Below are positions 1 through 64,000 of a DNA stretch of 64,000 nucleotides, in pieces. The DNA comes from an uncultured Gammaproteobacteria bacterium (GTDB lineage Bacteria; Pseudomonadota; Gammaproteobacteria; HyVt-429). The position numbers were made by a program, and so were the translations under genes. Numbering within the stretch: position 1 is the first letter of the stretch; the number at the start of each line of letters is the position of its first letter. The stretch covers positions 12,997 to 76,996 of the forward strand of contig CAMYOD010000039.1 of the NCBI GenBank assembly GCA_947259975.1, read 5' to 3'. The notes below the pieces were generated by a model. It saw only the letters and a program-made list of their open reading frames with translations. It had not been told where the DNA came from and ran no database searches.

Positions 1-98
1 CGGTGATTCATGCCTGCCGTAAGGTCGATGAGTTAACCAAAAGCGAAGAACAGATACGCACGGATTATGAAAATCTGCGCCGCATCTTGACAAGCTAA
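1..98 (+). CDS. dnaA: Chromosomal replication initiator DnaA, C-terminal end (partial; gene starts upstream of window)
   Basis: Frame 3 translates as ...VIHACRKVDELTKSEEQIRTDYENLRRILTS, stop TAA at 96-98. This closely matches the DnaA C-terminus ...[32 protein letters not shown], and the position upstream of dnaN fits. Confidence 0.85.
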   Translation, partial: VIHACRKVDELTKSEEQIRTDYENLRRILTS

Positions 99-99
99 A

Positions 100-309
100 G
101 GCTGGGGATGAATTGTGGATAACTTCTGGATATTTCCACAATGAGAGACGAAGGCTCGATATACTCACATAGCGCAATCGATAATGGTGTTTCATCCACA
201 GGGCTGTCATGTATATAACTTATTGTTTTAGTTAACAAAAAAAGCTTTATGCACACTTTTTTGGGCACATAACTATAAACATAAACTACATACTAAGAGA
301 TTAAGTGAT
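100..309. promoter_or_regulatory. AT-rich dnaA-dnaN intergenic region with DnaA-box-like 9-mers; candidate oriC/DUE or DnaA-regulated dnaN promoter
   Basis: TGTGGATAA at 114-122 is the reverse complement of the TTATCCACA consensus. TCATCCACA at 192-200 and TTATGCACA at 247-255 each have one mismatch. ATTTCCACA at 130-138 is a weaker match. The 200-309 stretch is very AT-rich (tatataacttattgttttagttaacaaaaaaagc...) in an otherwise high-GC genome. Confidence 0.5.
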
Positions 310-1410
310 ATGAAGATCACGGTAAAACGCGAACAACTCCTCAAACCCCTGCAGCACATCGCGAGCGTCGTCGAACGCCGACAGACGTTACCGATCCTCT
401 CCAATACGTACCTGAACTACGACGGCACAACACTGCGTCTGACAGGGACGGACCTGGAAGTGGAAGTGATTACCGGGCTGACCGCAGTGGAGGGCTCAGT
501 AGGGGAGACTACCGTGGGCGCGCGCAAGCTACTTGATATCTGCCGAGCGCTGCCGGACGGCGCCGACTTACAGATCACCGCGGAAGGCGACAAGGCCACG
601 GTGCGCTCCGGGCGCAGCCGGTTTGTGCTGCAGACGCTACCGGCGAGTGATTTCCCGAACATCGAGACCGAGGCCTGGGAGCGGGAATTCAGCATCGGCA
701 CGGACGATCTTCACGCACTTTTGGAGCGCACCGCTTTTGCAATGGCACAACAGGATGTGCGCTATTACCTCAACGGCCTGCTCTTGGATATCGACGCAGC
801 CGTAATACGCGGCGTTGCCACCGATGGACACCGGTTGGCTAAGAGCGAGGTGGCGGTGTCTGGTGACGGGCAAACCAGCCAACAGGCGATCGTGCCGCGC
901 AAGGCGATCCAGGAACTGCTGCGCTTTCTGGGCGAGAGTGAAGGGGAGGCCAACATCAAGCTCAACCCGAACCATATGCGGGTGGAGATCGACGATATTA
1001 CTTTCACAACCAAACTTATAGACGGGCGCTATCCGGACTATGAAAAGGTCCTGCCACGAGACATACCGGTGGCACTGCAGCTGGATAAAGCTCAGTTCCG
1101 CGACACCCTAAGCCGCGCGGCGATTCTCACCAACGAAAAATTCCGCGGTGTGAAGATCGAGCTGAGCAAGGGGCAAATGAAAGTAACCGCCCATAACCCG
1201 GAGCAGGAAGAGGCAAACGACGAGATGGTCATCGACTATGACGGTGCTGAACTCGAGGTCGGATTCAACGTGTCCTATCTGATCGACGCCATCAATGCCC
1301 TGCCGGGCGAGTCTGTACAATTCAACCTCAAAGACCAAAACAGCAGCTGCGTGCTGCGCACCGCAGAGGATGAAAAGACCTTCTATCTGGTCATGCCCAT
1401 GCGGTTGTAA
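310..1410 (+). CDS. dnaN: DNA polymerase III subunit beta (sliding clamp)
   Basis: 366-aa ORF MKITVKREQLLKPLQHIASVVERRQTLPILSNTYL... with typical beta-clamp length and N-terminus, immediately downstream of dnaA. Confidence 0.97.
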   Translation: MKITVKREQLLKPLQHIASVVERRQTLPILSNTYLNYDGTTLRLTGTDLEVEVITGLTAVEGSVGETTVGARKLLDICRALPDGADLQITAEGDKATVRSGRSRFVLQTLPASDFPNIETEAWEREFSIGTDDLHALLERTAFAMAQQDVRYYLNGLLLDIDAAVIRGVATDGHRLAKSEVAVSGDGQTSQQAIVPRKAIQELLRFLGESEGEANIKLNPNHMRVEIDDITFTTKLIDGRYPDYEKVLPRDIPVALQLDKAQFRDTLSRAAILTNEKFRGVKIELSKGQMKVTAHNPEQEEANDEMVIDYDGAELEVGFNVSYLIDAINALPGESVQFNLKDQNSSCVLRTAEDEKTFYLVMPMRL

Positions 1411-1427
1411 AAAGGCTCACCGACCTT

Positions 1428-3993
<2,566 letters not shown>

Positions 3994-3996
3994 ACG

Positions 3997-4377
3997 CTAA
4001 TGTAGGCTGCGCGGTATCGCCAGGGTAAAGGTCGGGATCTCGGCCTCGAAGTCGATACCGTCCTCGCCGGCGAGCTGGTAACTGCCGCGCATACTGCCGA
4101 CCGGCGTCTCCAGCACGGTACCGCTGGTGTACTGAAAACTCGTGCCCGGCGCCAGGCTGGGTTGCTCGCCGACCACACCTTCACCCCGCACCTCCTGCAC
4201 TTTGTTGTTGGCGTCGGTGATGATCCAGTGGCGCGACATAAGTTGTGCGCCCACGGAACCGATGTTGGTGATGGTGATGGTATAGGCGAACACGAATCGA
4301 TTGGCTTCGGGAGCGGATTGATTTTCGACGTACGCGGTACGTACCTTGATATCGATTTGATGTTCTGTGGTATCCAT
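3997..4377 (-). CDS. apaG: ApaG (DUF525) protein
   Basis: 126-aa ORF with ...RFVFAYTITITNIGSVGAQLMSRHWIITDANNKVQEVRGEGVVGEQPSLAPGTSFQYTSG..., near-collinear with E. coli ApaG. Its stop is 3 bp from the gyrB stop (convergent). Confidence 0.9.
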   Translation of the reverse strand: MDTTEHQIDIKVRTAYVENQSAPEANRFVFAYTITITNIGSVGAQLMSRHWIITDANNKVQEVRGEGVVGEQPSLAPGTSFQYTSGTVLETPVGSMRGSYQLAGEDGIDFEAEIPTFTLAIPRSLH

Positions 4378-4444
4378 CTTGATCGCGGTGTGCTCTCGAG
4401 GTCTTCTTTGTATTCTGCCCCATCGCCAGAGGCATTGACAGTGG

Positions 4445-5284
4445 TCAGGTGGGCGCGCGCGGGTCCTGCGCCTGCGCGCAAACGTACTGTGCGATGTCCG
4501 CTTCCGGCGTATCCAGACGCACCGCGGACAGGTGCCCGCCCCATACGCAACCCGTATCCAGCGCCATGATGTGCGGGTCGATGTGTAAACCCAATGTCGA
4601 CCAGTGGCCGAAGATGAGCCGGGTGTCGGCGCTGCGCCGATTTGTTACCTGAAACCACGGTCGCAACGGATCCGGCTGTGAGCCGGGGGCGCCCTTGTGT
4701 TTCAGATGCATGCGGCCGTCGGCGTCGCAATAGCGCAATCGTGTCATGGCATTAATGATGACCCGCAATCGCTCCCAGCCTCCCAAGTCGTCATGCCAAT
4801 GATCCGGTGTATCCCCATACATGTTTGCGAACAATTCACCGTAGCCATCTCCGCGCAACACACTCTCGACCTCCCGCGCCAGGCTCGCCGCGGTCGCAAA
4901 ATCCCATTGCGGTAGTAATCCGGCATGTACCATGGCGCAACCATGCGTTGCGTCATGTGTAAACAGCGGGCGATGGCGCAACCAGGCCAATAGCTCGTCG
5001 CGATCCGGCGCGGCGAGGATGTCTGTGAAGGTATCGCGGCGTTTCACGGGCTGCCGGCCGTCAGCGATCGCCAGGAGGTGCAGGTCATGGTTGCCCAAGA
5101 CCGTGGTTGCGCCGGCGCCGAGCCCGTATACGAAGCGTAAGACTTCGAGGGACGCCGGGCCGCGATTCACCAGATCCCCGGTGAACCAGATTTTGTCGCG
5201 GTCGGGATCGAAGCTCACTTGGTCGAGCAGTTTCAGCAGGGGCTCGTAGCAGCCCTGCACATCGCCGATTGCGAACAGGGCCAT
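4445..5284 (-). CDS. apaH: Bis(5'-nucleosyl)-tetraphosphatase, symmetrical (diadenosine tetraphosphatase)
   Basis: 279 aa, MALFAIGDVQGCYEPLLKLLDQVSFDPDRDKIWFTGDLVNRGPASLEVLRFV...GNHDLHLL, showing the metallophosphatase motifs of ApaH. Its start overlaps the pip stop by 1 nt (TGATG). Confidence 0.92.
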   Translation of the reverse strand: MALFAIGDVQGCYEPLLKLLDQVSFDPDRDKIWFTGDLVNRGPASLEVLRFVYGLGAGATTVLGNHDLHLLAIADGRQPVKRRDTFTDILAAPDRDELLAWLRHRPLFTHDATHGCAMVHAGLLPQWDFATAASLAREVESVLRGDGYGELFANMYGDTPDHWHDDLGGWERLRVIINAMTRLRYCDADGRMHLKHKGAPGSQPDPLRPWFQVTNRRSADTRLIFGHWSTLGLHIDPHIMALDTGCVWGGHLSAVRLDTPEADIAQYVCAQAQDPRAPT

Positions 5285-6246
5285 CAGTCGGTGGCTGATA
5301 TCAGGCGGCGCGCCATGGTTACGGTGCTATGCACCAGGGCGTCGACGATCCCGGGTTCGAGGGCGGAATGGCCCGCGTCGGGCACGATATCGAGTTCGCA
5401 AACCGGCCAGGCGCGGCGCAACTCCCAGGCGCTCTCCAGGGGGCAGACAACATCGTAACGTCCGTGGATGATGGTGCCAGGAATGTCGGCGAGTCGGTCT
5501 GCATCCCGCAGAATCTGGTTCGGCTCGAGAAAACTGTCATGAGTGAAATAGTGGGCCTCGATACGGGCCAGGCTCAGAGCGGTATGCGGGCTGCCGAATG
5601 TGTTCACCACCGCCTTGTTCTGGCGCAGATTTGACGTGCGCCCTTCCCACACGGCCCACGCCTTGGCCGATGCCATGCGCGCGAGTTCATCGTCACCGGT
5701 CAGGCGCCGATAATGTGCGGCGACCAGGTCGTCGCGTTCCGCGACCGGAATCGGTGCCACGAAGTCCTCCCAGTGATCGGGAAATAACCGCTTGGCACCG
5801 TCCTGGTAAAACCAGTGAATTTCCCGCGGCCGGCACAGAAAAATGCCCCTGAGGATCAGACCGAGCACCCGCTCCGGATGAGTTTGCGCATATACCAGGC
5901 TCAGCGTGGAACCCCAGGAGCCGCCGAACAGCACCCACTGCTCGACGCCGAGGAAGGCGCGTATCTGCTCCATATCCGCGACCAGCGCCGCGGTAGTGTT
6001 GTCTTGCAGGGACGCATGCGGCCGCGAGCGCCCGGCACCGCGCTGATCGAAAAGAATGATGCGGTAGATGTTGGGATCGAAAAACCGTCGCTGATATTCC
6101 TCGCAGCCCGCGCCGGGACCGCCATGTACAAACAGCACCGGCAGACCGTCCGGGTTGCCGCACTCTTCAATATAGAGCTCATGGGGTGGGTCGACCGCCA
6201 GCGAGTGCGTGGTGTTCGGTTTGATTTCCGGAAACAGCACGCGCAT
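5284..6246 (-). CDS. pip: Prolyl aminopeptidase (proline iminopeptidase), alpha/beta hydrolase
   Basis: MRVLFPEIKPNTTHSLAVDPPHELYIEECGNPDGLPVLFVHGGPGAGC...GGSWGSTLSLVYAQTHPERV matches the Pip N-terminus and the GxSxG nucleophile elbow. An internal ATG at 6244-6246 was chosen because the longer ORF (to 6378) would overlap mlaA. Confidence 0.85.
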   Translation of the reverse strand: MRVLFPEIKPNTTHSLAVDPPHELYIEECGNPDGLPVLFVHGGPGAGCEEYQRRFFDPNIYRIILFDQRGAGRSRPHASLQDNTTAALVADMEQIRAFLGVEQWVLFGGSWGSTLSLVYAQTHPERVLGLILRGIFLCRPREIHWFYQDGAKRLFPDHWEDFVAPIPVAERDDLVAAHYRRLTGDDELARMASAKAWAVWEGRTSNLRQNKAVVNTFGSPHTALSLARIEAHYFTHDSFLEPNQILRDADRLADIPGTIIHGRYDVVCPLESAWELRRAWPVCELDIVPDAGHSALEPGIVDALVHSTVTMARRLISATD

Positions 6247-6289
6247 GGCTACTCGCGCACCTCGGCACCGGGACTGCGATCGCAATCCA

Positions 6290-7035
6290 TCATTCTTCCA
6301 GCAAGTAATCCAGCGGCGGATTGCCGTCGTGAATGAGATTGAGTCGTTGTTGGCGATAAGCCTCACGGGCGAAGACATAGGGATCCAGGGCGGCCTGGTC
6401 CATCACTTCGGTGGCGCCGAGCAGCTGGGCGCGGGTATTGACGATGTCCAGGATCCGCAGAGACCACTCAACACCATCATCGGAAAGGTCCTGCAGTGGG
6501 TCCATATAGCCGATCTGCAGTGCGCGGCCGAAGGCGTCGCGCACGTTGCTGGGACCCAGCAAGGGCAGGACCAGATAGGCGCCGGGTTTTGCTCCCCAGA
6601 CCGCGAAACTTTGCCCGAAGTCCTCCTGGTTGCGTTCCATCCCCATCTTGCTGGCAACGTCGAAAAGGCCGCCGATACCAAAGGTTGTATTGAACACGAA
6701 GCGACCCGTGTCGCTGGCTGCCTGGCCCAGCTTGCCCTGCAAAACGTCGTTGACCACGACCGTGGGCTCCAGCAGGTTGTTGAAAAAATTCGCCACAATC
6801 TTACGCACGGGCGCTGGCGCCTTGGCGTAGCCTTTGGCCACCGGCTGGAGCACGTGTTTATCGAACGACATGTTGTAATCGAAGATCTTGCGGTTGACCT
6901 TCTCAAAAGGATCGTACGGCCCGTCGGCTGCGGTATGGCTCGTGCTCGCGCAGCCGCTCAGGAGCAGGAGCAAGAGCAGGGCAAACAGGCGCAGAAGTTG
7001 TGGCTTGTGAGTGGGTCGCGTGTCCGTGATCATGG
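6290..7035 (-). CDS. mlaA: MlaA/VacJ family outer-membrane lipoprotein (phospholipid asymmetry maintenance)
   Basis: MITDTRPTHKPQLLRLFALLLLLLLSGCAS (lipobox LSGC) followed by ...DPFEKVNRKIFDYNMSFDKHVLQPVAKGYAKAPAPVRKIVANFFNNLLEP..., the conserved MlaA core. Start set at an internal Met; the upstream extension overlaps pip. Confidence 0.85.
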
Positions 7036-7135
7036 GGGCGGTTCGGGGTGTGGTCGGCGCCGATGATTTTCGCGCGCATTTTACCACAGCGTTCGCAACC
7101 GGTCTGTTTGCTGCCGGCGGCAGGCCGGCCGCTGC

Positions 7136-8671
7136 TCAGGGAGCGGTGTCAGCCGCGACAACGATGCCGCTGGGTGGCGGATGTTTGCTGTACAGCAGGC
7201 GGCGGATATCCGGCACGAGAAAGTCGATCAGGCGGTAGACTCGATCCGCCAGCTCTAAATAGCGATCGAACAGGTTGGCAATCGCCTGGTCTTTGGTTTC
7301 CTCTACAAAACCTTCGGTTTGCCGTCGCGTAATGTCCAGCAACCGTATCATCTCCGTGAGCACGACATAGGATTCTTTCTCCAGTTGGCGAATCTCGCTG
7401 CCGTCACTGAAAAATTCCTCCACATTCATCTCCGGTGACACGCCCATGGCGCGTGGAAACTGTCCAAGCTCGGAAAGCCGACTGACGAAATTGCGCAACG
7501 CCTCGCTTGGCGCCTCCTGAACGCTTGTTGTGGTGAGGCTCTCGGTTTCGAGTTCCCGTAATTTACCTTCAAGCACGGCCAGGTGTTCGAGAAAGTCGAC
7601 CAGACTGCTGAAACCGGCGAAAAAGGTGGTCTCATAATCCGCCGCCGCGAGTTGCGAGGTCACGGCATTCTGCCCCGGGGGTACCGCGTCGGCCACAGGT
7701 GCTTTGCCGAGGAGGGAATCCAGCGCGTTCACGAAGCGGGCGTCGTACTTCGGTGTCAGCGGCGCGCCGGCGGCGGACACCGACTGGGCGCTGAGGGCCA
7801 GGGCCGAAACGGCTTCGTCCGGGGATTTGCCCTTGCGCGTCATGGCGACGAAGGCGGACGCCACGGTGACGATACGGGCGTAATCGCCCGGCACATGGAC
7901 GGCATCCGGGTAACCGGTGCCGTCGATGTGTTTCTGGTGCCCATGGACGGCGGCCAAGACGTCGGCGGAGACGGCCATGGTCTTCGCCAGCACGCGAAAA
8001 CTGATCGTTGGGTGTCGCTTGATGGTGGCGAAGTCCTGCTCCGAGAGTTTCCCTTTCCGTAACACCGCCGAATCCACGAAGACCATCCCAATGTCCGCGG
8101 TGAGCCCGGCCAGCGTCAGGTCGTGCACGATTTCCGGCAGGTAACCGAATCTGCGACCGATCAGCGCACACACCAGGGCAGTGCCGACAACGGAGGTGTA
8201 GTGGCCGGATACGATCGCGTCCGCGCCGCTGCAGCGTTCGCCCAGGGAAAGCACGGTGGCGAGCACGTCCCGGTCCTCGCCCAGGTTGTCGCTGAGAGCC
8301 GTGACCGCCGCACGCATGGCGCCGAGGTCGTAGGGGCGGCCGCCCAACAGGTCGCGCTCGAACTCCCTGACCGCGTTTACCGTCTGGGCGATGTGAATCT
8401 GATCGTTGAAATCCTCGATGTCGCGTATGTTGTCACGCTGCCGGTGCATCAGAAGCTGGCCCACGAGTGCCGGCGTCAGGACGGCGCCGGCGGCAAAGAT
8501 CGTGACACCTTTGCGATTGACGATATGTTGCACACTGCGCCACTCGAGCCGGTCAAGCTGCGGCAGACGCTCGGCGGCCAGACGCTCGATCATATCGGCG
8601 TCGAGGCCGAGATTGGCGAGCTTCAGGTCATGTATCGTCGGTCCGCTGCGGTCGTGCGCGAGTTCGTTCAT
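7136..8671 (-). CDS. HD-GYP domain-containing protein (putative c-di-GMP phosphodiesterase) with a long C-terminal extension
   Basis: Contains an HD...HHE...DGTGYP arrangement (…AAVHGHQKHIDGTGYPDAVHVPGDYARIVTVASAF…). Start taken at MNELAHD, with GGGGA 4 nt upstream; the longest ORF extends to 8716. Confidence 0.8.
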   Translation of the reverse strand: MNELAHDRSGPTIHDLKLANLGLDADMIERLAAERLPQLDRLEWRSVQHIVNRKGVTIFAAGAVLTPALVGQLLMHRQRDNIRDIEDFNDQIHIAQTVNAVREFERDLLGGRPYDLGAMRAAVTALSDNLGEDRDVLATVLSLGERCSGADAIVSGHYTSVVGTALVCALIGRRFGYLPEIVHDLTLAGLTADIGMVFVDSAVLRKGKLSEQDFATIKRHPTISFRVLAKTMAVSADVLAAVHGHQKHIDGTGYPDAVHVPGDYARIVTVASAFVAMTRKGKSPDEAVSALALSAQSVSAAGAPLTPKYDARFVNALDSLLGKAPVADAVPPGQNAVTSQLAAADYETTFFAGFSSLVDFLEHLAVLEGKLRELETESLTTTSVQEAPSEALRNFVSRLSELGQFPRAMGVSPEMNVEEFFSDGSEIRQLEKESYVVLTEMIRLLDITRRQTEGFVEETKDQAIANLFDRYLELADRVYRLIDFLVPDIRRLLYSKHPPPSGIVVAADTAP

Positions 8672-8862
8672 CTGGTCCCCGTAAAATCCTGTTCCTTCCC
8701 GGCTCCGGTGCGCCACGCAGGCGGTCCCGCGTCGGTTAACCCCGGCGGCTGATCGGTCATAATTTCCATAGCAAAATCCGGGCCATAATCAGGTGGCCGC
8801 TGAGTTCGCGGTGTTTGCGGGGTGCCCGGCGCGGGTCGCGCCGGGGAATTGACGGCGGCGGG

Positions 8863-9198
8863 CTAGAGCGGTCGGATTTCGGCGTCGCCGCCGGCGCGGC
8901 CCGGCTGGGCGCCGGACGCCATCAGCAGGTCGGTGCGATGGTCCAGTGGTAGGCCGTAGAAGTCCTTCACGTAGCGGGAGATGCGGCGAGGTTGAAACTT
9001 GAACCGCCCCTCGATCGAGGCGATGACTTCACGGGCGCGCGCGCAGGCCGCATCCTCACCCAGGTCGGTCACGAAGGTGCGGCCCTCGAGGCGGAATCCC
9101 GCTGCCAGCATCTTGCTCTTGATTTCGGTCCAAAGGAGATGGCATATCTCGTATTCGTAGGACTCGTAGTCCACATTAACAACGATGCCGTAGGCCAT
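8863..9198 (-). CDS. vapD: VapD-like protein (Cas2-fold endoribonuclease family), orphan
   Basis: 111 aa, MAYGIVVNVDYESYEYEICHLLWTEIKSKMLAAGFRLEGRTFVTDLGEDAACARAREVIASIEGRFKFQPRRISRYVKDFYGLPLDHRTD. It is collinear with VapD (MYAIAFDL…LGFEWTQGSVY…RDIRAFKVTD), and no VapX-like partner or CRISPR array is adjacent. Confidence 0.7.
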   Translation of the reverse strand: MAYGIVVNVDYESYEYEICHLLWTEIKSKMLAAGFRLEGRTFVTDLGEDAACARAREVIASIEGRFKFQPRRISRYVKDFYGLPLDHRTDLLMASGAQPGRAGGDAEIRPL

Positions 9199-9530
9199 GG
9201 TTGCCTCCTCGGGTGCCGCCGCGGGCGGGTCGATGGGTTAGTGCGTCGCGGAAATTTTAACAGGTCTGTATGGCGCGACGCCACCACGTCCGCCAGACCC
9301 GGGTGCGCGGTGATTTCAACAGCGGTTTCGGCGGCCGCTCATGCTCTTCGGTCATAGTGCGCTCGCCTGTCACACAAGCGACCCGCCGATCGTTAGGCAC
9401 GGTGTGGCGCAGGATCGTGCCGCACGGCGCGGGCCGGTATGCGATAATCGCCGGAGCGGATTTTGATACGAACCGCCGCCCGCCCGATCTGGCGGCCCAG
9501 GCACGGGCGCCAACGCGCCGCGAGTTTCTT

Positions 9531-10982
9531 ATGAAAGCGACATTTATCTTGCTGATTTGCGTCCTGGGCGCGTTTGCCCACGGGCCCGTGGGGGCGGCGG
9601 AAGCGCTCTCATTGCCGGCCGCATTGGGACGCGTGCTCGCCGATTACGAACCCCTGCAGGTGGCGGCGCGCCGGGTCGAGCGGGCGCGCCAGGAGCAGGC
9701 GAAAGTCGAGAGCACCCTGGGGTGGGTGGCCTCGGCGAATAGCGGGGTGTCCCGGGACCTATCGTTTGTCGGCTCGCCCACGAACCGGTTCGATGCGGGG
9801 GCCGGCCTGGAGCGCCGCCTGGCCGAAGGGTCCAGCGTCGCGGTCACGTCGGTCTACACCTATGAGGACGCCAGTGCCCAGTTCAGCCCGTTGTTTCCCG
9901 ACCCGGCACATTCGAGCGCACTGGATCTCAACTACCGCAAGCCGCTGCGGCGCGGCGTCGGTAACCCGGACTACGCCCAGGGGCTCGTCTCCGCCGACGC
10001 GGGCGTGGCGGCAGCCGCGGCCGACCGCCTGAGCTTGCGGGATCAGGTCGCGGCCCAGGTGATCGAATTGTACTATGCCGCCGCACTTACCCGGGCGCGG
10101 CGGCTGAACGCGGCGCAGGCCATCGAGCGCGCGCGCCGCCTCAAGACCTTCGTGCAGGACAACACCCGCCTCGGCGTGTCGGAGGAGAAGGATCTGCTGC
10201 AGGCGGAGGCGCAGCTGCGATCCCAGCGCGCGGAACATACTGCGTTGCGTGCGCCGTGGGAGCAACAGCGCACCGCATTGAATCGATTGATGGGACGCCC
10301 CTGGGACGCGGAATTTCGACCGGCGGTCACGAAGCGCCCGCAGCAGATCGCGGCCGATACGGCGAACTTGTTTGCCGAGGCCAGCGCCTACAATCCGGCG
10401 CTGCGGCGTAACCAGCAGGACCTGCGCAGCGCGGACGCGGAACTCGAGCGGGTGCGTGACGCGCGCAAGGATACGCTGGATGTGCTTTTGAATATCGGTA
10501 CCCGCACTCTCGACGGTGATGCCGCCACAACCGACGTGGACGAGGCGGATCTGGCCGGCGGTGTCGGTATCGAATACCGGCGCGCATTGGATCAGCGCGG
10601 TTTCGATGCACAACTCTACCAGGCACAAATCGATCGCAGGATCGTCATGGACGAGGGCCAGATCCTCGAACGCGACCTGCGCTACGAGCTTACCGGGTTG
10701 CTGGCGGAGCATGCGGCAGGGCAGCAGGGGCTGCGGGACTACCGCCGCCGCCTGGCAGGCGAGCGCGCCAAGTTCGACGAGGCGCTGGGCCGCTATCGTA
10801 CCGGCCGCACCGACACCAGCGACCTGATCCGGTTTGAGAACGAGTTGCTCGCGGCGCAGCTTGCGTTCGAGCAGCAGCGTATCGAGCTCGACCGGCTCGC
10901 CGCGCGTATCGACTTGTTGCGCGGCAGTCTGTGGCAATCGGTACCCGGCGCCGACACCCTCGCGTCGGACAAGGTCGAATGA
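9531..10982 (+). CDS. TolC-family outer membrane efflux protein (OMF)
   Basis: ATG at 9531 (MKATFILLICVLGAFAHGPVGAAEA signal peptide). It has the two-repeat OMF architecture and ends ...YRTGRTDTSDLIRFENELLAAQLAFEQQRIELDRL. Its stop overlaps the RND start (ATGA). Confidence 0.85.
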   Translation: MKATFILLICVLGAFAHGPVGAAEALSLPAALGRVLADYEPLQVAARRVERARQEQAKVESTLGWVASANSGVSRDLSFVGSPTNRFDAGAGLERRLAEGSSVAVTSVYTYEDASAQFSPLFPDPAHSSALDLNYRKPLRRGVGNPDYAQGLVSADAGVAAAAADRLSLRDQVAAQVIELYYAAALTRARRLNAAQAIERARRLKTFVQDNTRLGVSEEKDLLQAEAQLRSQRAEHTALRAPWEQQRTALNRLMGRPWDAEFRPAVTKRPQQIAADTANLFAEASAYNPALRRNQQDLRSADAELERVRDARKDTLDVLLNIGTRTLDGDAATTDVDEADLAGGVGIEYRRALDQRGFDAQLYQAQIDRRIVMDEGQILERDLRYELTGLLAEHAAGQQGLRDYRRRLAGERAKFDEALGRYRTGRTDTSDLIRFENELLAAQLAFEQQRIELDRLAARIDLLRGSLWQSVPGADTLASDKVE

Positions 10983-13900
10983 CCACACTCATTCGTTTTC
11001 TGGTTGGCCGCGGTCTGCTGGTCAACCTGGTCTCCATCTTTCTCGTCCTGCTCGGACTGTTCGCAATCCTGGTGATCAACCGCGAGGCGTTTCCCAACAT
11101 CAACCTGGATCGCATCGATATCAATATCATCTATCCTGGCGCGACCCCGGAAGAAGTCGAGCGGCTGGTGGTCACGCCCGTCGAACAGGAACTGAAGTCC
11201 CTGAACGGCATCGATACCATGACCTCGGTCTCATTCCCCGGTTCCGGGCGCATCAATCTGGAGCTCGACCCCAAGGCCAGCAACCGGGACCGGATCGTCA
11301 CCGAGGCGCAACTGGCGGTGGACCGCGCGGATCTGCCGGACGATCTGCCGGACGATCCCGGTGTGCTCGAGATTGACGGTACCGTATTCCCAATCATCCA
11401 GCTTGCGGTCTCGGCACCCCTGAGCCCGGTCGAACTCAAGCGGCTTGGCGACCGGATCGAAGACGATTTGCTGAACATCGAGGGAGTTGCCCGGGTCGTG
11501 ACCCAGGGCGAGCGTAAGGCGGAGATTCGCGTCACCGTCGATCCGGAGCGGATGCGCGAACAGCGCCTCGCGGTCGGCGATATCGCACGCGCCCTGGAGC
11601 GCTGGAACGTTAACGCGCCCGGCGGCGACATCGACACGCCGCAAGGCCAGAAAATCGTCCGCGTCGCCGGCGAGTTCGAGAGCGCCGCCGATGCCGCCAA
11701 CGTGGTCTTGCGCGCCAACGAACAGGGCGGCGGCCTGCGCCTCGGTGAGGTCGCCCAGGTCAGCGAAACCCTGGAGAAACCGAACCTGTACACCGATGTC
11801 GGCGGCACCCCGGCGCTGGCGATGATCATTCTCAAGAAATCCGATGCCGACATCATCGAGACCGTGGACCGGGTCAACACCTATCTTGATCGGCTGCCAC
11901 AGATGTATGGCGCATCGGTCGACTGGAGCACCTTCCAGGATTTTTCCCGTTTCGCGCGCTTGCGTCTGGGCGTGTTGACGAACAACGCCATGGTCGGCGT
12001 GGTGCTGGTGTTTATCGTCCTGATACTGTTTTTGCGCCCGGCGGTGGCGCTGACCACGACCTGGGGGCTGCCGATCGTGTTCCTCGGCGGGATCTATGTC
12101 CTGTTTCTGTCCGGTGTCACCCTCAATCTGATTTCCATGTTCGGTTTCATCATGGTGCTCGGCATGCTGGTGGACGACGCCATCATCATCGGCGAGAACA
12201 TCACCTATCACATGGAACGGGGGCTGGACCCGAAGCCCGCCGCGGTCAAGGGCGCGACCGAACTCATCGGGCCCGTGACCACCACGGTGATGACCACCAT
12301 TGTCGCGTTCCTGCCGCTCATGTTTATGTCGGGAATCATAGGCAAATTTATCGTCGCCATCCCGACGGTGGTCATTACCCTGCTGATCTTTTCCTGGCTG
12401 GAGTCGTTTCTGATCCTGCCGAACCATGTCTCGGACGTCGCCCGGCCGCAGGCGCATCCGCCGGAACGCGCGTGGTTGCGGGCGCTGGAAAACGGCTACG
12501 GTTGGTTACTGGTCGCGGTGGTGAAGCATCGTTACCTGACCATGTTGGCGGCGGTGTTGATTTTTGCCGGCGCGATCACCCTGGCGGTAACCAAGATGTC
12601 GTTTCAACTGTTCCCGCCGGTGGGCGTGGATGAGTACATCGTGCGTGTCACCGCGCCCGTGGGCACCAGCCTGGAAGACATGCGGGCGCAGCTCGCCGAA
12701 GTGGACAAGGTGGTGCGCGAGCACGTCGAGCCGGAAGTGCTCGAGGCGACGCTGATCACCAGTGGTGAGCTGGCGGTGGACGCGGGTGACCCCTTGACCC
12801 AGCGCGGCAGCCGCTACGGTCAGGTGCGCGCGCTGTACCAGCCGGCGGTCACGCGCCCGGATCATGAGGCCATGGACGATATGCGTCTGGTCGAGGCCAC
12901 GCTGCGTGAGCGATTTCCGGGCCTCGAGATCGCCGCCAGCGAAATCGCCCCGGGCCCGCCCAAGGGCCGCGCGCTGGAAGCGGAAATCTCCAGCAGTCAA
13001 TCCGCGGACAGCCGTGCCGCGGCGCGACGATTGGTGGCGTTTCTGGAGGGCATCGACGGTATTACATCCATAGAAAGCGGATTGCAGGCCGGCGACCCGG
13101 AACTGCACGTGGTGCTCGATCGGCAGCTGGCAACCTATGCCGGCGTCGACCTGGCGACCGCGGCGCAGCATGTGCGCGCCGCCGCCGGCGGCCTGCGCGT
13201 GGCCACCACCCGCCGCGGTACCGAAGAGATCGACATCACGATTCGCTACCCGGACAACGGCCTGCAGCAGTCCATGTTGCAGAGCCTGTTGATCCCGAAT
13301 GCCCGCGGCGGCCTGATACCGCTCGCGCAAATCGGTGGCCTGGAGGAGCGGCCCGGCTACTCGACCATCCGGCACAAGGAGGGTATCCGTATCGTTACCG
13401 TCGTCGCCAACGTGGATGTGAGCAGACTCACCAGCATCGAGCTGAATCGTCAGGTGCGCAAGGGTGAACCGGAGTGGCTCGGTGACCTGGCCGACCGCGT
13501 CACGGTACGTTACGGCGGCGAGGAAGAAAAAAACGTCGAGTCGTTTCGCGATCTCGGCAAGTCCTTCGGCTTCGCGCTGCTGGGGATCTTTTTTCTGCTC
13601 GCGATCCAGTTCAACCGGCTGAGTTATCCGCTCATCGTGATGATGGCGATCCCTTTTGGTGCGATCGGCATCATCGGGAGTTTCTATATCCATGACCTGC
13701 TGTGGAAACCCATGCCGCTGTCGTTCTTCGCCGCGATGGGCATGATCGCGCTCTCCGGCGTGGTGGTGAACAGCTCGCTGGTGATCCTGGTCTTCATCCA
13801 GCGCGCGATTCAGGCGGGCCAGCCGTACAAGGAGGCGATCGTGTCCGCGGGCCGTCGCCGCCTGCGGGCGGTGATCCTGACCGCCTCGACCACCGTGGTC

Positions 13901-14080
13901 GGGCTGTTGCCCACGGCCTACGGTTGGGGCGGGCTGGACCCGTTCGTTTCGCCCATGGCGCTGGCCCTGTCCTGGGGCCTGGTGTTCTCGACCCTGATCA
14001 CGCTGATCGCGATTCCGGCGGCCTTCGCCATCGGCATGGATATCAAGCTCCTGTTTCGCCGCCAGCCACGGAACGCCTAG
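10979..14080 (+). CDS. Efflux RND transporter permease subunit (AcrB/CzcA family)
   Basis: 1033 aa, MTTLIRFLVGRGLLVNLVSIFLVLLGLFAILVINREAFPNINLDRIDINIIYPGATPEEVERLVVTPVEQELKSLNGID…, with 12-TM RND topology and two large periplasmic loops. No membrane-fusion (adaptor) gene is adjacent. Confidence 0.92.
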   Translation: MTTLIRFLVGRGLLVNLVSIFLVLLGLFAILVINREAFPNINLDRIDINIIYPGATPEEVERLVVTPVEQELKSLNGIDTMTSVSFPGSGRINLELDPKASNRDRIVTEAQLAVDRADLPDDLPDDPGVLEIDGTVFPIIQLAVSAPLSPVELKRLGDRIEDDLLNIEGVARVVTQGERKAEIRVTVDPERMREQRLAVGDIARALERWNVNAPGGDIDTPQGQKIVRVAGEFESAADAANVVLRANEQGGGLRLGEVAQVSETLEKPNLYTDVGGTPALAMIILKKSDADIIETVDRVNTYLDRLPQMYGASVDWSTFQDFSRFARLRLGVLTNNAMVGVVLVFIVLILFLRPAVALTTTWGLPIVFLGGIYVLFLSGVTLNLISMFGFIMVLGMLVDDAIIIGENITYHMERGLDPKPAAVKGATELIGPVTTTVMTTIVAFLPLMFMSGIIGKFIVAIPTVVITLLIFSWLESFLILPNHVSDVARPQAHPPERAWLRALENGYGWLLVAVVKHRYLTMLAAVLIFAGAITLAVTKMSFQLFPPVGVDEYIVRVTAPVGTSLEDMRAQLAEVDKVVREHVEPEVLEATLITSGELAVDAGDPLTQRGSRYGQVRALYQPAVTRPDHEAMDDMRLVEATLRERFPGLEIAASEIAPGPPKGRALEAEISSSQSADSRAAARRLVAFLEGIDGITSIESGLQAGDPELHVVLDRQLATYAGVDLATAAQHVRAAAGGLRVATTRRGTEEIDITIRYPDNGLQQSMLQSLLIPNARGGLIPLAQIGGLEERPGYSTIRHKEGIRIVTVVANVDVSRLTSIELNRQVRKGEPEWLGDLADRVTVRYGGEEEKNVESFRDLGKSFGFALLGIFFLLAIQFNRLSYPLIVMMAIPFGAIGIIGSFYIHDLLWKPMPLSFFAAMGMIALSGVVVNSSLVILVFIQRAIQAGQPYKEAIVSAGRRRLRAVILTASTTVVGLLPTAYGWGGLDPFVSPMALALSWGLVFSTLITLIAIPAAFAIGMDIKLLFRRQPRNA

Positions 14081-14110
14081 GCGCGCGGCGGCGCCGGCGT
14101 CTACCAAAGC

Positions 14111-15007
14111 GTGTCAGGAGAATTACGGATCGTCGTGTTCGGCAGTAACAGTGTGTTTACACGTTCGTTTCTGTCGCGCTTGATCGATCTTGGCCTGCCC
14201 GTGCGCACACTATTGCTTTATGGCTACGGCGCGGAAGATCGCGCCGCCGCGGGCATGATTCCGGTATCCGCGCCGACGGCGCAGACGCCGCTGGTGGCGT
14301 TTGCCCGCGTGCACGACATATCAATCCAGTACGTACACGCGCTCGAGACCGGCGCCACGGCGCAGCAAATTGCTGAGCTGAATGCGGATATCATGGTAAT
14401 CGCATGTTTTCCGCGTATACTGCCGCGCGCCGTGTGGAGCCTGCCACGCTACGGGTGCCTGAACGTGCACCCATCATTGCTGCCGGTCTACCGTGGGCCG
14501 GCACCGTTGTTCTGGCAGTTCCGTGATGCGATCAAAGCGACCGGTGTGACGCTGCATCGGGTCGACGATGAAATCGACGGCGGGGCGGTGGTCGCGCAGC
14601 ATCGCCAGGCGCTGCCCGAAGGCATCGGCGGACATGCGGCCGATGCAATGTTGGCGCGCCACGGCGCTGACCTGCTCGCGGCAGCGGTCGCCGACTTGGT
14701 GCGCGGCGTGCTGCGACCACAGCCGCAGGACCCGGCGCGCGCGACCTACCAACCGGCGCCACAGGCGGCGGATTTCGTTTTGTCGCCGACCTGGTCGGCC
14801 AGGCGCGCCTTCGATTTTATGCGTGGCACCGAACACTGGAGGCAGGACTACCGGCTCCATACGCCACAGGGCGACTTTGCCTTACGCAGCGCGCTTGCCT
14901 ACGATCGGGGGCCGGCGAAATCTGCTAATGTCGAGACGCGTGGCGACCGGCTGCTGCTGCCGTTTGCCGACGGTGTGTTGCATGCTCGCGGCAGGCGCCT
15001 GCAATGA
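14111..15007 (+). CDS. Formyltransferase family protein (Fmt-like N- and C-terminal domains)
   Basis: GTG start. MSGELRIVVFGSNSVFTRSFLSRLIDLG…NVHPSLLPVYRGPAPLFW… parallels the Fmt motifs [20 protein letters not shown]… and …NVHGSLLPRWRGAAPIQR, but is divergent and is not next to def. Confidence 0.7.
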   Translation: MSGELRIVVFGSNSVFTRSFLSRLIDLGLPVRTLLLYGYGAEDRAAAGMIPVSAPTAQTPLVAFARVHDISIQYVHALETGATAQQIAELNADIMVIACFPRILPRAVWSLPRYGCLNVHPSLLPVYRGPAPLFWQFRDAIKATGVTLHRVDDEIDGGAVVAQHRQALPEGIGGHAADAMLARHGADLLAAAVADLVRGVLRPQPQDPARATYQPAPQAADFVLSPTWSARRAFDFMRGTEHWRQDYRLHTPQGDFALRSALAYDRGPAKSANVETRGDRLLLPFADGVLHARGRRLQ

Positions 15008-15018
15008 TAATCTAAACG

Positions 15019-16224
15019 ATGACTACAGAAGATACACAAAACCCGGTCACCAGCGTCGATTTCGGCGATGGCCGCATCACCATTCTCGGCACGGCACATG
15101 TCTCGCGCGCGAGCGTGGAAAAGGTCGAATCGATGCTCGCCGACGGTGACTTCGATGCGGTGGCCGTAGAGTTGTGTCCGAGCCGCTACAACGCCATGTT
15201 GAACCCGGACGCCTTGTCGCGCATGGATTTGTTCAAGGTCCTGCGCGAGGGCAAGGCTGCCATGGTGACCGCGACGCTCGCGCTCGGCGCGTATCAACAG
15301 CGCCTCGCCGAACAGTTTGGCATCGAACCCGGTGCCGAGATGCGCGCCGCCGTCACCGCGGCACGCGAGGCCCAACAGGAGGTGTTGCTGATCGATCGTG
15401 AGATCGGCGTGACCCTCAAACGGATTTACCGCAGCATTCCCTGGTGGCGGCGTTTCGGCCTGTTCGCGGGATTGTTTGCGAGTGTGGTCTCGCATGAGGA
15501 GGTGAGCGAAGAGGAGATCGAGCGACTCAAGGAAGGCGATATTCTGGAGACGACGTTTTCGGAATTCGCCGCCGAGCAGCGCGAGCTCTATCTACCGTTG
15601 ATCGACGAGCGCGACCGCTATATGGCCGCACGCCTAAAGCAGGAAGTCGAGCAAGCCGGGCACCGTCATGTGCTCGCGGTGGTGGGTGCCGGCCATATGC
15701 GCGGGATTGCGAAATACATCGAAGATGCAGACGCGCCGGCACCGGCGGACACGATCGACGCACTCGATCATGTGCCACCACCGAGCCGCTGGCCCAAGTA
15801 CATTCCCTGGGCCATCGTTGCCTTGATCCTGGTCGGGTTCACGATCGGCTTTATGCGCAGCCCGGAACTGGGTTGGCGTCTGGTCGCGGATTGGGTGCTG
15901 ATCAACGGCGGGCTGGCCGCCGCCGGTGCCCTGATCGCGCTGGCGCATCCGCTCACCATCTTCAGCGCATTTTTCGCGGCGCCGCTTACGTCGCTGAACC
16001 CCGCTATCGGCGCCGGTATGGTGACGGCGGCGGTAGAGACCTACCTGCGCAAGCCCAAGGTGCGGGACTTCGGTCTTCTGCGCAGTCAGCTCACCAAGGC
16101 GCGTGGCTGGTGGCAGAACCAGGTGAGTCGCGTGTTGCTGGTATTTCTGTTCAGTACGTTGGGCTCCGCGGTCGGCACCTACCTTGCCGGTTTCCGTATT
16201 TTCGGCCGTCTCGCCGGCGGCTGA
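15019..16224 (+). CDS. TraB/GumN family protein
   Basis: 401 aa, …GDGRITILGTAHVSRASVEKVESMLADGDFDAVAVELCPSRYNAML…, giving the TraB/PrgY-type N-terminal domain plus C-terminal TM segments. Confidence 0.75.
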   Translation: MTTEDTQNPVTSVDFGDGRITILGTAHVSRASVEKVESMLADGDFDAVAVELCPSRYNAMLNPDALSRMDLFKVLREGKAAMVTATLALGAYQQRLAEQFGIEPGAEMRAAVTAAREAQQEVLLIDREIGVTLKRIYRSIPWWRRFGLFAGLFASVVSHEEVSEEEIERLKEGDILETTFSEFAAEQRELYLPLIDERDRYMAARLKQEVEQAGHRHVLAVVGAGHMRGIAKYIEDADAPAPADTIDALDHVPPPSRWPKYIPWAIVALILVGFTIGFMRSPELGWRLVADWVLINGGLAAAGALIALAHPLTIFSAFFAAPLTSLNPAIGAGMVTAAVETYLRKPKVRDFGLLRSQLTKARGWWQNQVSRVLLVFLFSTLGSAVGTYLAGFRIFGRLAGG

Positions 16225-16230
16225 GCGCGG

Positions 16231-16782
16231 CTAGAAGTGAACCACCCCGCCGACGGTCACCAGGTCGATGTCGGCGCCGGCATCGTAGCGCTCCCATTCC
16301 GCACGCAGGTCAATGGTGTCGGCGAGACGATAGCTGGCACCCAGTCCCCACGCGATATCGGTGCCATCATCGTTTGCTTGCAAGCCGGCGACGCGGATGT
16401 CGGATTCCCAAAACATGACACCGATGCGGGCGAGGATGGAGAAGCGCTCGCCGACAGGAATCGAACCGACGCCATGGAACGCGAAGCCGTCGGTATTGAC
16501 GTTGACGCCGGCGCCCTGCACCGCCCCCTGGAACTCGCCGAGTTCGACCCAGCTGGCTTCGAACAGCAGCATTTCGTTTAGCCGATAACCGAGCAGCAGT
16601 TTCGCGCCGGTGTCGGAGTCGTCGACACTGGCACCGAGGCCGGCGCCGCCGACGCGCTCGTCAATGCTGGCGGAGCCGATGCTGCCCCCTGCGTACCACA
16701 GGGTATCGGCCGCGTTCGCGCCACCCGCGGCGGCCAAAGCGAGCAGGCTTATTAGTGTGAGCTTTGCTGCGGTATTCCTCAT
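16231..16782 (-). CDS. Outer-membrane beta-barrel protein (OmpA-like / porin family 8-strand barrel)
   Basis: Start at MRNTAAKLTLISLLALAAAGGANA (signal peptide), with AGGAGG 6 nt upstream of the ATG. Alternating amphipathic strands end in a C-terminal aromatic (…VTVGGVVHF). Confidence 0.7.
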   Translation of the reverse strand: MRNTAAKLTLISLLALAAAGGANAADTLWYAGGSIGSASIDERVGGAGLGASVDDSDTGAKLLLGYRLNEMLLFEASWVELGEFQGAVQGAGVNVNTDGFAFHGVGSIPVGERFSILARIGVMFWESDIRVAGLQANDDGTDIAWGLGASYRLADTIDLRAEWERYDAGADIDLVTVGGVVHF

Positions 16783-16894
16783 TGCTGCGGCCTCCTGAAC
16801 TATGCATGTAACGAAATGATCCGACACACATGATAACACCGACCTTCGGTGCGGGCCGTGTGCGGCGCAAAGCGGGATGTAAGGGAGGCGCGAC

Positions 16895-19009
16895 CTAGTT
16901 AGTGACCACGATGGGCCCGCGCAGAGAAATGAAATCAACCAGAATATTGGCGCTTTCGATGATTAAGGCGTCGGGTGCTGCGTCCTTTTCGTTTTCCGTC
17001 GTCTCGCCCGCAAGATCCGCTTCGGCCTCATCCAGATCGTCGACCTTGGTGACCGGCGCGAGGCCACGGACTTCACGATGCTTGTTCTCGAAGCTCAGGC
17101 GCCATTCATCGAGCATCTTGCGCTCACTGCGGCGCGTATCTTCGTTCAGCGACACCGTCGTGTCTGCACGCAGCTTGAGTTGGTAGGCGAGACGCTGCGT
17201 CAAGTACTCGAATTCCGGATTGTTCTCGGTGCGGCCGTGATGGCGCCGCCGCAGCTGCTCCATCACCGGGTCGAGGTCATAATAGTTACGGAAGCTCGCC
17301 TGGCGAATGTTGTCCCAAGGCAAGGCGTTCGGCAGGACGTTCTCGCCGACCTTGCGGACATTGAAGGCGGCCGGGTAGTTGATGTCCGGCAGCACGCCCT
17401 CGCTCTGGGTGCTGGCGCCGGAGATACGATAAAACTTCGCCTGCGTGAGTTTCAATTGTCCGCCGTTGAGCGAGCGCAGGGACTGCACGGTCCCCTTGCC
17501 GAAGGTTTGACCGCCGATCACGATCCCACGTTGATAATCCTGAATCGCGCCGGCAAAGATTTCCGAGGCCGAAGCGCTCAGGCGATTTACCATCACGGCC
17601 AGCGGACCGTCGTATACAAGGCGCGGGTCGGGATCCTGCAGGACCTCGACGGCGCCGTTGGCGTTGCGAATCTGCACCGTGGGCCCGGTCTCTATGAACA
17701 AGCCAACGAGCGAATTCACTTCCTGCAAAGAACCGCCGCCGTTATTGCGCAAGTCCACGACGACCGCATCGACAGCTTCGTTGAGCAGCTCGCGCAACAA
17801 CTTTTCGACATCACGGGTCGTACTTTTGTAGTTGCGATCGCCGGCCTGCATGCCCTTGAAGTCGACGTAGAACGTCGGAATCGTCAGTACGCCGATTTTG
17901 TAGGTCTGACCGTCCTGGGTGACTTCGATAACGTCTTTTTGCGCCGACTGTTCCTCGAGGGTAACCGTATCGCGAGTGATGGAGACGACGCGGGTCGCCT
18001 GTTCATTTTCGGCATCGCCGCGCACGATTTCCAGGCGCACCACGGTATGTTTAGGTCCGCGTATCAGGCGCACGACATCGTCCAGACGCCAGCCGATGAC
18101 ATCGACGATATCGCCGTCGTCACCCTGTCCGACACCGACGATATAGTCCGTGGGGCGAATCAGCTTCGATTTGTCTGCGGGGCCTGCCGGCACCAAACGA
18201 ACCACCTTGATGCGTTCGCTTTCGCTTTGCAGTACCGCGCCAATGCCTTCGAGCGAGAGGCTCAGGTTGATGTTGAAGTTTTCCGAGCGCCGCGGCGTGA
18301 AATACTGGGTGTGTGGATCGTAGGTGCGGGTAAATGCATTTATGAAAGTGCCGAAGGCATCTTCCGCATCGACCTGGCTGGCGCGCAGCTGCTGATTGCG
18401 GTAGCGCCGATCGAGCGTGGTCTCGATGTCGTCGATGGATTTGCCGGCGAACTTGAGATTGAGGACGTTGTTCTTGAGGCGTTTGCGCCAGAGCTCGTTC
18501 ATCTCCGCCGTGGTAGTCGGCCACGGTGCATCGGCACGATCCGTATCGAGACTTTCCTCGAGCGTAAAATCCAGCTTATCCAGGCCGAGCTTGATCTGGT
18601 CGCGCAGAAACGTCAGACGCTCGTTCAAGCGACGCTGATAGCGATTGAAGATAAGAAATGCGGTTTCCAGATCACCGGACTTGAGCGCATCGTCCAGCGT
18701 GAATCTGTGTTTCTCGAACTCGCGGATGTCGCTGGCGAGGAAGTAGCTACGTGTTGCGTCGAGATCGGAAAAATACTGATCGAAGACGCGGGACGAAAAA
18801 TCATCGTTCACCTTGGTGCGGCGGTAATGGCCCTGCCGCAACTGGCGCACAATCTTGATCGCCGTTTCGGAGTGGTCGTCCAACGGCGCAAGCGTGGACG
18901 TGTCTTTGGGTTTCGCGAGCGCGGATCCGGGCGGCTGGCCCAGATACAGGACGGCGGTGGCGAACAGGGCCGCCAGCGGCAACGCGAAAATCAGTCTCAT
19001 GCGGTACAT
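16895..19009 (-). CDS. prc: Tail-specific (C-terminal processing) protease Prc
   Basis: 704 aa with a signal peptide, …TKVNDDFSSRVFDQYFSDLDATRSYFLASDIREFEKHRF… (the Prc N-domain), a PDZ domain and the S41 catalytic region …GGQTFGKGTVQ…. Confidence 0.9.
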   Translation of the reverse strand: MYRMRLIFALPLAALFATAVLYLGQPPGSALAKPKDTSTLAPLDDHSETAIKIVRQLRQGHYRRTKVNDDFSSRVFDQYFSDLDATRSYFLASDIREFEKHRFTLDDALKSGDLETAFLIFNRYQRRLNERLTFLRDQIKLGLDKLDFTLEESLDTDRADAPWPTTTAEMNELWRKRLKNNVLNLKFAGKSIDDIETTLDRRYRNQQLRASQVDAEDAFGTFINAFTRTYDPHTQYFTPRRSENFNINLSLSLEGIGAVLQSESERIKVVRLVPAGPADKSKLIRPTDYIVGVGQGDDGDIVDVIGWRLDDVVRLIRGPKHTVVRLEIVRGDAENEQATRVVSITRDTVTLEEQSAQKDVIEVTQDGQTYKIGVLTIPTFYVDFKGMQAGDRNYKSTTRDVEKLLRELLNEAVDAVVVDLRNNGGGSLQEVNSLVGLFIETGPTVQIRNANGAVEVLQDPDPRLVYDGPLAVMVNRLSASASEIFAGAIQDYQRGIVIGGQTFGKGTVQSLRSLNGGQLKLTQAKFYRISGASTQSEGVLPDINYPAAFNVRKVGENVLPNALPWDNIRQASFRNYYDLDPVMEQLRRRHHGRTENNPEFEYLTQRLAYQLKLRADTTVSLNEDTRRSERKMLDEWRLSFENKHREVRGLAPVTKVDDLDEAEADLAGETTENEKDAAPDALIIESANILVDFISLRGPIVVTN

Positions 19010-19164
19010 GGTCAGGGGGATCGGCGGGCGAACGGCCCGACTTCACTTACAAACTTTAGCAGAATCGCGCTAAAAATGTGACCGGCGCAAACCACCGAAA
19101 GTTCCGTGTTCCTGGGCGATGGGCGCAAATCCCCGCCGCGACAAGCGGGCGCCGGTGTTCCGAT

Positions 19165-19947
19165 TCAGCCCGTCGGCAGTGCCGAGCGCTCCGCGATGAT
19201 GAGCCAATTGCCCTGCCGGTTTTCCAGCGTAAGCGTTTTTACGACCTGGTCGCTGTAGGTCGGTGAGCGGTAGGATTGCAGAAAACGCGCACGCGCGGTG
19301 CCGTCTTCGCCAAGAGCGATCTGCAGGCCGCTCAATTGAATTTCAATGGCTGCCGGTGCCGCCAGGCGGGCGCTGCGCTCTGCCCGCCACTGGTCATGAC
19401 TCAGGTCACGACTCGGTGTGTAATCGTGTGCGTAAACGCCGAGATAGGCGGCCACGTCCTGCCTGGACCAAGCCGCGGCCCAGGCGTTCACGGTGGTGGT
19501 GATCCGGGCGCGGGTCGCGGCGGCGTTGTCCGCCGCGTTCGTGGGTGCCGGGGTGATCGCGGCCACTGGCGCGCGCGCGGTTACCGGCGCGGCATCCGCC
19601 GCCGGTTGTCCGGCGATGGGCGCGGTGGCGACGGCAGCGGGCGCCGCGGGTATTTTGTCGGCCGAGCGCAGCCATAGGGCGGCGCCGATTATGACGGCGA
19701 CGGCGACGGCGAGCCACACGGCCTGTTGCTGCAGACGCTGGCGCCGCGCAAGATCGCGGGCTTCGCGATTGGCATGACGACGCCGCGCGAACTCACGGGT
19801 GGCACGCAGCCAATCGTCCTCGTCGTTGGACGCCTCGATGGCGGCGAGTTCAGCGTGCATGGGTCCGCCCACGAAACGCTCGTCAGTCGCCGCGGCGTTC
19901 TCGCGTCGCTTGATCATCTCGCGCGCTGAGTCTTGTTTTGTAGCCAT
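19165..19947 (-). CDS. Hypothetical single-pass membrane protein with C-terminal SnoaL-like/NTF2-like domain
   Basis: A charged N-terminus is followed by a TM helix AVWLAVAVAVIIGAALWL, an Ala/Pro-rich linker, and then …VNAWAAAWSRQDVAAYLGVYAHDYTP…. Confidence 0.55.
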   Translation of the reverse strand: MATKQDSAREMIKRRENAAATDERFVGGPMHAELAAIEASNDEDDWLRATREFARRRHANREARDLARRQRLQQQAVWLAVAVAVIIGAALWLRSADKIPAAPAAVATAPIAGQPAADAAPVTARAPVAAITPAPTNAADNAAATRARITTTVNAWAAAWSRQDVAAYLGVYAHDYTPSRDLSHDQWRAERSARLAAPAAIEIQLSGLQIALGEDGTARARFLQSYRSPTYSDQVVKTLTLENRQGNWLIIAERSALPTG

Positions 19948-20288
19948 TATCGATCTCCACTGGATCGCCGCAATTGCCGGCGATTAAAACTCCCTTGTAA
20001 GCCCCGTTTTGCTTGTCTCCATACCAAAGTGTGCGGGCGGCCTTGCCCATAACAAGCTTCATCAGGGGTTATCGGTCGCGGCGCAGCGAGCCTTTAGGCG
20101 GCGCACACAGCGACCGACGCGAGTGGCGCACAAGCTGCTTGCGCCCGTAAATGGCTGGATTTAGCCCCCACATTGTCTTGATTCTTACCTTATATATTAG
20201 GCGTCCCGCGGGCCATTGGCCACTGACGAGTCACCCCAATTTTCGGTCATTTTGCGCCTCGGCGAGGCCTGGAGCAAGGCTTGGGTGG

Positions 20289-20924
20289 TTAAAACTTGTG
20301 TCCGGCACGGTCCCGCAGGCGGGGTATCGGTGCGATTCGCGCGAACAGGAGGTGCGCGGGCAGGTAAAACACCAGCGGGATGGCCAGCATCAAACCCGCA
20401 AGATAAATGGGGGCAGGCAGCCAGGTCTGAGGCGCCGCGCCGAGCCCGAAGACCCAATTGATGTTGCGCTCCGGGTCGGTGACCCAGTACGAGAGCATCA
20501 ATACCAGCCAGGTCAGACCGGTCTGTAGCCACCAGGCGCGCCGGTCATAACCAAGACGCAGCACGCCCCACACCAGGGCGACCGGCAGGAAGATATGAAA
20601 CAGCGACAACAGGCGAAAGCGCAACGCCAATTCAGGCGCAAACATGTAGTCGGTCGCGTGCAGGCCGAACAAGCCGTGCCCGGTAAATACGTGGCTGAAG
20701 AAATCCAGGTTCCAGCCCAGTTCGGGCATCAGCGCGCCCATGGCCATGGCGCTGACGAGCAACCGGCTTTCCAACCATAGCGCGACCGCCGTGGTAAACA
20801 ACACGATGTCCGACAGCCAGAGAAAGTTCTGCAGGCCGCGCTCCGCCCAGTAGACCGGTACCAGGACACAGACATACGCGGTGAACGCGATCTTGATCCA
20901 CAGGGGAATACGGTGGTCGTGCAA
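20289..20924 (-). CDS. Hypothetical integral membrane protein
   Basis: Multi-TM ORF. Start assigned to an in-frame TTG at 20922-20924 preceded by GGAGGAGGG; the longest ORF (to 21041) would overlap the upstream gene by 88 nt. Confidence 0.5.
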   Translation of the reverse strand: MHDHRIPLWIKIAFTAYVCVLVPVYWAERGLQNFLWLSDIVLFTTAVALWLESRLLVSAMAMGALMPELGWNLDFFSHVFTGHGLFGLHATDYMFAPELALRFRLLSLFHIFLPVALVWGVLRLGYDRRAWWLQTGLTWLVLMLSYWVTDPERNINWVFGLGAAPQTWLPAPIYLAGLMLAIPLVFYLPAHLLFARIAPIPRLRDRAGHKF

Positions 20925-20953
20925 GATCCCTCCTCCGTGCCGGCGATTGCGCC

Positions 20954-21913
20954 TTACAATCCGGGCAGCGGCGGACCGCTGCGTATAATGCCGATCGCCA
21001 ACCACACGAGCACCAGAAAATAGATCATGCGCGGCAGCCATTCGGCAAGCGCGGCGTCGAATTGGTCGATTCGCTGTTGTTCCAGTACCGCGTAATGCCT
21101 CAGCCGCTCGGGAAGTTTGCCGCTGACTTCGCCGCTATGCAAAGAATGCCGTGCCGCCGCGGCCAGAAACGGGTTGTGTGCGAAGGTCTCGGCCAGCGAA
21201 GCCCCGTGTCGCAGCGGCGCAGCGGTCTGCGCGAAACTTGCGCGTAGTGTCGCATTCGTCACCGCATTGGCGGCCAGTATGACCGCGTCGTCAGCGGGCA
21301 CACCGCTTTCAAGCGCGACGCCAAGAAGTTCGAGAAACGCCGCCACATGGCGCCGCACATGCACGGGCCCGTAGCCCGGCAGTCCCGGCAGCAGACCGTC
21401 CCACAGATTGCGCAAGCGCGTGCCGCGCAGCCAGCGCGGTAGCTGCACGACGACAAAAAGCAGCGCCATGAGCTTAACGAGCCGCAGCACGGTGCGCGCA
21501 AAATATTCACCGGCATCGATGGTGCCGGCGACCAGGGTGGGCAACGGGGCGATAAACACCGCCACGATCAGGATAAGGGCCGGTAACAGGAGTCGCCGGC
21601 GCAAGGCGTTTGTGCGGGCGGCGCGACGGGTGAAAAGTTTTGCGAGCCGTGTATAGATCCATGCCGGGCTGCCGCTCTGGGTGGCGGCATGAATGAGCCC
21701 GGCCTCGTAGTGACCAAACAGTCCGGCGCGTTCCCCGGCCCGTGCAAGGGCGGCGCCTCGCGATACCGCATGGGCCGCCCGGGCAGCGCACGCACGCAAG
21801 CCGCGGTGCGCGCCGGCCGCGGTTTGCAGCGCGCGCGGGCAGGGGACGCCGGCCTCTTCCAGGGCCGCCAGTTGCGCGTACATGTCGCCGCGCACTTGAT
21901 CAGCGATGTGCAC
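20954..21913 (-). CDS. Type II secretion system F (GspF/PilC/TadB-C-like) domain protein, orphan
   Basis: 319 aa whose C-terminal half has the T2SSF pattern …HSLHSGEVSGKLPERLRHYAVLEQQRIDQFDAALAEWLPRMIYFLVLVWLAIGII…. No secretion ATPase or pilin genes lie nearby. Confidence 0.6.
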   Translation of the reverse strand: MHIADQVRGDMYAQLAALEEAGVPCPRALQTAAGAHRGLRACAARAAHAVSRGAALARAGERAGLFGHYEAGLIHAATQSGSPAWIYTRLAKLFTRRAARTNALRRRLLLPALILIVAVFIAPLPTLVAGTIDAGEYFARTVLRLVKLMALLFVVVQLPRWLRGTRLRNLWDGLLPGLPGYGPVHVRRHVAAFLELLGVALESGVPADDAVILAANAVTNATLRASFAQTAAPLRHGASLAETFAHNPFLAAAARHSLHSGEVSGKLPERLRHYAVLEQQRIDQFDAALAEWLPRMIYFLVLVWLAIGIIRSGPPLPGL

Positions 21914-22841
21914 GGGGCACCTCCTCCCGGCGCGGCGCGGTACGTGCGAATCGGGTCAACGCAATGCCCGCGAGGATGAGCGCCAGAGCCACCAGCGCCG
22001 TCCATTCCAGTCGCTCACCGAGCACGAGCACACCGGCCACCACCGCCATGACGGGTATCAGGTAATTGATCAGCGACAGGAACGTCGGGCCCGCGGAAGC
22101 GATGAGTTTGAAATAAAGAATGGTCGGCAGAGCGGTGGCGAACACACCGAGCACGAGCACCGCGGCCAGCGACGCGGGCGAAGGCGACAGGGTCCACGGC
22201 CGATCATGCAGCAGGGCAACCGGCAGCATGATCAGTGTGGACACGATCATGACACCGGCGGAGGCGACGATGGCGTCGGTGCGCGGCATATTGCGCGCCA
22301 CGATCATGGTCACCGCGTAGCACAGCGCGCCGAGCAGAATGGCCCCCTGTGACAGGAGTTCGGTCTGGCTCGTCGCGACCGGGCCGGCCGCTTCCGGGCC
22401 CAATAATACCAATAGCCCACCGAAGCCGAGCAGGAAACCGAGGGCCTTGCCGGCATTGATACGTTCGCCGGCGACATAGAAGTGTGCCAGCACCAGCGTC
22501 GCCAACGGCGCGACGGCCATGAGGATACCGGCAAGCGCGCTATCCACCTCGCGCTCGCCCCAGGTGATGAGGAAGAATGGCAGCGCGTTGCCGATTACAC
22601 CGATGGTGACAAAGGACTGCCAGCTGTTCCGATCCCGCGGCAACGCCCGCGCGCGGGAACTCACCACCGCAATGAGAATCAGGGCGGCGAGCAACAGGCG
22701 TCCGGCCACCGCGGTCGCCGGGGGGATGGTCGCCACCGAGATCTTGATGAACAGAAACGCGGTGCCCCACATGAGCACCAGGCCCGCCAGGTAGAGCCAG
22801 TTTGTTACCGCACGACTGAGGCCCGTTGGACAAAAAGACAT
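21900..22841 (-). CDS. EamA/DMT family transporter
   Basis: 313 aa with 10 TM segments and two EamA repeats (…GTAFLFIKISVATIPPATAVAGRLLLAALIL… / …GVFATALPTILYFKLIASAGPTFLSLINYLIPVMAVVAGVLVLGERL…). Confidence 0.85.
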   Translation of the reverse strand: MSFCPTGLSRAVTNWLYLAGLVLMWGTAFLFIKISVATIPPATAVAGRLLLAALILIAVVSSRARALPRDRNSWQSFVTIGVIGNALPFFLITWGEREVDSALAGILMAVAPLATLVLAHFYVAGERINAGKALGFLLGFGGLLVLLGPEAAGPVATSQTELLSQGAILLGALCYAVTMIVARNMPRTDAIVASAGVMIVSTLIMLPVALLHDRPWTLSPSPASLAAVLVLGVFATALPTILYFKLIASAGPTFLSLINYLIPVMAVVAGVLVLGERLEWTALVALALILAGIALTRFARTAPRREEVPRAHR

Positions 22842-23047
22842 ATAAATCAGTGACCTGCGTTATTATTCGGCGGCGCCCGGGCTTCGCATTGGCCCGCGGA
22901 GCGGCTATACTGAGAATTCAGCCGCCCCGCGGCCCCGGCGCGTTCCCACTGCAGATTCAGTGATCGCCCGGGTGCCGATAACAGCGCCAATAACCGCGGG
23001 CAGCGAACCACAATTAAAAACCAACAATATCAGAAAGAGGTGACGCC

Positions 23048-23251
23048 ATGGCGACCGGTACGGTCAAATGGTTTAACAACGCCAAAGGGTATGGGTTTAT
23101 CGAGCCTGCGGAAGGTGGCGCGGACGTCTTCGTTCATCATACTTCGATCCAGGGTGAGGGATTCAAGACATTGAACGAAGGTCAACCGGTAAACTTCGAA
23201 GTGCAGGAAGGCCCGAAAGGACTGCACGCCACCGAAGTCGTACCCACGTAA
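23048..23251 (+). CDS. cspA: Cold-shock protein, CspA family
   Basis: 67 aa, [52 protein letters not shown], with canonical RNP1 and RNP2 motifs. Confidence 0.95.
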
Positions 23252-23343
23252 CCAAGCGACCCGCGCGAGCTAAGGTTTTGGTGCACGGCCAGGCGCCCTG
23301 TGCCATATTTCGCCGTGCCCGCAAACAACCCCGACGCGATACC

Positions 23344-23544
23344 ATGACAACCCTTGATCAGTACCCGCTGGCGGAGATGAAGCGTATCTATCGCCTGCTG
23401 CACGGCCACCTGACGGAAGACCCGGAACTCATGGACTCGGATTTCCTGCACGATTTGCAGCGCCACCTGCAGGCATGCGCCGCGCGCGACGGCGTGGATG
23501 TCTCCATGCACGCCGACTGGGCGGCGTGGCTCGATCACCCCTGA
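23344..23544 (+). CDS. Hypothetical small protein
   Basis: 66 aa from an internal ATG (MTTLDQYPLAEMKRIYRLLHGHLTEDPELMDSDF…); no recognisable family. Confidence 0.35.
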   Translation: MTTLDQYPLAEMKRIYRLLHGHLTEDPELMDSDFLHDLQRHLQACAARDGVDVSMHADWAAWLDHP

Positions 23545-23646
23545 TCCCAACCTCGGCGGTCGGCGGAATCCTCCGTGCGGGCATTAACATGCACGACGCG
23601 CCGGTTTATGATCCGCGCCTTCGCGAACTGAATCCGATCACATCCG

Positions 23647-24582
23647 ATGACAACCGCACTGGCAATTAAAGGCCTTACCAAGACCTATGGTAACGGTGTA
23701 CAGGCGCTGCGCGGTATCGATCTCGTCGTCGATGAGGGCGATTTCTTCGGCTTGCTCGGCCCCAACGGTGCCGGTAAGTCGACCACCATCGGCATCATCA
23801 GCTCGCTGGTGAACAAGACCGGGGGCCGGGTGGAAATCTTCGGCCAGGACCTGGATACACAGCTCGCCGCGGCCAAGCCCTATCTCGGTATCGTACCGCA
23901 GGAATTCAACTTCAGCATTTTCGAAACGCCGCGCCAGATTCTGATCAATCAGGCGGGCTACTACGGGCTCGAACGCCGGCTCGCGCGCCAGCGGGCGGAG
24001 AAGTATCTGCGCGCGCTGGGATTATGGGACAAGCGCGACGGCGCTGCCCGCGAATTGTCCGGCGGCATGAAACGGCGTCTCATGATCGCGCGCGCCCTGG
24101 TGCATGAACCGCGCCTGTTGATTCTCGACGAGCCCACCGCCGGTGTGGACATCGAGATTCGTCGTAGCATGTGGGATTATCTGCGCCGTATCAACGCGCA
24201 GGGCACGACCATCATCCTCACGACCCATTATCTCGAAGAGGCGGAAAGTCTATGCCGCAACATCGCAATCATCGATCACGGTGCGATCGTGGAGAACACC
24301 AGCACCAAGGCCTTGCTGAGCCAGCTGCACATCGAAACCTTCGTGCTCGATCTGAACGGGCCGGTGGCGGCCGAACTCACGCTGCCCGGACATGCATTAC
24401 GGGTGCTGGATGACACCACCGTCGAGGTCGACATCTCGAAAGAAAGCAGCCTCAATGATCTGTTCAATGATTTGTCGGCGCGTGGCATTGAAGTGATCAG
24501 TATGCGCAACAAGAGCAACCGGCTCGAAGAGCTGTTTCTGCACATGGTCGGTCGCGAATCCGAAAACGGAGCGCAAGCATGA
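23647..24582 (+). CDS. ABC transporter ATP-binding protein (ABC-2 type, YadG-like)
   Basis: Walker A GPNGAGKST, signature LSGGMKRRL, Walker B LILDEPT. Coupled to the downstream permease (ATGA overlap). Confidence 0.92.
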   Translation: MTTALAIKGLTKTYGNGVQALRGIDLVVDEGDFFGLLGPNGAGKSTTIGIISSLVNKTGGRVEIFGQDLDTQLAAAKPYLGIVPQEFNFSIFETPRQILINQAGYYGLERRLARQRAEKYLRALGLWDKRDGAARELSGGMKRRLMIARALVHEPRLLILDEPTAGVDIEIRRSMWDYLRRINAQGTTIILTTHYLEEAESLCRNIAIIDHGAIVENTSTKALLSQLHIETFVLDLNGPVAAELTLPGHALRVLDDTTVEVDISKESSLNDLFNDLSARGIEVISMRNKSNRLEELFLHMVGRESENGAQA

Positions 24583-25352
24583 CGTTGACGGAAAAATACA
24601 ATGCCCTGAAGACTATCGTCATCAAAGAGGTGACGCGATTTTCCCGCATTTGGGTGCAGACGATTCTGCCGCCGGTAATCACGACCGCGTTGTATTTCGT
24701 TATTTTCGGCAACCTCATCGGGCCGCGTATCGGCGAGATGGACGGCTATCGCTACATCGAATACATCATCCCCGGACTCATCATGATGTCGGTGATCACC
24801 AGCTCATATGCGAACGTGGTGTCCTCCTTCTACAGCGCGAAGTTTCAGCGGCATATCGAGGAGATCCTCGTTTCCCCCACGCCCAACTATCTCATCGTCA
24901 TCGGTTATCTGGCCGGTGGTGTGGGGCGTGCGATGTGCGTCGGTGGCGCGGTGACCGTGGTGTCACTGCTGTTCTCGGATCTCAGAATCCACAATATTTT
25001 CATGACCTTCAGCATCGGTCTGCTGACGGCGATCCTGTTTTCGCTGGGCGGCCTGCTCAACGGGATTTTTGCCAAGAGTTTCGACGACATCTCGATCGTG
25101 CCGACATTTGTTTTGACGCCACTCACCTACCTGGGCGGCGTGTTCTATTCGATCAACATGCTGCCCGAGTTCTGGCGCTCGGTGTCTCTGGGCAACCCGA
25201 TTCTGTATATGGTGAACGGGTTCCGTTACGGTGTGCTCGGTAACAGCGATATTGCGCCGTTGGGCTCCTACGCCATCATCATCGGCTTCATCGTCGTGTT
25301 GTTCGCGGTCAGTCTGCACTTGCTGCGCCGTGGGCACGGCATTCGCAATTAG
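24579..25352 (+). CDS. ABC-2 type transporter permease (YadH-like)
   Basis: 257 aa with 6 TM segments, …TILPPVITTALYFVIFGNLIGPRIGEMDGYRYIEYIIPGLIMMSVI…. Confidence 0.9.
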   Translation: MTLTEKYNALKTIVIKEVTRFSRIWVQTILPPVITTALYFVIFGNLIGPRIGEMDGYRYIEYIIPGLIMMSVITSSYANVVSSFYSAKFQRHIEEILVSPTPNYLIVIGYLAGGVGRAMCVGGAVTVVSLLFSDLRIHNIFMTFSIGLLTAILFSLGGLLNGIFAKSFDDISIVPTFVLTPLTYLGGVFYSINMLPEFWRSVSLGNPILYMVNGFRYGVLGNSDIAPLGSYAIIIGFIVVLFAVSLHLLRRGHGIRN

Positions 25353-25362
25353 CGCACCGTGC

Positions 25363-25743
25363 TCACGGCGCGACCGTGAGGGTTGCGATGGTCAGGATGC
25401 CGAGCACCCCGAAGCCGGTCGCGGTGACCCACAGGCTGCCGACCAGGATCAGCTTCAGCAGTGGCCGGTGCACGAAGTCGTCGATAATGGCGCGAAAACC
25501 GTTCACGGCGTGGTACAGGGCGAACACCACAAAGGTGATGTCGATGACCTTCCAGGCCGGGGACGTCAGGCGCGCCATGACCTTGTCATAGGTCACCGGG
25601 CCCTCGGTGGCATAGTGCAAGACGAAGAAGTGCAGAAACAACAAAACCACCAGCGCCACCCCTGAAACCCGCTGCAGCATCCAGTCACGGGTGCCGGCGT
25701 GTGAGGAACCGAGATTGTCGCGGGTCATCGTCGGGGCACCCAT
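25363..25743 (-). CDS. sdhD: Succinate dehydrogenase hydrophobic membrane anchor subunit SdhD
   Basis: 126 aa with 3 TM segments, …DWMLQRVSGVALVVLLFLHFFVLHYA…FVVFALYHAVNGFRAIIDD…; immediately follows sdhC. Confidence 0.8.
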   Translation of the reverse strand: MGAPTMTRDNLGSSHAGTRDWMLQRVSGVALVVLLFLHFFVLHYATEGPVTYDKVMARLTSPAWKVIDITFVVFALYHAVNGFRAIIDDFVHRPLLKLILVGSLWVTATGFGVLGILTIATLTVAP

Positions 25744-26142
25744 TCAGTGTCCGAAGGCGAGACGCAAGAAGGGTACCGCGCCGACCAGCGTCAACACGGC
25801 CACCAAGACAAGGGTCGCGAAGATTGTCCGACCCATAACCTCGCGGGCGACCAGCCGGCCGAATTCCACGAATACGACGCGCACGCCGTTAAGGGCATGG
25901 AACAGCACCGCCCCCAACAGGCCGATCTCGAGCACATGGAACAGTGGCGACTGCACCACCGCCATGATGTCGTTGAAGGCGGCCTCACCATGGCTCAAGT
26001 GGTGCACCACCCAGATGTGGACGAAGAGATAGATGCCGAGCAGAACCCCGGTGAGCCGGTGCAACGCGAACGCGATAAAGCCCGGGGACAGACGCCGCAA
26101 GAACGTCGGTCGATCGATCGGTCTGCGGACAGGCGCATCCAT
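25744..26142 (-). CDS. sdhC: Succinate dehydrogenase cytochrome b556 subunit SdhC
   Basis: 132 aa, …FIAFALHRLTGVLLGIYLFVHIWVVHH…FHALNGVRVVF…, carrying the SdhC heme-ligand histidine context. No sdhA or sdhB follows. Confidence 0.8.
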   Translation of the reverse strand: MDAPVRRPIDRPTFLRRLSPGFIAFALHRLTGVLLGIYLFVHIWVVHHLSHGEAAFNDIMAVVQSPLFHVLEIGLLGAVLFHALNGVRVVFVEFGRLVAREVMGRTIFATLVLVAVLTLVGAVPFLRLAFGH

Positions 26143-26175
26143 CCCGATCGCTTTATGCGCGTTGCCCAGTTTGCC

Positions 26176-26682
26176 CTACATCGACATTTCCAGGTCGGTC
26201 TGGATGGCCGCGAGTCCGGCGGCGGCACACTTCTCATCGGTCTCGCCGCTGGGCGCGCCGCTCACGCCGATGCCGCCGAGGATGCTGCTGCCGGCCGCGA
26301 TGGGCAGGGCGCCGGCGCTGAGCACCAAACGTTCGTCCTTGCCGACGCCATAGGCACCGCTGAAGCGGTCAATTAGCGTGGAAGTCGGCGCGTTGAACGT
26401 CATGGCGGTGTAGGCCTTGCGCTGACTGATGGCGATGGTGAGATCCATGGCCAAGGTGTCGCGCAGCATGACCTGTGTGTGCCCGCCGCGATCGACGATG
26501 GAGACCGCCACATTGACGCCTTCCTTGCGGCAGGCCTCGATGGTGGCCTGTGCGGCTTGTACCGCCATGTCCATGGTGAGACGCTGAATCGGCAGCGTGA
26601 CGGGTTCTTCCTGTTGCTGCGCAAACGCGGGTGCGGTGACGAAAAACATTGATACAAAAAACATCCAGCTAAGGCGCGTCAT
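26176..26682 (-). CDS. GlcG/HbpS-like (DUF336) heme-binding protein, secreted
   Basis: Start MTRLSWMFFVSMFFVTAPAFA (signal peptide), then …AVQAAQATIEACRKEGVNVAVSIVDRGGHTQVMLRDTLA…GGIGVSGAPSGETDEKCAAAG…, typical of the GlcG family. Confidence 0.75.
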   Translation of the reverse strand: MTRLSWMFFVSMFFVTAPAFAQQQEEPVTLPIQRLTMDMAVQAAQATIEACRKEGVNVAVSIVDRGGHTQVMLRDTLAMDLTIAISQRKAYTAMTFNAPTSTLIDRFSGAYGVGKDERLVLSAGALPIAAGSSILGGIGVSGAPSGETDEKCAAAGLAAIQTDLEMSM

Positions 26683-26898
26683 AGCGTTCTCCGTAAGTTG
26701 ACTGAGGTGCGACGACGACAGGCGAAGTTGCCCGCGCCGCAAGCGGCATTGCGAGTATAAATGCTACTGGCCCGATGTGGGTGTGGACTTTGATCTAGAT
26801 CAATGGTTTCGGGCAGCCGGTAATTGACGGAAATCAACGACAGCTCGGTCGGGGGCGGGGATAATTACCCTGCTAGGGGCTATCTGGTTGAGGCAGCC

Positions 26899-27306
26899 AT
26901 GAAACAGTCTCGGGCATTGGTCGCGCTGAGCGCGTGCGGCGCACTGCTCGCAGGGCAGTGGGCGTTTGCCGCGGATTATGCGCCCGACTGGAAACGGGGG
27001 CGCATCTATTACCGTATGGTGTGCACTGCCTGCCACAAGGCCGAGACCGGTCAGTCGATTTCCCCCATGAGCAAAACCATTGCCGAGTGGGGGGAATACG
27101 TCGACACAGACCAGCACGATGCCTCGGCGCGCGCCAACCCCTCATTGAAGTATTACGTCAGCCGCGAATACCGAGACAGCGTCAAGAACGAAAACAAGGC
27201 CGCGGCCAAATTCATCGACGTGCCGGCGGACGAGTTGCTGGCCGACCTCCGCGCATGGGTCGTGCACGGCGCAAAAGACTCGGATACGCCGGCACGTTGC
27301 CAGTAA
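26899..27306 (+). CDS. Periplasmic monoheme c-type cytochrome (CxxCH)
   Basis: Start at the internal ATG MKQSRALVALSACGALLAGQWAFA (signal peptide), with a single CTACH heme-binding motif. It sits 16 bp upstream of yeeE. Confidence 0.65.
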   Translation: MKQSRALVALSACGALLAGQWAFAADYAPDWKRGRIYYRMVCTACHKAETGQSISPMSKTIAEWGEYVDTDQHDASARANPSLKYYVSREYRDSVKNENKAAAKFIDVPADELLADLRAWVVHGAKDSDTPARCQ

Positions 27307-27322
27307 TGACAAGGGGTGAGTA

Positions 27323-28609
27323 ATGGGCACCCAGCCAGATGTGACAGCCAGTCACGCTGTCTGGCATTTCCGTTGGCCGGCGTGGTGCGAGGGTCTGCGC
27401 GAGGACTATGAAAAGGTCTTCGTTGAGCCCTGGTCGCCGTATTTCGGTGCGGTGCTCTTGGCGATCGCAACCTCGGTGCTCATGTTGAGCGGCGTGTTCT
27501 GGGGGGTGTTCGCCGGCCTCAAATTGTGGGGCGACTATCTCAATCAGTTTCTCGGGCTCGGCGGTCTGTTGGGCATCGCTGACAGCCTGGAGAACCCCCT
27601 GTTGCATCGCACCTCACTCATGAACATCACGCTGATCGCAGGTGCGCTGGCCGCCGCGCTGATATCGCGGCAGTTTCGCATCAACCGGCCGCCGCCGGTG
27701 GAATATCTCTGGGGCGCGCTCGGTGGCGTGCTCATGGGTGTGGGCGCCACCCTGGCCGGCGGTTGCACCGTGGGCGGTTTCCTTACGCCGCTGATGTTCG
27801 CCTCGCCGGTGGGCTGGACCATGTGGCTGGGTCTGTTGCTCGGCGCATATCTCGGTCTGCGGCTGCTGTTGTGGGCGATGGAGCGGGTGACCTGGGGTAC
27901 CACGCCCCCGACCGCGACCGCGCATCCCGCGGCGCGGCGGCTCTACCCGCTGTTCGGGCTGTTGCTGATCGTGTTGATGCTCGCTTGGGCGGCGACCTGG
28001 TATGGGGCGGCGGAACAACGTCTCGTCAACCGCGCGATCATCGTGCTGACCGGTTTCGCGCTGGGCTTCATCGTGCACCGGTCGCGCTTCTGCTTCGCGC
28101 ACGCCTTCCGCGAGCCGTTCATGACCGGCGAGGGTGAAATGACCAGGGCCATGATCCTGTTGCTGGCGGTGGGCATTCCGCTCGGCTCCCTGTTATTGCA
28201 GAAGGGTACGGTCGACGCCTATGTCGCGATTCCAGCGGCATTCTGGCTCGGCTCCCTGGTCGGCGGCGTCATCTTCGGCATCGGCATGGTGTTTGCCGGC
28301 GGTTGCGCCACCGGTGCCCTGTGGCGCATCGGCGAGGGGCATTTGAAGCTCGTCGTGGCGGCGGCGTTCTTCGGCTGGACCGGCTCGGTATTCGGCGCGC
28401 TGATGAAGCAATGGGGTGTGACGGTGGCTGACATCGATATCGATTTTCTCGACGGTATTCCCGAGATCACGCAGCTCGGTTTCCAGGCCTACTTGCCCGA
28501 CCTGTTGGGTGGTTGGGGTTGGGTCTACGGTTTGAGCGCCGTGGTGCTCACAGTCTGGTATCTGCTCGTTCGCTATAACGAGTCGAGCGAGCGGTTTACG
28601 GTGTTCTGA
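27323..28609 (+). CDS. YeeE/YedE family inner-membrane protein (putative thiosulfate/sulfur-compound transporter, TsuA-like)
   Basis: 428 aa with a two-fold repeat, each carrying the conserved Cys-containing motif (…TLAGGCTVGGFLTP… and …VFAGGCATGALWR…). Confidence 0.88.
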   Translation: MGTQPDVTASHAVWHFRWPAWCEGLREDYEKVFVEPWSPYFGAVLLAIATSVLMLSGVFWGVFAGLKLWGDYLNQFLGLGGLLGIADSLENPLLHRTSLMNITLIAGALAAALISRQFRINRPPPVEYLWGALGGVLMGVGATLAGGCTVGGFLTPLMFASPVGWTMWLGLLLGAYLGLRLLLWAMERVTWGTTPPTATAHPAARRLYPLFGLLLIVLMLAWAATWYGAAEQRLVNRAIIVLTGFALGFIVHRSRFCFAHAFREPFMTGEGEMTRAMILLLAVGIPLGSLLLQKGTVDAYVAIPAAFWLGSLVGGVIFGIGMVFAGGCATGALWRIGEGHLKLVVAAAFFGWTGSVFGALMKQWGVTVADIDIDFLDGIPEITQLGFQAYLPDLLGGWGWVYGLSAVVLTVWYLLVRYNESSERFTVF

Positions 28610-28714
28610 TGTTCAGCCGCGGGACGCGGTGAGGCATCGGAATTGTTCATTGGCAGGCGCAGGCGACACAATGAGGTGACGCCGTCGCCTATTGAGCAAA
28701 ATCAGGAGGCAGTC

Positions 28715-29860
28715 ATGACACGCAAGGCGAAACGGTTACTCGTCATCGCACTTGGGGTGGCTGCATTGCTGATCTTCTTGCTGCCGCAGGCAGCATCGGC
28801 GGAGGCGCCGGCGACACAGGCAGCCTTCACGCAGTACCCCCATATCGTCGACGTGAAGTTCGTCGAACAGTATGCCGTACTGCCGGCAAGTGGCAAGGCG
28901 GTCATTGTCGACTCGCGCCCGAAAGCGCGCAAGTATGACAAGGGCCACCTTCCGACGGCGATCAGCATTCCCGATCGGCAGTTCGATCAGTTCACGCAGC
29001 TCCTCCCTGAGGACAAATCGACACTGGTGATGTTTTACTGCGGCGGCCTGAAATGTCCGAAGAGTCATAACTCGGCATTCAAGGCGGAAAAGCTCGGCTA
29101 CACCAACCTCAAGGTGTTCGCCACCGGCTATCCGGCCTGGATCAAGGCCGGCAACCCGGGTGCCGTCAGCACCGAGTATGTGAAGAAGCTGGTCGACACG
29201 AAAGGGGCGGTCATTGTCGATGCGCGCCCGAAAGCGCGCAAGTATGACAAGGGCCACATTCCGACCGCGATCAGCATCCCCGATCGGCAGTTCGATCAAC
29301 ATATCGCCGAGCTGCCGGCGGACAAGGCAACGCCGTTGGTGTTTTATTGCGGCGGCATGAAATGTCCGTTGAGCGACAAGTCCGCACGCAAGGCCATGGC
29401 GCTGGGTTACACCAACGTCAAGACCTATCCGCAAGGTTATCCGGCCTGGGTCAAGGCCTACGGTGCGGGTGAAAGCGCCGCCGCGGCGGCACCTGTTGCC
29501 AACGCGGGCTCCGCTCTCGAGGCGGGCAAAGAGGAAGGCACCATTACCATCGCCTCCTTCGAGCGCATCCTCAAGGATGAACCTGCCAGCATCCTGGTGG
29601 TGGACGTGCGCAGCCCGGTGGAATACAAGGCGGGTTCGTTCAAGGGCGCCGTCAATATTCCGATCGACAATCTCGAGAAGAACGTCGAGGAACTTGCGGC
29701 GGACAAGCCGATCGTGTTTATCTGCAACAGCGGTGGCTTGAGCGGTGAGGCCCATGACATGGTCAAGTTGCTGCGGCCGGAACTGACGACCTACTTCATC
29801 GACGCGGAGATCACGTTCAATCAGGACGGCACGTATAAGATCGTACCGCTGGTGGGATGA
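28715..29860 (+). CDS. Periplasmic triple-rhodanese-domain sulfurtransferase
   Basis: AGGAGG 5 nt upstream of the ATG at 28715, with a signal peptide (MTRKAKRLLVIALGVAALLIFLLPQAASAEA). Three rhodanese domains carry active-site Cys loops (FYCGGLKCP, FYCGGMKCP, FICNSGGLSG). The first two domains are a near-identical tandem duplication. Confidence 0.85.
   Translation: MTRKAKRLLVIALGVAALLIFLLPQAASAEAPATQAAFTQYPHIVDVKFVEQYAVLPASGKAVIVDSRPKARKYDKGHLPTAISIPDRQFDQFTQLLPEDKSTLVMFYCGGLKCPKSHNSAFKAEKLGYTNLKVFATGYPAWIKAGNPGAVSTEYVKKLVDTKGAVIVDARPKARKYDKGHIPTAISIPDRQFDQHIAELPADKATPLVFYCGGMKCPLSDKSARKAMALGYTNVKTYPQGYPAWVKAYGAGESAAAAAPVANAGSALEAGKEEGTITIASFERILKDEPASILVVDVRSPVEYKAGSFKGAVNIPIDNLEKNVEELAADKPIVFICNSGGLSGEAHDMVKLLRPELTTYFIDAEITFNQDGTYKIVPLVG
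28890..29525 (+). repeat. Intragenic tandem duplication (2 x ~318 bp) encoding rhodanese domains 1 and 2
   Basis: The identical 33-mer cgcccgaaagcgcgcaagtatgacaagggccac occurs at 28916-28948 and again at 29234-29266; flanking sequence is about 80% identical. Confidence 0.7.
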
Positions 29861-29965
29861 TGCGGTAATAATATCTCGGCGTTCGATCGCCTGCCGGCGG
29901 GTGCGGGGGTCCCCGCCGGCACGGCCTTACTTGTCCGTGCATCCCCGCGGCGCACACGCCCAGCC

Positions 29966-31789
29966 ATGAGTTTGCGCCCAACCCAAACCCGTTGGTTCGA
30001 AATCCTCACCAGTCGTGATCGCACCGTGTGGGCTCTCGACGCGCTGGCGCACAGCGGTCTGGTGCAGCTCGAAATCGATCCGCGCGCCCTGGAGCGGGTC
30101 GAGCCGGCGGAGCTGCGCCTGCGCCTGCTCGCCCACGACGAGACCGCGAAGCGTTACCAGGCCGTATGGCCGGAGATCGAACCGGGACCGCAGCCGCTCA
30201 AGCGTGCACCGGAGCAACTGCTGGACAATGCGTTGAAGTCAATTGCCGTGTGGGAGCGGGAGGCTGCAACCCTGGTCGAACAACTACAGTCCGCGCGCGT
30301 GCAACACAACAATCTGCAATTGCTGCGCGAGCTGGTGACGGCCGTGGACGAACAAGAGTTGGATCTCGGTTTGTTCTCCTCGCGTGGCGGTCCGATCGCC
30401 GTTGTTTTTTATGCGGTCGTGCCGGAACGGGTGCCGCGCAGAATCCCCGAGGGCGTAATCACCCGCGAATATCGAACGCCGCACCGCAGTTTCTTTCTCG
30501 CCATGGGCGAGTCGGTGCCCATCCTGCGACTCGAGGCTGAGCTGGCGGCCAAGCATGCGCAACGCCTGCAGCTGCCGGTGTGGCTGGGGCGCGACCGGCC
30601 GGCGAATCTCGCACGCATCAATGCGGACGCCGCGAGGCTGCGTGAGGAAATGAGTTCGCTCGACGCGCGCCTGGACGACATTAATGATAAGCATCGTCTG
30701 ACGGACGCCCTGCGCGACATCGCCCTGGTGCGCTGGTACGTGGAGCAGGCGGGGCAGCTCAGCTACAAAGAACGTTTCTGCCGCATCACCGGTTGGACCA
30801 CGGATCTCGACGGCGCGGAACTCAAGACGGTATTGGCCGCGGCGGGTCTGCGCGGGCGGCTGCGGTTTCCGCCCCCACCATCACGCCAGGTGGCGCCGGG
30901 GCGCATGCGTAACCCGCGCTGGGCGCGCCCGTTTGAGTTCCTCACCGGCCTGTTCGGGCAACCGAGTGGCGCCGAGGTGGATCCGAGCCGGCTGCTGGTG
31001 TTCATCACCCCGTTGCTGTTCGGCTATATGTTCCCGGATGTGGTCCACGGTGTTTTGATCGCGCTGGCCGGGCTGTTGCTGGCGCGGCGCTGGCCGCAGG
31101 CGCAGCTGCTCGTGCCCTGCGGCGCCGCCGCGGTGGTCTTCGGTTTCGTCTTTGGTGACGTGTTGGGTCTGCCCGGCATCATCGCGCCGTTGTGGGTGAA
31201 GCCGCTGGATGAACCGATCCTGATTCTGTTGGTGCCGGTGGCCGCGGGTGCGCTGTTGCTGCTGTTCGGACTGCTTCTGGGTGGTTTGCAGGCAAGATGG
31301 CGCGGTCAGCTCGGCGCGTGGATGCTGCTCGATGCGCCCATCATGCTGTTATTCGCAGGCCTGTTTGCGGGCATCGTTTATCGGCCGGCGTTGCTGGTCG
31401 CGGCCGTGGCCGTGTTGTGGTACGTGCTCGGCAGTCTTTATGCCGCGGCCGCGGGGCACATCGACAGCCTGCTCGCGGCGCTCGGTCATTGGATCGAACG
31501 CCTGGCGCAACTGCTCGTGAACACCGTGTCGTTCGTGCGTGTCGGCGCATTTGCCCTCGCCCATGCCGGCCTGTCCGGTGCCATCATCGCGTTGGCCGAG
31601 ATGACGGAGCATCGCATCAGCTACGTCCTGGTCATGCTCATCGGCACCGTCATCACGCTGGTGCTGGAAGGCCTGGTGGTGATGGTGCAGGCGATCCGCC
31701 TGATCTTTTTTGAGTTCTTTCTGCGCTTCCTGCACGCGGAAGGGCGCGAGTTCAAGCCCCTCAAGGCCTCCGGACGGCGCGACACATGA
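29966..31789 (+). CDS. V/A-type ATPase subunit I (a-subunit, 116-kDa family) homolog, orphan
   Basis: 607 aa. The N-terminus MSLRPTQTRWFEILTSRDRTVWALDALAHSGLVQLE parallels the NtpI start. The central motif NPRWARPFEFLTGLFGQPSGAEVDPSRLLVFITPLLFGYMFPDVVHG matches the V-type subunit I pattern NP..vkPFE.lt.mYG.P.Y.EIDPT…P.lFG.MFGD.GHG. C-terminal TM helix SFVRVGAFALAHAGLSGAI matches the SYLRLWALSLAHAQLS helix that carries the essential Arg. No other V/A-ATPase subunits are present in the window. Confidence 0.8.
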   Translation: MSLRPTQTRWFEILTSRDRTVWALDALAHSGLVQLEIDPRALERVEPAELRLRLLAHDETAKRYQAVWPEIEPGPQPLKRAPEQLLDNALKSIAVWEREAATLVEQLQSARVQHNNLQLLRELVTAVDEQELDLGLFSSRGGPIAVVFYAVVPERVPRRIPEGVITREYRTPHRSFFLAMGESVPILRLEAELAAKHAQRLQLPVWLGRDRPANLARINADAARLREEMSSLDARLDDINDKHRLTDALRDIALVRWYVEQAGQLSYKERFCRITGWTTDLDGAELKTVLAAAGLRGRLRFPPPPSRQVAPGRMRNPRWARPFEFLTGLFGQPSGAEVDPSRLLVFITPLLFGYMFPDVVHGVLIALAGLLLARRWPQAQLLVPCGAAAVVFGFVFGDVLGLPGIIAPLWVKPLDEPILILLVPVAAGALLLLFGLLLGGLQARWRGQLGAWMLLDAPIMLLFAGLFAGIVYRPALLVAAVAVLWYVLGSLYAAAAGHIDSLLAALGHWIERLAQLLVNTVSFVRVGAFALAHAGLSGAIIALAEMTEHRISYVLVMLIGTVITLVLEGLVVMVQAIRLIFFEFFLRFLHAEGREFKPLKASGRRDT

Positions 31790-32397
31790 GCGCGATGCAC
31801 GACCGGCGATGGTTAGTCGCGTTGCTCGTGATCTTCGCGGCCCTGGCGGTGGCAATAGCGTACGGTGTTACCCCTGGGTTCGACGCGGCGCTGTTGAATA
31901 ATCTGGCCATGCGGCAAAGCGATGCCGGGGATCGGGCGTTTGGCCTGCTGACGCCGCTGGGCTCGCTGCGCGTCCTCGTCCCCATGGCTATCCTCGTCAT
32001 CGCCATCGTATTGCTGCGGCGGCACGTGCGCGACGCGGTTTTCTTCGCCTTGGCGTTCGGTGGCGCGAGCCTTGCCAACACCTTTATCAAATTGTTAGTC
32101 GCACGCCCACGACCACACGAGTTCGATGCGCTGGTCGCGGCGGGGGGTTATGCCTTCCCCAGCGGTCATGTCACACAGATCGCCGCGTTTGCATTCGCGC
32201 TCTACCTGCTCGCTGCGCGCACGGGCGCGGTATGGCGTTGGCCGGCGGGGTTACTGCTGATGGGGCTGGTCGCCGTGGTCGCGACCTCACGGATCTATCT
32301 GCAGGTGCACTATCCGACGGATGTCATCGGTAGCCTGCTGTTCGCGGGGTTCTGGGTGCTCGCGGCACGGCACGCGGCGAACCGACTGTTTGACTAG
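31786..32397 (+). CDS. PAP2 family phosphatase (phosphatidic acid / undecaprenyl-PP phosphatase-like)
   Basis: Motifs KLLVARPRP, PSGH and SRIYLQVHYPTDV with 6 TM segments. The start ATG overlaps the stop of the subunit-I homolog (ATGA). Confidence 0.85.
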   Translation: MSAMHDRRWLVALLVIFAALAVAIAYGVTPGFDAALLNNLAMRQSDAGDRAFGLLTPLGSLRVLVPMAILVIAIVLLRRHVRDAVFFALAFGGASLANTFIKLLVARPRPHEFDALVAAGGYAFPSGHVTQIAAFAFALYLLAARTGAVWRWPAGLLLMGLVAVVATSRIYLQVHYPTDVIGSLLFAGFWVLAARHAANRLFD

Positions 32398-32900
32398 CCG
32401 CGTGACGGGGTGTCGGTGTGGCGCAGGATCTGATACAGCACCAGCACGACCAGGGCGACGAACACCAACAGGGTCTGTTCGGGGATGGTGAGCCCAAGGA
32501 AGCGCCACTGAATTTCCGCACACTCCCCCGAGCCGGTGAGAACCATCCTCAAGGTCTCGGCTATGGGGAATGACTCGAGCATGTAGGCGAGGTCGACGCC
32601 GCATTCGGGGACCTGGTCCGCGGGGAGATTCTGTAACCAGATGTGGCGGCTGGCCACGGAAATGCCGAGACTGGCGATAAAAAGATTAAGCACACCGTAG
32701 ACTCGCCGGCCGAAACGGCGCGGGTTATGCAGGGCGGCGACCAGAAAGATCGCGGCCATGCCGATGAGCAGGACCCGGTCAACGACGCACAACGGGCAGG
32801 CCTCGAGGCGGAGCACACCCTCGAGATACATGACCGCGAACACCAGGGCGCCGATGCAGATCAGCAGGCCGGCGAAGTTGATGATGCGCGGACTAGGCAA
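32394..32900 (-). CDS. dsbB: Disulfide bond formation protein B
   Basis: CPLCVVDR and …PECGVDLAY…GSGECAEIQW Cys pairs with 4 TM segments. Start assigned to the in-frame TTG at 32898-32900 with GAAGG 4 nt upstream, because the longer ORF (to 33125) has no ATG before TM1. Confidence 0.75.
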   Translation of the reverse strand: MPSPRIINFAGLLICIGALVFAVMYLEGVLRLEACPLCVVDRVLLIGMAAIFLVAALHNPRRFGRRVYGVLNLFIASLGISVASRHIWLQNLPADQVPECGVDLAYMLESFPIAETLRMVLTGSGECAEIQWRFLGLTIPEQTLLVFVALVVLVLYQILRHTDTPSRG

Positions 32901-33046
32901 CGGGCCTTCGCCCCCTGCGGCCGAGTCGTTTTTTCTGCGGCATATTCTTGTAAACCGAAGGTATCTCGAAGGATTCGAACCGCAGCTATGATTGCATAGA
33001 ACGGCTATGTCGGCCAGGTGGCACAGCGATGACGGGGCATTCGTGC

Positions 33047-33174
33047 TGCGCACCCCCAATCCCGCCCCGCTTAATCTCGCGGGACGTCCTGGTCCCGCTC
33101 GAATCGCGGTCTTTCGCTTCACCATCCCAGTGTCGCGAAAGACCGAACGACGCTTCGCGGGCCTGGGGTGCGCA
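33047..33174. repeat. Structured palindromic intergenic element, family 1, copy A
   Basis: Core ccccgcttaatctc-[hairpin gcgggac/gtcccgc]-tcgaatcgcgg-[hairpin ggtctttcgc…gcgaaagacc]-cgaacgacgc is shared with copies B and C. It is flanked by a perfect 10-bp inverted repeat tgcgcacccc/ggggtgcgca. Confidence 0.6.
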
Positions 33175-33246
33175 GATCATCGCGCAAGGCCGAACGATGT
33201 GCCGCGTGGCTGTCGGCCTCGCCAAGCACCATTCGTTCCGCCGTTG

Positions 33247-33375
33247 GCACCAGCTGGCCATGCGCCCAGCTTAATCTCACGGTACGTCCATGTACCGTTC
33301 GAATCGCGGCCCTGCGCTTTACCGTCCCAGTGTCGCGCAGGGCCGAACGACGCCGGGCGCATGGCCAGCTGGTGC
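33247..33375. repeat. Structured palindromic intergenic element, family 1, copy B
   Basis: Same core as copy A with compensatory stem changes (acggtac/gtaccgt and ggccctgcgc/gcgcagggcc). It is flanked by a perfect 21-bp inverted repeat gcaccagctggccatgcgccc. Confidence 0.6.
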
Positions 33376-33392
33376 TTGAGTGCTTATAAAGC

Positions 33393-33479
33393 AAAAACGG
33401 GGTCGGAGTGAATTTTCCATTCGCGGTACTCGACAAATATGCGAGCTTTCCTGGAAAACTTCACTCCGACCCCGTTTTT
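33393..33479. repeat. MITE-like palindromic element, family 2, copy 1 (27-bp terminal inverted repeats)
   Basis: aaaaacggggtcggagtgaattttcca …35-bp spacer… tggaaaacttcactccgaccccgttttt. It lies 22 bp downstream of the pilU stop. Confidence 0.6.
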
Positions 33480-33500
33480 GAACCAGGCTATTGTTCCGCT

Positions 33501-34709
33501 CTACATCCCGGCGCTGCGTTCGGCGTCGCCATCCCGCGGCCCAAAGCTGGCCTTGCCATCGGATTCGTCTTTGGGCGGTTCCTCTTCGGCCGGTTCGTCT
33601 TCGCCCGCCAGTTTGAGTTCACCGACGACGGCCTTGGGCGTGTCCTTTTTCTTTGCCGACAGGTTTACCTTGAGTTTCAGGTTGTTCGGTGAATCCGCAT
33701 TACGCAGGCCCTCCTCCAGGGTAATACGACCCTCGTTGCAAAGTTTGAGCAAGGCGTTGTCGAAGGTTTGCATGCCGAGGTTTTCGGATTTCTCCATCAC
33801 TTCCTTTACGCCGGCGACATCGCCGCGGCGGATCAAATCGCGCACCAGGGGCGTGCCGAGCAGCACCTCCACCGCCGCGGCGCGTTTGCCGTCGATCGAG
33901 GGGATCAGGCGCTGGGAGATAAACGCCTGCAGATTCAGGGAGAGATCGAGCAGCAACTGATTGCGCCGGTCCTCGGGAAAGAAATTGATAATACGATCCA
34001 GCGCCTGATTGGCGTTGTTGGCATGCAGGGTCGAGATGGCCAGATGGCCGGTCTCGGCGAAGGCGATGGCATGTTCCATGGTTTCGCGGTCGCGAATCTC
34101 GCCGATGAGAATCACGTCCGGCGCCTGGCGCAGGGTGTTCTTGAGGGCGTCCTCATAGGAGTCCGTGTCCATGCCCACCTCCCGTTGATTCACCACCGAC
34201 TTCTTGTGTTCGTGGACGAATTCGATGGGGTCCTCGATGGTAATGATATGTCCGGCGCTGTGACGATTACGGTAGTCGATCAACGACGCGAGTGAGGTGG
34301 ACTTGCCGGAACCGGTCGCGCCGACGAATAACACCAGGCCGCGCTTGATCATGATGACCTTGGACAAGATCGGCGGCAGGCCCAGGGCCGCCATGTCGGG
34401 TATCTCGGTCTTGATGTTGCGCACCACCATGGCGACTTCGTTACGCTGCTTGAAGATATTGACGCGAAACCGACCGACCCCGGGCTCGGAGACGGCCAGA
34501 TTCATTTCCGGCTTGCGGTCGAAGGCGGCGCACTGCTCCGCGTCCATGAGCTGGTAGGCGATGTCGCGCACCCGTCCGTTCGGCATAGCTTCGGCCTCGA
34601 GCGGCGTCATGGCGCCGTGAATCTTCACGCTGGCCGGTGCGCCGGTGGACAGATACAGGTCCGATGCGTCCTTGTGCACCATGAGTACGAGATAGTCCTT
34701 GAATTCCAT
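33501..34709 (-). CDS. pilU: Type IV pilus retraction ATPase PilU/PilT family
   Basis: Start MEFKDYLVLMVHKDASDLYLSTGAP, with GGAGG 9 nt upstream. Walker A GATGSGKST, plus …HLAISTLHANNANQALDRIINFF…, and a roughly 45-aa acidic C-terminal tail. The longer ORF (to 34952) runs through repeat copy 2. Confidence 0.88.
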   Translation of the reverse strand: MEFKDYLVLMVHKDASDLYLSTGAPASVKIHGAMTPLEAEAMPNGRVRDIAYQLMDAEQCAAFDRKPEMNLAVSEPGVGRFRVNIFKQRNEVAMVVRNIKTEIPDMAALGLPPILSKVIMIKRGLVLFVGATGSGKSTSLASLIDYRNRHSAGHIITIEDPIEFVHEHKKSVVNQREVGMDTDSYEDALKNTLRQAPDVILIGEIRDRETMEHAIAFAETGHLAISTLHANNANQALDRIINFFPEDRRNQLLLDLSLNLQAFISQRLIPSIDGKRAAAVEVLLGTPLVRDLIRRGDVAGVKEVMEKSENLGMQTFDNALLKLCNEGRITLEEGLRNADSPNNLKLKVNLSAKKKDTPKAVVGELKLAGEDEPAEEEPPKDESDGKASFGPRDGDAERSAGM

Positions 34710-34794
34710 GATGGCCTCCGCAGGAAAGAGAGTCGACTTAATAAGGTATGTCGGACCCGCGCCCGAATCCTGAAGCCGCGCCGATAGCCGGTCG

Positions 34795-34880
34795 AAAAAT
34801 GGAGTCGGAGTGAAGTTTTCCAACGAATCGGGATACTCGTTGGGAATCGCGAATGGAAAATTCACTCCGACCCCATTTTT
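34795..34880. repeat. MITE-like palindromic element, family 2, copy 2
   Basis: aaaaatggagtcggagtgaagttttcca …nested hairpin ccaacga/tcgttgg… tggaaaattcactccgaccccattttt. It ends 4 bp before the ptrB stop and sits about 85 bp upstream of the pilU start. Confidence 0.6.
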
Positions 34881-34884
34881 CCGC

Positions 34885-36972
34885 CTAGTCGGCCAGGTCG
34901 AAGGCCATGAGCAGAAAGGTGTACTGGTCGGCGATCTCGTACAGGTGCTCATAGCGCCCCGATTTGCCGCCGTGCCCGGCGCCCATGTTGATCTTCATGA
35001 TGAGCAGGTGGTCGTCGGTCTTGGTATGGCGCAGGCGCGCGGTCCACTTGGCCGGCTCCCAATAGGTCACCCGGGGGTCGTTCAGGCCGCCGCTGACGAA
35101 CATGGGCGGGTAGGCCCTGGCCGCGATATTGTCGTAGGGCGAGTAACTCTGGATGTGGCGAAACACCGCCGCGGATTCAATGGGGTTGCCCCACTCCGGC
35201 CACTCGATGGGGGTCAGCGGCAGGCTGTCGTCGAGCATGGTGTTGAGGACATCGACGAAGGGCACGTCCAGCACTGCCGCGCGCCACAATTCGGGGGCCT
35301 GGTTCACCGCCGCGCCCATGAGCTCGCCGCCGGCACTGCCGCCGGAGATGGAGATATTGCCCGCCGTGGCATAGTCCGCCTGAACCAGATACCGTGCCAC
35401 GTCGACGAAATCGTTGAAGGTGTTCTCGCGCTTGTCGAGCTTGCCGTCCTCGTACCACTGGTAGCCGAGCTCGTCGCCGCCGCGGATGTGGGCGATGGCG
35501 TAAGCGAAGCCGCGGTCCAGCAGGCTCAGGCGATGGGTCGAGAAATACGGCGACAGGCCGTGGCCGTAGGCGCCGTAAGCATACAGGTGCAGCGGTGCGC
35601 CGGCGCCCGGCTGGAAATCCTTGCGGTAGACAACGGACACCGGGATGCGCACACCGTCGCGGGCGGTGGCGGTCAGCCGCTCGGTGACATACTGGCTCTT
35701 GTCGTACCCGGAGGGGATTTCCTGTTCCTTACGCAGGCTGAGTTCCCGCTCGGCGACCGTATAGTCGAACACCGACGCCGGCGTGACCATGGACTGGTAA
35801 TCGATGCGTAAATGCGTCTGGCGGTATTCCGGGTTGTTGCCAATCTCGACTTCACACACCGTCTCCGGCAGCTCGATGTAATGTTCGGCACCGACCTTGT
35901 CACGAACGCGCAGTTTGTCCAGGCCGTCGACCCGTTCCTCGATGGCGACGAACTCCTCGAATACTTGCAGGCCGCGGAAATAATGTTGATTCGAGCCCGC
36001 AATCAGTGTCTCCCACGCGGCGTGCTCGATCGCATCCTCCGTCGCCACCGCGATACGAAAGTTCTTGTGCTCGTCGTTGCTACGAATGAAGAACTGTCCC
36101 TGACCGTGATCCACGTAATAGTCGTGTTCGGTCTTGCGCGGTGCCATGCAGCGCAGGGGGACGTCGGGAGCGTTGGCCGGCACGATATACACTTCGGCGG
36201 TGACGTGATCGGCGCTGCGAATCAGGATGAATTCCTCGGAGCTGGACAGCTCGCAATGCACGAAGAAGCTCGGGTCCTGTTCTTCGTAGATCACGGGATC
36301 GTTCGCCGGGTCTGTGCCCAGCCGGTGCAGGCGCACCTGATAGGGGCGCCATTCCTTGTTGACCCGGGTGTACAGGAACGCGCTCGAGTCCGACACCCAG
36401 GTGACCTCGCCGTCGGTTTCCAATACGCGGTCCGTCAGCACCTCGCCGCTGGCGAGATCTTTTAGCTGGATGGTAAAGCGCTCCGCACCATTGGTGTCTG
36501 TCGACCAGGCCATCAGCTGTTCGTTGGGACTTACCGCCAGATCGCGCAGGCGAAAATACTCGCAACCCTCGGCGGCCTGATTTTCATCGAGCAGGACGGT
36601 GGCGGCGCCGGCGGGCAGTGCGCGGCGGGCCCAGGCCGGGTATTGGGCGCCGGCAGGGTAGGCCCATTGATATTCAAAGCCGCCTTTGCGCCAGGGCACG
36701 CTGGCCTCGTCGGTCTTGATGCGGCCCTTGAGTTCCTTGAACAGGGTGTCGGTGAGCGCGGCATGGGGCTGCATGACCGTGGCGAAGTAGGCGTTTTCGG
36801 CTTCGAGGTAGGCGAGCACATCGGCGTCGGTGACCTCCGGATAGCCCTGATCTTTCAACCAGTGCCAGGGATCGGACACGGTAATGCCATGATGTGTGAA
36901 GCGGTGCTCGCGTTTGGCGGCGCGGGGCGGCGCGGGCGACTCAGGCGCCTTGAGAAAGTTCATGAATGGCAT
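34885..36972 (-). CDS. ptrB: Oligopeptidase B (protease II), prolyl oligopeptidase family S9
   Basis: Collinear with E. coli PtrB: …GYGAYGHGLSPYFSTHRLSLLDRGFAYAIAHIRGGDELGYQWYEDGK…GGSAGGELMG…, with the Ser-Asp-His triad region conserved. Start taken at MPFMNF (36970-36972); an alternative ATG lies 9 nt downstream. Confidence 0.88.
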   Translation of the reverse strand: MPFMNFLKAPESPAPPRAAKREHRFTHHGITVSDPWHWLKDQGYPEVTDADVLAYLEAENAYFATVMQPHAALTDTLFKELKGRIKTDEASVPWRKGGFEYQWAYPAGAQYPAWARRALPAGAATVLLDENQAAEGCEYFRLRDLAVSPNEQLMAWSTDTNGAERFTIQLKDLASGEVLTDRVLETDGEVTWVSDSSAFLYTRVNKEWRPYQVRLHRLGTDPANDPVIYEEQDPSFFVHCELSSSEEFILIRSADHVTAEVYIVPANAPDVPLRCMAPRKTEHDYYVDHGQGQFFIRSNDEHKNFRIAVATEDAIEHAAWETLIAGSNQHYFRGLQVFEEFVAIEERVDGLDKLRVRDKVGAEHYIELPETVCEVEIGNNPEYRQTHLRIDYQSMVTPASVFDYTVAERELSLRKEQEIPSGYDKSQYVTERLTATARDGVRIPVSVVYRKDFQPGAGAPLHLYAYGAYGHGLSPYFSTHRLSLLDRGFAYAIAHIRGGDELGYQWYEDGKLDKRENTFNDFVDVARYLVQADYATAGNISISGGSAGGELMGAAVNQAPELWRAAVLDVPFVDVLNTMLDDSLPLTPIEWPEWGNPIESAAVFRHIQSYSPYDNIAARAYPPMFVSGGLNDPRVTYWEPAKWTARLRHTKTDDHLLIMKINMGAGHGGKSGRYEHLYEIADQYTFLLMAFDLAD

Positions 36973-37193
36973 GCACGGATAAATCGAATCGCTTGAACCT
37001 ACCCGAAGTCGTGAGTCCGGCACAAGGCCGAACTCACCCGGGTGTTGCCACGAACAACCGCGCCGCGAGAATCCGGGCGCCGTGTGTGATGTCGCCGGGG
37101 AACTTGTGGACGCGGCCTGCGTTCGCCGGATCTGTGGTGAAAACTGCCGCGCGACGGCACCGATCCGCTAAGGGCGGGCCGGTGATTCTGCGC

Positions 37194-38807
37194 TCAGCGG
37201 GCCGGCGCCGCCTGCAGGGTGTCCACCGACAGATCTGTTACGGTTGTGATGGGAAGCTCAAAATAAAACGTGCTGCCTTGCGGCGAAGTCGTGAAGTCAA
37301 TATGCCCCTTGAGCCTATCAACCAATGCCTTGGCGATGCTGAGCCCGAGACCGGTGCCGCCGTTGCTGCGGGTGTTGGACTCATCCGCCTGGGTGAATCT
37401 CTCGAACAGTTGGCCGCGAAACGCCTCCGGCACACCCGGCCCCCGGTCGGTGACCGCGATCCGCACCGTATCGCCGCGTTGGGTCATATCGAGTCGGACG
37501 GGTTCACCTTTGCTGGATACCTTGATCGCGTTGCTGAGCAGATTGGTGACGATCTGTAGAAAGCGATCGGCATCGACCATGGCATGAACGCCCGCTGCCT
37601 TTTGTCCGAGCTCGATCTCGACGCCGAATTCGTCGGCAAAGCCCTGATTGGCTTCGACGGCTTGTTCGATGAGTGACTGCAAATCATGTTCCGCGAGGCT
37701 CAGTTCCAGTTTACCGGACTTGATCTTGTCCACGTCCAGGATGTCGTTCACCAGGCGGACCAGCCGCTCGCTGTTGCGTGCGGCAATATCGACGAGTTGC
37801 CGGGCCTGGTCCGGCAGCGCGCCGGCCTGGCCGCCGGCGATCAGGCCAAGGGAGCCGCGAATGGAGGTGAGCGGTGTGCGCAGTTCGTGACTGACGGTGG
37901 AGACAAATTCATTCTTCAGATGTTCCAGTCGCTTGCGCTCCGTAATATCCTGCATGACGGCGATGAAAACGGGTTGTTCCCGAAATGACGTCTCGCTGAG
38001 CGCGAGGTACATCGGAAATTCGTTGCCGTTGGCACGTAGCCCGGGTATGTCGCCGCCGCGCCCGTTCTTTGTCGATGCGAGTGTTTGTATCCAATCGGCG
38101 AAGCCTGCCATGCATTTTTCCTGCAATGGATCGGCGAAAAGCGTAGCGACGGATTTGCCTGCGAGCTGTGCGCCGGTATAGCCGAACAGTCGTTCGACAC
38201 TCGGATTGGCAGACAGAATGGTGCCGTCCCGGCTCAGCGTCACGACCCCCTCGGGAATGTTGTCGAGGATCGCACGCAAACGCAGCTCGTGATCGCGCAC
38301 CGTCGCCAGCGCACTGCTCAGCCGCATGGACTGCAGTTCGTCCTGCACGAGGTCGGCGAGGTCGCGCAACGCCTGAAGTTCGTCGTCGGAAAATTCGCGT
38401 GGCCTGTTGTCGATCACACACAGGGTGCCGACACGATGGCCGTCGGTCACGGCGAGCGGCGCGCCCGCGTACAGGCGAATGTCCGGCGCGGTCGTGACCA
38501 GCGGGTTGTCCGCAAAACGCGGATCGAGGCTTGCGTCGGGAACGTAAAAGACCGCCTGATCGAGTATTGCATGCCCACAAAACGAAATATTGCGCGGGGT
38601 CTCCGTGGCGTCGAGGCCCGCGCGAGACTTGAACCACTGGCGATCCGCGTCGACCAGGCTGACCAGCGCAATGGGTACATCGAACAGGCGTTGCGCGATG
38701 CGCGTGATGCGATCGAAGCGGGCCTCCGGCGGTGTGTCCAGGATGTCGAGTGTGCGCAAGGCGGTGAGCCGCTGCGCTTCATCGGCTGGTATGCAGGGTT
38801 CGATCAC
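37194..38807 (-). CDS. GAF-PAS sensor histidine kinase
   Basis: GTG start with AGGAAAA upstream. GAF domain MIEPCIPADEAQRLTALRTLDILDTPPEARFDRITRIA…, then PAS (…NIPEGVVTLSRDGTILSANP…), HisKA H-box FVSTVSHELRTPLTSI and HATPase_c (…GGTGLGLSIAK…). No adjacent response regulator. Confidence 0.88.
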   Translation of the reverse strand: MIEPCIPADEAQRLTALRTLDILDTPPEARFDRITRIAQRLFDVPIALVSLVDADRQWFKSRAGLDATETPRNISFCGHAILDQAVFYVPDASLDPRFADNPLVTTAPDIRLYAGAPLAVTDGHRVGTLCVIDNRPREFSDDELQALRDLADLVQDELQSMRLSSALATVRDHELRLRAILDNIPEGVVTLSRDGTILSANPSVERLFGYTGAQLAGKSVATLFADPLQEKCMAGFADWIQTLASTKNGRGGDIPGLRANGNEFPMYLALSETSFREQPVFIAVMQDITERKRLEHLKNEFVSTVSHELRTPLTSIRGSLGLIAGGQAGALPDQARQLVDIAARNSERLVRLVNDILDVDKIKSGKLELSLAEHDLQSLIEQAVEANQGFADEFGVEIELGQKAAGVHAMVDADRFLQIVTNLLSNAIKVSSKGEPVRLDMTQRGDTVRIAVTDRGPGVPEAFRGQLFERFTQADESNTRSNGGTGLGLSIAKALVDRLKGHIDFTTSPQGSTFYFELPITTVTDLSVDTLQAAPAR

Positions 38808-39103
38808 GTGGTTTTCCTATTTCGCGGTTCGTTTTCATTGCTGCTAAGTATAGACAGTATCGGCCTGGCTGGGCGCGACTAAAGCCCTTTAAATAGCGAG
38901 GGTTACAGACCTTCAAGTCGATCCCGCTTGCAGCGTTCGAGTAGCGTCGGCACGAAGGCCAGAATCAGCCCCCTCGTTGCGGTAAACGCCGCCCGCCAGC
39001 GGCGTTCATACAGCGTGTCCATGAGTACGCCTGCAATAGCCAACTGTACTGCAGCCGATCAGCTCTGGGCATTTTCGTTTTGCACATTCCGGCCCAGCTC
39101 ATC

Positions 39104-41866
39104 TCAGCGTTCCCTCGAGTACAGGATGTCAACCGCGCTGGTGGCGCCGGTGCCGGCCTCAACCGACCAGTGTTTGGCGATCGTGTAGTTGACATTGAGG
39201 CGGTTGAGCCGATCCCACAGGCCCACCGCGTAGCGAACGTAGAGACGTGGTGACAATGCGCGCTCGATCGCGACCGACACGTCCTCGGGGGTATCGCCGG
39301 TATCGAGGCGAACGCCGAGCAGGTCAAATTGACTCGCGATACGTTGTGCGAGCAGGCTGCCCTTGGCGAATCCCAGAGACGTGGCGGCGGAATAGAGTGT
39401 GGCGGCATCGCTGGCGCTGGCACTGCCCATGGGTCGGCCGAGGACCAGGTACGACAGAGTGTTGCTGTCCTCGAGCGAGGGATCCGAAAACAGGCTTAGC
39501 TCGGGTGCGGCGAGCGTGCCGCGTGCGAGGACACCGACACGCTGGTCGCCGATCTTGCGGCTGGCCTCAAAATCGATTCCCGGATTGTTGATCGGCCCGC
39601 CGGTGTAAAAGAGCTGGCCGCGATCCACGGTGAGCTTTTGCCCGTACGCCTCGTATTTGGCGTCGACCGTCTGCAAACGGCCTTGCGCAGTGGCGGCGTC
39701 GAGACTGTCCTGGGCGATGTCCAGTACGCCGCTCACCCGCCCGTCGAAACCGAACCCGCCTACCCTGACCTCGTCACCGAGCTTGACAGCAATCCGTGTG
39801 CGGGTTTGCCAACCAGCCGGCGCGGTCGTGGCCGCGTCCTCGCTTACAATCGAAACGTCCGGCGACGGTTTCAGTGCCGACGAGAGGCGTCCAAGCCGAA
39901 CATCCGCCTGCGGAATCTGCAACGTTCCCGCGGTGGTCAGGGCGCGCGGTGCCAGCGTCAGCGTGAGCGCCGGCGAAACAAAAACGTGGGCCTTGGGTAT
40001 GCGGGCGGCTTCGAAGTTCTCGCCCCGCAGCGACAGCTCGCCACGATAATGTGCGCGATCCGTAATATCGACGACGCCGTTCAGTTCGATGCGGCCACCG
40101 CCCGAGGTGACATCGCCCCGCACCTGGATGCGTCCATCATCAGCTCCCTGCAGGCGCAGCGTGGTATCGGTCAGGCGCAGCCCCAAGCGCGGAATGTCCG
40201 CCGATCCTTGTTCCAGCGAAACGAGCCCGTTCAGTTGCGGTTGCCCGAGGGTACCGGCGATCCGGGCACTGCCTTCGACCATACCCGCGAGATTGGTCAC
40301 ATGCGGCAGATCGATATTCTTGTCCCTGATGTCGGCGGGCAGAAACTGCAGCCGACCCGCGATACTTTGGTCGGGCAGTAACGGGTTGCCGATCCGCCAA
40401 CCGGGCAGACGCATTTCACCGTCGAAGCTGCCCCAGTCGGTGAGCGTGAACTGCCCGCCCGCCCGCATGCCCGTCTCATTGCCGTCGATGTCTGCGTTGA
40501 CGTCAATAAATGCAAACGTTGTGGCATCGGCGCCCGCAGGCGCATACACGAGGTTCGCTTGCGGAATCGTAAACTCGCCGGTGATCCGCTCGACACGGTC
40601 ACTCCGCCATAGCGCGTCGACCGTCGCGCGCGCATCACCGCTGAGTTTCAGGTCGGGACGTTTGCTCAGGGTCGCAACATAATCCAGCGCCAGACGCGGT
40701 AGTCTGGCCTGAATGCTCACGTCGCCCGCGCGGTCCCGCGCCAGGTCGACGCAGCCTTCGGCGCGCGGTTCTCGCCAGCACCAAGCGGCTACCCGTGCGG
40801 CGCCCGCGCCCACGTGGGTGGGCGCCTTGCCCTGTTGGCGCCAGCTTCCAAAAATCGCATGCTTCACTTCGCCGCTGTGCAGATTACCGGTCCAGCCATC
40901 CTGCGCGTAACCACCGTCGGCCGTGATCGCGAACGTGACGGGTGCGCCGGTCACCGCCGCGCGTATTTGGTGCGTTTCGGTCGTGCCGGTGCCGAGCAAC
41001 GTCAGCGTCTCCAGCTGCATACCGGCACCCAGTTCCAGGCCCTCGGCGCGGGCATCGATATGCCACGGGCGCTGGTTCGCAAAATCCAGATCAAGTTCGG
41101 CCGTCGCCTGGCGTAACCGGCGTCCGGCGAAGGCCAGATTCTGGGCATCCAGGTTTATCTTGAGTGTCGGCGTATATAGCGCGCCTTGCACAATGCCGTG
41201 CGCGCGCAGTGTCCCGGCCAGGCCGGAAGCGAAGGCCGACAGCTCGGTCGCATCGACGGCCCACTGCAGGTTCCATAAATAATCAGATAGCTGCCGCGTT
41301 TGCGACCCGGGCGTACTCAGATGTCCACGTAAGGTCAGCCGTGTGCCCGGTGCACGCAGGTCCAATGCGCCCAGCGCGATGCTGGACATGTCTGCCAATA
41401 CCAAAACATTGTTGACGGTTGCCGTGTCGATGAGGATTTTTTGTGTAGCATGGATTTGTACTTCAGCATCTTCGAGCTGAATCGTGCGGAGACCGACATT
41501 CAGCGGCAAAACCGGAAGGGTGTTGCGCGCTGGCGGCGCTGTGGCCGGGGCGGAGTACACCGCGCGCAGCCCCGATAGCCGCAGGGCGTCAACCGACACG
41601 GTGCGTGCCCGCAACGCGAGTGGTGACCACCGCAGCTGCGCGCGGGCAACGCGAAGCTGAAGATTTTCATGCGTAAATTGCAGGCCCTCGAGTTCGACCG
41701 AATCGAGCAGGCGGCCGCGGGCCGCCGTGTAATCAAGCGCCACGCCGCTGACGCGCTTCGCTTGTGCCAGCGCCCAATTGAGCCCTGCCTCCGTCGCCAC
41801 GATCCAGGCCGCGAAGCCACACAGCAGCAGTACCATCAAGCCGGTTGCAAGCAGGGTGCGCTTCAT
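39104..41866 (-). CDS. tamB: Translocation and assembly module subunit TamB (AsmA-like, DUF490 C-terminus)
   Basis: 920 aa with an N-terminal signal-anchor and a C-terminus …ALSPRLYVRYAVGLWDRLNRLNVNYTIAKHWSVEAGTG… typical of TamB. Its start overlaps the tamA stop (ATGA). Confidence 0.8.
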   Translation of the reverse strand: MKRTLLATGLMVLLLCGFAAWIVATEAGLNWALAQAKRVSGVALDYTAARGRLLDSVELEGLQFTHENLQLRVARAQLRWSPLALRARTVSVDALRLSGLRAVYSAPATAPPARNTLPVLPLNVGLRTIQLEDAEVQIHATQKILIDTATVNNVLVLADMSSIALGALDLRAPGTRLTLRGHLSTPGSQTRQLSDYLWNLQWAVDATELSAFASGLAGTLRAHGIVQGALYTPTLKINLDAQNLAFAGRRLRQATAELDLDFANQRPWHIDARAEGLELGAGMQLETLTLLGTGTTETHQIRAAVTGAPVTFAITADGGYAQDGWTGNLHSGEVKHAIFGSWRQQGKAPTHVGAGAARVAAWCWREPRAEGCVDLARDRAGDVSIQARLPRLALDYVATLSKRPDLKLSGDARATVDALWRSDRVERITGEFTIPQANLVYAPAGADATTFAFIDVNADIDGNETGMRAGGQFTLTDWGSFDGEMRLPGWRIGNPLLPDQSIAGRLQFLPADIRDKNIDLPHVTNLAGMVEGSARIAGTLGQPQLNGLVSLEQGSADIPRLGLRLTDTTLRLQGADDGRIQVRGDVTSGGGRIELNGVVDITDRAHYRGELSLRGENFEAARIPKAHVFVSPALTLTLAPRALTTAGTLQIPQADVRLGRLSSALKPSPDVSIVSEDAATTAPAGWQTRTRIAVKLGDEVRVGGFGFDGRVSGVLDIAQDSLDAATAQGRLQTVDAKYEAYGQKLTVDRGQLFYTGGPINNPGIDFEASRKIGDQRVGVLARGTLAAPELSLFSDPSLEDSNTLSYLVLGRPMGSASASDAATLYSAATSLGFAKGSLLAQRIASQFDLLGVRLDTGDTPEDVSVAIERALSPRLYVRYAVGLWDRLNRLNVNYTIAKHWSVEAGTGATSAVDILYSRER

Positions 41867-43650
41867 AGGTCCGGTCCGATGGTCAGGTGCAGGCGGGCAG
41901 GATTGCCCGGCCGGTCCAACGCAAAAGCGACGTCAAGGCGCAGCGCGCCGATGGGCAGGCGCCAGCGCAGGCCGAGACCGGCCCCCGCCACGGCGTCGAT
42001 CGGCAGTTCGTTGAAGGCGTTGCCGTAATCGTAAAATGCGGCGAGCGAAAACCCCTTGTCGAGTCGATGTTCGTATTCCAGGCTCGCGATGGCGAGGTGC
42101 TTACCGCCGACGACTTCACCCGATGAATCGACCGGCCCCAGTGATTGGTAACGGTAGCCGCGCAGGCTGGTATCGCCGCCGGCGAAGAAGCGCAGCGACG
42201 GCGGCAGCAGCGAGAAATCGTCGACACTGGTGATTCCGATATCGCCGCGCAGAATCACCTTGCCGCGCTCGCTGGTTGCATGCACATACTTGCTTTGCAC
42301 CAGGACTTGGGCGAGATCGGTATCCGAGGCAATCGCCTCCAGCGCCCCCTTGAGTTCGATGGCCAGCCGCCAGCCGTTTCGGGTATTCATGCGGTCGTCG
42401 GCGCGGACGCGCTGTAGTCCGCCAATGGCCAACAGCAACTCCGACGCCTGATCTTTCGTTGCACCGATGTCGAACTGCTCGCGGCCCCAACTCAGGCCCA
42501 GGGTGCGTTGCCAGGGGCCCATCTGCTGAATCCAGCGTGCGCCGATGGATCGATTCTCGAGATTCGCCGTATCGGAATCCTCGCGCAGGTACCCGGTATT
42601 GACGGAAAAATAATCCGACGCAGGCTTTTTAAGTGGCACCCGATATTCGACCGATGCGATGGAGCGGATTTCGGACAGAAGCAGATTCGCCAGCAGGCGA
42701 TGCCCGCGTGAGTTCAAGCGCCGGTTCTCGAAGCCACCTTTGATGCGCGCGCCGGTGTCCGTGCCGTAACCGGCGCCCGCGGTGTAGCGGTAGCGCTTGC
42801 GTGTCTCCAGACGCACAAGCACCGGAATGGTTTTTTGTTCCCGGTTTGCATCGCCGACGCGCACCTCCGTCGCGGCGAAATAGGCGCTGCTCGCATAACT
42901 GCGATACAGCTCCATAAGCCGGTTGTTATCGTACGGGTCACCCGTCTTGAACGGCAGGAAGCGTTGCAGGAACTCGGGCGCAAAACCGGTTTGCGCGAAT
43001 TCGATCTTACCGAAGCGATAGCGTGGGCCGGTGTCGAAAATCAGTGCGATATCTGCGGCATCCTGATTCGGAAAGACGCGAATCGTGCGACGCGTGAAGT
43101 GTCCTTCCCGGTAGCCGCGCGCATTCGCGATGCGTAGTAACTCCGTTTTCGCCTGTTCGTACACATCGTGCCTGAGTGTATCGCCTGCTCGCAGCGGCAA
43201 GCGTTGGCGCCAGTCGTTCAGTGCCGCATCATCCATTGCGCCCTCGATGCGCACATCGAGCTCGCGGATGATCACCGGCACGCCGAGCTCTATGCGGTAA
43301 GTTGCAATCCACTTGCTCTCGGCAAAGGCGAGATCGCTGTCGACGCTGGGCCGATAATAGCCGAAGGGCTGAAGTGCCTGGATAATCTCGGTGCCGGCGC
43401 GTTTGTGCAGGCGGTCGACGATGGGGTCGTTCAGAAAGCGCGACGCCTTCTGCTCCTCGATGGACAAGGCGGCGCGCAGACTTTGCTCGATCTCGTCGGG
43501 CACGCCGACAAACGTGGTTTCGATCCGGGCGCTCGGGGCAGCGGCGCCGGCCACGTGCGTATCGGCCAGGGCGGAGGCCAACAGGCTGAATATAAACGCG
43601 TACCCCGCGATCAATGTGAGACCTGAGAATATCCGCGCGACCATCTCCAA
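41863..43650 (-). CDS. tamA: Translocation and assembly module subunit TamA (Omp85 family, POTRA + 16-strand barrel)
   Basis: 595 aa with a signal peptide, POTRA repeats and an Omp85 C-terminal barrel (…GLGLRWRLPIGALRLDVAFALDRPGNPARLHLTIGPDL). Confidence 0.85.
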   Translation of the reverse strand: MEMVARIFSGLTLIAGYAFIFSLLASALADTHVAGAAAPSARIETTFVGVPDEIEQSLRAALSIEEQKASRFLNDPIVDRLHKRAGTEIIQALQPFGYYRPSVDSDLAFAESKWIATYRIELGVPVIIRELDVRIEGAMDDAALNDWRQRLPLRAGDTLRHDVYEQAKTELLRIANARGYREGHFTRRTIRVFPNQDAADIALIFDTGPRYRFGKIEFAQTGFAPEFLQRFLPFKTGDPYDNNRLMELYRSYASSAYFAATEVRVGDANREQKTIPVLVRLETRKRYRYTAGAGYGTDTGARIKGGFENRRLNSRGHRLLANLLLSEIRSIASVEYRVPLKKPASDYFSVNTGYLREDSDTANLENRSIGARWIQQMGPWQRTLGLSWGREQFDIGATKDQASELLLAIGGLQRVRADDRMNTRNGWRLAIELKGALEAIASDTDLAQVLVQSKYVHATSERGKVILRGDIGITSVDDFSLLPPSLRFFAGGDTSLRGYRYQSLGPVDSSGEVVGGKHLAIASLEYEHRLDKGFSLAAFYDYGNAFNELPIDAVAGAGLGLRWRLPIGALRLDVAFALDRPGNPARLHLTIGPDL

Positions 43651-43695
43651 ACCTCGTAAACAGTCCTGGCGGCTGGCCCGTTGACCCAGGGTGCC

Positions 43696-44126
43696 TCAAG
43701 TAGAGTCTTTTTCGGACGCAACGGTTTCAAGCACGCGTCGTTCACGCGTGAACATGAGGATCGAAGCGATGCGAAGCCCGCCCAGTACGAGTATCAATGC
43801 ACTTAGGGCGAGCACGTCCAGGGGTTCCAATGAATGCTTGAACAGCCCGATCATGCATCGACGATGAAGGTCAGTCGCAGACGTTCTTCACTGAAATAAC
43901 TCACCAGGGAGCGGGACAGCTCCACCAGAATAAAAAGGGTTAGCACGTCGGTGATGATGCCGAGATAGCGGCCGGTGATCCCCGGTGCCGATACCAGTTC
44001 CTTCAGGTTGACGAAAAGCTGCGCCGCCCCGACCAGCAACCCGAAAATAAGGAACAGTAAAATAAACGCAAACAGCAGCTTGACTGTCTTGTCGAACCAG
44101 GCGACAGGATCGAATTTAATCCACAT
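43696..44126 (-). pseudogene. psiE: PsiE-family membrane protein split by a frameshift into 91-aa and 52-aa ORFs
   Basis: ORF 43851-44126 (…FILVELSRSLVSYFSEERLRLTFIVDA*) parallels the E. coli PsiE N-terminal region (…[38 protein letters not shown]…). It is followed, with an ATGA overlap, by MIGLFKHSLEPLDVLALSALILVLGGL… (43696-43854, not in the ORF track because it is under 60 aa), which parallels PsiE [23 protein letters not shown]. Combined length of about 143 aa is close to PsiE at 136 aa. Confidence 0.5.
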
Positions 44127-44191
44127 ACGTGCTACCTCACGTTTATCCGGTTTCGTTGGATGGCGATCGGTGTCCCTGCGCTGCGCGCGGC

Positions 44192-45199
44192 TTAAACCGA
44201 TCGATCAAGGTAAATCACCGCGGCCAGTGCCCCCAGCAGCAACACCCAGATCGCGGCGGCAGTGCGGGTTGCGGTGCGGGCCCTTTCGGCTTCCCACCAG
44301 CTGCGCGGCCGCACGCCGTAGGCGACGAACATGGCAACCCCCGCCAGGTTGACGCACACGACATTCGCGGTCACCAGCAACAGGGCCCCTAAAGCCGGCT
44401 GTAGCATGCCGGTCCCCAGCAGCATACCGAAAGTAACAAGCGGCGGCATGAGCGCGACCGCGACCATCACTCCAATCAGCGCCGCCGGTGCGGCCGTCAA
44501 CAGCGCGAGGGTGGCGGCCGCACCGGAGGCGAGCGCCACCACCAGGTCGGTGACGCCGATGTGGGTGCGCCCAGCGATGGCCGGTACTGCCGGGTCGATG
44601 TCGAAGATCAGCCCTACGCCGACGGTGATCAATATGGTGATAGTGACGCCCACGGCATTGGTTTTCAGGGCGCGCCACGCCAGTGGCGCATCCGCCAGGG
44701 TGGTGGCGAGCGCGAGCGCGACATTGGGCCGCAGCAGCGGCGCGATGACCATGGCGCCGATGATGATCGCCACCTCGTCGCGCATCAGGCCGACGGCCGC
44801 CACCAGGGCCGACAGCACCGTCATGATGATGAACACTCGCGAGGGCTGGACGCCCTCGCTGACATCGGCGTACAGCTCCTCGCGGCTGACGCCGGCGGTC
44901 TTGGCGGGGCCGGTAGGGGCCGCGAGTTGGGCGGGTTGCGGTACTTCCGCGGGGCGCGGCAGCACTGCTTCCGGCGCCAAGAGCAAGACACTGACGTTTG
45001 CCGACGCGTCCAGCTCATGCTCGATGCGGTCCATGATCGGTCCCGCCTCGTCGACGGGTACCAGTATGCTGAGGCTGCAACGCTCCCCCGGGACCGTGTC
45101 CTCGGTCATGCCCAGAATGTTGCGGTCGGCGAGGATGCGCAGCAGGCTTTCGCGGTAGTCCTTGCGCAGCGAAATCTGCATTAGGCGTTGTGCGACCAT
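44192..45199 (-). CDS. DUF389 (TIGR00341) family membrane protein
   Basis: A cytoplasmic N-domain is followed by a Gly/Ala-rich multi-TM region (…IIGAMVIAPLLRPNVALALA…) characteristic of DUF389. Confidence 0.7.
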   Translation of the reverse strand: MVAQRLMQISLRKDYRESLLRILADRNILGMTEDTVPGERCSLSILVPVDEAGPIMDRIEHELDASANVSVLLLAPEAVLPRPAEVPQPAQLAAPTGPAKTAGVSREELYADVSEGVQPSRVFIIMTVLSALVAAVGLMRDEVAIIIGAMVIAPLLRPNVALALATTLADAPLAWRALKTNAVGVTITILITVGVGLIFDIDPAVPAIAGRTHIGVTDLVVALASGAAATLALLTAAPAALIGVMVAVALMPPLVTFGMLLGTGMLQPALGALLLVTANVVCVNLAGVAMFVAYGVRPRSWWEAERARTATRTAAAIWVLLLGALAAVIYLDRSV

Positions 45200-45284
45200 A
45201 CCTTAGTTCCTACCGATTGGCGTCAGCGCGAGTGCCGCGCTCCCGCCGGCTTTATTATTGGTTGTACGCTGGGCACGCAGGCCG

Positions 45285-46169
45285 TTATGGCCTTTCACCG
45301 GACTGAAGCTCTACCTCCAGCGGCCGCCGGCCGCCAATGTCGATGTTACTGACGCATTCGGCGCTGACGGTAAAGCCATTGTCGAGCAATGCCCGCCGGC
45401 AACCATCCATCACGTCGGTGCGGATGCGTCCGATGCTGGTGTCGGGATCAAAGGTGTTAACCCAGAAAAAAACCGAGAGTTCGACGTATTGCGGCGTGAA
45501 TGCCGTCACCGCGACGCCGGGCGCGGGGTCTTCGATGACGCCGACTACGTTCGTAACGACGTCGAGAAGTTTGCTGCAGGCGCTCCCGGCATCATCGCGA
45601 TAGTCGATGCCGACGGCTACCGTAAAACGCCGCAGACCGTCGCGGGTGTAGTTGACCAGCGGCCTGTTGAAAATCTGCGAGCTGGGGATGAAGATATCGC
45701 GGCCGTCGTCACTGCGGATATGGGTGTAGCGCATCTCCATCGCGACCACGGTACCGACGAATTCTCCCGATGCGATGACATCGCCCACCTTGAACGGGCG
45801 ACTGAAGGCGAGAAAGAATCCCGCCAGCAGGTTTTCGCCGATCTCGCGGAAGGCGAAGCCCAACGCAACCGCGGCGATACCGCCACCGGCCAGCAGCGAA
45901 GTTGCCAGGCGCTGCAAGCCGAGAATGTTCAGCGCAACCAGGCCGCCGATAATACCGAAGGTCCACGCAATCAAATTACGAAAGAAGCCGGTGTGCAATG
46001 CGGTGGCGGCCTTGTCCGAAAGTACCTTTACAAAATTTCGGCTGAGAAATCGGCCGAACAGGAGGAATATGGTGAAGACGATGAGTGCCAGCACGATGCG
46101 CGGCGAGACCCGGACCAGGGCGTGCCATTCGTTCTGCAGGGACTCGAACAGGATATTCAGGCTATCCAT
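45285..46169 (-). CDS. Mechanosensitive ion channel family protein (MscS-like)
   Basis: …IAVALGFAFREIGENLLAGFFLAFSRPFKVGDVIASGEFVGTVVAMEMRYTHIRSDDGRDIFIPSSQIF…, showing the conserved MscS pore helix and beta domain. Confidence 0.85.
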   Translation of the reverse strand: MDSLNILFESLQNEWHALVRVSPRIVLALIVFTIFLLFGRFLSRNFVKVLSDKAATALHTGFFRNLIAWTFGIIGGLVALNILGLQRLATSLLAGGGIAAVALGFAFREIGENLLAGFFLAFSRPFKVGDVIASGEFVGTVVAMEMRYTHIRSDDGRDIFIPSSQIFNRPLVNYTRDGLRRFTVAVGIDYRDDAGSACSKLLDVVTNVVGVIEDPAPGVAVTAFTPQYVELSVFFWVNTFDPDTSIGRIRTDVMDGCRRALLDNGFTVSAECVSNIDIGGRRPLEVELQSGERP

Positions 46170-46236
46170 AGTGGCTGTAATCTTTGAGCTGGCATTTCTT
46201 GTTTATGTTACTCCGATTTTCAACCGCGTCGGGCGT

Positions 46237-47214
46237 TCAGAACCAGTGTTTGATCTTGAATATCCACATCTGAATAGCAAGGATGACCACGAGCATGCCG
46301 GAAAAAATGAAAAAGGCCCATTTGTAGTCCGCGCCGGGGATGCCGCCGACATTGATGCCAAGCAACCCGGTGAGGAAGCTCAAGGGCAGAAAAATTGCCG
46401 CCACGATTGACAGCACATACATGCGCCGGTTCATCTGTTCGGACAAGCGATTCATCAACTCCTCCTGGGTCACCGAGGCCCGCTCGCGGGCGGCATCCAG
46501 ATCCTCGATATAGCGCATGGTGCGATCGGCGATCTCGCGCAGGTGCATGCGGTCCATCTCGTCCAGCCAGGGCACGCGCTCGGTGTACAGCCGCGCCATG
46601 GCATCCCGCTGCGGCGCCAGATAGCGGCGCAGGTTGATAGTGATGCGCCGCAGGTCGGCGATCTCCGTGCGTAACCCGTAACTCTGGCTGGCCAGCACCC
46701 GCTCTTCGAGTTCGTCAACCGCCGAATCGATATCGCCGATCACGTCTGCCATGCGCTCGGCCAGACGTTCCGCCAGTTCCACCACAAGTTCGCCGGTGGT
46801 ACCGGGTCCGCGGCCATCGCGCAAGGCCTTGCGCATGTCGTCCACCGACAACAAACGGCGTTTACGGGTGCTGATGATGCGCCGGCCGTCGATCCACAGA
46901 CGCACGGCGACCATGTCTTCCGGATCGGCGCCCGGGTTCAGGTTGACGCCGCGCAAAGTGAGCAACATCCCGTCCTTGAGTAGCAGACTGCGCGGCCGGG
47001 TCTCTTCGGCAAGCAAGGCCTCGGCGATGACCTCATCGAGACCGCTTTCCTCGCGCACCCACCGTTGGCTCGCGGGTGCGGTGTAATCGAGATGCACCCA
47101 CAGGAGTTGATGGTCGGGCTGCCACGCGCGGATGCCGTCCCAGCCGATGTCATGGCCGCCGCCGGCACCGTCGAGCAGCATGGCACCAATGAGTCCGTCA
47201 TTTTCTGCATTCAT
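46237..47214 (-). CDS. CorA/ZntB family divalent-cation transporter (GINV variant of the GMN motif, ZntB-like)
   Basis: 325 aa with a C-terminus …YVLSIVAAIFLPLSFLTGLLGINVGGIP… (two C-terminal TM helices, GxN loop). Confidence 0.85.
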   Translation of the reverse strand: MNAENDGLIGAMLLDGAGGGHDIGWDGIRAWQPDHQLLWVHLDYTAPASQRWVREESGLDEVIAEALLAEETRPRSLLLKDGMLLTLRGVNLNPGADPEDMVAVRLWIDGRRIISTRKRRLLSVDDMRKALRDGRGPGTTGELVVELAERLAERMADVIGDIDSAVDELEERVLASQSYGLRTEIADLRRITINLRRYLAPQRDAMARLYTERVPWLDEMDRMHLREIADRTMRYIEDLDAARERASVTQEELMNRLSEQMNRRMYVLSIVAAIFLPLSFLTGLLGINVGGIPGADYKWAFFIFSGMLVVILAIQMWIFKIKHWF

Positions 47215-47286
47215 GTCAGGATCTCGAATCGAGACACTATCGCTTCGCGCGAAGTTTTCCGGTTTGCGTCATCATGGCTGCGTCGG

Positions 47287-48162
47287 TCAGTCATTATTAA
47301 CCAGCTCAATCTTGAGTGCGGCATCCGCATCCAGATGCACGTCCCGCTGCGGAAACGCGATAACGATACCGGCCTGCGAAAATAACTCTGTGATACGGAA
47401 GCGAATGTCGCTGCGAATCCGGCGCAGTTCCCGTTCGCCGCCGACCTGGCACCAGAAATAGACGTCGAAGATCAGCGCATTATCGCCGAAATCCTCGAAG
47501 AATACCGACGGCGCCGGCGTCTTCTTGATACTGGCATGTTCATTGACCGCCTGTTCCATGAGTCGGGCGACTTCTTCTACCGGCGATCCGTATTGGACGC
47601 CGACGCGAACCGTGGTGCGGATGTCCCGATCCACCAGGGTCCAGTTGATCAGGGTACGCTCTAGCATCAGACTGTTGGGGACCACGATGTGCACCCCGTC
47701 AATCCGGCGGATGCGGGTGGAGCGGTTGCCGATCTCCTCGATGACACCCTGAAAACCCTCGGTCTCGACATAGTCGCCGGTACGTACCGGACGCTCCGAC
47801 ATGAGAATCCAGCCGCTGATGAAATTATTGATGATGCTTTGCGCACCGAAGCCGAGACCGATAGCGATGGCGCCCGAGAGGAACGCAAACGCGGTGATAG
47901 GGATGTGCAGTAACTTGAGTGTCGTGATGCCTACCAGAACGACCAGCACGTAGAATACGATTTTGCGTATCGTATTGGCGGCGTCCGGGCCCAGGCGCGC
48001 ACGCAGCATATAGCGCGCCATAAGACGCGCGAGAATCGCGCTGACCAACAGACCGACAACGAGAAACAGGAGTGCCAGGGCGATCTGACTGACGGACACA
48101 ATTCCGCCGCCGGCCAGTTTGACCAGCGGGTAATGCCAGATTGTGTTGAGCTTTTCGAGCAT
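47287..48162 (-). CDS. Mechanosensitive ion channel family protein (MscS-like), second copy
   Basis: …FAFLSGAIAIGLGFGAQSIINNFISGWILMSERPVRTGDYVETEGFQGVIEEIGNRSTRIRRIDGVHIVVPNSLM…. Confidence 0.85.
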   Translation of the reverse strand: MLEKLNTIWHYPLVKLAGGGIVSVSQIALALLFLVVGLLVSAILARLMARYMLRARLGPDAANTIRKIVFYVLVVLVGITTLKLLHIPITAFAFLSGAIAIGLGFGAQSIINNFISGWILMSERPVRTGDYVETEGFQGVIEEIGNRSTRIRRIDGVHIVVPNSLMLERTLINWTLVDRDIRTTVRVGVQYGSPVEEVARLMEQAVNEHASIKKTPAPSVFFEDFGDNALIFDVYFWCQVGGERELRRIRSDIRFRITELFSQAGIVIAFPQRDVHLDADAALKIELVNND

Positions 48163-48355
48163 CGTCCCGCTTATCTAGGGTGTGGTTAGCGCATATTACA
48201 GAATCAGTGGACCTCGCAACATGCCTCGCGCGGCTGCCGGCGGGTTTGATCTAGAGTGTTACGCGCGCGGTTTTTGATGAATCCTCGCCCGAAACCCGCT
48301 ATATTTTCGGGTCTATGCATTTCGATTCAGGCAGAAATAACAACGGGAGGTCAGC

Positions 48356-49066
48356 ATGAAACGGGTCATCTCGATTCTAGTTTCCTTGGCAGCACTTTTT
48401 GTCATCGCCGCTCCGGCAATGGCGGCCAAGCCGGTCATCGGCGTGGCGGAGTTTCGTAACACCTCCGGCGCGGGTTGGTGGTACGGCGGGGTCGGTTGGG
48501 ATCTGGCGTCCATGGTTTCGAATGAATTGGCTTCCACCGGTTCGTTTCGTGTCGTCGAACGTTCGAAGCTGGAGCCGGTGCTGCGGGAACAGGACCTGGC
48601 TGCGTCCGGTCGCGTGAGCAAGGGTACCGGTGCCAAGATCGGTAACCTTACCGGCGCCCAGTACCTGGTGATGGGTACGGTGACGGCCTATCAGGAGAAG
48701 GTCGGCGGTGGCGGCGGCGGTTTCAGTTACAAGGGTATCGCCATCGGCGGAAAGAAGGAGGAGGCCTACATGGCGGTGGATCTGCGCGTTGTCGACACGA
48801 CCACCGGTGAGCTGGCCCATGTGCGCAGCATCGAGGGCCGGGCGAAAAGCGGTGGCTTGAATCTGGGTCTGAATCGCAGCGGCTTCAGCGGCCGCCTCGG
48901 CCAGTACAAAAAGACTCCGGCGGGCAAGGCCATTCGCGCGGCGGTGGTGGAGATCACCGACTATCTGGATTGTGTCATGGTGGCCCAGGATTCGTGTATG
49001 GCGGATTTCGATGCCAAGGAGCGTAAGCGTCGCAGCGGTTTGAAAGACGCCATCGAGCTCGACTGA
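48356..49066 (+). CDS. CsgG/HfaB family periplasmic protein (no lipobox)
   Basis: Signal peptide …AAPAMAAKP, then …IGVAEFRNTSGAGWWYGGVGWDLASMVSNELASTGSFRVVERSKLEPVLREQDLAASGRV…GAQYLVMGTVT…, the CsgG-type fold pattern. Confidence 0.7.
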   Translation: MKRVISILVSLAALFVIAAPAMAAKPVIGVAEFRNTSGAGWWYGGVGWDLASMVSNELASTGSFRVVERSKLEPVLREQDLAASGRVSKGTGAKIGNLTGAQYLVMGTVTAYQEKVGGGGGGFSYKGIAIGGKKEEAYMAVDLRVVDTTTGELAHVRSIEGRAKSGGLNLGLNRSGFSGRLGQYKKTPAGKAIRAAVVEITDYLDCVMVAQDSCMADFDAKERKRRSGLKDAIELD

Positions 49067-49240
49067 TCGTGCCCTCGGCGGCGGCCGTGCGGTCGTCGCC
49101 CAAATCCGCATGCGTTTCCTCCGCACCGCCTGCTTGCGCCGGACGTGCACCGCCGTATTTTGAGTGCGCCGTGCGCCCCGGTTACAGTTAAGACCGCAAG
49201 CGAGCATTAACCACAGGCACCGAACCCGGACGATGCGCCT

Positions 49241-49732
49241 ATGAATGACCCCAGCCGCGACTTGATTCAGCTCGGCCTGCGCCGCGCCTGGCTGCTGTGG
49301 TCGGCCATGTTCGCCACCATCGTGGTGTTCGTGGTCATGGTGCAATTCTTCGCCAGTCAACTCGCCGTGGCCTCCGGCCCCGCCGGCCTCGGCGACCGGC
49401 TGACGTATGTGTTTTTCGGCATCGCCGCGCTGGCGTTTTTCGTCAGCATCATGATTCGCCGCCAGATGTTGCGGGGGTCGCCTTTGGCTGCCGGGCAGGC
49501 GGCGCCATCGACGCGGCCCGCTGCCGCCGCGGTCGGCCGATACCTGATGGCGGTGGTGGTGTCCAACGCGTTGGCGGAGAGCATCGCCGTGATCGCCATC
49601 GTGACCCTGATCCTGGGCTTCGACCGCGCCACGAGTTATACGCTGGTGTTCATCTCCGCCGCGGCGATGCTGATTCTGCGTCCGCGCCTCGCTGAGTTGG
49701 CGGCGTACGCGAATGCGTTACAGCGGCGCTAG
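49241..49732 (+). CDS. Hypothetical 4-TM membrane protein
   Basis: 163 aa; the hydrophobic ORF has no recognisable family. Confidence 0.5.
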   Translation: MNDPSRDLIQLGLRRAWLLWSAMFATIVVFVVMVQFFASQLAVASGPAGLGDRLTYVFFGIAALAFFVSIMIRRQMLRGSPLAAGQAAPSTRPAAAAVGRYLMAVVVSNALAESIAVIAIVTLILGFDRATSYTLVFISAAAMLILRPRLAELAAYANALQRR

Positions 49733-49745
49733 CTTGAGGTGATGG

Positions 49746-49880
49746 CTCGCGTTACCTGGGCGCCCGTAAAGCGTCGTCGGCCTTGCGCGACGCAGGGATA
49801 GCGAAAGCGGAAGGCCGCGATTCGAGCGCTACAGGGAGGTGGCGCGAGATTAAGCGGGGCGGGCGCCCAGGTAACGCGAG
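49746..49880. repeat. Structured palindromic intergenic element, family 1, copy C (inverted orientation)
   Basis: Its reverse complement aligns with copies A and B (…cgccccgcttaatctcgcgccacctccctgtagcgctcgaatcgcggccttccgc…gcgcaaggccgacgacgc…). It is flanked by its own perfect 21-bp inverted repeat ctcgcgttacctgggcgcccg / cgggcgcccaggtaacgcgag. Confidence 0.6.
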
Positions 49881-49968
49881 ACAAAACTTGACTACTTCCA
49901 TTATCCTGCTCGTATTGCCAAGCGGGCGCATCCGGGCCATAGTCGGTCCCCTACAAGTCGGTATCGCC

Positions 49969-50526
49969 ATGTCATTCAAGTACTTCGCCTACGGTTCCAA
50001 TATGCATCTAAATCGCCTGCGCCAGCGCGTCGGCGAGGTCCGGGTGCGCGGTCGCGCGGTGTTGGACGGTTACCGGCTCGCTTTTCACAAGAAGGCGAAG
50101 GACGGTTCCGCGAAGTGCGATGTGCTGCGCACCGGTGAGTCGGTCCACCTCGTCCACGGTGTGATCTATGAGCTGGACCCGGCGCAAAAGGAGGTGCTGG
50201 ATCACTACGAAGGCCTGGGCCGCGGCTATGAAGCGCACCGGCTGCCGCTGCGAACCGACGGTGGGACCACGCAGGCCCTGGCCTACGTGGCCCATGCGGA
50301 CCATATCGACAGCGGCCTGGTGCCCTACAGCTGGTACAAGGCCTTCGTCAGCCACGGCGCCCGCGGTCACGGCCTGCCACGGGAATATATCGCCATGATC
50401 GAGGCGGTGCCCGCCACCGCCGACCCGGACCCGGCACGCCATGCCGCCAACCACCGTGTCCTGGTGGACCCGCAACCCCCGGCCCTGCCGAGCCCCCTGT
50501 CATCCGATTTCCTGCCGCGCCGTTAA
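49969..50526 (+). CDS. Gamma-glutamylcyclotransferase (AIG2/GGCT-like) family protein
   Basis: Start MSFKYFAYGSNMHLNRLRQRVGEVRVRG…, showing the YGSNM motif of the GGCT fold. An internal ATG was chosen; the upstream part of the long ORF covers repeat copy C. Confidence 0.8.
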   Translation: MSFKYFAYGSNMHLNRLRQRVGEVRVRGRAVLDGYRLAFHKKAKDGSAKCDVLRTGESVHLVHGVIYELDPAQKEVLDHYEGLGRGYEAHRLPLRTDGGTTQALAYVAHADHIDSGLVPYSWYKAFVSHGARGHGLPREYIAMIEAVPATADPDPARHAANHRVLVDPQPPALPSPLSSDFLPRR

Positions 50527-50573
50527 CTGGGCTATCACTAACCCAATACGGTAAAACCGATCAGGAGACGACA

Positions 50574-51020
50574 ATGAAAGCCAGGACTCTTGCGGTCGTG
50601 GTGGCTGGCCTCGTGGGGCTGGGCACGGCGACACTACTCATCGCCCATGAAGGGCCGCGCCATGAACCCCGCGCGCAAATGCTGCAGAAATTCGACCAGG
50701 ACAACGACGGCAAGTTAAGCCAAGAGGAGTTCCAGGCGGCGCGTGATATGCGGATGCAACACCGCTTTCAGCGGCTCGACGCCGACGGCGACGGCAGCGT
50801 CACCCTGGACGAATTCAAACAGCATCGTGCAGACAAGATGGCGAAGCGCTTCGAGCGCATGGATCGGGACGATGACGGTTACCTGAGCAAGGAAGACATG
50901 CGTCACGGCCCCAAGCATTACGGCAAACATCATGGTATGCATCACGGCAAGGAGGGCTGCAAGCATGCCGGCTATGGCGCGCGTGCCGAGGCCGGCAGTG
51001 ACAGCGACGGCGACAGCTAG
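50574..51020 (+). CDS. Periplasmic EF-hand calcium-binding protein with His-rich C-terminus
   Basis: Signal peptide, three EF-hand loops (DQDNDGKLSQEE, DADGDGSVTLDE, DRDDDGYLSKED) and …HYGKHHGMHHGKEGCKH…. Confidence 0.75.
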   Translation: MKARTLAVVVAGLVGLGTATLLIAHEGPRHEPRAQMLQKFDQDNDGKLSQEEFQAARDMRMQHRFQRLDADGDGSVTLDEFKQHRADKMAKRFERMDRDDDGYLSKEDMRHGPKHYGKHHGMHHGKEGCKHAGYGARAEAGSDSDGDS

Positions 51021-51041
51021 GAGGCCGTAAGCAATAACCGA

Positions 51042-51069
51042 CGCCCCGGCAATGCCGGGGCGTTTTTTT
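51042..51069 (+). terminator. Rho-independent terminator between convergent genes
   Basis: CGCCCCGGC-aat-GCCGGGGCG followed by TTTTTTT. Confidence 0.65.
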
Positions 51070-51072
51070 GGC

Positions 51073-52185
51073 TTATTGTGCCAGCGCGTCCGCGTACGCG
51101 GATTCTGAGATCGCGTTCCAGGCGTCGTTGTTGGCACGGAAGGTCTGGTAGGCCTGGTATACCTCGTTGAACTGTTCGTTCTTCGCCGCTTCCTCGTCCA
51201 GGGTTTCGCGCGCCAGGCGTTTCATCTCCTGCAAAACGTCCGGCGGAAAGCGCAGCACTTCCACGTTGTATTGATTCTTCAGGGTCTCCAGCGCCTTGAG
51301 GTTTTGCGATTCGAACTCGGCAAACATCCACAGGCTGGTGCCCCGCGCCGCGGTCTTGACCATCAACTGCAGGTCCGCCGGCAGCGAGGCCCAGGCCTCG
51401 GCGTTGATAATGAGTTCCAGTGCGGTGCCCGGTTCGTGCCAGCCCGGGTAGTAGTAGTACTTGGCGGCGCGGTACAGGCCGAGTCGCTCGTCGTGATAGG
51501 GGCCGACCCACTCGGTGGCATCGATGGTGCCGCGCTCCAGCGCGGTGTAGATCTCGCCGCCGGCGAGCAGTACCGGGGTGCCGCCGGCCTTGGCCAGTAC
51601 CTTGCCGCCGAGGCCGGGAATGCGCATCTTGAGGCCTTGCAGATCGCTGACCGACTCGATCTTCTTGTTGAACCAGCCACCCATTTGCACGCCGGTGTTA
51701 CCCATGGGCAACGGCACCAGACCGTAAGGTTCATACAGCTCCGCCCATAACTCGTTGCCGCCGCCGCCGTAGAACCACGCGTTCATGCCCTGCGCGTTCA
51801 TGCCGAAGGGCACGGCGGTGAAAAACTGCGCCGCGGGAATCTTGCCGGCCCAGTAATAGGCGGCGCCATGGCCCATCTGCACCGTGCCCTGGGAGACCGC
51901 ATCGAAGGACTGCAGCGCGGGCACCAGTTCGCCGCCGGCGAACACCTGAATGTCGAGACGGCCGCCGGACATCTCGCGCAGCTCATTGGCGAAGCGCTCG
52001 ACGCCTTCCTGGAAGATGGGGAAGTTGGGCGGCCAGGTGGTCACCATCTTCCACTTGAAGGTTTGCGCGATCGGGGTCGGCGCGGTGGCGGCGGGTGCGG
52101 CGGGGCCCGCGGACTCGCCGCCACAGGCGGTGAGCAGAATCACGCACAGACTCAGGATCAATGACCGGTGGTAGACAGGCTGCAT
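51073..52185 (-). CDS. TRAP transporter substrate-binding protein (DctP family), lipoprotein, orphan
   Basis: Lipobox LLTAC, …FKWKMVTTWPPNFPIFQEGVERFANELREMSGGRLDIQVFAGGELVP…. Start taken at MQPVYH (AAGAGG 9 nt upstream); an alternative ATG lies at 52192-52194. No dctQ or dctM follows. Confidence 0.85.
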   Translation of the reverse strand: MQPVYHRSLILSLCVILLTACGGESAGPAAPAATAPTPIAQTFKWKMVTTWPPNFPIFQEGVERFANELREMSGGRLDIQVFAGGELVPALQSFDAVSQGTVQMGHGAAYYWAGKIPAAQFFTAVPFGMNAQGMNAWFYGGGGNELWAELYEPYGLVPLPMGNTGVQMGGWFNKKIESVSDLQGLKMRIPGLGGKVLAKAGGTPVLLAGGEIYTALERGTIDATEWVGPYHDERLGLYRAAKYYYYPGWHEPGTALELIINAEAWASLPADLQLMVKTAARGTSLWMFAEFESQNLKALETLKNQYNVEVLRFPPDVLQEMKRLARETLDEEAAKNEQFNEVYQAYQTFRANNDAWNAISESAYADALAQ

Positions 52186-52277
52186 GGTGTTCATCCTCTT
52201 GGGTGTGGCAGGCCCACCGGGGTACCGGCGCGACGTGACCGTAACGACTGTTTTTATGCGTCGCGATTGTAGCGGTT

Positions 52278-53233
52278 TTAGTTGTCGGGTGCCGCGTCGA
52301 GCATAGAATCGACGACGCCGGTCCACGCCTGTGCCAGGTTGACCCGGTTATAACCGCCGCCGCCCAGCGCCAGCAGCCGGCCGCCGCAGCAATCCTCCGC
52401 CAGGGCGCACAGACGGGCGGCGGCGTGGGCATGGACCGCGGGGCTGAATTGCATATGCGTGATCGGGTCGCCCTGGACGCTGTCGGCGCCGGCCTGCAGC
52501 AGCACGAACTCCGGCGCGCCGTCGCGCACGAAGCGCTCCACCTGCGGCCACACCGCATGGAAGGCGGCATCGTCGCTGCCCGGTGCCATGGGCAGATTGA
52601 GCTTGCTGCCCGCCGCCGCGCCGGTGCCGGTTTCCTCGGCGCCGCCGGTGCCGGGGTAGAGATAGTTGCCGTCCTCGTGAATGTCGGCAAAGACGAGATC
52701 GGCATCGTCGGCGAAGGCATAGAACACACCGTCGCCATGATGCGCATCGATGTCCACATAGGCGACGCGACGCACGCCGAACTCGGCGCGCAGGGCCTCG
52801 ATCGCCACACCGATGTCATTGAACACACAAAAGCCGGCGGCGCCGTCGCGACGGGCATGATGCAAGCCGGCGATGGGCACGAAGGCATAGCGGCACTCCC
52901 GCGCTAGCAAGGCGCGCACCGCATCCAGGACGCTGCCGACCACGAAAGCGGCGGCCTCGTATACGCCCTTGAACGCGGGCGTGTCACCCCAATCGAGAAA
53001 GCCGGTGCCGCTTTCGCTTTGGGTCTTGACCCGGTCGATGTACTCGCGGGCATGAAAACGGGCAATGGCCGCGTCGTCGGCGGCCACCGGTGCGGCGATG
53101 TCGACCCGCTGCTCGAGCCCTTGGCGCACCATTTCATCCCAGAACGCCTCCAGTCGATCCGGGCCGAAGGGGTGACCCTCGCCGAAGCCGTAGCGGGCCA
53201 GCGCGGCGCCGTAGGTGACCCGCACGTTCACCG
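52278..53233 (-). CDS. Histone deacetylase / AcuC / AphA family protein
   Basis: …VRVTYGAALARYGFGEGHPFGPDRLEAFWDEMVRQGL…VAYVDIDAHHGDGV…, the HDAC zinc-site motifs. Start tentatively at GTG (VNVRVTYG); the longer ORF extends to 53381. Confidence 0.8.
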
Positions 53234-53235
53234 GC

Positions 53236-53619
53236 TTACTCGCGTACGCACATCCAGGCCTGCACCGGCGTGTTGCCGTCCGGACTGAGATACCATTGCG
53301 AGCCCGGCGTAAACACGACCGCTTCTTTTTGTGGTTTGTTTTTCCAAAGCGCGGGGATCTCGGAGCCGGCCTCGCATGCACGAGTCGAATACAGCTGGCA
53401 GTGCTTGAAGTTCACCACCGCGATGCGATGCACCTTGCGCTTCACAGGAAAGGCATGACAACCGGGCTTGTCCGTGCCCAGCGCCATGCGGATGTTCATT
53501 TGCTGGCCGTTCTTGCGAATCTTGTAGAAACGGATCTCCGCCTGGGCCAGTGCGGTCATGCCCAGAAAGCATGCTGCCAGCAAGGCGACCTGGATACGGC
53601 GTTTGGTTGATTGACGCAT
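53236..53619 (-). CDS. Hypothetical small secreted cysteine-containing protein
   Basis: 127 aa with a signal peptide …LAACFLGMTALAQA and 4 Cys; no recognisable family. Confidence 0.45.
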   Translation of the reverse strand: MRQSTKRRIQVALLAACFLGMTALAQAEIRFYKIRKNGQQMNIRMALGTDKPGCHAFPVKRKVHRIAVVNFKHCQLYSTRACEAGSEIPALWKNKPQKEAVVFTPGSQWYLSPDGNTPVQAWMCVRE

Positions 53620-53685
53620 GTCTTTGTCCGCGAGAAAAAAATGGCCACAAACGTGGCCAGGCGTGCAACGATTATAGTTATTGTT

Positions 53686-54432
53686 CTAGCCGTAGATGTC
53701 TCGGTAACTGCAATACAGGATACAGAAGCCCACGGGTATCACCACGATCAACCCAAGCATAAACGGTATCATCGCGATGATGAAGGGCAACAGACAGATC
53801 AGGCCCATTACCAGCAGTGGCAGCCAGTTTCGCAAACAGGCGCGAATACTGCTCTGCATGGCCGCGCTGGGCCGGGTGTCCGTGAGCATGACGCGGGGTG
53901 CGGCATAGAACACCAGCATCAACACCACCGCGAATATGGTCAGCACGATCAGCATCGCAAAGAACCCGGCGATGCCCACGTGCAGGGGATTAACCGCGAG
54001 GCCCGACTCCTCGACGAACATACCGGCCAACACGCCGCCGCCGAGCAGCAGCAGGACGACCACGAAGATGAGAATATTGGCGGCGACCATCACGAGACCG
54101 AGGATGAACAGGGGGCCGGTGCGTTCCTTGTCGCGGAAGCCCTGAAACATGTCGCCCGGATCGATGGTCTCGCCGCGGGTCAGTTTATCCGCCGCAAAGA
54201 TGAATCCGCCCGCGAGCACCGGGGCGATGATGGTGAAGGCGATGGGACCGATCATAGGCACCAGGGCCAGGACGATGTTGATGACGAAGTAGATCAGCCC
54301 CATGATGAGCCAGGGACCGGGACTCTTGGTGAACAAACGCCAGCCGCAAACCACCCAGTCCCAGCCGGCGCCGGCGGGGACGACGCGTACCGGCGCTTGC
54401 GTCTCGTCCGGGGCCTGGTCAGGCGTGGTCAC
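53686..54432 (-). CDS. Hypothetical multi-TM membrane protein
   Basis: 248 aa with about 6 TM segments and a cytoplasmic N-terminus MTTPDQAPDETQAPVRVVPAGAGWDW…. Confidence 0.55.
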   Translation of the reverse strand: MTTPDQAPDETQAPVRVVPAGAGWDWVVCGWRLFTKSPGPWLIMGLIYFVINIVLALVPMIGPIAFTIIAPVLAGGFIFAADKLTRGETIDPGDMFQGFRDKERTGPLFILGLVMVAANILIFVVVLLLLGGGVLAGMFVEESGLAVNPLHVGIAGFFAMLIVLTIFAVVLMLVFYAAPRVMLTDTRPSAAMQSSIRACLRNWLPLLVMGLICLLPFIIAMIPFMLGLIVVIPVGFCILYCSYRDIYG

Positions 54433-54489
54433 CGATAATGTTCGCTCGGCCTGAATGTATTAGAAGGTATGGGCGCGCCGCCGCATTCG

Positions 54490-54834
54490 TCACCACTCGG
54501 TGATGACCCACTTGGGCACTTCGAGCTTGCTCGCCAGATCGCTCTCGCGGGTCTCGAACAGGCCGTCGCCGTCGCGATCGATAATATAGTAGGGCGGCAA
54601 GTTCTTCGGCGTCACCTTGATCATGTACAGCCGGCCGCGGATGCGGTACTCCTCGATTTTCTGGTCACCCTCGGTGATGATGGTGACAGTGGGCTCGATT
54701 TCGTCCGGCTCCACCGGTTCCTCACCCTTGATTACCGTGGGCGGCGGCGGAATATCTTCCTTCGGCGTGCCGGCCTCCTGCGCCGGGGCGGACAGTGCAA
54801 ACAACAGCAACAAGACAAATAGAGTCAGACGCAT
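54490..54834 (-). CDS. DUF2782-like secreted protein
   Basis: 114 aa with a signal peptide, a Pro/Glu-rich linker, and …QKIEEYRIRGRLYMIKVTPKNLPPYYIIDRDGDGLFE…. Confidence 0.6.
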   Translation of the reverse strand: MRLTLFVLLLLFALSAPAQEAGTPKEDIPPPPTVIKGEEPVEPDEIEPTVTIITEGDQKIEEYRIRGRLYMIKVTPKNLPPYYIIDRDGDGLFETRESDLASKLEVPKWVITEW

Positions 54835-54870
54835 AACCGGATCCTGTGAATGAGAGTTCGCCGCGAGGCG

Positions 54871-55599
54871 TTACAGCATGACCTGCTTTTCCTCTTCCTC
54901 TTCGGTGGGCTCGAAGCCGCGGTGTTCATAGTAACGGAAAATCGCCTCCACCACCTCCTGCGGTTCGTTGCACACGGTCACCAGATCCAGGTCGGCGGGC
55001 GAGATCGTGCCCTGCGAGACCAGGGTGTCGCGGAACCAGCCCAGCAGCCCCTGCCAGAACGGGCCATGCACGAGAACGATGGGGATGCGCCGGCTCTTGC
55101 CGGTCTGCACCAGGGTGAGGATTTCCGCCAGTTCGTCGAGGGTGCCGAAACCACCGGGCAAGACCACATAGGCGCTCGCGTATTTGACGAACATGACCTT
55201 GCGGGCGAAGAAATGTTGAAACCGCAGGCTGATATCCTGATATTCGTTGGCGACCTGCTCGTGGGGCAGCACGATGTTGGCGCCGACGCTGGGCGATTTG
55301 CCGGCACAGGCGCCACGGTTGGCGGCCTCCATGATGCCGGGACCGCCGCCGCTGACCACCGCGAAGCCGGCATCGGACAGGCGGCGCGCGATGTCCTCGG
55401 CGAGTTCGTAGTAGGGATGGTCGGGCGCGGTGCGCGCGGAGCCGAAGACGCTGACCGAGGGGCTGATGGCGGCGAGGTTTTCGAAGCCCTCGACAAACTC
55501 GGCCATGATCTGGAAGATCTTCCATGACTCCCGCGACATCAGGTTCGAAGGCGTGGTAAAGCTGTAAGGTGCCCGCGGCAGGGGTCGCTTATCGCTCAT
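54871..55599 (-). CDS. LOG family protein (cytokinin riboside 5'-monophosphate phosphoribohydrolase-like, TIGR00730)
   Basis: …VSVFGSARTAPDHPYYELAEDIARRLSDAGFAVVSGGGPGIMEAANRGA… and the PGGFGTLDEL motif. Confidence 0.88.
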   Translation of the reverse strand: MSDKRPLPRAPYSFTTPSNLMSRESWKIFQIMAEFVEGFENLAAISPSVSVFGSARTAPDHPYYELAEDIARRLSDAGFAVVSGGGPGIMEAANRGACAGKSPSVGANIVLPHEQVANEYQDISLRFQHFFARKVMFVKYASAYVVLPGGFGTLDELAEILTLVQTGKSRRIPIVLVHGPFWQGLLGWFRDTLVSQGTISPADLDLVTVCNEPQEVVEAIFRYYEHRGFEPTEEEEEKQVML

Positions 55600-55670
55600 G
55601 CGCCATTTTTAGCACACTTCTTATGGAAACAAAATTCGCTACAATGACGCGCTCATAACAACGCAAGCCC

Positions 55671-58312
55671 ATGACAGAACACAAACCCCTGGTCCTCGTG
55701 GACGGTTCGTCCTACCTGTACCGCGCCTTTCACGCCATGCCCAATCTCACCAACTCCAAGGGTGAGGCGACCGGCGCGGTGTACGGCGTGGTGAACATGT
55801 TGCGCCGCCTGATCAAGGACTATGCGCCGGAGTACATGGCGGTGGTGTTCGACGCCAAGGGCAAGACCTTCCGCGACGATCTGTATCCGGACTACAAGGC
55901 GACGCGTCCGCCGATGCCGAACGAGTTGCGCGCCCAGATCGAACCCATCCACGAGATCGTGCGCGCCCTGGGACTGCCGTTGATCGTCGAGGCGGGCGTC
56001 GAAGCGGATGACGTGATCGGCACCCTCACCACCGCGGCGAGCGCGGCGAAAATGGATACGGTGGTGTCCACCGGCGACAAGGACCTGGCGCAGTTGGTGG
56101 ACGAACACGTGACGCTGATCAACACCATGAACGACAGCGTGCTCGATCCCGCGGGGGTGGCGGAAAAATTCGGTGTGCCGCCGGAGCGTATCATCGACTA
56201 CCTCACCCTCATCGGTGACACCAGCGACAACATCCCCGGCGTGCCCAAGTGCGGCCCCAAGACCGCCACCAAGTGGTTGGCGGAATACGGTTCGCTGGAC
56301 GAGATCATCGCCCATGCGGACGAGATCAAGGGCAAGGTGGGGGAGAACCTGCGCGCGTCCCTGGAACAACTGCCCCTGTCCCGGCAGCTGGTCACGATCA
56401 AGCGGGACGTGCAACTGCAAGAAGCGCTTGCGGATCTCAAGCGCGGCGATACCGACGACGCACGGCTACGGGAGCTCTATGCGCAGCAGGAATTCAAGAC
56501 CTGGCTCGCGGAACTGGGCGGCCTGGCCGGCGGTGAAAGCGCGGCGGAGACCAGGGCGAAGACGGACTACGAACAGGTCACCAGCGCCAAGGTACTGGAT
56601 GCCTGGATCAAGCGCCTGAAAAACGCCGACGTGTTCGCCTTCGACACCGAGACCACCTCGCTCAACGCCATCGATGCGGAAATCGTCGGCGTGTCGTTCA
56701 CCGACCGGGCCGGGACCGCCGCCTATGTGCCGGTGGCGCACGATTATGCCGGGACCCGGCGCGGGCCAAGGTGGGCCAAAATCTCAAATACGACATGACG
56801 GTGTTGGCCAACTACGATATCGCACTTAACGGCGTGCGTTTCGACACCATGCTCGAGTCCTATGTATTGGACAGCACCGCCTCACGCCACGACATGGACA
56901 GCCTGGCGCTCAAATACCTGGGTCACAAGACCATCAAGTACGATGAGGTGGCGGGCAAGGGCAAGAAACAGATCACCTTCAACGAAGTGCCTCTGGAACA
57001 GGCCAGTGACTACGCCGCCGAGGACGCGGACATCACCCTGCGTTTGCACGAGACCCTGTGGCCGCGGTTGCAGGAATTCCCCCGGCTCACCGAGATGTTC
57101 AACGACATCGAAATGCCGCTGGTGCCGGTGCTCTCGCGCATGGAGCGCAACGGCGTGAAGATCGATGCGGCCATGCTCAAGCTGCAAAGCGGCGAACTGG
57201 CGGCGCGCATGCACGAGATCGAGCAGGAGGCCTATGAGCACGCGGGTCAGCCCTTCAACATGGGCTCGCCGAAACAGATTCAGGAAATCCTGTTCGACAA
57301 GCTGCAGCTGCCGGTGTTGCAGAAAACCCCCAAGGGCCAACCGTCCACCGCCGAGGGCGTGTTGCAGGAACTCGCACTGGACTACCCGCTGCCGCAGCTG
57401 ATCCTCGAGCACCGGGGTCTGAGCAAACTGCGCTCCACTTACACCGAGAAGCTGCCGGAGATGATCAATGCGCGCACCGGCCGGGTGCACACCTCCTATC
57501 ATCAGGCGGTGGCGGCCACCGGGCGGCTGTCGTCGTCGGACCCCAACCTGCAGAACATCCCGATTCGCACCGCCGAGGGCCGGCGCATCCGCGAGGCCTT
57601 CGTGCCGGAGCCCGGCTACCATCTGCTGGCGGCGGACTACTCGCAGATCGAGTTGCGCATCATGGCGCACCTGTCCGGCGACGCGAATCTGCTCGCCGCC
57701 TTCGCCCAGGGCCTGGACGTGCACCGGGCCACCGCCGCCGAGGTGTTCGGGATTGCGCCCGACGATGTCGCGGACGGCCAGCGGCGCACCGCCAAGGCCA
57801 TCAACTTCGGCCTTATCTATGGTATGTCCGCCTTCGGCCTGGCGCGGCAGTTGAAGATCGATCGCGCCAGCGCGGCGGAGTACGTGAACCTGTACTTCGC
57901 CCGCTACCCGGGCGTGAAACAGTTCATGGACGACACCCGGGAACAGGCCCACGAGCAGGGTTACGTGGAAACCGTGTTCGGCCGCCGCCTGTACCTGCCG
58001 GAGATCAATGCCAGCAATCAACAGCGACGCCAGTACGCGGAGCGCACCGCCATTAACGCGCCCATGCAGGGCACCGCGGCGGACATGATCAAGATCGCCA
58101 TGCTCGCGGCGGACGCCTGGATCCGGGACTCCGGTGTGGATGTGAAAATGATCATGCAGGTACACGACGAGCTGGTGTTCGAGGTGGCGGAAAACGAACT
58201 CGATACCGCGCGGGCCGAGGTGACGCGCTGCATGACCGGCGCCGCCCAGCTGCGGGTGCCCATCGAGGTGGACCTAGAAGTGGGCGCGAACTGGAACGCG
58301 GCACACCCGTAA
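55671..58312 (+). CDS. polA: DNA polymerase I, interrupted by a -1 frameshift plus short deletion inside the 3'-5' exonuclease domain (two ORFs, 55671-56798 and 56771-58312)
   Basis: ORF1 [26 protein letters not shown]… (5'-nuclease domain) continues to …[39 protein letters not shown] and then runs into [17 protein letters not shown]2, in the other frame, reads …[41 protein letters not shown]… and continues to the polymerase C-terminus …[10 protein letters not shown]…. Versus E. coli ([38 protein letters not shown]) about 16 aa of linker are missing and the frame shifts near 56750-56770. Confidence 0.9.
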
Positions 58313-58500
58313 AGATCAACGGTTCCGGCCCAATAGCACCACAAACCGGCGGGGTAAGAAAAATTTCGCGTCGGCGACGAATTCGTGGGAACAAAATACC
58401 CACTGTCGCGGTCTAGTACTGTGAGGCGATAAGGATTTATCGTCTCCCCGCTCCTCCTCCCTGAGCGGGTGATTCCGGTACAAATCGGAATCACGATTAC

Positions 58501-58540
58501 GCCCCGGATAACCTCCCTTTCTTTATCCGGGGCATTTTTA
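58501..58540 (+). terminator. Rho-independent terminator downstream of polA
   Basis: GCCCCGGATAA-cctccctttct-TTATCCGGGGC followed by ATTTTTAT. A second palindrome GATTCCGgtacaaatCGGAATC lies at 58471-58492. Confidence 0.6.
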
Positions 58541-58560
58541 TGTCCGGGCGGCTGTCGGCT

Positions 58561-59178
58561 TCAGGCTTCTGCTTGCGCCGCGTCCCACTCGAGCCAGTCC
58601 AGCACCCGCTCGCGGGCCTCTTCGACGCCGGCCTTGTTGAGCGCGGAAAACAACTGTATCCCGGCCACCACCTCGATCGCCTTGAGTTCCCGGCGCACCG
58701 CGGCCAGCGCGGCGGCGGCCTTATTGCGGGACAGCTTGTCGGCCTTGGTCAAAAGGATGTGCACCGGCATGGCGGCGGCCTCGGCCCAATGCAGGATCTG
58801 GCGGTCGAAGGGTTTTAGCGGATGGCGCACGTCCATGATGAGGATGAGCCCGCGCAGGCTCTCGCGGCCCTGCAGGTACTCTTCCATGCTTCGCTCCCAG
58901 CGCCGCTTCATGGCCAGCGGCACCTTGGCGTAGCCGTAACCGGGCATGTCCACCAGGCGGCGGCGCCCGTCGAGATCGAAGAAGTTCAACGCCTGGGTGC
59001 GGCCCGGGGTCTTGCTGATGCGCGCGAGCGCATTGCGCCCGCAGATCGCGTTGATGGCGCTGGACTTGCCCACGTTGGAGCGCCCGGCAAAGGCCAGTTC
59101 CAGGCCCCGGTCCGGAGGCGCCTGGTCGGCGCGGTGGGCGCTGAGCAGATAGCTGGGATTAACGGGAAAGTCGCGCAT
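58561..59178 (-). CDS. engB: Ribosome biogenesis GTP-binding protein YihA/EngB
   Basis: G1 [10 protein letters not shown]3 DMPGYG and G4 TKADK motifs. It is divergent from cytochrome c4, an arrangement common in gammaproteobacteria. Confidence 0.92.
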
Positions 59179-59336
59179 TATAAGGTCCGATCGGCCAAAG
59201 ACCGAGGCGGCTATTGTGCCACGGCGGGCCCACCGGCGCAGAGCGCCGGGGACGGGTTTGACCCGCTTTGCGGCCTGTTATATAAGGTCCGCCCGCGCCG
59301 GATCAGTCCGGCGCCACGAAGTTTAGGAGATTTCTC

Positions 59337-59942
59337 ATGCGACAGTTGCAGTATCTGGCCGTGATTCTGGTGTCCGTATTCGCGATTGCCCAGGCGCAGG
59401 CCGCCGGCGATGCCGCCGCAGGCAAGGCCAAGGCCGCCGCCTGCGTCGCCTGCCACGGCAGCGACGGTAACAGTCTCAACCCGCTGTGGCCCAACCTGGC
59501 CGGTCAGGTGCCCGGCTACGTCGCCAAGCAGCTCAAGGACTTCAAGGCCGGTGCGCGAGACAACGCCATCATGAAAGGCATCGCCGCGGGCCTGAGCAAG
59601 GCCGACATGGCCGACCTGGATGCTTACTACACCGGCCTGCTGGCGAAGACCGACGTCGCCACCGATGCCAAGCTGGCCAAGTCTGGTGAACATCTGTATC
59701 GCGGCGGCAACAGCGACACCGGCGTGGCCGCCTGTATGAGCTGCCACGGCCCCAACGGCCACGGCATCCCGACCCGCTTCCCGCGGGTGTCCGGGCAACA
59801 CGCCGCCTACATGGAAGCACAGCTGAAGGCCTACAAGTCGAAGACGCGCAACAACGACGACGGCGTCATGACCCGCATTGCCTTCTTCATGTCGGAAGAG
59901 GAGATCAAGGCGGTAAGCGAATACATGCAGGGCCTGCAGTAA
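59337..59942 (+). CDS. Cytochrome c4 (diheme)
   Basis: Signal peptide and two CxxCH motifs (CVACH, CMSCH) in two cytochrome c domains; 201 aa. Confidence 0.9.
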   Translation: MRQLQYLAVILVSVFAIAQAQAAGDAAAGKAKAAACVACHGSDGNSLNPLWPNLAGQVPGYVAKQLKDFKAGARDNAIMKGIAAGLSKADMADLDAYYTGLLAKTDVATDAKLAKSGEHLYRGGNSDTGVAACMSCHGPNGHGIPTRFPRVSGQHAAYMEAQLKAYKSKTRNNDDGVMTRIAFFMSEEEIKAVSEYMQGLQ

Positions 59943-59977
59943 GCGCTGCCGCAACTTAAAAGCAAGATTGACCGGAA

Positions 59978-60008
59978 GGGGTGGCGTTGCCACCCTTTTC
60001 TTTTTGTG
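59978..60008 (+). terminator. Rho-independent terminator downstream of cytochrome c4
   Basis: GGGTGGC-gtt-GCCACCC followed by TTTTCTTTTTG. Confidence 0.6.
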
Positions 60009-60027
60009 ACGTCGCAATCCGCGCGCG

Positions 60028-61014
60028 TCACTTCTGATCCTCGAGTACGTCGCCGAGCGGACTGCGCACGGCGTTACCACCGCGCTTCAGCACATGGGTG
60101 TAGACCTGGGTGGTGCGTATATCCTTGTGCCCCAATTGCTCCTGCACGGTGCGGATATCCATACCGCGCTCCAGCAGATGGGTGGCGAAGGAATGCCGCA
60201 GCGTGTGGCAGCTGGCGGGCTTGTCGATCCCGGCACGGCGTAACGCCTGTTTGATCGCCTTTTGTACCGAGCTTTCATCCATATGGTGCCGACGGGTCAC
60301 GCTGCTGCGCGGATCGACGCTGCGGCGCGCGCTGGGGAACACATATTGCCAGGCCCAGGAGACGCCGGCATTCGGGTACTTGCGTGCCAGCGCATGGGGC
60401 AGATACACCTCACCGTAGCCGTCGGCGAGATCCTTTTGATGCGTGTTCTTCACCGACTGCAGATGCCGCCGCAGTGGAATCGTGATTTCGTCGGGCAAGG
60501 TGACGACACGATCCTTGCCGCCTTTGCCATCGCGCACCAAGATCGCGCGGTGTTCGAAGTCGATATCCTTGACCCGCAGCCGCAGGCATTCCATCAAGCG
60601 CAGTCCGGAGCCGTAGAGCACACACGCAACGAGCCATTGCTTGCCGTCGAGACAGCGAAACAGACGCCGCACTTCCGCCTTCGACAACACGACCGGCAGG
60701 CGTTGCGAACGCTTCGCGCGGATCGCGTCTATGTCGCCCAGCGGCCGGTCAAGCACCGCCTTGTAAAGAAACACAAGCGCGTTCAGCGCCTGATTCTGTG
60801 TTGCCGCGGCGACCTGATCGTGCACCGCGAGGTGGCTCAGAAAGCGTTCCACCTCGGGTGCACCCATTTCCTCCGGGTGCCGCCGGTTGTGGAAACGTAT
60901 GAAGCGCCGAATCCAGTAAAGATAGGCCTGCTCGGTGCGGATACTGTAGTGGCGTAGACGAATGGCGGCGCGTACGCGCGCCAGAAAGGGCGAGGGCTTT
61001 CCATGCCGGTTCAT
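60028..61014 (-). CDS. intI: Integron integrase IntI (tyrosine recombinase)
   Basis: …[26 protein letters not shown]…[17 protein letters not shown]… plus the IntI-specific insertion [50 protein letters not shown]. Catalytic …[39 protein letters not shown] is present. Start taken at the [11 protein letters not shown]; the ORF-track start at 61056 is a TTG. Confidence 0.92.
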
Positions 61015-61131
61015 GATTCCGTTCCCTTGAATCCGTGGGAAATTTAAAGTAAACAAGTAGTATTAGGGTGTCAAACCCAATCGTTTCCGCGTTTGCGCGG
61101 AAGGCAGGACCGCCAACCACAGGAGGCCGGC

Positions 61132-61275
61132 ATGCATAAGCCGTTGTCTTTAGGGAAGAAGCAGACAAGGACACGCCAAAACCAGGGCACCAAACCTCAC
61201 CCTTCCCCGCGTGTTATACGGAATCTTTCCGTAGTACAACACGGAAACTTTCCGTCTACTCAATGTTATACGTAA
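61132..61275 (+). CDS. Candidate short attI-embedded ORF (47 aa) with strong SD, possibly coupling translation of the first cassette
   Basis: AGGAGG at 61121-61126, 5 nt before the ATG at 61132 (MHKPLSLGKKQTRTRQ…). Its stop TAA at 61273-61275 lies 5 nt before the ATG of the first cassette ORF, which has no SD of its own. Confidence 0.3.
   Translation: MHKPLSLGKKQTRTRQNQGTKPHPSPRVIRNLSVVQHGNFPSTQCYT
61205..61271 (+). other. attI-like recombination site
   Basis: Two GTTATAC core sites (61213-61219 and 61265-71) and two 13-bp direct repeats GGAAWCTTTCCGT (61220-32 and 61243-55), which are putative IntI binding sites. The cassette array begins after G/TT at 61265/61266. Confidence 0.55.
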
Positions 61276-61280
61276 TAAAA

Positions 61281-61724
61281 ATGAATACCACTTTTCTAAT
61301 TAAAGTAACGAGATTTCTCAGTGGTGTACTTCTTGCAATTCTATATGTAAAACTTACTACTGTTTTTCTTACCCAATATACAAAGTTAATGGGTAATTTA
61401 GTGAGTGATGCCGATAAAATATTATCCGTACTTGTTGCTGTAACACTATCATGTGTCATCATTTTTGCAGTGAATTACTTCATCATAAAAGCATCACCAG
61501 TTCTTTTAGGCATCTTTTCGATGGTGTGCGCATTTATATTTTTCTACATAATAAAACCACAAGGAGATTTTGCCTACACAGTCGCCTTGATATATAGCTC
61601 ATTTAGGCATCTGCATAGCACGGTAGCGTTTATCTTAATATTATCCACTCCCATAATTACTGGAATAATAATGAAAAATACGTATAACAAGGCGCTCCAG
61701 CCGACCGCTGAACGCGGCGGCTAA
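61281..61724 (+). CDS. Integron cassette 1 ORF: hypothetical small membrane protein
   Basis: AT-rich 147-aa hydrophobic ORF (MNTTFLIKVTRFLSGVLLAILYV…) whose C-terminal tail …LQPTAERGG is encoded within attC1. Confidence 0.55.
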   Translation: MNTTFLIKVTRFLSGVLLAILYVKLTTVFLTQYTKLMGNLVSDADKILSVLVAVTLSCVIIFAVNYFIIKASPVLLGIFSMVCAFIFFYIIKPQGDFAYTVALIYSSFRHLHSTVAFILILSTPIITGIIMKNTYNKALQPTAERGG

Positions 61725-61739
61725 GCTCATACGTTAGGC
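61681..61739 (+). other. attC site of cassette 1
   Basis: cgTATAACaa-ggcgctccagccgaccgc-tgaa-gcggcggctaag-ctcatac-GTTAGGC, with an imperfect internal palindrome AGCCGACCGC/GCGGCGGCT. Confidence 0.6.
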
Positions 61740-61769
61740 ATTCAATGAATCAAACAAAGGGGACAGTTA

Positions 61770-62474
61770 ATGGCACGTAAAAAGAAAGCTGCTGCTAAGA
61801 AATCAGCCAAATCAGAAGCAAGTAAACGTAGCTATATGTCACAAGCCGATGTTCCAAGCTCGTCCCTTGAACAGGCGCTTCGTATACCCCGTGCAATAGC
61901 AGAAAATTATGCTGGCGGTCCTGTCACACCTCTGCAACTTGCATCAGCTCTAAATATGGCTCCAACATCTGGACCATTTAGAAGTCTATGCGGTGCTTCA
62001 ATTGCTTATGGGCTTACTGAAGGTGGTTACAATGCTCAAGAAATAAAGCTAACTCCATTAGGTAAGCGAGTCGTAAAACCCTTAGAAGAAGGCGATGACA
62101 TTGTCGCAAAACGTGAAGCTGTCCTAAAGCCACGTGTAACGGGTGAATTTCTGAATAAGTATAATGGCTCACCCTTGCCAAGGCACGATATCGCAATGAA
62201 CGTTCTTGAAGAAATGAATGTACCATCTGATAAAACAGAGTCAGTTTACACCTTAATTCTTGACAGTGCCGAAGCAGTAGGCTTATTACGAGATATTAAA
62301 AACAAGCAGTATGTAGATCTTACAGGTGTTGATCAATCGGAAAATACTGAAAACGAAGGTGAGGAAGTCGATACGCAAGATACAGATGAAAGTGATAATG
62401 AAATTGAAACAACACAAACAAGTACAACACACAAATCAACAGCGCCAGCAGGTGCCATGTTGCAGATGAAATGA
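61770..62474 (+). CDS. Integron cassette 2 ORF A: hypothetical protein with Lys/Ala-rich N-terminus and acidic C-terminus
   Basis: Own SD (AAAGGGGA, 6 nt spacing). 234 aa, MARKKKAAAKKSAKSEASKR…GGPVTPLQLASALNMAPTSGPFRSLCGASIAYGLTEGGYNAQEIKLTPLGKRVV… followed by a DQSENTENEGEEVDTQDTDESDNEIETT acidic tail. Confidence 0.55.
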   Translation: MARKKKAAAKKSAKSEASKRSYMSQADVPSSSLEQALRIPRAIAENYAGGPVTPLQLASALNMAPTSGPFRSLCGASIAYGLTEGGYNAQEIKLTPLGKRVVKPLEEGDDIVAKREAVLKPRVTGEFLNKYNGSPLPRHDIAMNVLEEMNVPSDKTESVYTLILDSAEAVGLLRDIKNKQYVDLTGVDQSENTENEGEEVDTQDTDESDNEIETTQTSTTHKSTAPAGAMLQMK

Positions 62475-62737
62475 AATTGATAGATTCTGAAGCGAATGAA
62501 CACGTAATAATTAACCCAAATGTTTTGATCGAAATTGGCGCCGCAATGGCGCTTTATGGTCGAAGATTCATTTTACTCGTAAAGGAAGGCGTAGACTTGC
62601 CTTCAAATCTCCAGGGACTTTACGAAGTCCGTTACAAGGGTGAAACGCTGGACGGTGAAGCAACAATAAAATTATTGGAAGCAATCAACGATATTAAGAA
62701 TAATCCATTACCAGATCGATATAAAAGCGATGCCTAA
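62471..62737 (+). CDS. Integron cassette 2 ORF B: hypothetical 88-aa protein overlapping ORF A (ATGA)
   Basis: MKLIDSEANEHVIINPNVLIEIGAAMALYGRRFILLVKEGVDLPSNLQGLYEVRYKGE…. Its stop lies inside the R'' box of attC2. Confidence 0.5.
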   Translation: MKLIDSEANEHVIINPNVLIEIGAAMALYGRRFILLVKEGVDLPSNLQGLYEVRYKGETLDGEATIKLLEAINDIKNNPLPDRYKSDA

Positions 62738-62803
62738 CAATGCGCTCGTTCGGACGCAAACTCCGCTGCGCTTCGTTTGCGCCGCACAGCTTAAACGTTA
62801 GGT
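62732..62803 (+). other. attC site of cassette 2
   Basis: GCCTAACaatgcgctcgttcggacgcaaactccgctgcgcttcgtttgcgccgcacagcttaaacGTTAGGT. Confidence 0.65.
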
Positions 62804-62825
62804 GGTGTATGGCGGGGAAAAGGGC

Positions 62826-63314
62826 ATGACGCTCATCCGTGACAACAGTCTCATAGCTATGGCCGTCGCACTGACAGGTGGGGCTCTATTGCACTTTGGC
62901 GAAAAGATCCTTTTCATCTTGCTTTCGCCCTACACCATCGCCGTAGGTGACAGAATCTTCAATGATAAAGGGATGACGGAGCTGTGGGGGGTCACGTTCT
63001 TGTTTAATGTAGTGGCCTTCGCTATATCCGCATTAATCGTCTCGTTAGTGGTCGCTATGACCCTACGCGCTATTCTTGCTTACCGAGACATGTTTTACCC
63101 GCTTATCTCTGTCGTGCCGGTCGCACTCCTGGGGTATTGGTGGTTCCTCCATGATTCGGCAGGTGCTGTTGAGGGCATGCCATCCGAGCACATCGCCACG
63201 CTGCTGGCCCGGCCGATTGTGCTCATGGCTATCTTTCTATTTCTAGCGTGGCGATTTCGAAAAGAAACACCACCTAACAATTCACTCCAGCCGACCGGCT
63301 CCGCCGGCGGCTGA
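62826..63314 (+). CDS. Integron cassette 3 ORF: hypothetical membrane protein
   Basis: SD GGGGAAAAGGG precedes the ATG at 62826 (MTLIRDNSLIAMAVALTGGALLHF…). 162 aa with 4-5 TM segments; the tail …NNSLQPTGSAGG is encoded within attC3. Confidence 0.55.
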   Translation: MTLIRDNSLIAMAVALTGGALLHFGEKILFILLSPYTIAVGDRIFNDKGMTELWGVTFLFNVVAFAISALIVSLVVAMTLRAILAYRDMFYPLISVVPVALLGYWWFLHDSAGAVEGMPSEHIATLLARPIVLMAIFLFLAWRFRKETPPNNSLQPTGSAGG

Positions 63315-63329
63315 GTTCAACCGTTAGGC
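63272..63329 (+). other. attC site of cassette 3 (same attC family as cassette 1)
   Basis: ACCTAACaattcactccagccgaccggctccgccggcggctgagttcaacc-GTTAGGC. It shares ctccagccgacc…gccggcggctgag with attC1. Confidence 0.65.
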
Positions 63330-63371
63330 TCATTAAGCAAGGATTGTAAAATTATCAACCTCCTGCCAATT

Positions 63372-63968
63372 ATGGGCGTCCTCTTCGGAGTCGCCTTTTT
63401 AGGTGCCGCGACTGCCTGGTATCCTGGCGGATATCAATGGGGCGAACACACGATTTCCGCCCTATTTCAAGGTACAACACCGAGCGGAGTGGCGAATCCT
63501 GCAAGACCTATTGCTGTGATGGGCGTTCTCACAGCCATGAGCGGCATCGCGTTACTCTTCCACCTTGTATCGCGGTGGACTTCCCGATCATTTCAAAAGG
63601 GAGCAATCCAGATCGCCGGCATCGCTGCAACTGTGTTCGCGTCACTCACAGTTGTACTGCCGCATGATCTGATGGTCAGCCTAGCTCTCCTCTGCTTCGT
63701 GGTTGCCACCGTCGCTATCCTCAACGTACTCTATAATGAATGCGAGATAGTGCTATTTGCACTCGGCATCATGTTCCTAGCCCTGGAATTCAGTACAGCG
63801 GTTATGTACTTCGGCAACGTTTGGCTTCAATTCCTTCCAGTGGCGCAGAAGGCAGCATTGGTGCTCATCGGAATGTGGCTCTTCATAGTACTACACCGGC
63901 TAAGCACCCAAACAACTCGTTCGTCAATTCCAGAGAAGCGCGAAGATATTAAAGACTCGAAATATTGA
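63372..63968 (+). CDS. Integron cassette 4 ORF: hypothetical membrane protein
   Basis: 198-aa hydrophobic ORF (MGVLFGVAFLGAATAWYPGGYQWGEHTISALF…) followed by GCCTAAC at 63976. Confidence 0.55.
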   Translation: MGVLFGVAFLGAATAWYPGGYQWGEHTISALFQGTTPSGVANPARPIAVMGVLTAMSGIALLFHLVSRWTSRSFQKGAIQIAGIAATVFASLTVVLPHDLMVSLALLCFVVATVAILNVLYNECEIVLFALGIMFLALEFSTAVMYFGNVWLQFLPVAQKAALVLIGMWLFIVLHRLSTQTTRSSIPEKREDIKDSKY

Positions 63969-63975
63969 AAACAAA

Positions 63976-64000
63976 AGCCTAACAACTAAGTCAACTAGGA
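63976..64000 (+). other. attC site of cassette 4 (5' part; truncated by window end)
   Basis: GCCTAACaactaagtcaactagga…, an R''-box-like start. Confidence 0.35.

Follow-up and report, generated by a model that had tools for sequence, protein, structure and literature searches.

Three copies of a non-coding module of about 100 bases occupy intergenic spacers in a 64-kb stretch of DNA from an uncultured gammaproteobacterium (64,000 nucleotides, hereafter the window). We interpret the module, tentatively, as a rare, low-copy, non-autonomous, structure-dependent intergenic DNA repeat, selfish or formerly mobile, whose closing stems would have grown locally at the DNA level; this is the best explanation that we have, and it falls just short of being probable. 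On this favored reading the element is most likely not a dedicated RNA gene, and it is not a proven regulatory RNA. The family is new, as the original prediction held: it is absent from Rfam and does not display the defining features of REP/BIME repeats, MITEs, IS200/IS605-type elements, attC sites, or terminators. It nonetheless belongs to a known general kind, the small structured intergenic repeats, among which it is unusual in one respect: a conserved center is enclosed by palindromes that are private to each copy.

Architecture and genomic setting of the three copies

All three copies, termed A, B, and C, lie where the original prediction placed them, and their cores are 78-82% identical over 91-92 nt (Table 1). 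Each element measures 129-135 bp and contains no credible open reading frame. The core follows a fixed order: box 1 (GCTTAATCTC), a 20-nt hairpin 1, box 2 (TCGAATCG), a 39-40-nt hairpin 2, and box 3, (A)ACGACGC. On either side of the core is a short GC-rich inner stem, followed by an outer arm. Hairpin 1 has a 7-bp stem and a 6-nt loop, NTCCNN; hairpin 2 is built from an 11-bp lower stem, a TT(T)/TC internal loop, a conserved 3-bp apical stem (CAC/GTG, TAC/GTG, or CGC/GCG), and a 7-nt loop, NNTCCCN. The invariant parts are the three unpaired boxes and the two TCC-containing loops. No pseudoknot is apparent by inspection, as the loops pair neither with each other nor with the boxes.

Table 1. 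Coordinates in the window of copies A, B, and C, their parts, and the neighboring genes (CM, covariance model score).
Feature	Coordinates	Strand	Remarks
dsbB (DsbB by Pfam)	likely TTG start at 32899	-	
Copy A, whole element	33046-33175	+	CM 125 bits
Copy A outer arms	33046-33056 / 33165-33175		11 bp perfect; internal loop CAAT/CCT
Copy A native closing stem	33061-33065 / 33157-33161		5 bp, CCCGC/GCGGG
Copy A box 1	33069-33078		GCTTAATCTC
Copy A hairpin 1	33079-33098		
Copy A box 2	33099-33106		TCGAATCG
Copy A hairpin 2	33107-33145		
Copy A box 3	33146-33153		AACGACGC
Possible decayed fragment between A and B	33179-33222	+	nhmmer E = 0.77; weak, outside the confirmed family
Copy B, whole element	33247-33375	+	CM 120 bits
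Copy B outer arms	33247-33267 / 33355-33375		21 bp perfect; 24 with one mismatch
Copy B box 1	33269-33278		
Copy B hairpin 1	33279-33298		
Copy B box 2	33299-33306		
Copy B hairpin 2	33307-33345		
Copy B box 3	33346-33353		
pilU (PilT/PilU ATPase by Pfam)	33504-34709	-	
163-aa protein without assigned family	49241-49732	+	
Copy C, whole element	49746-49880	core orientation on -	CM 110 bits
Copy C outer arms	49746-49766 / 49860-49880		21 bp perfect; 24 with one mismatch
Copy C box 3	49771-49777		
Copy C hairpin 2	49778-49817		one C.C mismatch
Copy C box 2	49818-49825		
Copy C hairpin 1	49826-49845		one C.A/G.U position
Copy C box 1	49846-49855		
GGACT/AIG2 protein (Pfam)	ends at 50526	+	

The closing stems were described at first as perfect inverted repeats unique to each copy. 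They are indeed perfect, at 11, 21, and 21 bp in A, B, and C, and their outer ~11-15 bp are copy-specific; the inner 5-7 bp, however, are common property, reading GCGCCC(G)/(C)GGGCGC in B and C and CCCGC in A. The outer extension runs on continuously from this conserved inner stem in B and C, and is set off from it by the CAAT/CCT internal loop in A, giving closing helices of similar length (21, 21, and 11+5 bp). In a ranking of all inverted repeats of the window, the outer stem of C comes second and that of B third. The 58 outer-stem pairs are without exception Watson-Crick, with zero G.U. No outer-arm sequence occurs a second time anywhere in the window, similarity between arms and nearby flank is not significant, direct repeats do not flank A, B, or C, and the flanks of the copies share no homology. 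Since the arms are dissimilar between copies and the inner 5-7 bp are similar, the arms are not diverged homologues; each was acquired independently.

Pairing is maintained in both hairpins despite differing stem sequences, in agreement with the original prediction. In a four-sequence alignment of A, B, C, and a Woeseiaceae relative (see below), the 21 core pairs are 85.7% paired and 7 of them have changed on both sides, a number reached in 0 of 500 shuffles and set against 0-3 in slid-partner controls. RNAalifold on the complete elements yields 53 pairs, of which 16 carry double changes, mostly in the unrelated outer arms. RNA fold z-scores against shuffles on the two strands are -7.4 and -7.6 for A, -9.4 and -13.8 for B, and -8.7 and -11.0 for C. 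Unpaired core positions are 88-93% identical among A, B, and C versus 74-76% at paired positions; relative to the Woeseiaceae copy, with the searched boxes excluded, the values are 72-80% versus 52-57%. Single transitions inside the hairpins leave a G.U in two places, hairpin 1 of C and the apical stem of B; the G.U falls on opposite strands in the two cases, and thus indicates no strand preference. In hairpin 1 of C, the strand that was read at the time has a C.A mismatch where a G-U pair had been assigned, and the pair is G.U only on the opposite strand.

This combination of conserved structure and compensatory change had been taken as the signature of a selected structure. The structure and the changes stand, but selection is not established: with only four sequences the covariation is suggestive and not proof. 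Perfect stems and compensatory changes of several bases can also arise without selection, through replication template switching, which in addition corrects imperfect inverted repeats to perfect ones (PMC8794818, PMC5941160).

Copies A and B lie in tandem, offset by exactly 200 bp, in the ~600-bp spacer between pilU and dsbB. This placement had been predicted; both genes are on the minus strand, so A and B as written are antisense. Copy C is found between the gene for the 163-aa protein and the GGACT-family gene, both on the plus strand. All three copies are therefore placed between co-directional genes and are oriented alike with respect to them; at each, the mRNA-sense strand is the reverse complement of the core as first written. 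Start codons are 75-150 nt from the elements, which overlap no ribosome-binding site. A search for sigma-70 consensus promoters at the elements found none. Likewise, the outer stems are not followed by a T-run on either strand, and a scan for intrinsic terminators finds none at the elements; C, although placed between co-directional genes as described, is not a canonical terminator, for lack of a U-tract. Pfam scans of 40 window ORFs revealed no transposase and no RAYT (Y1 transposase) gene, and encountered housekeeping genes instead (dnaN, gyrB, TamAB, CorA, and others). The sole recombinase among these ORFs, an integron integrase, is some 10 kb away from C and 27 kb away from A and B.

The spacer that holds A and B has further features. 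The segment 33179-33222 includes TCGCGCAAGGCCGAACGA, which resembles the right arm of hairpin 2 together with box 3 (a 21-nt nhmmer match) and forms a small hairpin with TCGGCCTCGC at 33213-33222; judged by its sequence, this fragment may be a truncated fourth copy. Copy B seems to have an interruption in its left outer arm, at 33223-33246. There, CAAGCACCA pairs with TGGTGCTTG, which lies past the right arm; between CAAGCACCA and the main arm comes an insert of ~15 nt, TTCGTTCCGCCGTTG, containing the inverted box-3-like CGGAACGAA. A second repeat family stands at both sides of pilU (33392-33480 and 34794-34881), with one copy in the A/B spacer. It consists of 25-nt arms (AAAAACGGGGTCGGAGTGAA...) around a 38-39 nt spacer, has T-runs on both strands, and looks like a bidirectional terminator or a REPIN; spurious ORFs across it yield a recurring peptide, NFTPTPF. 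Upstream of dsbB, at a distance of 60 nt from copy A, the minus strand at ~32973-32983 reads GGTTCGAATCC, a canonical tRNA T-arm sequence. It resembles box 2 of copy B (GTTCGAATCG), a 9-mer match that is expected about 0.5 times by chance.

Elsewhere in the window, a 14-bp palindrome, GTTTCACGTGAAAC, occurs twice (1429-1442 and 1468-1481) between dnaN (232-1410) and gyrB (1447-3993), which have no recF between them. We take it to match the parS (ParB-binding) consensus, and the parS-like pair suggests that the window is origin-proximal. A chromosomal integron occupies 60028-64000: the integrase gene (60028-61056, minus strand; TIGR02249, 492 bits) is followed by a low-GC (0.50) cassette array on the plus strand with attC-like sites at ~61685-61739, 62735-62803, 63275-63329, and from ~63975, whose R'' is GCCTAAC and R' GTTAGGC. 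Downstream of polA, 58445-58541 (plus strand) matches the Rfam family anti-hemB / Burkholderia RNA 7 (RF02837, 62 bits, E = 4e-12), here in a gammaproteobacterium and not in Burkholderia.

A relative in Woeseiaceae

Searches for additional members returned very little. A fourth copy in the 64 kb was not found by regular expression, nhmmer, or covariance model (R1). Rfam 15, at gathering and at permissive thresholds, gave no relevant family, the best scores being 7-16 bits (E above 1) for unrelated eukaryotic families. ARAGORN detected no tRNA or tmRNA in the elements, despite the T-loop-like TCGAATC in box 2, and none at GGTTCGAATCC. Plasmid and phage collections gave no blastn match, and a viral scan produced 2 matches, both attributed to chance. 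A two-box signature, CTTAATCTC-N16-24-TCGAATCGC, was run on 185,579 species-representative genomes; it requires 18 exact bases and so misses diverged members. It retrieved 71 loci and no true copy: the four most plausible (L040, L062, L020, and L029) proved on inspection to be chance matches, and none of the rest was significant with the core HMM. A stricter signature in JGI metagenomes retrieved four loci, one of which, L072, is a true relative on a Woeseiaceae contig. The original prediction was to lose its force if no further copies existed across the genome; the sequence searched came close to that outcome, with this one relative found.

The L072 copy lies 40 bp downstream of the stop codon of rplQ and runs in the same direction as that gene. 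Its orientation to the flanking genes is opposite to that of A, B, and C, and orientation at the RNA level is thus not conserved. It keeps boxes 1-3 and both loops, of which box 3 and the loops lie outside the search pattern. The paired parts are less intact: two mismatches sit in the middle of hairpin 1, hairpin 2 has a degenerate lower stem, a closing stem or outer palindrome is absent, and the sequence folds no better than shuffles (z -0.5 and -1.9). The element is identical in the 8 same-species contigs that span it; a ninth (L088) ends within it. Contigs L080-L088 of this species differ by a 19-bp indel next to the element on its upstream side (L072 positions 4740-4770), which removes TCCCCATCCGGGGACAATG, a small hairpin, from 4 of the 9 contigs. 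The element itself has zero SNPs, and the next 150 bp have four.

Same-gene-order Woeseiaceae loci (L101 and L103-L107) lack the element and have a canonical terminator, AAAAAAACCGGGCTTTGTCCGGTTTTTTT, in the region; two other Woeseiaceae rplQ loci differ in synteny. In the alignment, the extra DNA is located downstream of the rplQ stop codon and upstream of the common AGCCCGAA motif, where homology resumes. The insertion point is upstream of the terminator position, not inside its hairpin, and no palindrome flanks it. A candidate terminator-arm remnant (AACCGGG) beside the element was rejected on this alignment, and a covariance-model match inside rplR of L101 (19 bits) lacks the boxes and was set down to chance. 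Presence in one sub-lineage and absence from syntenic relatives imply gain by insertion. At the corresponding position, a sister species (L17 98% identical) has a stretch of ~230 bp whose sequence differs for the most part, with fragments resembling box 1, box 2, and hairpin 2 and a 21-bp deletion polymorphism; nhmmer does not detect this version (best E = 5.7), which looks by eye like a decayed copy. From these comparisons, the Woeseiaceae element appears to behave as an inserted, gene-less DNA module that later erodes. The earlier judgment that the family does not look like a transposon relic is weakened accordingly: the Woeseiaceae copy is an insertion, absent from syntenic relatives and decayed-looking in the sister species.

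Origin of the module and of its closing stems

The DNA-repeat explanation takes as its unit the ~100-bp core, a Y-shaped fold made of a 5-7 bp GC-rich native closing stem and two hairpins, which would fold as single-stranded DNA, and as RNA when transcribed. An enzyme acting in trans would move or copy the element by reading the conserved unpaired boxes and loops on the folded strand. The stems would need only to pair, and compensated stem changes would therefore accumulate in lineages of active copies. In this genome, replication template switching would have extended the native closing stem outwards: the nascent strand would fold back on the closing stem and copy its own flank, leaving a contiguous, perfect, all-Watson-Crick palindrome unique to each copy. 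As a side effect, very stable hairpins would form in two spacers, the one between pilU and dsbB and the one that precedes the GGACT-family gene.

Several observations agree with this scheme. The module occurs at unrelated intergenic sites in one genome and again in a second, distantly related lineage; the A/B spacer is repeat-rich, holding the second repeat family and the possible fragment; and the elements have neither promoter nor terminator consensus, nor an Rfam match. The purely Watson-Crick composition of the 58 outer pairs, the direct run-on in B and C, and the absence of strand preference point to a process at the DNA level. We favor fold-back template switching primed by the native stem as the putative source of the outer stems, since it would yield contiguous, perfect, and unique extensions. 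Empty-site comparisons were sought at both loci. The host is a lone lineage: its PilU is a singleton cluster whose next homologue is 82% identical, with named matches in uncultured Gammaproteobacteria and Thiohalobacter and not, as the anti-hemB match might have led one to expect, in Burkholderia. PilU relatives at 80-82% identity are without the dsbB neighborhood, and the 163-aa protein upstream of C has no homologue besides itself.

Other observations count against a DNA repeat. The 40 window ORFs include no transposase or recombinase partner, the terminal inverted repeats share only 5-7 bp, direct target duplications and a common flanking tetranucleotide are lacking, and the copy number is very low. 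The similar lengths of the closing stems also count against template switching, since random switching does not predict them; insertion at the apex of a palindrome, considered below, accommodates them no better. Finally, the three intact copies share one gene-relative orientation and have GGA in both loops, features compatible with a role as RNA.

That role, which we consider unlikely, would be that of a cis-acting structured RNA on the gene-sense strand, situated between pilU and dsbB and also in the 5' region of the GGACT-family gene. As read from the sequence, the closing ~21-bp helix would serve as an RNase III-type processing or stability signal, and the GGA loops would bind a CsrA/RsmA-type protein. 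The sense strand, to which all three intact copies conform, folds 10-16 kcal/mol better (-81.8, -99.2, and -94.9 versus -72.3, -88.9, and -79.1 kcal/mol on the other strand), and on it the boxes form short helices, GUCG/CGAU and UC/GA, with tandem G.A. The sense loops read CAGGAC, AUGGAC, and AGGGAG in one hairpin and UGGGAUG, UGGGACG, and AGGGAUA in the other. The predicted loops would thus present GGA at positions 3-5, in both loops of all four copies including that of Woeseiaceae and about 45 nt apart, an arrangement that at the sequence level resembles CsrA/RsmA sites, where GGA motifs stand in the loops of short hairpins and a single dimer can reach two of them. A perfect helix of ~21 bp has the size of an RNase III substrate, and the closing helices are alike in length; conservation is higher at unpaired positions than in stems, and 7 of the core pairs show covariation. 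Against these points, the Woeseiaceae copy is inverted and points into the rplQ 3' end, its stems are not maintained, and the sister-species version looks decayed. Zero G.U among 58 outer pairs is also unfavorable to an RNA, as are start codons that lie 75-150 nt away with no ribosome-binding site overlap and the absence of promoter signal, terminator signal, and Rfam match.

The private arms could instead be older host sequence, if a miniature element had inserted at the apex of pre-existing terminator- or REP-like palindromes; we regard this as rather less credible still. Precedents exist: the insertion sequences IS1397 and ISKpn1 go into REP loops, and group IIC introns into terminator stems. 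Outer arms unique to each copy would follow directly, the CAAT/CCT that sets off the 11-bp stem of copy A could be a split 7-nt host loop, all copies are 3' of genes, where hairpins are common, and the Woeseiaceae element is in the rplQ terminator region. The window, however, has few other long palindromes, namely the parS-like pair and the second repeat family. Nothing of a loop is left between arm and native stem in B and C, which would require insertion at the exact center of a loop-less 30-bp palindrome, and no T-runs follow the arms. The single empty-site comparison, in Woeseiaceae, puts the insertion between the stop codon and AGCCCGAA, with no flanking palindrome.

It is improbable that neither mobility nor function is involved, A, B, and C being old local duplicates whose hairpins are kept paired by template-switch correction and the Woeseiaceae likeness a relic of unrelated shared ancestral sequence. 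All three copies do fall within 17 kb, the A-B spacing is exactly 200 bp, and the exact signature found no other copy in the window or in 185,579 species genomes. Yet the flanks are without homology, so the copies are not segmental duplicates; the boxes are invariant across two distant lineages with stems only 52-57% identical; and presence or absence at syntenic Woeseiaceae loci indicates insertion. Least probable is a new mobile DNA that integrates as a folded single strand and leaves an inverted target duplication of ~15 bp. The similar stem lengths (21, 21, and 11+5 bp) in three unrelated contexts would then be a fixed-stagger footprint, comparable to the target-site duplications of ordinary transposons.

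If the DNA-repeat explanation is true, the family is a rare and unusual addition to bacterial intergenic repeats, with conserved unpaired boxes and a private closing palindrome per copy, and shows how a palindrome can grow in nature when template switching is nucleated by a structured site. It also carries a caution for RNA-motif discovery: compensated stems and invariant loops mimic a selected RNA and can arise in a DNA element. If the module acts as RNA, it adds a new module for protein binding or processing to the sediment Gammaproteobacteria, a poorly studied group. In either case the practical impact is small at present, since very few examples exist in public data.

Comparison with known systems

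The REP/BIME/REPIN elements, associated with RAYT transposases, are the first point of comparison. They too are extragenic and GC-rich, form stable hairpins, cluster in tandem after genes, and lack classical transposon ends; they are thought to be recognized as folded single strands. Their stems and 5' GT(A/G)G (GTAG) head are conserved, whereas here the stems vary, the unpaired boxes are conserved, and there is no GTAG head. They number tens to hundreds per genome; the present count is 3 copies in 64 kb.

MITEs, including the ERIC/IRU and Correia types, are similarly non-coding and intergenic, measure ~100-130 bp, and can fold as a whole into a long hairpin. Their presence/absence pattern between related genomes is seen here as well: the element is present in the L072 species and absent from L101 and L103-L107. 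Unlike this family, MITEs have terminal inverted repeats that are identical across copies, and direct target duplications; here, repeats of 11-21 bp are copy-specific, 5-7 bp are shared, and no duplication occurs. Palindrome-associated elements derived from IS200/IS605 come close in having subterminal hairpins and no TIR/TSD, but they use a fixed tetra- or pentanucleotide target, and the left flanks in this family (CAAT, CCAT, CTGG, and CTCA) have nothing in common.

Some mobile elements target hairpins: IS1397 and ISKpn1 in REP loops, the IS1111-attC group, and group IIC introns at terminators. Insertion of this kind would give a conserved insert between host palindrome arms, as in A, B, and C. 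These elements are at least 0.6-1.5 kb long, encode their own enzyme, and target palindromes that form repeat families, whereas the insert here is 100 bp and the arms are unique. Integron attC sites share recognition by structure over sequence and single-strand folding, their 57-141 bp range fits, and an integrase and attC array are present in the window. Their conserved outer core sites (RYYYAAC/GTTRRRY) and variable center are nevertheless the inverse of this element, and A, B, and C have no core sites and lie 10-27 kb from the integron, among housekeeping genes; the attC sites of the window itself bear no relation to the element.

Template switching differs from all of these in being a mutational mechanism and not an element family; it leaves the invariant boxes, the multiple copies, and the similar stem lengths unexplained. 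What the hairpins that it generates have in common with copies A, B, and C is the perfect Watson-Crick stem made in one step, together with compensated changes of several bases at once (PMC8794818, PMC5941160).

Follow-up and report, generated by a model that had tools for sequence, protein, structure and literature searches.

Genes and hairpin elements around pilU

The window in this analysis is a stretch of 64 kb of bacterial DNA, and the locus of interest within it carries a ptrB-like gene, pilU and a dsbB-like gene, all three on the minus strand. The ptrB-like gene (34885..37023) encodes an S9 peptidase of the oligopeptidase B family (NF007511, E = 2.4e-172, below the equivalog cutoff), whose homologues are 683-759 aa in length and contain the Pfam domains PF02897 and PF00326, and its true start probably lies downstream of 37023. 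The pilU gene (33501..34709) encodes a type IVa pilus ATPase of the PilT/PilU family with 402 aa (TIGR01420, 441 bits against a cutoff of 319), the homologues of which are named PilU. The next gene downstream of pilU is dsbB-like (32394..32900), with an approximate start, as the listed open reading frame extends to 33125 and homology begins at about residue 83.

Two hairpin elements were found at the two ends of pilU. Element 1 (33393-33479) consists of arms at 33393-33419 (AAAAACGGGGTCGGAGTGAATTTTCCA) and 33452-33479 (TGGAAAACTTCACTCCGACCCCGTTTTT) around an interior of 32 nt, and in minus-strand reading it starts 21 nt 3' of the pilU stop codon (33501-33503). Element 2 (34795-34880) has its arms at 34795-34822 and 34854-34880, starts 4 nt past the ptrB stop codon (34885-34887) and ends 85 nt before the pilU ATG (34707-34709). 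Both are 86-87 nt in length, with arms of 27-28 nt and without an open reading frame of their own. The elements are thus small non-coding repeats that form hairpins. They agree in place with an earlier note on this DNA, which had reported two MITE-like elements of about 87 bp with 27-bp terminal inverted repeats at these coordinates, in a terminator position at the ptrB and pilU stops and in the pilU promoter region. The same note held the copies to be near-identical and in direct orientation. Alignment of element 1 with the reverse complement of element 2 gave 81.6% identity with one gap, compared with 72.3% and many gaps for the direct alignment, and a one-base bulge sits on opposite arms in the two elements; for these two reasons they are inverted, not direct, with respect to each other. 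The near-identity holds for the arms, which are conserved, but not for the interior, where the central 25 nt or so are only about 60% identical.

The arms are complementary over 25 nt at 96% in element 1 and at 92% in element 2, and the calculated RNA folds of the elements range from -48 to -53 kcal/mol, with z scores of -7 to -10 against shuffled sequences. For element 1, the values were -51.2 kcal/mol (z -9.2) on the plus strand and -53.4 kcal/mol (z -10.2) on the minus strand. The single arm mismatch of element 2, as read from the letters, would form a G-U pair in the minus-strand (sense) transcript and is an A-C mismatch on the plus strand. The two elements are the longest near-perfect short-range inverted repeats of the 64-kb window. 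A 20-nt arm pattern with up to three mismatches matched exactly their four arms in 64 kb, where 0.01 matches were expected, and a 15-nt arm with up to four mismatches returned no further inverted pairs in the window, which also held no diverged additional copies above chance. No Rfam family matched the elements, whether with the gathering threshold or with E values of up to 5. The flanking sequences are ...TAAAGC / GAACCA... for element 1 and ...GGTCG / CCGCC... for element 2, and their inspection revealed no target-site duplication at either copy.

The arm in other genomes and similar repeats beside TIRYT genes

Scans with the exact core found the arm core at 10 loci from genomes and 34 from metagenomes (labelled below with L numbers). 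The extended arm AAAnGGGGTCGGAGTGAAT is present in about 30 hairpin elements with unrelated interiors, in hosts with GC contents of 31-71%, and 15-19 nt of it are identical across these hosts, although this apparent conservation is partly a search artefact since the family was collected with the exact core. The sequence on either side of the conserved core is lineage-variable yet still complementary. The loci L032 and L031 are orthologous and belong to a low-GC lineage in which the element lies downstream of a dsbA-like gene. Their arms do not differ (100% identity, including 16 arm positions outside the search pattern), and the interior is about 60% identical, in comparison to 84.8% nucleotide identity for the dsbA-like gene and 66% for its third codon positions. 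About half of the family members have a stop codon within 50 nt (9-45 nt), and the gene starts that face the elements are mostly more than 100 nt away. The copy number is low, with two in the 64 kb of the window and at most a few per examined stretch of the other genomes. Solo or duplicated arms occur in L004, L005, L007, L018, L044 and L048, a tandem pair of elements in L003 and a nested copy in L022. In addition, L004 carries two 100% identical copies 3.7 kb apart, and pairs of the same subfamily at distances of 1.4-3.7 kb bracket one to a few genes in L004/L048 and in L044, the bracketed DNA being a segment of 3.6 kb with several genes in L004/L048 (Porticoccus) and a PitA-like transporter gene in L044. 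In the literature, arm strings of 12-13 nt had no match and 10-mers matched unrelated papers only, and the supplements of repeat catalogues, as far as they are searchable, contained no match to the arm.

A resemblance to the arm was found in the repeats that accompany TIRYT genes. The TIRYTs, a RAYT-like type of Y1/HUH tyrosine transposase, and their repeats have to our knowledge so far been catalogued from sequence only, with no experimental work that we know of. The TIRYT genes that we compared carry flanking AAA(N)GGGGTCAGAGT... repeats, with which the window arm agrees at 17 of 20 positions in Skermanella and 16 of 20 in Iodobacter, while 68 kb of control loci gave no match at up to four mismatches. 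TIRYT genes are described as flanked by inverted repeats with the consensus GGGG[AT][CG]A[CG], which occur as singles, dimers and clusters (PMC3733652; PMC6006769); this motif was reported for the majority of TIRYT-flanking repeats (Di Nocera, De Gregorio & Rocco 2013, PMC3733652: 'TIRtrons'), and the TIRYT type has also been described as TnpA_REP subclass 2.1 (Quentin et al. 2018, PMC6006769). The outer end of the window arm, GGGGTCGG, matches this 8-nt consensus at seven of eight positions, with G instead of A at position 7, and the repeat beside a TIRYT fragment of Thiodictyon likewise reads GGGGACGG. In L008, a TIRYT gene has decayed to a fragment (E about 1e-10) at a distance of about 900 nt from an arm-family member, and a degenerate arm, GGTTAAAGGGGTAGAGTAG, lies directly upstream of the fragment. 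The homologues of this fragment are short, mostly degraded Y1 genes of other lineages, none of which is flanked by the exact arm. No intact TIRYT gene flanked by exactly the window arm was found, and a tblastn search of the 64-kb window returned no TIRYT or RAYT gene.

Possible origins as repeat doublets, terminators or MITEs

Given the likeness of their arms to the inverted repeats around TIRYT genes, elements 1 and 2 are probably small passenger repeats, and on the sequence evidence we consider it fairly probable that they are REPIN-like doublets of TIRYT-type repeats which mimic bidirectional terminators. Each element would be an inverted doublet of one repeat of about 19-27 nt, AAA-N-GGGGTCGGAGTGAAT..., of the type that flanks TIRYT genes, which would make it a REPIN-like, non-autonomous repeat, and its copying may be the work of a Y1 transposase with a single gene in another part of the genome, an activity expected to leave no target-site duplication. 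Since the repeat starts with an A-run followed by GGGG, its inverted doublet reads A-run, GC-rich stem, interior, stem and T-run, an order that corresponds to the anatomy of a bidirectional Rho-independent terminator. Placed behind minus-strand stop codons, the doublets would likely end or stabilise the ptrB and pilU mRNAs and could thereby leave pilU as a largely self-contained transcription unit, and the duplex of about 28 bp would be a plausible substrate for RNase III. Counting against this reading are the G at position 7 of the consensus, the failure to find a TIRYT gene in the 64-kb window or an intact one beside exactly this arm, a copy number below that of classical REPINs, and the family members whose short T-runs would terminate weakly. 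The arm family provides TIRYT-type repeats with a well-defined unit, an arm of about 19 nt that is identical across very different base compositions, and it suggests how, in a simple way, a selfish repeat could turn into a useful 3'-end signal through its own A-run-GGGG end.

The arm family shares with the TIRtron repeats the outer motif (A-run, GGGG, W, S, R, S), the occurrence as singles, dimers and clusters, the lack of target duplication and hosts that are mainly Proteobacteria, but in the window the repeat is seen only as hairpin doublets at the 3' ends of genes and not around a transposase gene. With REPINs and their RAYTs (Bertels & Rainey 2011, PMC3116915; Nunvar et al. 2010, PMC2817692), the elements have in common two inverted units with a spacer that form a long hairpin, an intergenic position mostly 3' of genes, the absence of duplications, vertical persistence at orthologous sites and a presumed single-copy Y1 transposase acting in trans. 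A REP unit is defined as an imperfect palindrome of 20-40 nt, one end of which carries GTAG (or CGTC) as an unpaired tag (PMC3733652); the arm, in contrast, is not self-complementary, is not itself a palindrome of 20-40 nt and carries neither tag, and the classical copies number tens to hundreds in comparison to the few of the arm family. SPRITE is another interspersed repeat that mimics an intrinsic terminator and shows clustering and insertion of copies into one another, but it belongs to another phylum and has another sequence, and no connection with a transposase family, such as we suggest for elements 1 and 2, is proposed for SPRITE.

The terminator-like features were also weighed on their own. 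In minus-strand RNA, the sequence GGGGUCGGAGUG... forms a stem followed by UUUUU both past the ptrB stop and past the pilU stop, and the hairpin with five T residues is present on both strands of the elements. These features, together with the position directly behind stop codons in the window and in many family members and the stable presence at orthologous sites of related genomes, would fit intrinsic terminators of the ordinary kind, of local origin and later duplicated, for instance by gene conversion, with no dedicated mobility system involved and with the likeness in other genomes due to convergence on an order of A-run, GGGG stem and T-run. We consider this origin doubtful, as the identity of a 15-19-nt arm across hosts of such different GC content goes far beyond what termination needs, nested and tandem copies and solo arms exist, and the similarity to the repeats around TIRYT genes is specific. 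Moreover, the stem of about 28 bp and the interior of about 30 nt are atypical, being much above the size of a canonical intrinsic terminator, and a terminator scan with loops of 3-8 nt did not report either element. Some members of the family have only three T residues after the stem (e.g., CCCCTTTAGCG) and would therefore be weak terminators. In a comparison of strands, a weak test of an RNA-level role, the hairpin was more stable on the sense strand in 11 of 13 cases, many of which are related and differ only slightly between strands, and a folding scan downstream of all genes was uninformative in this GC-rich DNA. The earlier note had also considered that the element might be a ubiquitous terminator hairpin found after hundreds of genes, in which case the flanking of pilU would be coincidental; the element is not ubiquitous in this way in the window, where only two of about 60 genes carry it.

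The assignment made in the earlier note, to MITEs of the Correia/ERIC type, appears unlikely to us. It would make the elements deletion derivatives of an insertion sequence with a DDE transposase, moved by cut-and-paste with the 27-nt arms as binding sites, and the small size, the lack of coding capacity, the conserved termini with a variable interior and the shared interiors of copies within one genome, such as the identical pair of L004, are as expected of a MITE. However, neither the window copies nor four independent contexts of the L004/L018/L037 subfamily showed flanking direct repeats or a target-site duplication; the A-run of one flank is the complement of the T-run of the other, and the two are not direct repeats. 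In the 64-kb window, no insertion sequence was found that has these termini and a DDE transposase and could be the parent. A tally of Pfam families in 137 open reading frames near family members showed no transposase or recombinase in its 25 most frequent entries, a list from which single occurrences are absent. A search of 72,556 plasmids and of viral contigs gave no match to the arm, which resembles TIRYT repeats instead. Correia elements are present in more than 100 copies per genome, contain promoters and an IHF site, and generate a duplication of a TA target; elements 1 and 2 show no TA duplication, promoters, IHF site or high copy number and have no sequence similarity to them. The resemblance is one of architecture, since Correia elements (NEMIS, Neisseria) and ERIC elements (Enterobacteria/Yersinia) are likewise about 100 nt in size with inverted termini of about 26 nt, are co-transcribed, and form long hairpins that affect transcription and mRNA processing by RNase III and RNase E (PMC10969869).

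pilU between the two elements

pilU lies exactly between the two copies, and the earlier note had pointed out that pairs of MITEs can mobilise the DNA between them or rewire its transcription. Among the readings that allow for movement, we give little credence to the one in which TIRYT-type doublets around genes (pilU, the PitA-like gene of L044 and the 3.6-kb segment of L004/L048) copy the TIRtron layout and could let a Y1/HUH transposase move cargo, or, equally, in which a self-propagating 'portable terminator' inserts at hairpin apices beside stop codons and reshapes operon boundaries across Gammaproteobacteria.

That repeat, pilU and repeat form a composite mobile unit, which brought pilU in or can still move it, is very unlikely, even though bracketing pairs of one subfamily recur in the family and the genes next to pilU and ptrB differ in the nearest relatives. 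The two copies are inverted and only 82% identical, with diverged interiors, so that any such mobilisation would be old, and neither duplications nor junction scars were found. The GC content across pilU equals that of the neighbouring genes. The nearest homologues are 76-82% identical for pilU and 66-70% for ptrB, and no gene order is common to them, but with relatives only 70-82% identical this loss of synteny is uninformative. The closest pilU homologues checked (72-80% identity) are also orphans with no pilT alongside, in varied contexts, and no hairpin equivalent to elements 1 and 2 lies beside pilU in the relatives examined. An acidic low-complexity C-terminal tail was present in all 45 of the 45 pilU homologues inspected. 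In this clade, pilU is normally an orphan and has an acidic tail, and the two features which had been taken as unusual for this gene are general among the homologues inspected. The gene is thus an ordinary orphan pilU with a hairpin repeat at each end, rather than a mobilised gene; nothing indicates that it was mobilised. Most likely, the flanking of pilU reflects local duplication or the preferential retention of hairpins at gene 3' ends and not transport of pilU.

The window also contains an integron integrase with attC-bearing cassettes at 60-64 kb, and the palindromes of attC sites are imperfect too, with ends that are conserved, a middle that varies and extrahelical bases; one attC site shares the 10-mer AATTCACTCC with the arm. 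It is nevertheless extremely improbable that the elements are attC-like sites of this integron or sites of another tyrosine recombinase, because they lack the defining R'' (RYYYAAC) and R' (GTTRRRY) boxes, they are located on the 3' side of intI at a distance of 25 kb and outside the cassette array, and the array's own sites (e.g., 63273-63329, CCTAACA...GTTAGGC) are unrelated in sequence. The element ends read AAAAAC...GTTTTT in copy 1 and AAAAAT...ATTTTT in copy 2, and AAAGGGG...CCCCTTT in most family members. Readings as pdif sites, protelomerase sites, DNA uptake sequences or IS200/IS605 ends were rejected on absent core motifs, wrong spacing or unfit copy numbers. A separate structured repeat of 130-150 nt is also present in the window, at 33035-33185, 33240-33385 and 49735-49890.

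Structure and gene context of the two elements

Both hairpin elements that the earlier note had placed around pilU were recovered, element 1 at 33393-33479, with arms (the inverted terminal repeats of the hairpin) AAAAACGGGGTCGGAGTGAATTTTCCA (33393-33419) and TGGAAAACTTCACTCCGACCCCGTTTTT (33452-33479), and element 2 at 34795-34880, with arms at 34795-34822 and 34854-34880. Arm complementarity over 25 nt was 96% and 92% for elements 1 and 2, respectively, and RNA folding of both strands gave -48 to -53 kcal/mol, with z values between -7 and -10 relative to dinucleotide-shuffled sequences. No other near-perfect short-range inverted repeat in the window is as long as these two; a 20-nt arm pattern with up to 3 mismatches matched just the four element arms in 64 kb, where 0.01 matches were expected, and a looser 15-nt arm search of the window gave no additional matches above chance. 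The two copies had been described as near-identical and in direct orientation, but the results showed that they are inverted relative to each other (the copies are 81.6% identical with one gap when copy 2 is reverse-complemented, in comparison to 72.3% with many gaps in the forward direction) and that only the arms are conserved, the central ~25 nt being only about 60% alike. The single bulged base lies in opposite arms in copy 1 and copy 2. On the minus-strand transcript, each element reads in the order A-run, GC-rich stem, interior, stem and UUUUU, and its A-run and T-run, which are complementary to each other, belong to the palindrome and do not represent a duplication.

The genes ptrB (34885-37023), pilU (33501-34709) and a dsbB-like gene (about 32394-32900) are all on the minus strand. 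Element 2 starts 4 nt past the ptrB stop and ends 85 nt ahead of the pilU ATG, while element 1 starts 21 nt past the pilU stop. No sigma-70-like promoter was predicted in the 85 nt separating element 2 and pilU, and transcription of pilU may thus come from read-through or start at a promoter that departs from the consensus. The absence of an adjacent pilT and the acidic C-terminal tail had been regarded as unusual, but the closest homologues checked (72-80% identity) are likewise orphan, in varying gene contexts, and an acidic low-complexity tail was present in 45 of the 45 homologues inspected; both features are normal for the clade. The GC content of pilU (about 0.60) is the same as that of its neighbouring genes. 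In the nearest relatives pilU is at most 82% and ptrB at most 70% identical and gene order is not conserved, so that these genomes are too distant to be fit for a presence/absence comparison.

A wider family with a conserved arm

To collect related elements, we scanned one representative genome per species and a metagenome collection for GTCGGAGTGAA and TTCACTCCGAC separated by 30-60 nt, which yielded 10 and 34 loci, respectively (loci from other genomes and metagenomes carry the prefix L). In about 30 of them the similarity goes beyond the search pattern and takes in the arm AAA-N-GGGGTCGGAGTGAAT(T), and these loci were taken as the family; matches with other flanks were unrelated palindromes or tandem repeats and were excluded. 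The named hosts are Gammaproteobacteria (Cellvibrionales, Porticoccus, Moraxellaceae and unclassified MAGs), with GC contents from 31% to 71%. Interiors are common within one genome and unrelated across lineages, a Porticoccus MAG carrying two 100% identical copies 3.7 kb apart, and the stem extends both ways past the conserved core in sequence that is lineage-specific yet complementary. In the orthologous loci L032 and L031, where the adjoining dsbA-like gene has 84.8% DNA identity (66% at third codon positions), the element interiors are about 60% identical and the arms are identical, including 16 positions left free by the search pattern. This comparison indicates that the arm sequence is constrained or homogenised, which ordinary terminator function would not need.

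About half of the family members have the stop codon of a gene reading toward the element 9-45 nt away, whereas most gene starts that face an element are over 100 nt from it; the L005 element lies between convergent genes, a P450 gene and an MDMPI-domain gene. The neighbouring genes are varied and ordinary, and the 25 Pfam families found most often in 137 ORFs around the elements include no transposase or recombinase family. Solo and duplicated arms occur in L004, L005, L007, L018, L044 and L048, and a tandem element pair in L003, while in L022 one element sits inside the middle of a second one; no flanking direct repeats were seen at any copy examined. The element was not found on 72,556 plasmids or in viral contigs, has no match in Rfam, and as a sequence string was not found in the searchable literature.

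Similarity to TIRYT repeats and competing explanations

TIRYTs are RAYT-like tyrosine transposases with flanking terminal inverted repeats in place of REPs; GGGGWSAS is common to most of these repeats, whose families are moderately abundant and comprise singles, dimers and clusters (PMC3733652). Subclass 2.1 of TnpA_REP takes in most TIRYTs (PMC6006769). TIRYT genes on plasmids were located by tblastn and their flanking repeats read, giving AAATGGGGTCAGAGTCGATT for Skermanella, AACTGGGGTCAGAGCAAATT for Iodobacter, AAAGGGTCAGAGTTGTTGA for Pseudoalteromonas and AAAGGGGACAGATTTATTTTCCC for Pseudomonas aeruginosa. The window arm AAATGGGGTCGGAGTGAATT agrees with the Skermanella repeat at 17 of 20 positions and with the Iodobacter repeat at 16 of 20, and no comparable arm match at up to 4 mismatches was found in 68 kb of control loci. 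It differs from the strict TIRYT repeat consensus in one position, G for A, and the repeat adjoining a Thiodictyon TIRYT fragment has the same G.

TIRYT sequences from the PMC3733652 supplement, searched against the window and all fetched loci, found no TIRYT in the 64 kb and a sole match elsewhere, a decayed fragment at 6694-6973 of L008 (the same in L025; E ~1e-10). It lies about 900 nt from the L008 family element (7865-7935), with a Uma2-family gene between, and directly upstream of it are a degenerate arm, GGTTAAAGGGGTAGAGTAG / AAAGGGGTAGAGTAGAG, and a small hairpin.

Elements with this established anatomy, position after stop codons, arm constraint and similarity to TIRYT repeats are best filed as putative TIRYT/RAYT-type palindromic repeats in terminator positions, on the basis of sequence similarity and behaviour. 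The class is already known, and the window elements would be a new addition to it. With no duplications, with arms that also occur solo, in tandem or nested, and with doublet hairpins, the elements behave in the REP/REPIN manner ascribed to Y1/HUH enzymes. That the elements are purely local terminators is disfavoured, since the arm is conserved across distant hosts and matches TIRYT repeats. The earlier note's placing of repeats in terminator positions stands, but its MITE reading, in the sense of a DDE-type element, is disfavoured as no duplications were seen and no partner element was found. That the pair forms a composite unit which moved pilU has a low probability: genes in L004/L048 and L044 are also bracketed by pairs of one subfamily, spaced 1.4-3.7 kb apart, but the copies are old, inverted doublets, pilU looks native, and nothing seen points to its transfer.

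As TIRYT-type repeats, the doublets would be non-autonomous and copied by a TIRYT whose gene lies, or once lay, elsewhere in the genome. The repeat begins with an A-run followed by GGGG, so that two units in inverted order would form an A-tract, GC stem and U-tract hairpin, i.e., a bidirectional-terminator mimic, which here would end the ptrB and pilU messages or make them more stable and would insulate pilU. The hairpin might also be cleaved by RNase III, by analogy with Correia elements, which are cut by this enzyme (PMC10969869). In element 2 the only mismatched arm position forms a G-U pair in the sense transcript, and for 11 of 13 family members, which are not independent cases, the sense-strand fold has a slightly higher stability; these observations give a weak hint of a role at the RNA level.

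Other features of the window and comparison loci

A second, unrelated repeat family of ~130-150 nt occurs at 33035-33185 (+), 33240-33385 (+) and 49735-49890 (-), the first two in tandem between dsbB and element 1. Its copies share the junction sequences GCTTAATCTC, TCGAATCGCGG and CCGAACGACGC, each is closed by its own, different ~20-bp stem, and of the 50 pairs in the consensus fold, 19 show compensatory changes across the three copies. No match was found in Rfam (E up to 5), viral contigs or fetched loci, and the family appears to be a structured RNA, or a structured mobile element, that has not been described.

The window ends in a chromosomal integron (60028-64000), with intI at 60028-61056 on the minus strand (TIGR02249, 492 bits against a cutoff of 265) and at least three complete cassettes divergent from it. 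The attC sites (CCTAACA...GTTAGGC) lie at about 61683-61739, 62733-62803 and 63273-63329, with the start of a fourth at 63978. The first cassettes have a GC3 of 0.26-0.36 in comparison to ~0.75 elsewhere, and a cassette ORF (62471-62737) contains a fragment of a CAP12/Pycsar-type TIR domain. Because of this genuine integron an attC-like role of the hairpin elements was weighed, and it was dropped as attC core sites are missing from both.

Two parS-like sites (GTTTCACGTGAAAC), 30 nt apart, at 1429-1481 suggest that the window may lie near a replication origin or partition region. The ORF at 29966-31789 (+) resembles V-type ATPase subunit I and has sulfur-transport and rhodanese genes upstream, and a match to anti-hemB, a Burkholderia sRNA (RF02837, 62 bits, Rfam gathering-level), is at 58445-58541 (+) in this apparently gammaproteobacterial MAG.

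Within the segment bracketed by the Porticoccus MAG element pair, 102 nt from one of the two identical copies, is a 312-aa ORF (L004 6698-7636 (-), found again at L048 7645-8583 and in L024); its GC3 is low (0.39) and it matches no Pfam or NCBIfam family. In L012, several copies of a different lineage-specific palindromic repeat (7456-7596; CCTTTTCTTTG / CAAAGAAAAGG) lie in the 720-nt gap that follows a related pilU, and a canonical bidirectional terminator is at L012 7830-7863. Metagenome contigs of 34-38% GC (L021, L043, L045, L047 and L051) carry a separate short-element family, with longer inverted termini GACTGTAGTCCTTCGTCGGAGTGAA that contain the arm's 11-mer between different flanks.

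Follow-up and report, generated by a model that had tools for sequence, protein, structure and literature searches.

A complete integron platform in a chromosomal setting, with a dyad-symmetric element at its attI site and a broken defence-candidate cassette

At one end of a 64,000-nucleotide stretch of DNA from an uncultured gammaproteobacterium (hereafter the window), a recombinase gene lies beside a series of palindromic repeats, raising the question of whether the two form an integron and, if so, whether it is resident in the chromosome and in working order. We are highly confident that the locus is a complete integron platform in a chromosomal setting, comprising an intact integrase (IntI), an attI site and at least four AT-richer cassettes. 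This had been the core claim of the initial annotation, and every feature it listed was recovered in place. In such a platform, IntI would act on the bottom strand of a circular cassette's attC, in folded form, and recombine it with the double-stranded attI at G|TT (61265); each newcomer would take first place in the array, with every cassette oriented away from intI. The locus is a new but ordinary case of a well-known kind of system, one that standard software would find, and as an environmental integron of the chromosomal type it joins a class already known to be very large.

The integrase gene, intI, occupies positions 60028..61014 of the minus strand as a single uninterrupted open reading frame encoding 328 aa. 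Its product scores 492.6 bits against the TIGR02249 ‘integron integrase’ model (cutoff 265), contains the Pfam domains Phage_integrase and Phage_int_SAM_4, and can be aligned end to end with VchIntIA (PDB 2A3V; E 1.8e-107). In this alignment the catalytic R, K, HxxR, H and Y are all kept, and the integron-specific insertion matches VchIntIA residues around 205–228. Judged by its sequence, IntI is an intact tyrosine recombinase with the integron-specific additional domain and the complete catalytic region that the initial annotation had ascribed to it. Its nearest relative is only 74% identical, and the class 1 equivalog model NF011946 gives 354.2 bits, under the cutoff of 435. The initial annotation had itself raised the possibility that intI encodes a generic XerC/D recombinase, in which case the locus would be no integron but a XerC/D-type enzyme beside unrelated palindromic repeats. 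The generic tyrosine-recombinase fold, and nothing more, speaks for this reading, which we regard as vanishingly improbable: IntI reaches 152 bits with the XerC/XerD models, whose cutoffs are near 330, the integron-integrase model is passed by a wide margin, and the repeats, which two reciprocal covariance-model tests identify as attC sites, bound circularly permuted cassettes.

The G|TT junctions of the array fall at 61265, 61733, 62797 and 63323. They delimit cassettes of 468, 1064 and 526 bp and a 677-bp partial cassette that is cut by the window end, in agreement with the lengths of 468, 1064, 526 and more than 670 bp proposed earlier. The source contig has a length of 77,124 bp. The GC contents of cassettes 1–4 are 0.355, 0.422, 0.534 and 0.50, against 0.62 in the rest of the window, so that the cassettes are AT-richer than the flanking host DNA, as had also been noted. 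The starts of cassettes 1–4 are complementary to their own R'' over 10, 9, 12 and 8 nt, respectively, whereas complementarity to the adjacent R' is shorter (4, 6 and 6 nt only). This complementarity of a cassette start to the inner repeat of its own attC marks the cassettes as circular.

Three complete attC sites lie on the plus strand: attC1 (58 nt; 61682..61739), attC2 (72 nt; 62732..62803) and attC3 (58 nt; 63272..63329). A fourth site starts on the same strand at 63977 with GCCTAAC, and its R'' is the one that complements the start of cassette 4 over 8 nt. A covariance model (R2) trained exclusively on foreign attC sites (54, none of them from the window) recovers exactly the three complete sites, at 62.2 bits (E 4e-14), 52.8 bits (E 1e-11) and 68.8 bits (E 7e-16), respectively, with no further plus-strand match in 64 kb. 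Reciprocally, when a model trained on the window's own three sites was run on 80 independent intI loci, 88 of its 90 matches fell on the cassette side and strand; the attC candidates are therefore detected by covariance models in both directions. Rfam, which holds no attC family, returned only a chance snoRNA match. Bottom-strand folding, a check that the initial annotation had proposed, yields z = -3.2 for attC1, -1.5 for attC2 and -5.7 for attC3, with bulged, extrahelical T and G in attC1 and attC3.

Housekeeping genes with the GC content of the host (polA, GTPase, cytochrome c4, CorA, MscS, DctP) make up the 60 kb of the window that lie on the side of intI, and the integron adjoins polA, an engB-like GTPase gene and cytochrome c4 in a GC-rich chromosome. 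No transposase, tni or plasmid genes, and no Tn402 or IS context, occur in this flank, the intI side being the one visible. We infer a chromosomal rather than a mobile-element location. Were the integron instead a passenger of a transposon, a plasmid or a genomic island, the very mixed GC of the cassettes (36–53%), the sharing of cassettes 1 and 2 with unrelated arrays and the absence of synteny to relatives would find a ready explanation, and so would the heterogeneity of the attC sites, which resembles that of mobile integrons. In the small sample of three complete sites, pairwise attC identities are 62%, 75% and 62%, below the roughly 80% above which attC similarity marks a sedentary integron. 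The kinship of attC1 and attC3, taken earlier as a sign of a sedentary integron, loses its force here, since the two are only 75% identical and belong to an attC type common to many phyla. Against a mobile element stand the 60 kb of housekeeping genes devoid of transposase, tni or plasmid genes and the position of IntI under the class 1 equivalog cutoff (354 versus 435 bits), and we consider such an origin improbable. Cytochrome c4, engB and polA are found within 10 kb of intI in none of 80 related loci, the nearest relative being 74% identical. A tblastn search of the same 80 loci with the cassette proteins, cytochrome c4, EngB and PolA returned no matches, indicating that neither cassettes nor synteny are shared there.

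The initial annotation had described small membrane proteins in cassettes 1, 3 and 4, and these are indeed membrane proteins of 147, 162 and 198 aa; its statement that none of the cassettes has recognizable homology did not hold, as homologues exist for three of the four (cassettes 1, 2 and 4). Cassette 1 (61266..61733, plus strand; 35.5% GC) carries an open reading frame at 61281-61724 for a 147-aa multi-pass membrane protein. Its homologues, 88% and 82% identical, belong to other arrays (L084 and L085), in cassettes whose attC sites are nearly identical, and the cassette start TTATACGTA is seen again in L084. Cassette 3 (62798..63323, plus strand) is filled by a frame at 62826-63314, with its stop within attC3, that encodes a 162-aa membrane protein with three or more hydrophobic segments; this protein is an orphan, its sole match among 5.8 billion proteins being itself. 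Cassette 4 (63324..64000, plus strand), longer than the 677 bp that the window includes, carries a frame at 63372-63968 for a membrane protein of 198 aa that matches 175 cluster representatives at E <= 1e-3. DUF998 is matched by 11 of 36 of its relatives, suggesting that the protein is distantly DUF998-like.

Cassette 2 (61734..62797, plus strand) had been described as a two-gene unit. Comparison with a relative protein (P0002) and with an intact cassette in another array (L082) reveals instead one gene split by an out-of-frame deletion. The window copy consists of ORF A (61770-62474, plus strand; 234 aa), with a winged-helix-like N-terminal domain, and a fragment in a different frame of the same strand (62444-62737) that corresponds to the C-terminal part of a TIR-like domain. 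Intact relatives of about 380 aa combine a winged-helix-like domain with a CAP12/Pycsar-type TIR-like domain and cover positions 1–118 of the 119 of PF10137, whereas the window copy retains only positions 69–118 of 119. Residues 233–286 of P0002 are missing from it and the frame is shifted. The intact cassette of L082 is 1243 bp long with the same cassette ends, and the internal deletion in the window amounts to 179 bp. Fold searches with the N-terminal domain gave weak winged-helix-type matches only (E >= 0.07). The intact relatives match the models of the PADLOC candidate PDC-S35 (E 4e-16), and the family is a defence candidate. With its TIR-like domain deprived of the N-terminal half and its frame shifted, the window copy cannot be a working system; it reads as a dead copy of a single-gene protein of defence-candidate type, killed by the deletion. 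Intact relatives are found in a cassette (L082) and also away from integrons, where no attC accompanies them (L081, L083). From these comparisons of sequence, cassettes 1 and 2 have evidently moved between arrays.

The attI site (61201..61268, minus strand) was placed by the complementarity of cassette 1 to its own R'' and by the identical cassette start in L084, which together set the crossover position, and by an attI model (R3) that scores 65.8 bits here. The crossover G, at 61265, is separated from the start of intI by 251 nt. The earlier statement that attI ends in GTTATAC stands for the G, which belongs to attI; TTATAC is already the start of cassette 1. A 47-codon leader ORF (61132..61275, plus strand), preceded by an AGGAGG Shine-Dalgarno sequence at 61121-61126, spans attI and stops 5 nt ahead of the cassette-1 ATG. 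Its peptide is not conserved among relatives, and by analogy with ORF-11/ORF-17 of attI1, short ORFs led by a Shine-Dalgarno sequence across attI (PMC8876359), it may serve translational coupling. No sigma-70-like site of at least 8/12 that could act as a Pc promoter was found on the plus strand between 60750 and 61290, even at relaxed thresholds, in scans that are consensus-based and that a weak or non-sigma-70 promoter could escape.

The initial annotation had suggested looking for an SOS/LexA box controlling intI. None (CTGT-N8-ACAG, up to two mismatches allowed) occurs within 150 nt upstream of intI; among the relatives, 25 of 77 carry such a box, over a background of 4%. A weak candidate PintI promoter can be read directly from the sequence on the minus strand at 61046..61074, with -35 TTGACA (61074-61069), a 17-nt spacer and -10 TACTTT (61051-61046); consensus promoter scans do not pick it up. 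A decayed look-alike of a LexA box, TACTACTTGTTTACTTTA, overlaps this candidate.

The platform shows three points that count against it: no Pc promoter recognized on the cassette strand, no LexA box and, among four cassettes, one pseudogene. They could mean that the integron is a stalled relic, intact in appearance yet no longer regulated or active, its cassettes decaying neutrally. The out-of-frame deletion in cassette 2 fits this account, as do the unrecognizable Pc promoter, the absence of the LexA box that a third of relatives have, with a decayed look-alike at the equivalent place, and an insertion site common to none of 80 relatives. A relic would, however, hardly be expected to keep intI as one uninterrupted frame with every catalytic residue, all four junctions and R''/R' complementarities perfect, and three of the four cassette ORFs intact and filling their cassettes. 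We therefore consider stalling unlikely, though it deserves to be taken seriously. An exact-pattern scan of metagenome contigs for the attI end found no identical attI with a different first cassette, and hence yields no direct evidence of recent activity; present-day recombination by the intact platform is what we infer.

The one unusual feature of this otherwise ordinary integron lies at its capture site. A dyad-symmetric element of roughly 45 bp adjoins the attI crossover, at a fixed offset of 10 nt from the crossover AAC, and its window copy holds two ACGGAA-N3-TTCCGT. Reading away from the crossover, attI comprises the L box GTCTACT (61254-61260), the palindrome ACGGAAACTTTCCGT (61241-61255), a centre between the palindromes (61233-61240), the palindrome ACGGAATCTTTCCGT (61218-61232) and the outer box GTTATAC (61213-61219). 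CGGAA-N3-TTCCG occurs exactly twice in the 64 kb, at 61219-61231 and 61242-61254. The two direct repeats reported earlier are these two copies; both are present, but they are palindromes within a larger dyad. The architecture of the dyad, not its sequence, is common to at least 25 related integrons, in which the arms vary yet always match one another, indicating covariation. Plus-strand matches of the R3 model in related loci all lie 60–320 nt upstream of intI, and the attI architecture recurs in 24 related loci, in each case immediately ahead of intI.

Other identities for the element were considered. An attC-like site was rejected because the GTT...AAC boxes point outward, opposite to attC, and an intrinsic terminator because no T-run follows the dyad. 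An RNA element was judged unlikely, as mismatched pairs have no wobble bias (G.T 11, A.C 15) and Rfam was empty. In a low-power test, no IntI residues tracked the GGAA arms. Tentatively, and with considerable doubt, we propose that the dyad is a previously undescribed accessory attI module in this integrase clade. It may be a determinant by which an integrase recognizes its own attI, or it may fold into a hairpin or cruciform whose shape IntI recognizes, as it recognizes that of attC. How integrases distinguish their own attI from others has been described as poorly understood (PMC4792948), and the covarying dyad offers a concrete, testable candidate for such a determinant.

Compared with the Vibrio cholerae superintegron, whose VchIntIA is the model integrase of sedentary chromosomal integrons, the window shares the chromosomal setting, a full-length IntI alignment with conserved catalytic residues and a majority of cassettes of unknown function. 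Vibrio attC repeats are highly uniform, whereas those of the window are 62–75% identical, and the window is without a LexA box. With class 1 integrons (IntI1/attI1) it has parts and logic in common: the integrase contains the extra domain, attI is divergent and the cassettes all run in one direction. Moreover, attC1 and attC3 resemble a widely shared attC type of many loci, and a short ORF led by a Shine-Dalgarno sequence crosses attI (compare ORF-11/17 of attI1; PMC8876359). The outer GTT-type box of the window lies 52 nt from the crossover and DR2 of attI1 51 nt; the attI1 sequence used here, which gives box spacings of 19 and 32 nt, has exact matches in at least 5000 plasmids. Unlike class 1, the window has IntI under the equivalog cutoff (354 versus 435 bits), neither Tn402/IS context nor a recognizable Pc, and a dyad-symmetric attI accessory region with two palindromes where attI1 has two direct repeats. 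The relatives of cassette 2, found inside cassettes (L082) and outside integrons (L081, L083), recall BRiCs, phage-defence integron cassettes for which a pattern inside and outside integrons has been reported (bioRxiv 10.1101/2024.07.02.601719). They also match PDC-S35, and PF10137 over the full domain. The window copy differs from PDC-S35/CAP12-PycTIR TIR-like effectors in its frameshift and in a TIR-like domain without its N-terminal half. A defence-candidate cassette is caught dead while intact copies circulate in other arrays and outside integrons, in keeping with a recent view in which arrays store phage-defence genes whose continued activity is costly.

The integron at the end of the window (60028–64000) is structurally complete: its integrase is intact, its attI can be delimited and four or more cassettes follow. 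It belongs to a very well-known kind; the sole feature that might exceed the ordinary is a dyad in attI. Present-day activity is plausible. The core of the initial annotation stands, while its readings of cassette 2, cassette homology, SOS control and a sedentary character needed revision.

The integrase gene intI (60028–61014, minus strand) is a single open reading frame of 328 amino acids counted from its ATG, and profile searches matched the product to Pfam Phage_integrase and Phage_int_SAM_4. IntI scored 492.6 bits against the NCBIfam subfamily model TIGR02249 'integron integrase' (cutoff 265) but only 152 bits against the XerC and XerD equivalogs (cutoffs about 330), and is thus an integron integrase, as annotated, rather than a generic XerC/D recombinase. 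It differs from class 1 integrases, falling below the cutoff of their equivalog NF011946 (354 versus 435 bits). Residues 8–321 align with the structure of the Vibrio cholerae integron integrase (2A3V; E 1.8e-107), with which IntI shares both the integron-specific insertion (whose 2A3V counterpart is ALKEKYPNAPYEFRWHYLFPS) and the catalytic motifs, including VYTHV; the extra domain and full catalytic region read from the sequence are therefore present. The closest relative among GTDB representatives, from an uncultured gammaproteobacterium, is 74% identical.

By context, the integron is chromosomal. The intI side of the window carries housekeeping genes (PolA, an EngB-like GTPase, a di-haem cytochrome c, CorA, MscS, DctP and CsgG), with no mobility genes and no tRNA, and this neighbourhood was shared by none of 80 relatives. 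The left boundary of the integron insertion is marked by a strong intrinsic-terminator-like hairpin (59974–60000), in which 12 pairs precede a T-run; it closes the cytochrome c gene, 28 nt away from the stop codon of intI. With a source contig of 77,124 bp, the array can extend past the window by no more than about 13 kb.

With each junction set at the G of its GTT core, the cassette boundaries fall at 61265, 61733, 62797 and 63323, reproducing the annotated sizes of 468, 1064 and 526 bp plus a 677-bp partial cassette. GC content drops from about 0.62 in the host flank to 0.35–0.53 precisely at 61.0–61.2 kb, so the cassettes are indeed AT-richer. Cassettes arise by linearisation of a circle, so the sequence past a cassette's upstream junction should complement that cassette's own R'' and not the R'' of the preceding attC. 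All four cassettes showed perfect complementary runs to their own R'' (10, 9, 12 and 8 nt), against only 4, 6 and 6 nt to the adjacent site, and the 4 × 4 matrix of cassette starts and R'' sequences was diagonal-dominant. This test set the attI crossover at 61265; the GTTATAC said to end attI is present at the junction, but only its G is attI, and TTATAC belongs to cassette 1.

As Rfam holds no attC family, we built our own covariance models. A model of the three window sites (R1), run on 80 loci encoding IntI relatives, gave 90 matches, of which 88 lay on the minus strand upstream of intI, the cassette side and expected orientation, and none downstream of intI. A second model built from 54 foreign attC sites only (R2) recovered, on the plus strand of the window, precisely attC3, attC1 and attC2 (68.8, 62.2 and 52.8 bits, respectively; E 7e-16 to 1e-11), its sole further match within the 64 kb being a weak antisense of attC3; the sites thus withstand covariance-model detection. 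When folded, the bottom strands of attC1 (z = −3.2) and attC3 (z = −5.7) outperform shuffled sequences and show an extrahelical T and G bulged from the 3' half; attC2 folds more weakly (z = −1.5). Likeness between attC1 and attC3 had been read as typical of a sedentary integron. However, the three complete sites are 62%, 75% and 62% identical pairwise, and their consensus type is common to integrons assigned to many lineages (among them Competibacteraceae, Thermomonas, Methylomirabilis, Gallionellaceae and Chthoniobacterales), so that the likeness is no evidence of a host-specific homogeneous array.

Cassette 2, described as a two-gene unit, holds one split gene. Its ORF A (61770–62474) encodes 234 amino acids and has 653 relatives, nearly all of about 380 amino acids with a C-terminal CAP12/Pycsar-type TIR-like domain (PF10137, profile positions 1–118/119); intact relatives were further matched to PDC-S35, a candidate system of PADLOC (E 4e-16). 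The supposed second gene, of 88 amino acids, covers only positions 69–118 of that profile. In tblastn, and with a DNA alignment also made, residues 1–232 of an intact relative (P0002) lie in one frame of cassette 2 and residues 287–383 in another, residues 233–286 (KVFITHGK...MRACG) being missing. An array at another locus, L082, holds an intact copy with the ends of cassette 2 (G|TTAGGCAT ... ATGCTTAAC...GTTAGAT); that cassette measures 1243 bp, and the window copy (1064 bp) is 179 bp shorter, a length not divisible by three. One out-of-frame deletion explains both the loss of half the domain and the change of frame, and the cassette 2 gene, judged from these alignments, is dead through that single event. 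The L082 array also carries an inserted IS3-type transposase pair (HTH_Tnp_1 and rve; 2546–3768).

Two intact relatives (L081 and L083) lie outside arrays, with no attC; a published account of phage-defence integron cassettes (bioRxiv 10.1101/2024.07.02.601719) describes such occurrence both in and outside arrays. Structure prediction for the N-terminal domain was confident (pLDDT 85.5) and gave a pair of helical modules resembling winged helices, with weak matches (E ≥ 0.07) to SelB winged helices and MarR/DtxR-type repressors among solved structures; the domain may sense nucleic acid. Seven relatives of about 175–260 amino acids (P0014, P0047, P0056, P0084, P0085, P0093 and P0100) are without the TIR-like domain, P0056 ending early inside it; this suggests that the effector half has repeatedly been lost, although some cases may be contig-end artefacts.

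The other cassettes encode small membrane proteins, as annotated, of 147 (cassette 1; four to five hydrophobic segments), 162 (cassette 3) and 198 amino acids (cassette 4; about six segments). The statement that no cassette has recognisable homology holds for cassette 3, whose protein found only itself among 5.8 billion sequences, but not for cassettes 1, 2 and 4. The cassette 4 protein matched 175 cluster representatives (E ≤ 1e-3); 11 of 36 aligned relatives match DUF998, which the query itself does not. The cassette 1 protein has two homologues (88% and 82% identity), both within metagenome cassette arrays and with an attC near-identical to its own. In L084, the array with a readable upstream junction, the cassette begins with the same TTATACGTA directly after the G of another attC. 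Found in three different array contexts, cassette 1 thus behaves as a mobile unit. The cassette preceding it in L084 (3678–4883) encodes a metallo-beta-lactamase-fold protein matching the Anti-Pycsar Apyc1 family, which would make this cassette a possible carrier of an anti-defence gene.

A check for SOS control of intI, proposed in the initial annotation, was negative: even when two mismatches are allowed, CTGT-N8-ACAG does not occur within 150 nt upstream of the gene. Among relatives, 25 of 77 have a LexA-type box (at most one mismatch) upstream of intI, versus 4% of random windows, and where clear it overlaps PintI. The equivalent place in the window (61045–61074) has only a decayed look-alike, TACTACTTGTTTACTTTA, beside a conserved TTGACA and overlapped by the candidate PintI, TTGACA-N17-TACTTT. 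Scans of the cassette strand found no sigma-70-like promoter, even with the threshold relaxed to 8 of 12 matches.

The two direct repeats noted in attI are present, and each is also a palindrome: ACGGAA-N3-TTCCGT occurs at 61218–61232 and 61241–61255, its only exact copies in the 64 kb. They form part of a dyad-symmetric element (61213–61260) lying 10 nt from the crossover. The attI regions of relatives show the same layout with different sequences (L008 5429–5496, L042 9762–9829, L041 646–713, L026 9872–9939, L018 1820–1905 and others). Thirteen such regions aligned gap-free from the crossover, and RNAalifold returned one 13-pair helix (columns 15–28 with 37–50) with compensatory double changes in all 13 pairs. 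Paired cells reached 82%, versus 59.5% in shuffles (none of 500 as high) and 30–47% with slid partners, and the covariation score was 0.645 versus 0.245. As these regions were picked by eye, we built a model (R3) and ran it on all 86 sources (990 kb). It added 12 loci, bringing the related integrons with the dyad to at least 25; in each, the dyad lies between crossover and intI. All plus-strand matches lay 60–320 nt upstream of intI; the few minus-strand matches fell in the same places, reflecting the dyad, and there was no match elsewhere in the 86 sources. In the new loci 81% of cells were paired, versus 24–52% when slid, in a model-fitted alignment that leans toward structure.

In intI sense the pattern reads YAAC-N4-AGTAGAC-[X4-N3-X'4]-GT-N8-AC-[X4-N3-X'4]-GTCTAYY-CCGC. 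X4 is identical in both units within an integron and differs between integrons: GGAA in the window, L026, L029 and L018, GTCA in L008 and L021, AGCA in L042, GCCA in L041 and L064, GCCG in L031 and CCCA in L009. Some members, L002 and L012 among them, keep the long inverted repeat only, without internal palindromes. L026 and L029 are two integron integrase genes about 45 kb apart on one contig of a Chthoniobacterales MAG (CBDCJE010000002.1, 1,655,294–1,721,814), with near-identical attI elements and GGAA arms as in the window.

The dyad is anchored to the crossover and not to intI, the junction-to-intI distance ranging over 121–362 nt. We tentatively favour accessory double-stranded sites, bound by IntI or another dimer, that would contribute to recognition of the cognate attI; a low-power test found no IntI residues tracking the GGAA arms. 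The element might instead be a cruciform or hairpin recognised by shape, which we consider somewhat less likely, or an RNA leader structure, which seems improbable: among the mismatched pairs, wobble combinations are not favoured (G.T 11, A.C 15), which argues against an RNA or single-strand-specific role. Some other function is unlikely. Knowledge of attI recognition has been stated as lacking (PMC4792948), and no account of such a dyad emerged from the literature searched, though one may exist outside it.

Two features recall attI1 of known systems. The outer box of the dyad, GTTATAC in the window, lies 52 nt from the crossover, near the 51 nt of DR2 in attI1, whose sequence we verified as exact in at least 5000 plasmids. 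A 47-codon leader ORF with a perfect AGGAGG Shine-Dalgarno (61121–61275 including the latter) spans attI and ends 5 nt ahead of the start codon of cassette 1; its peptide is not conserved in relatives. By analogy with ORF-11/17 of attI1 (PMC8876359), the leader ORF could couple translation into whichever cassette is first.
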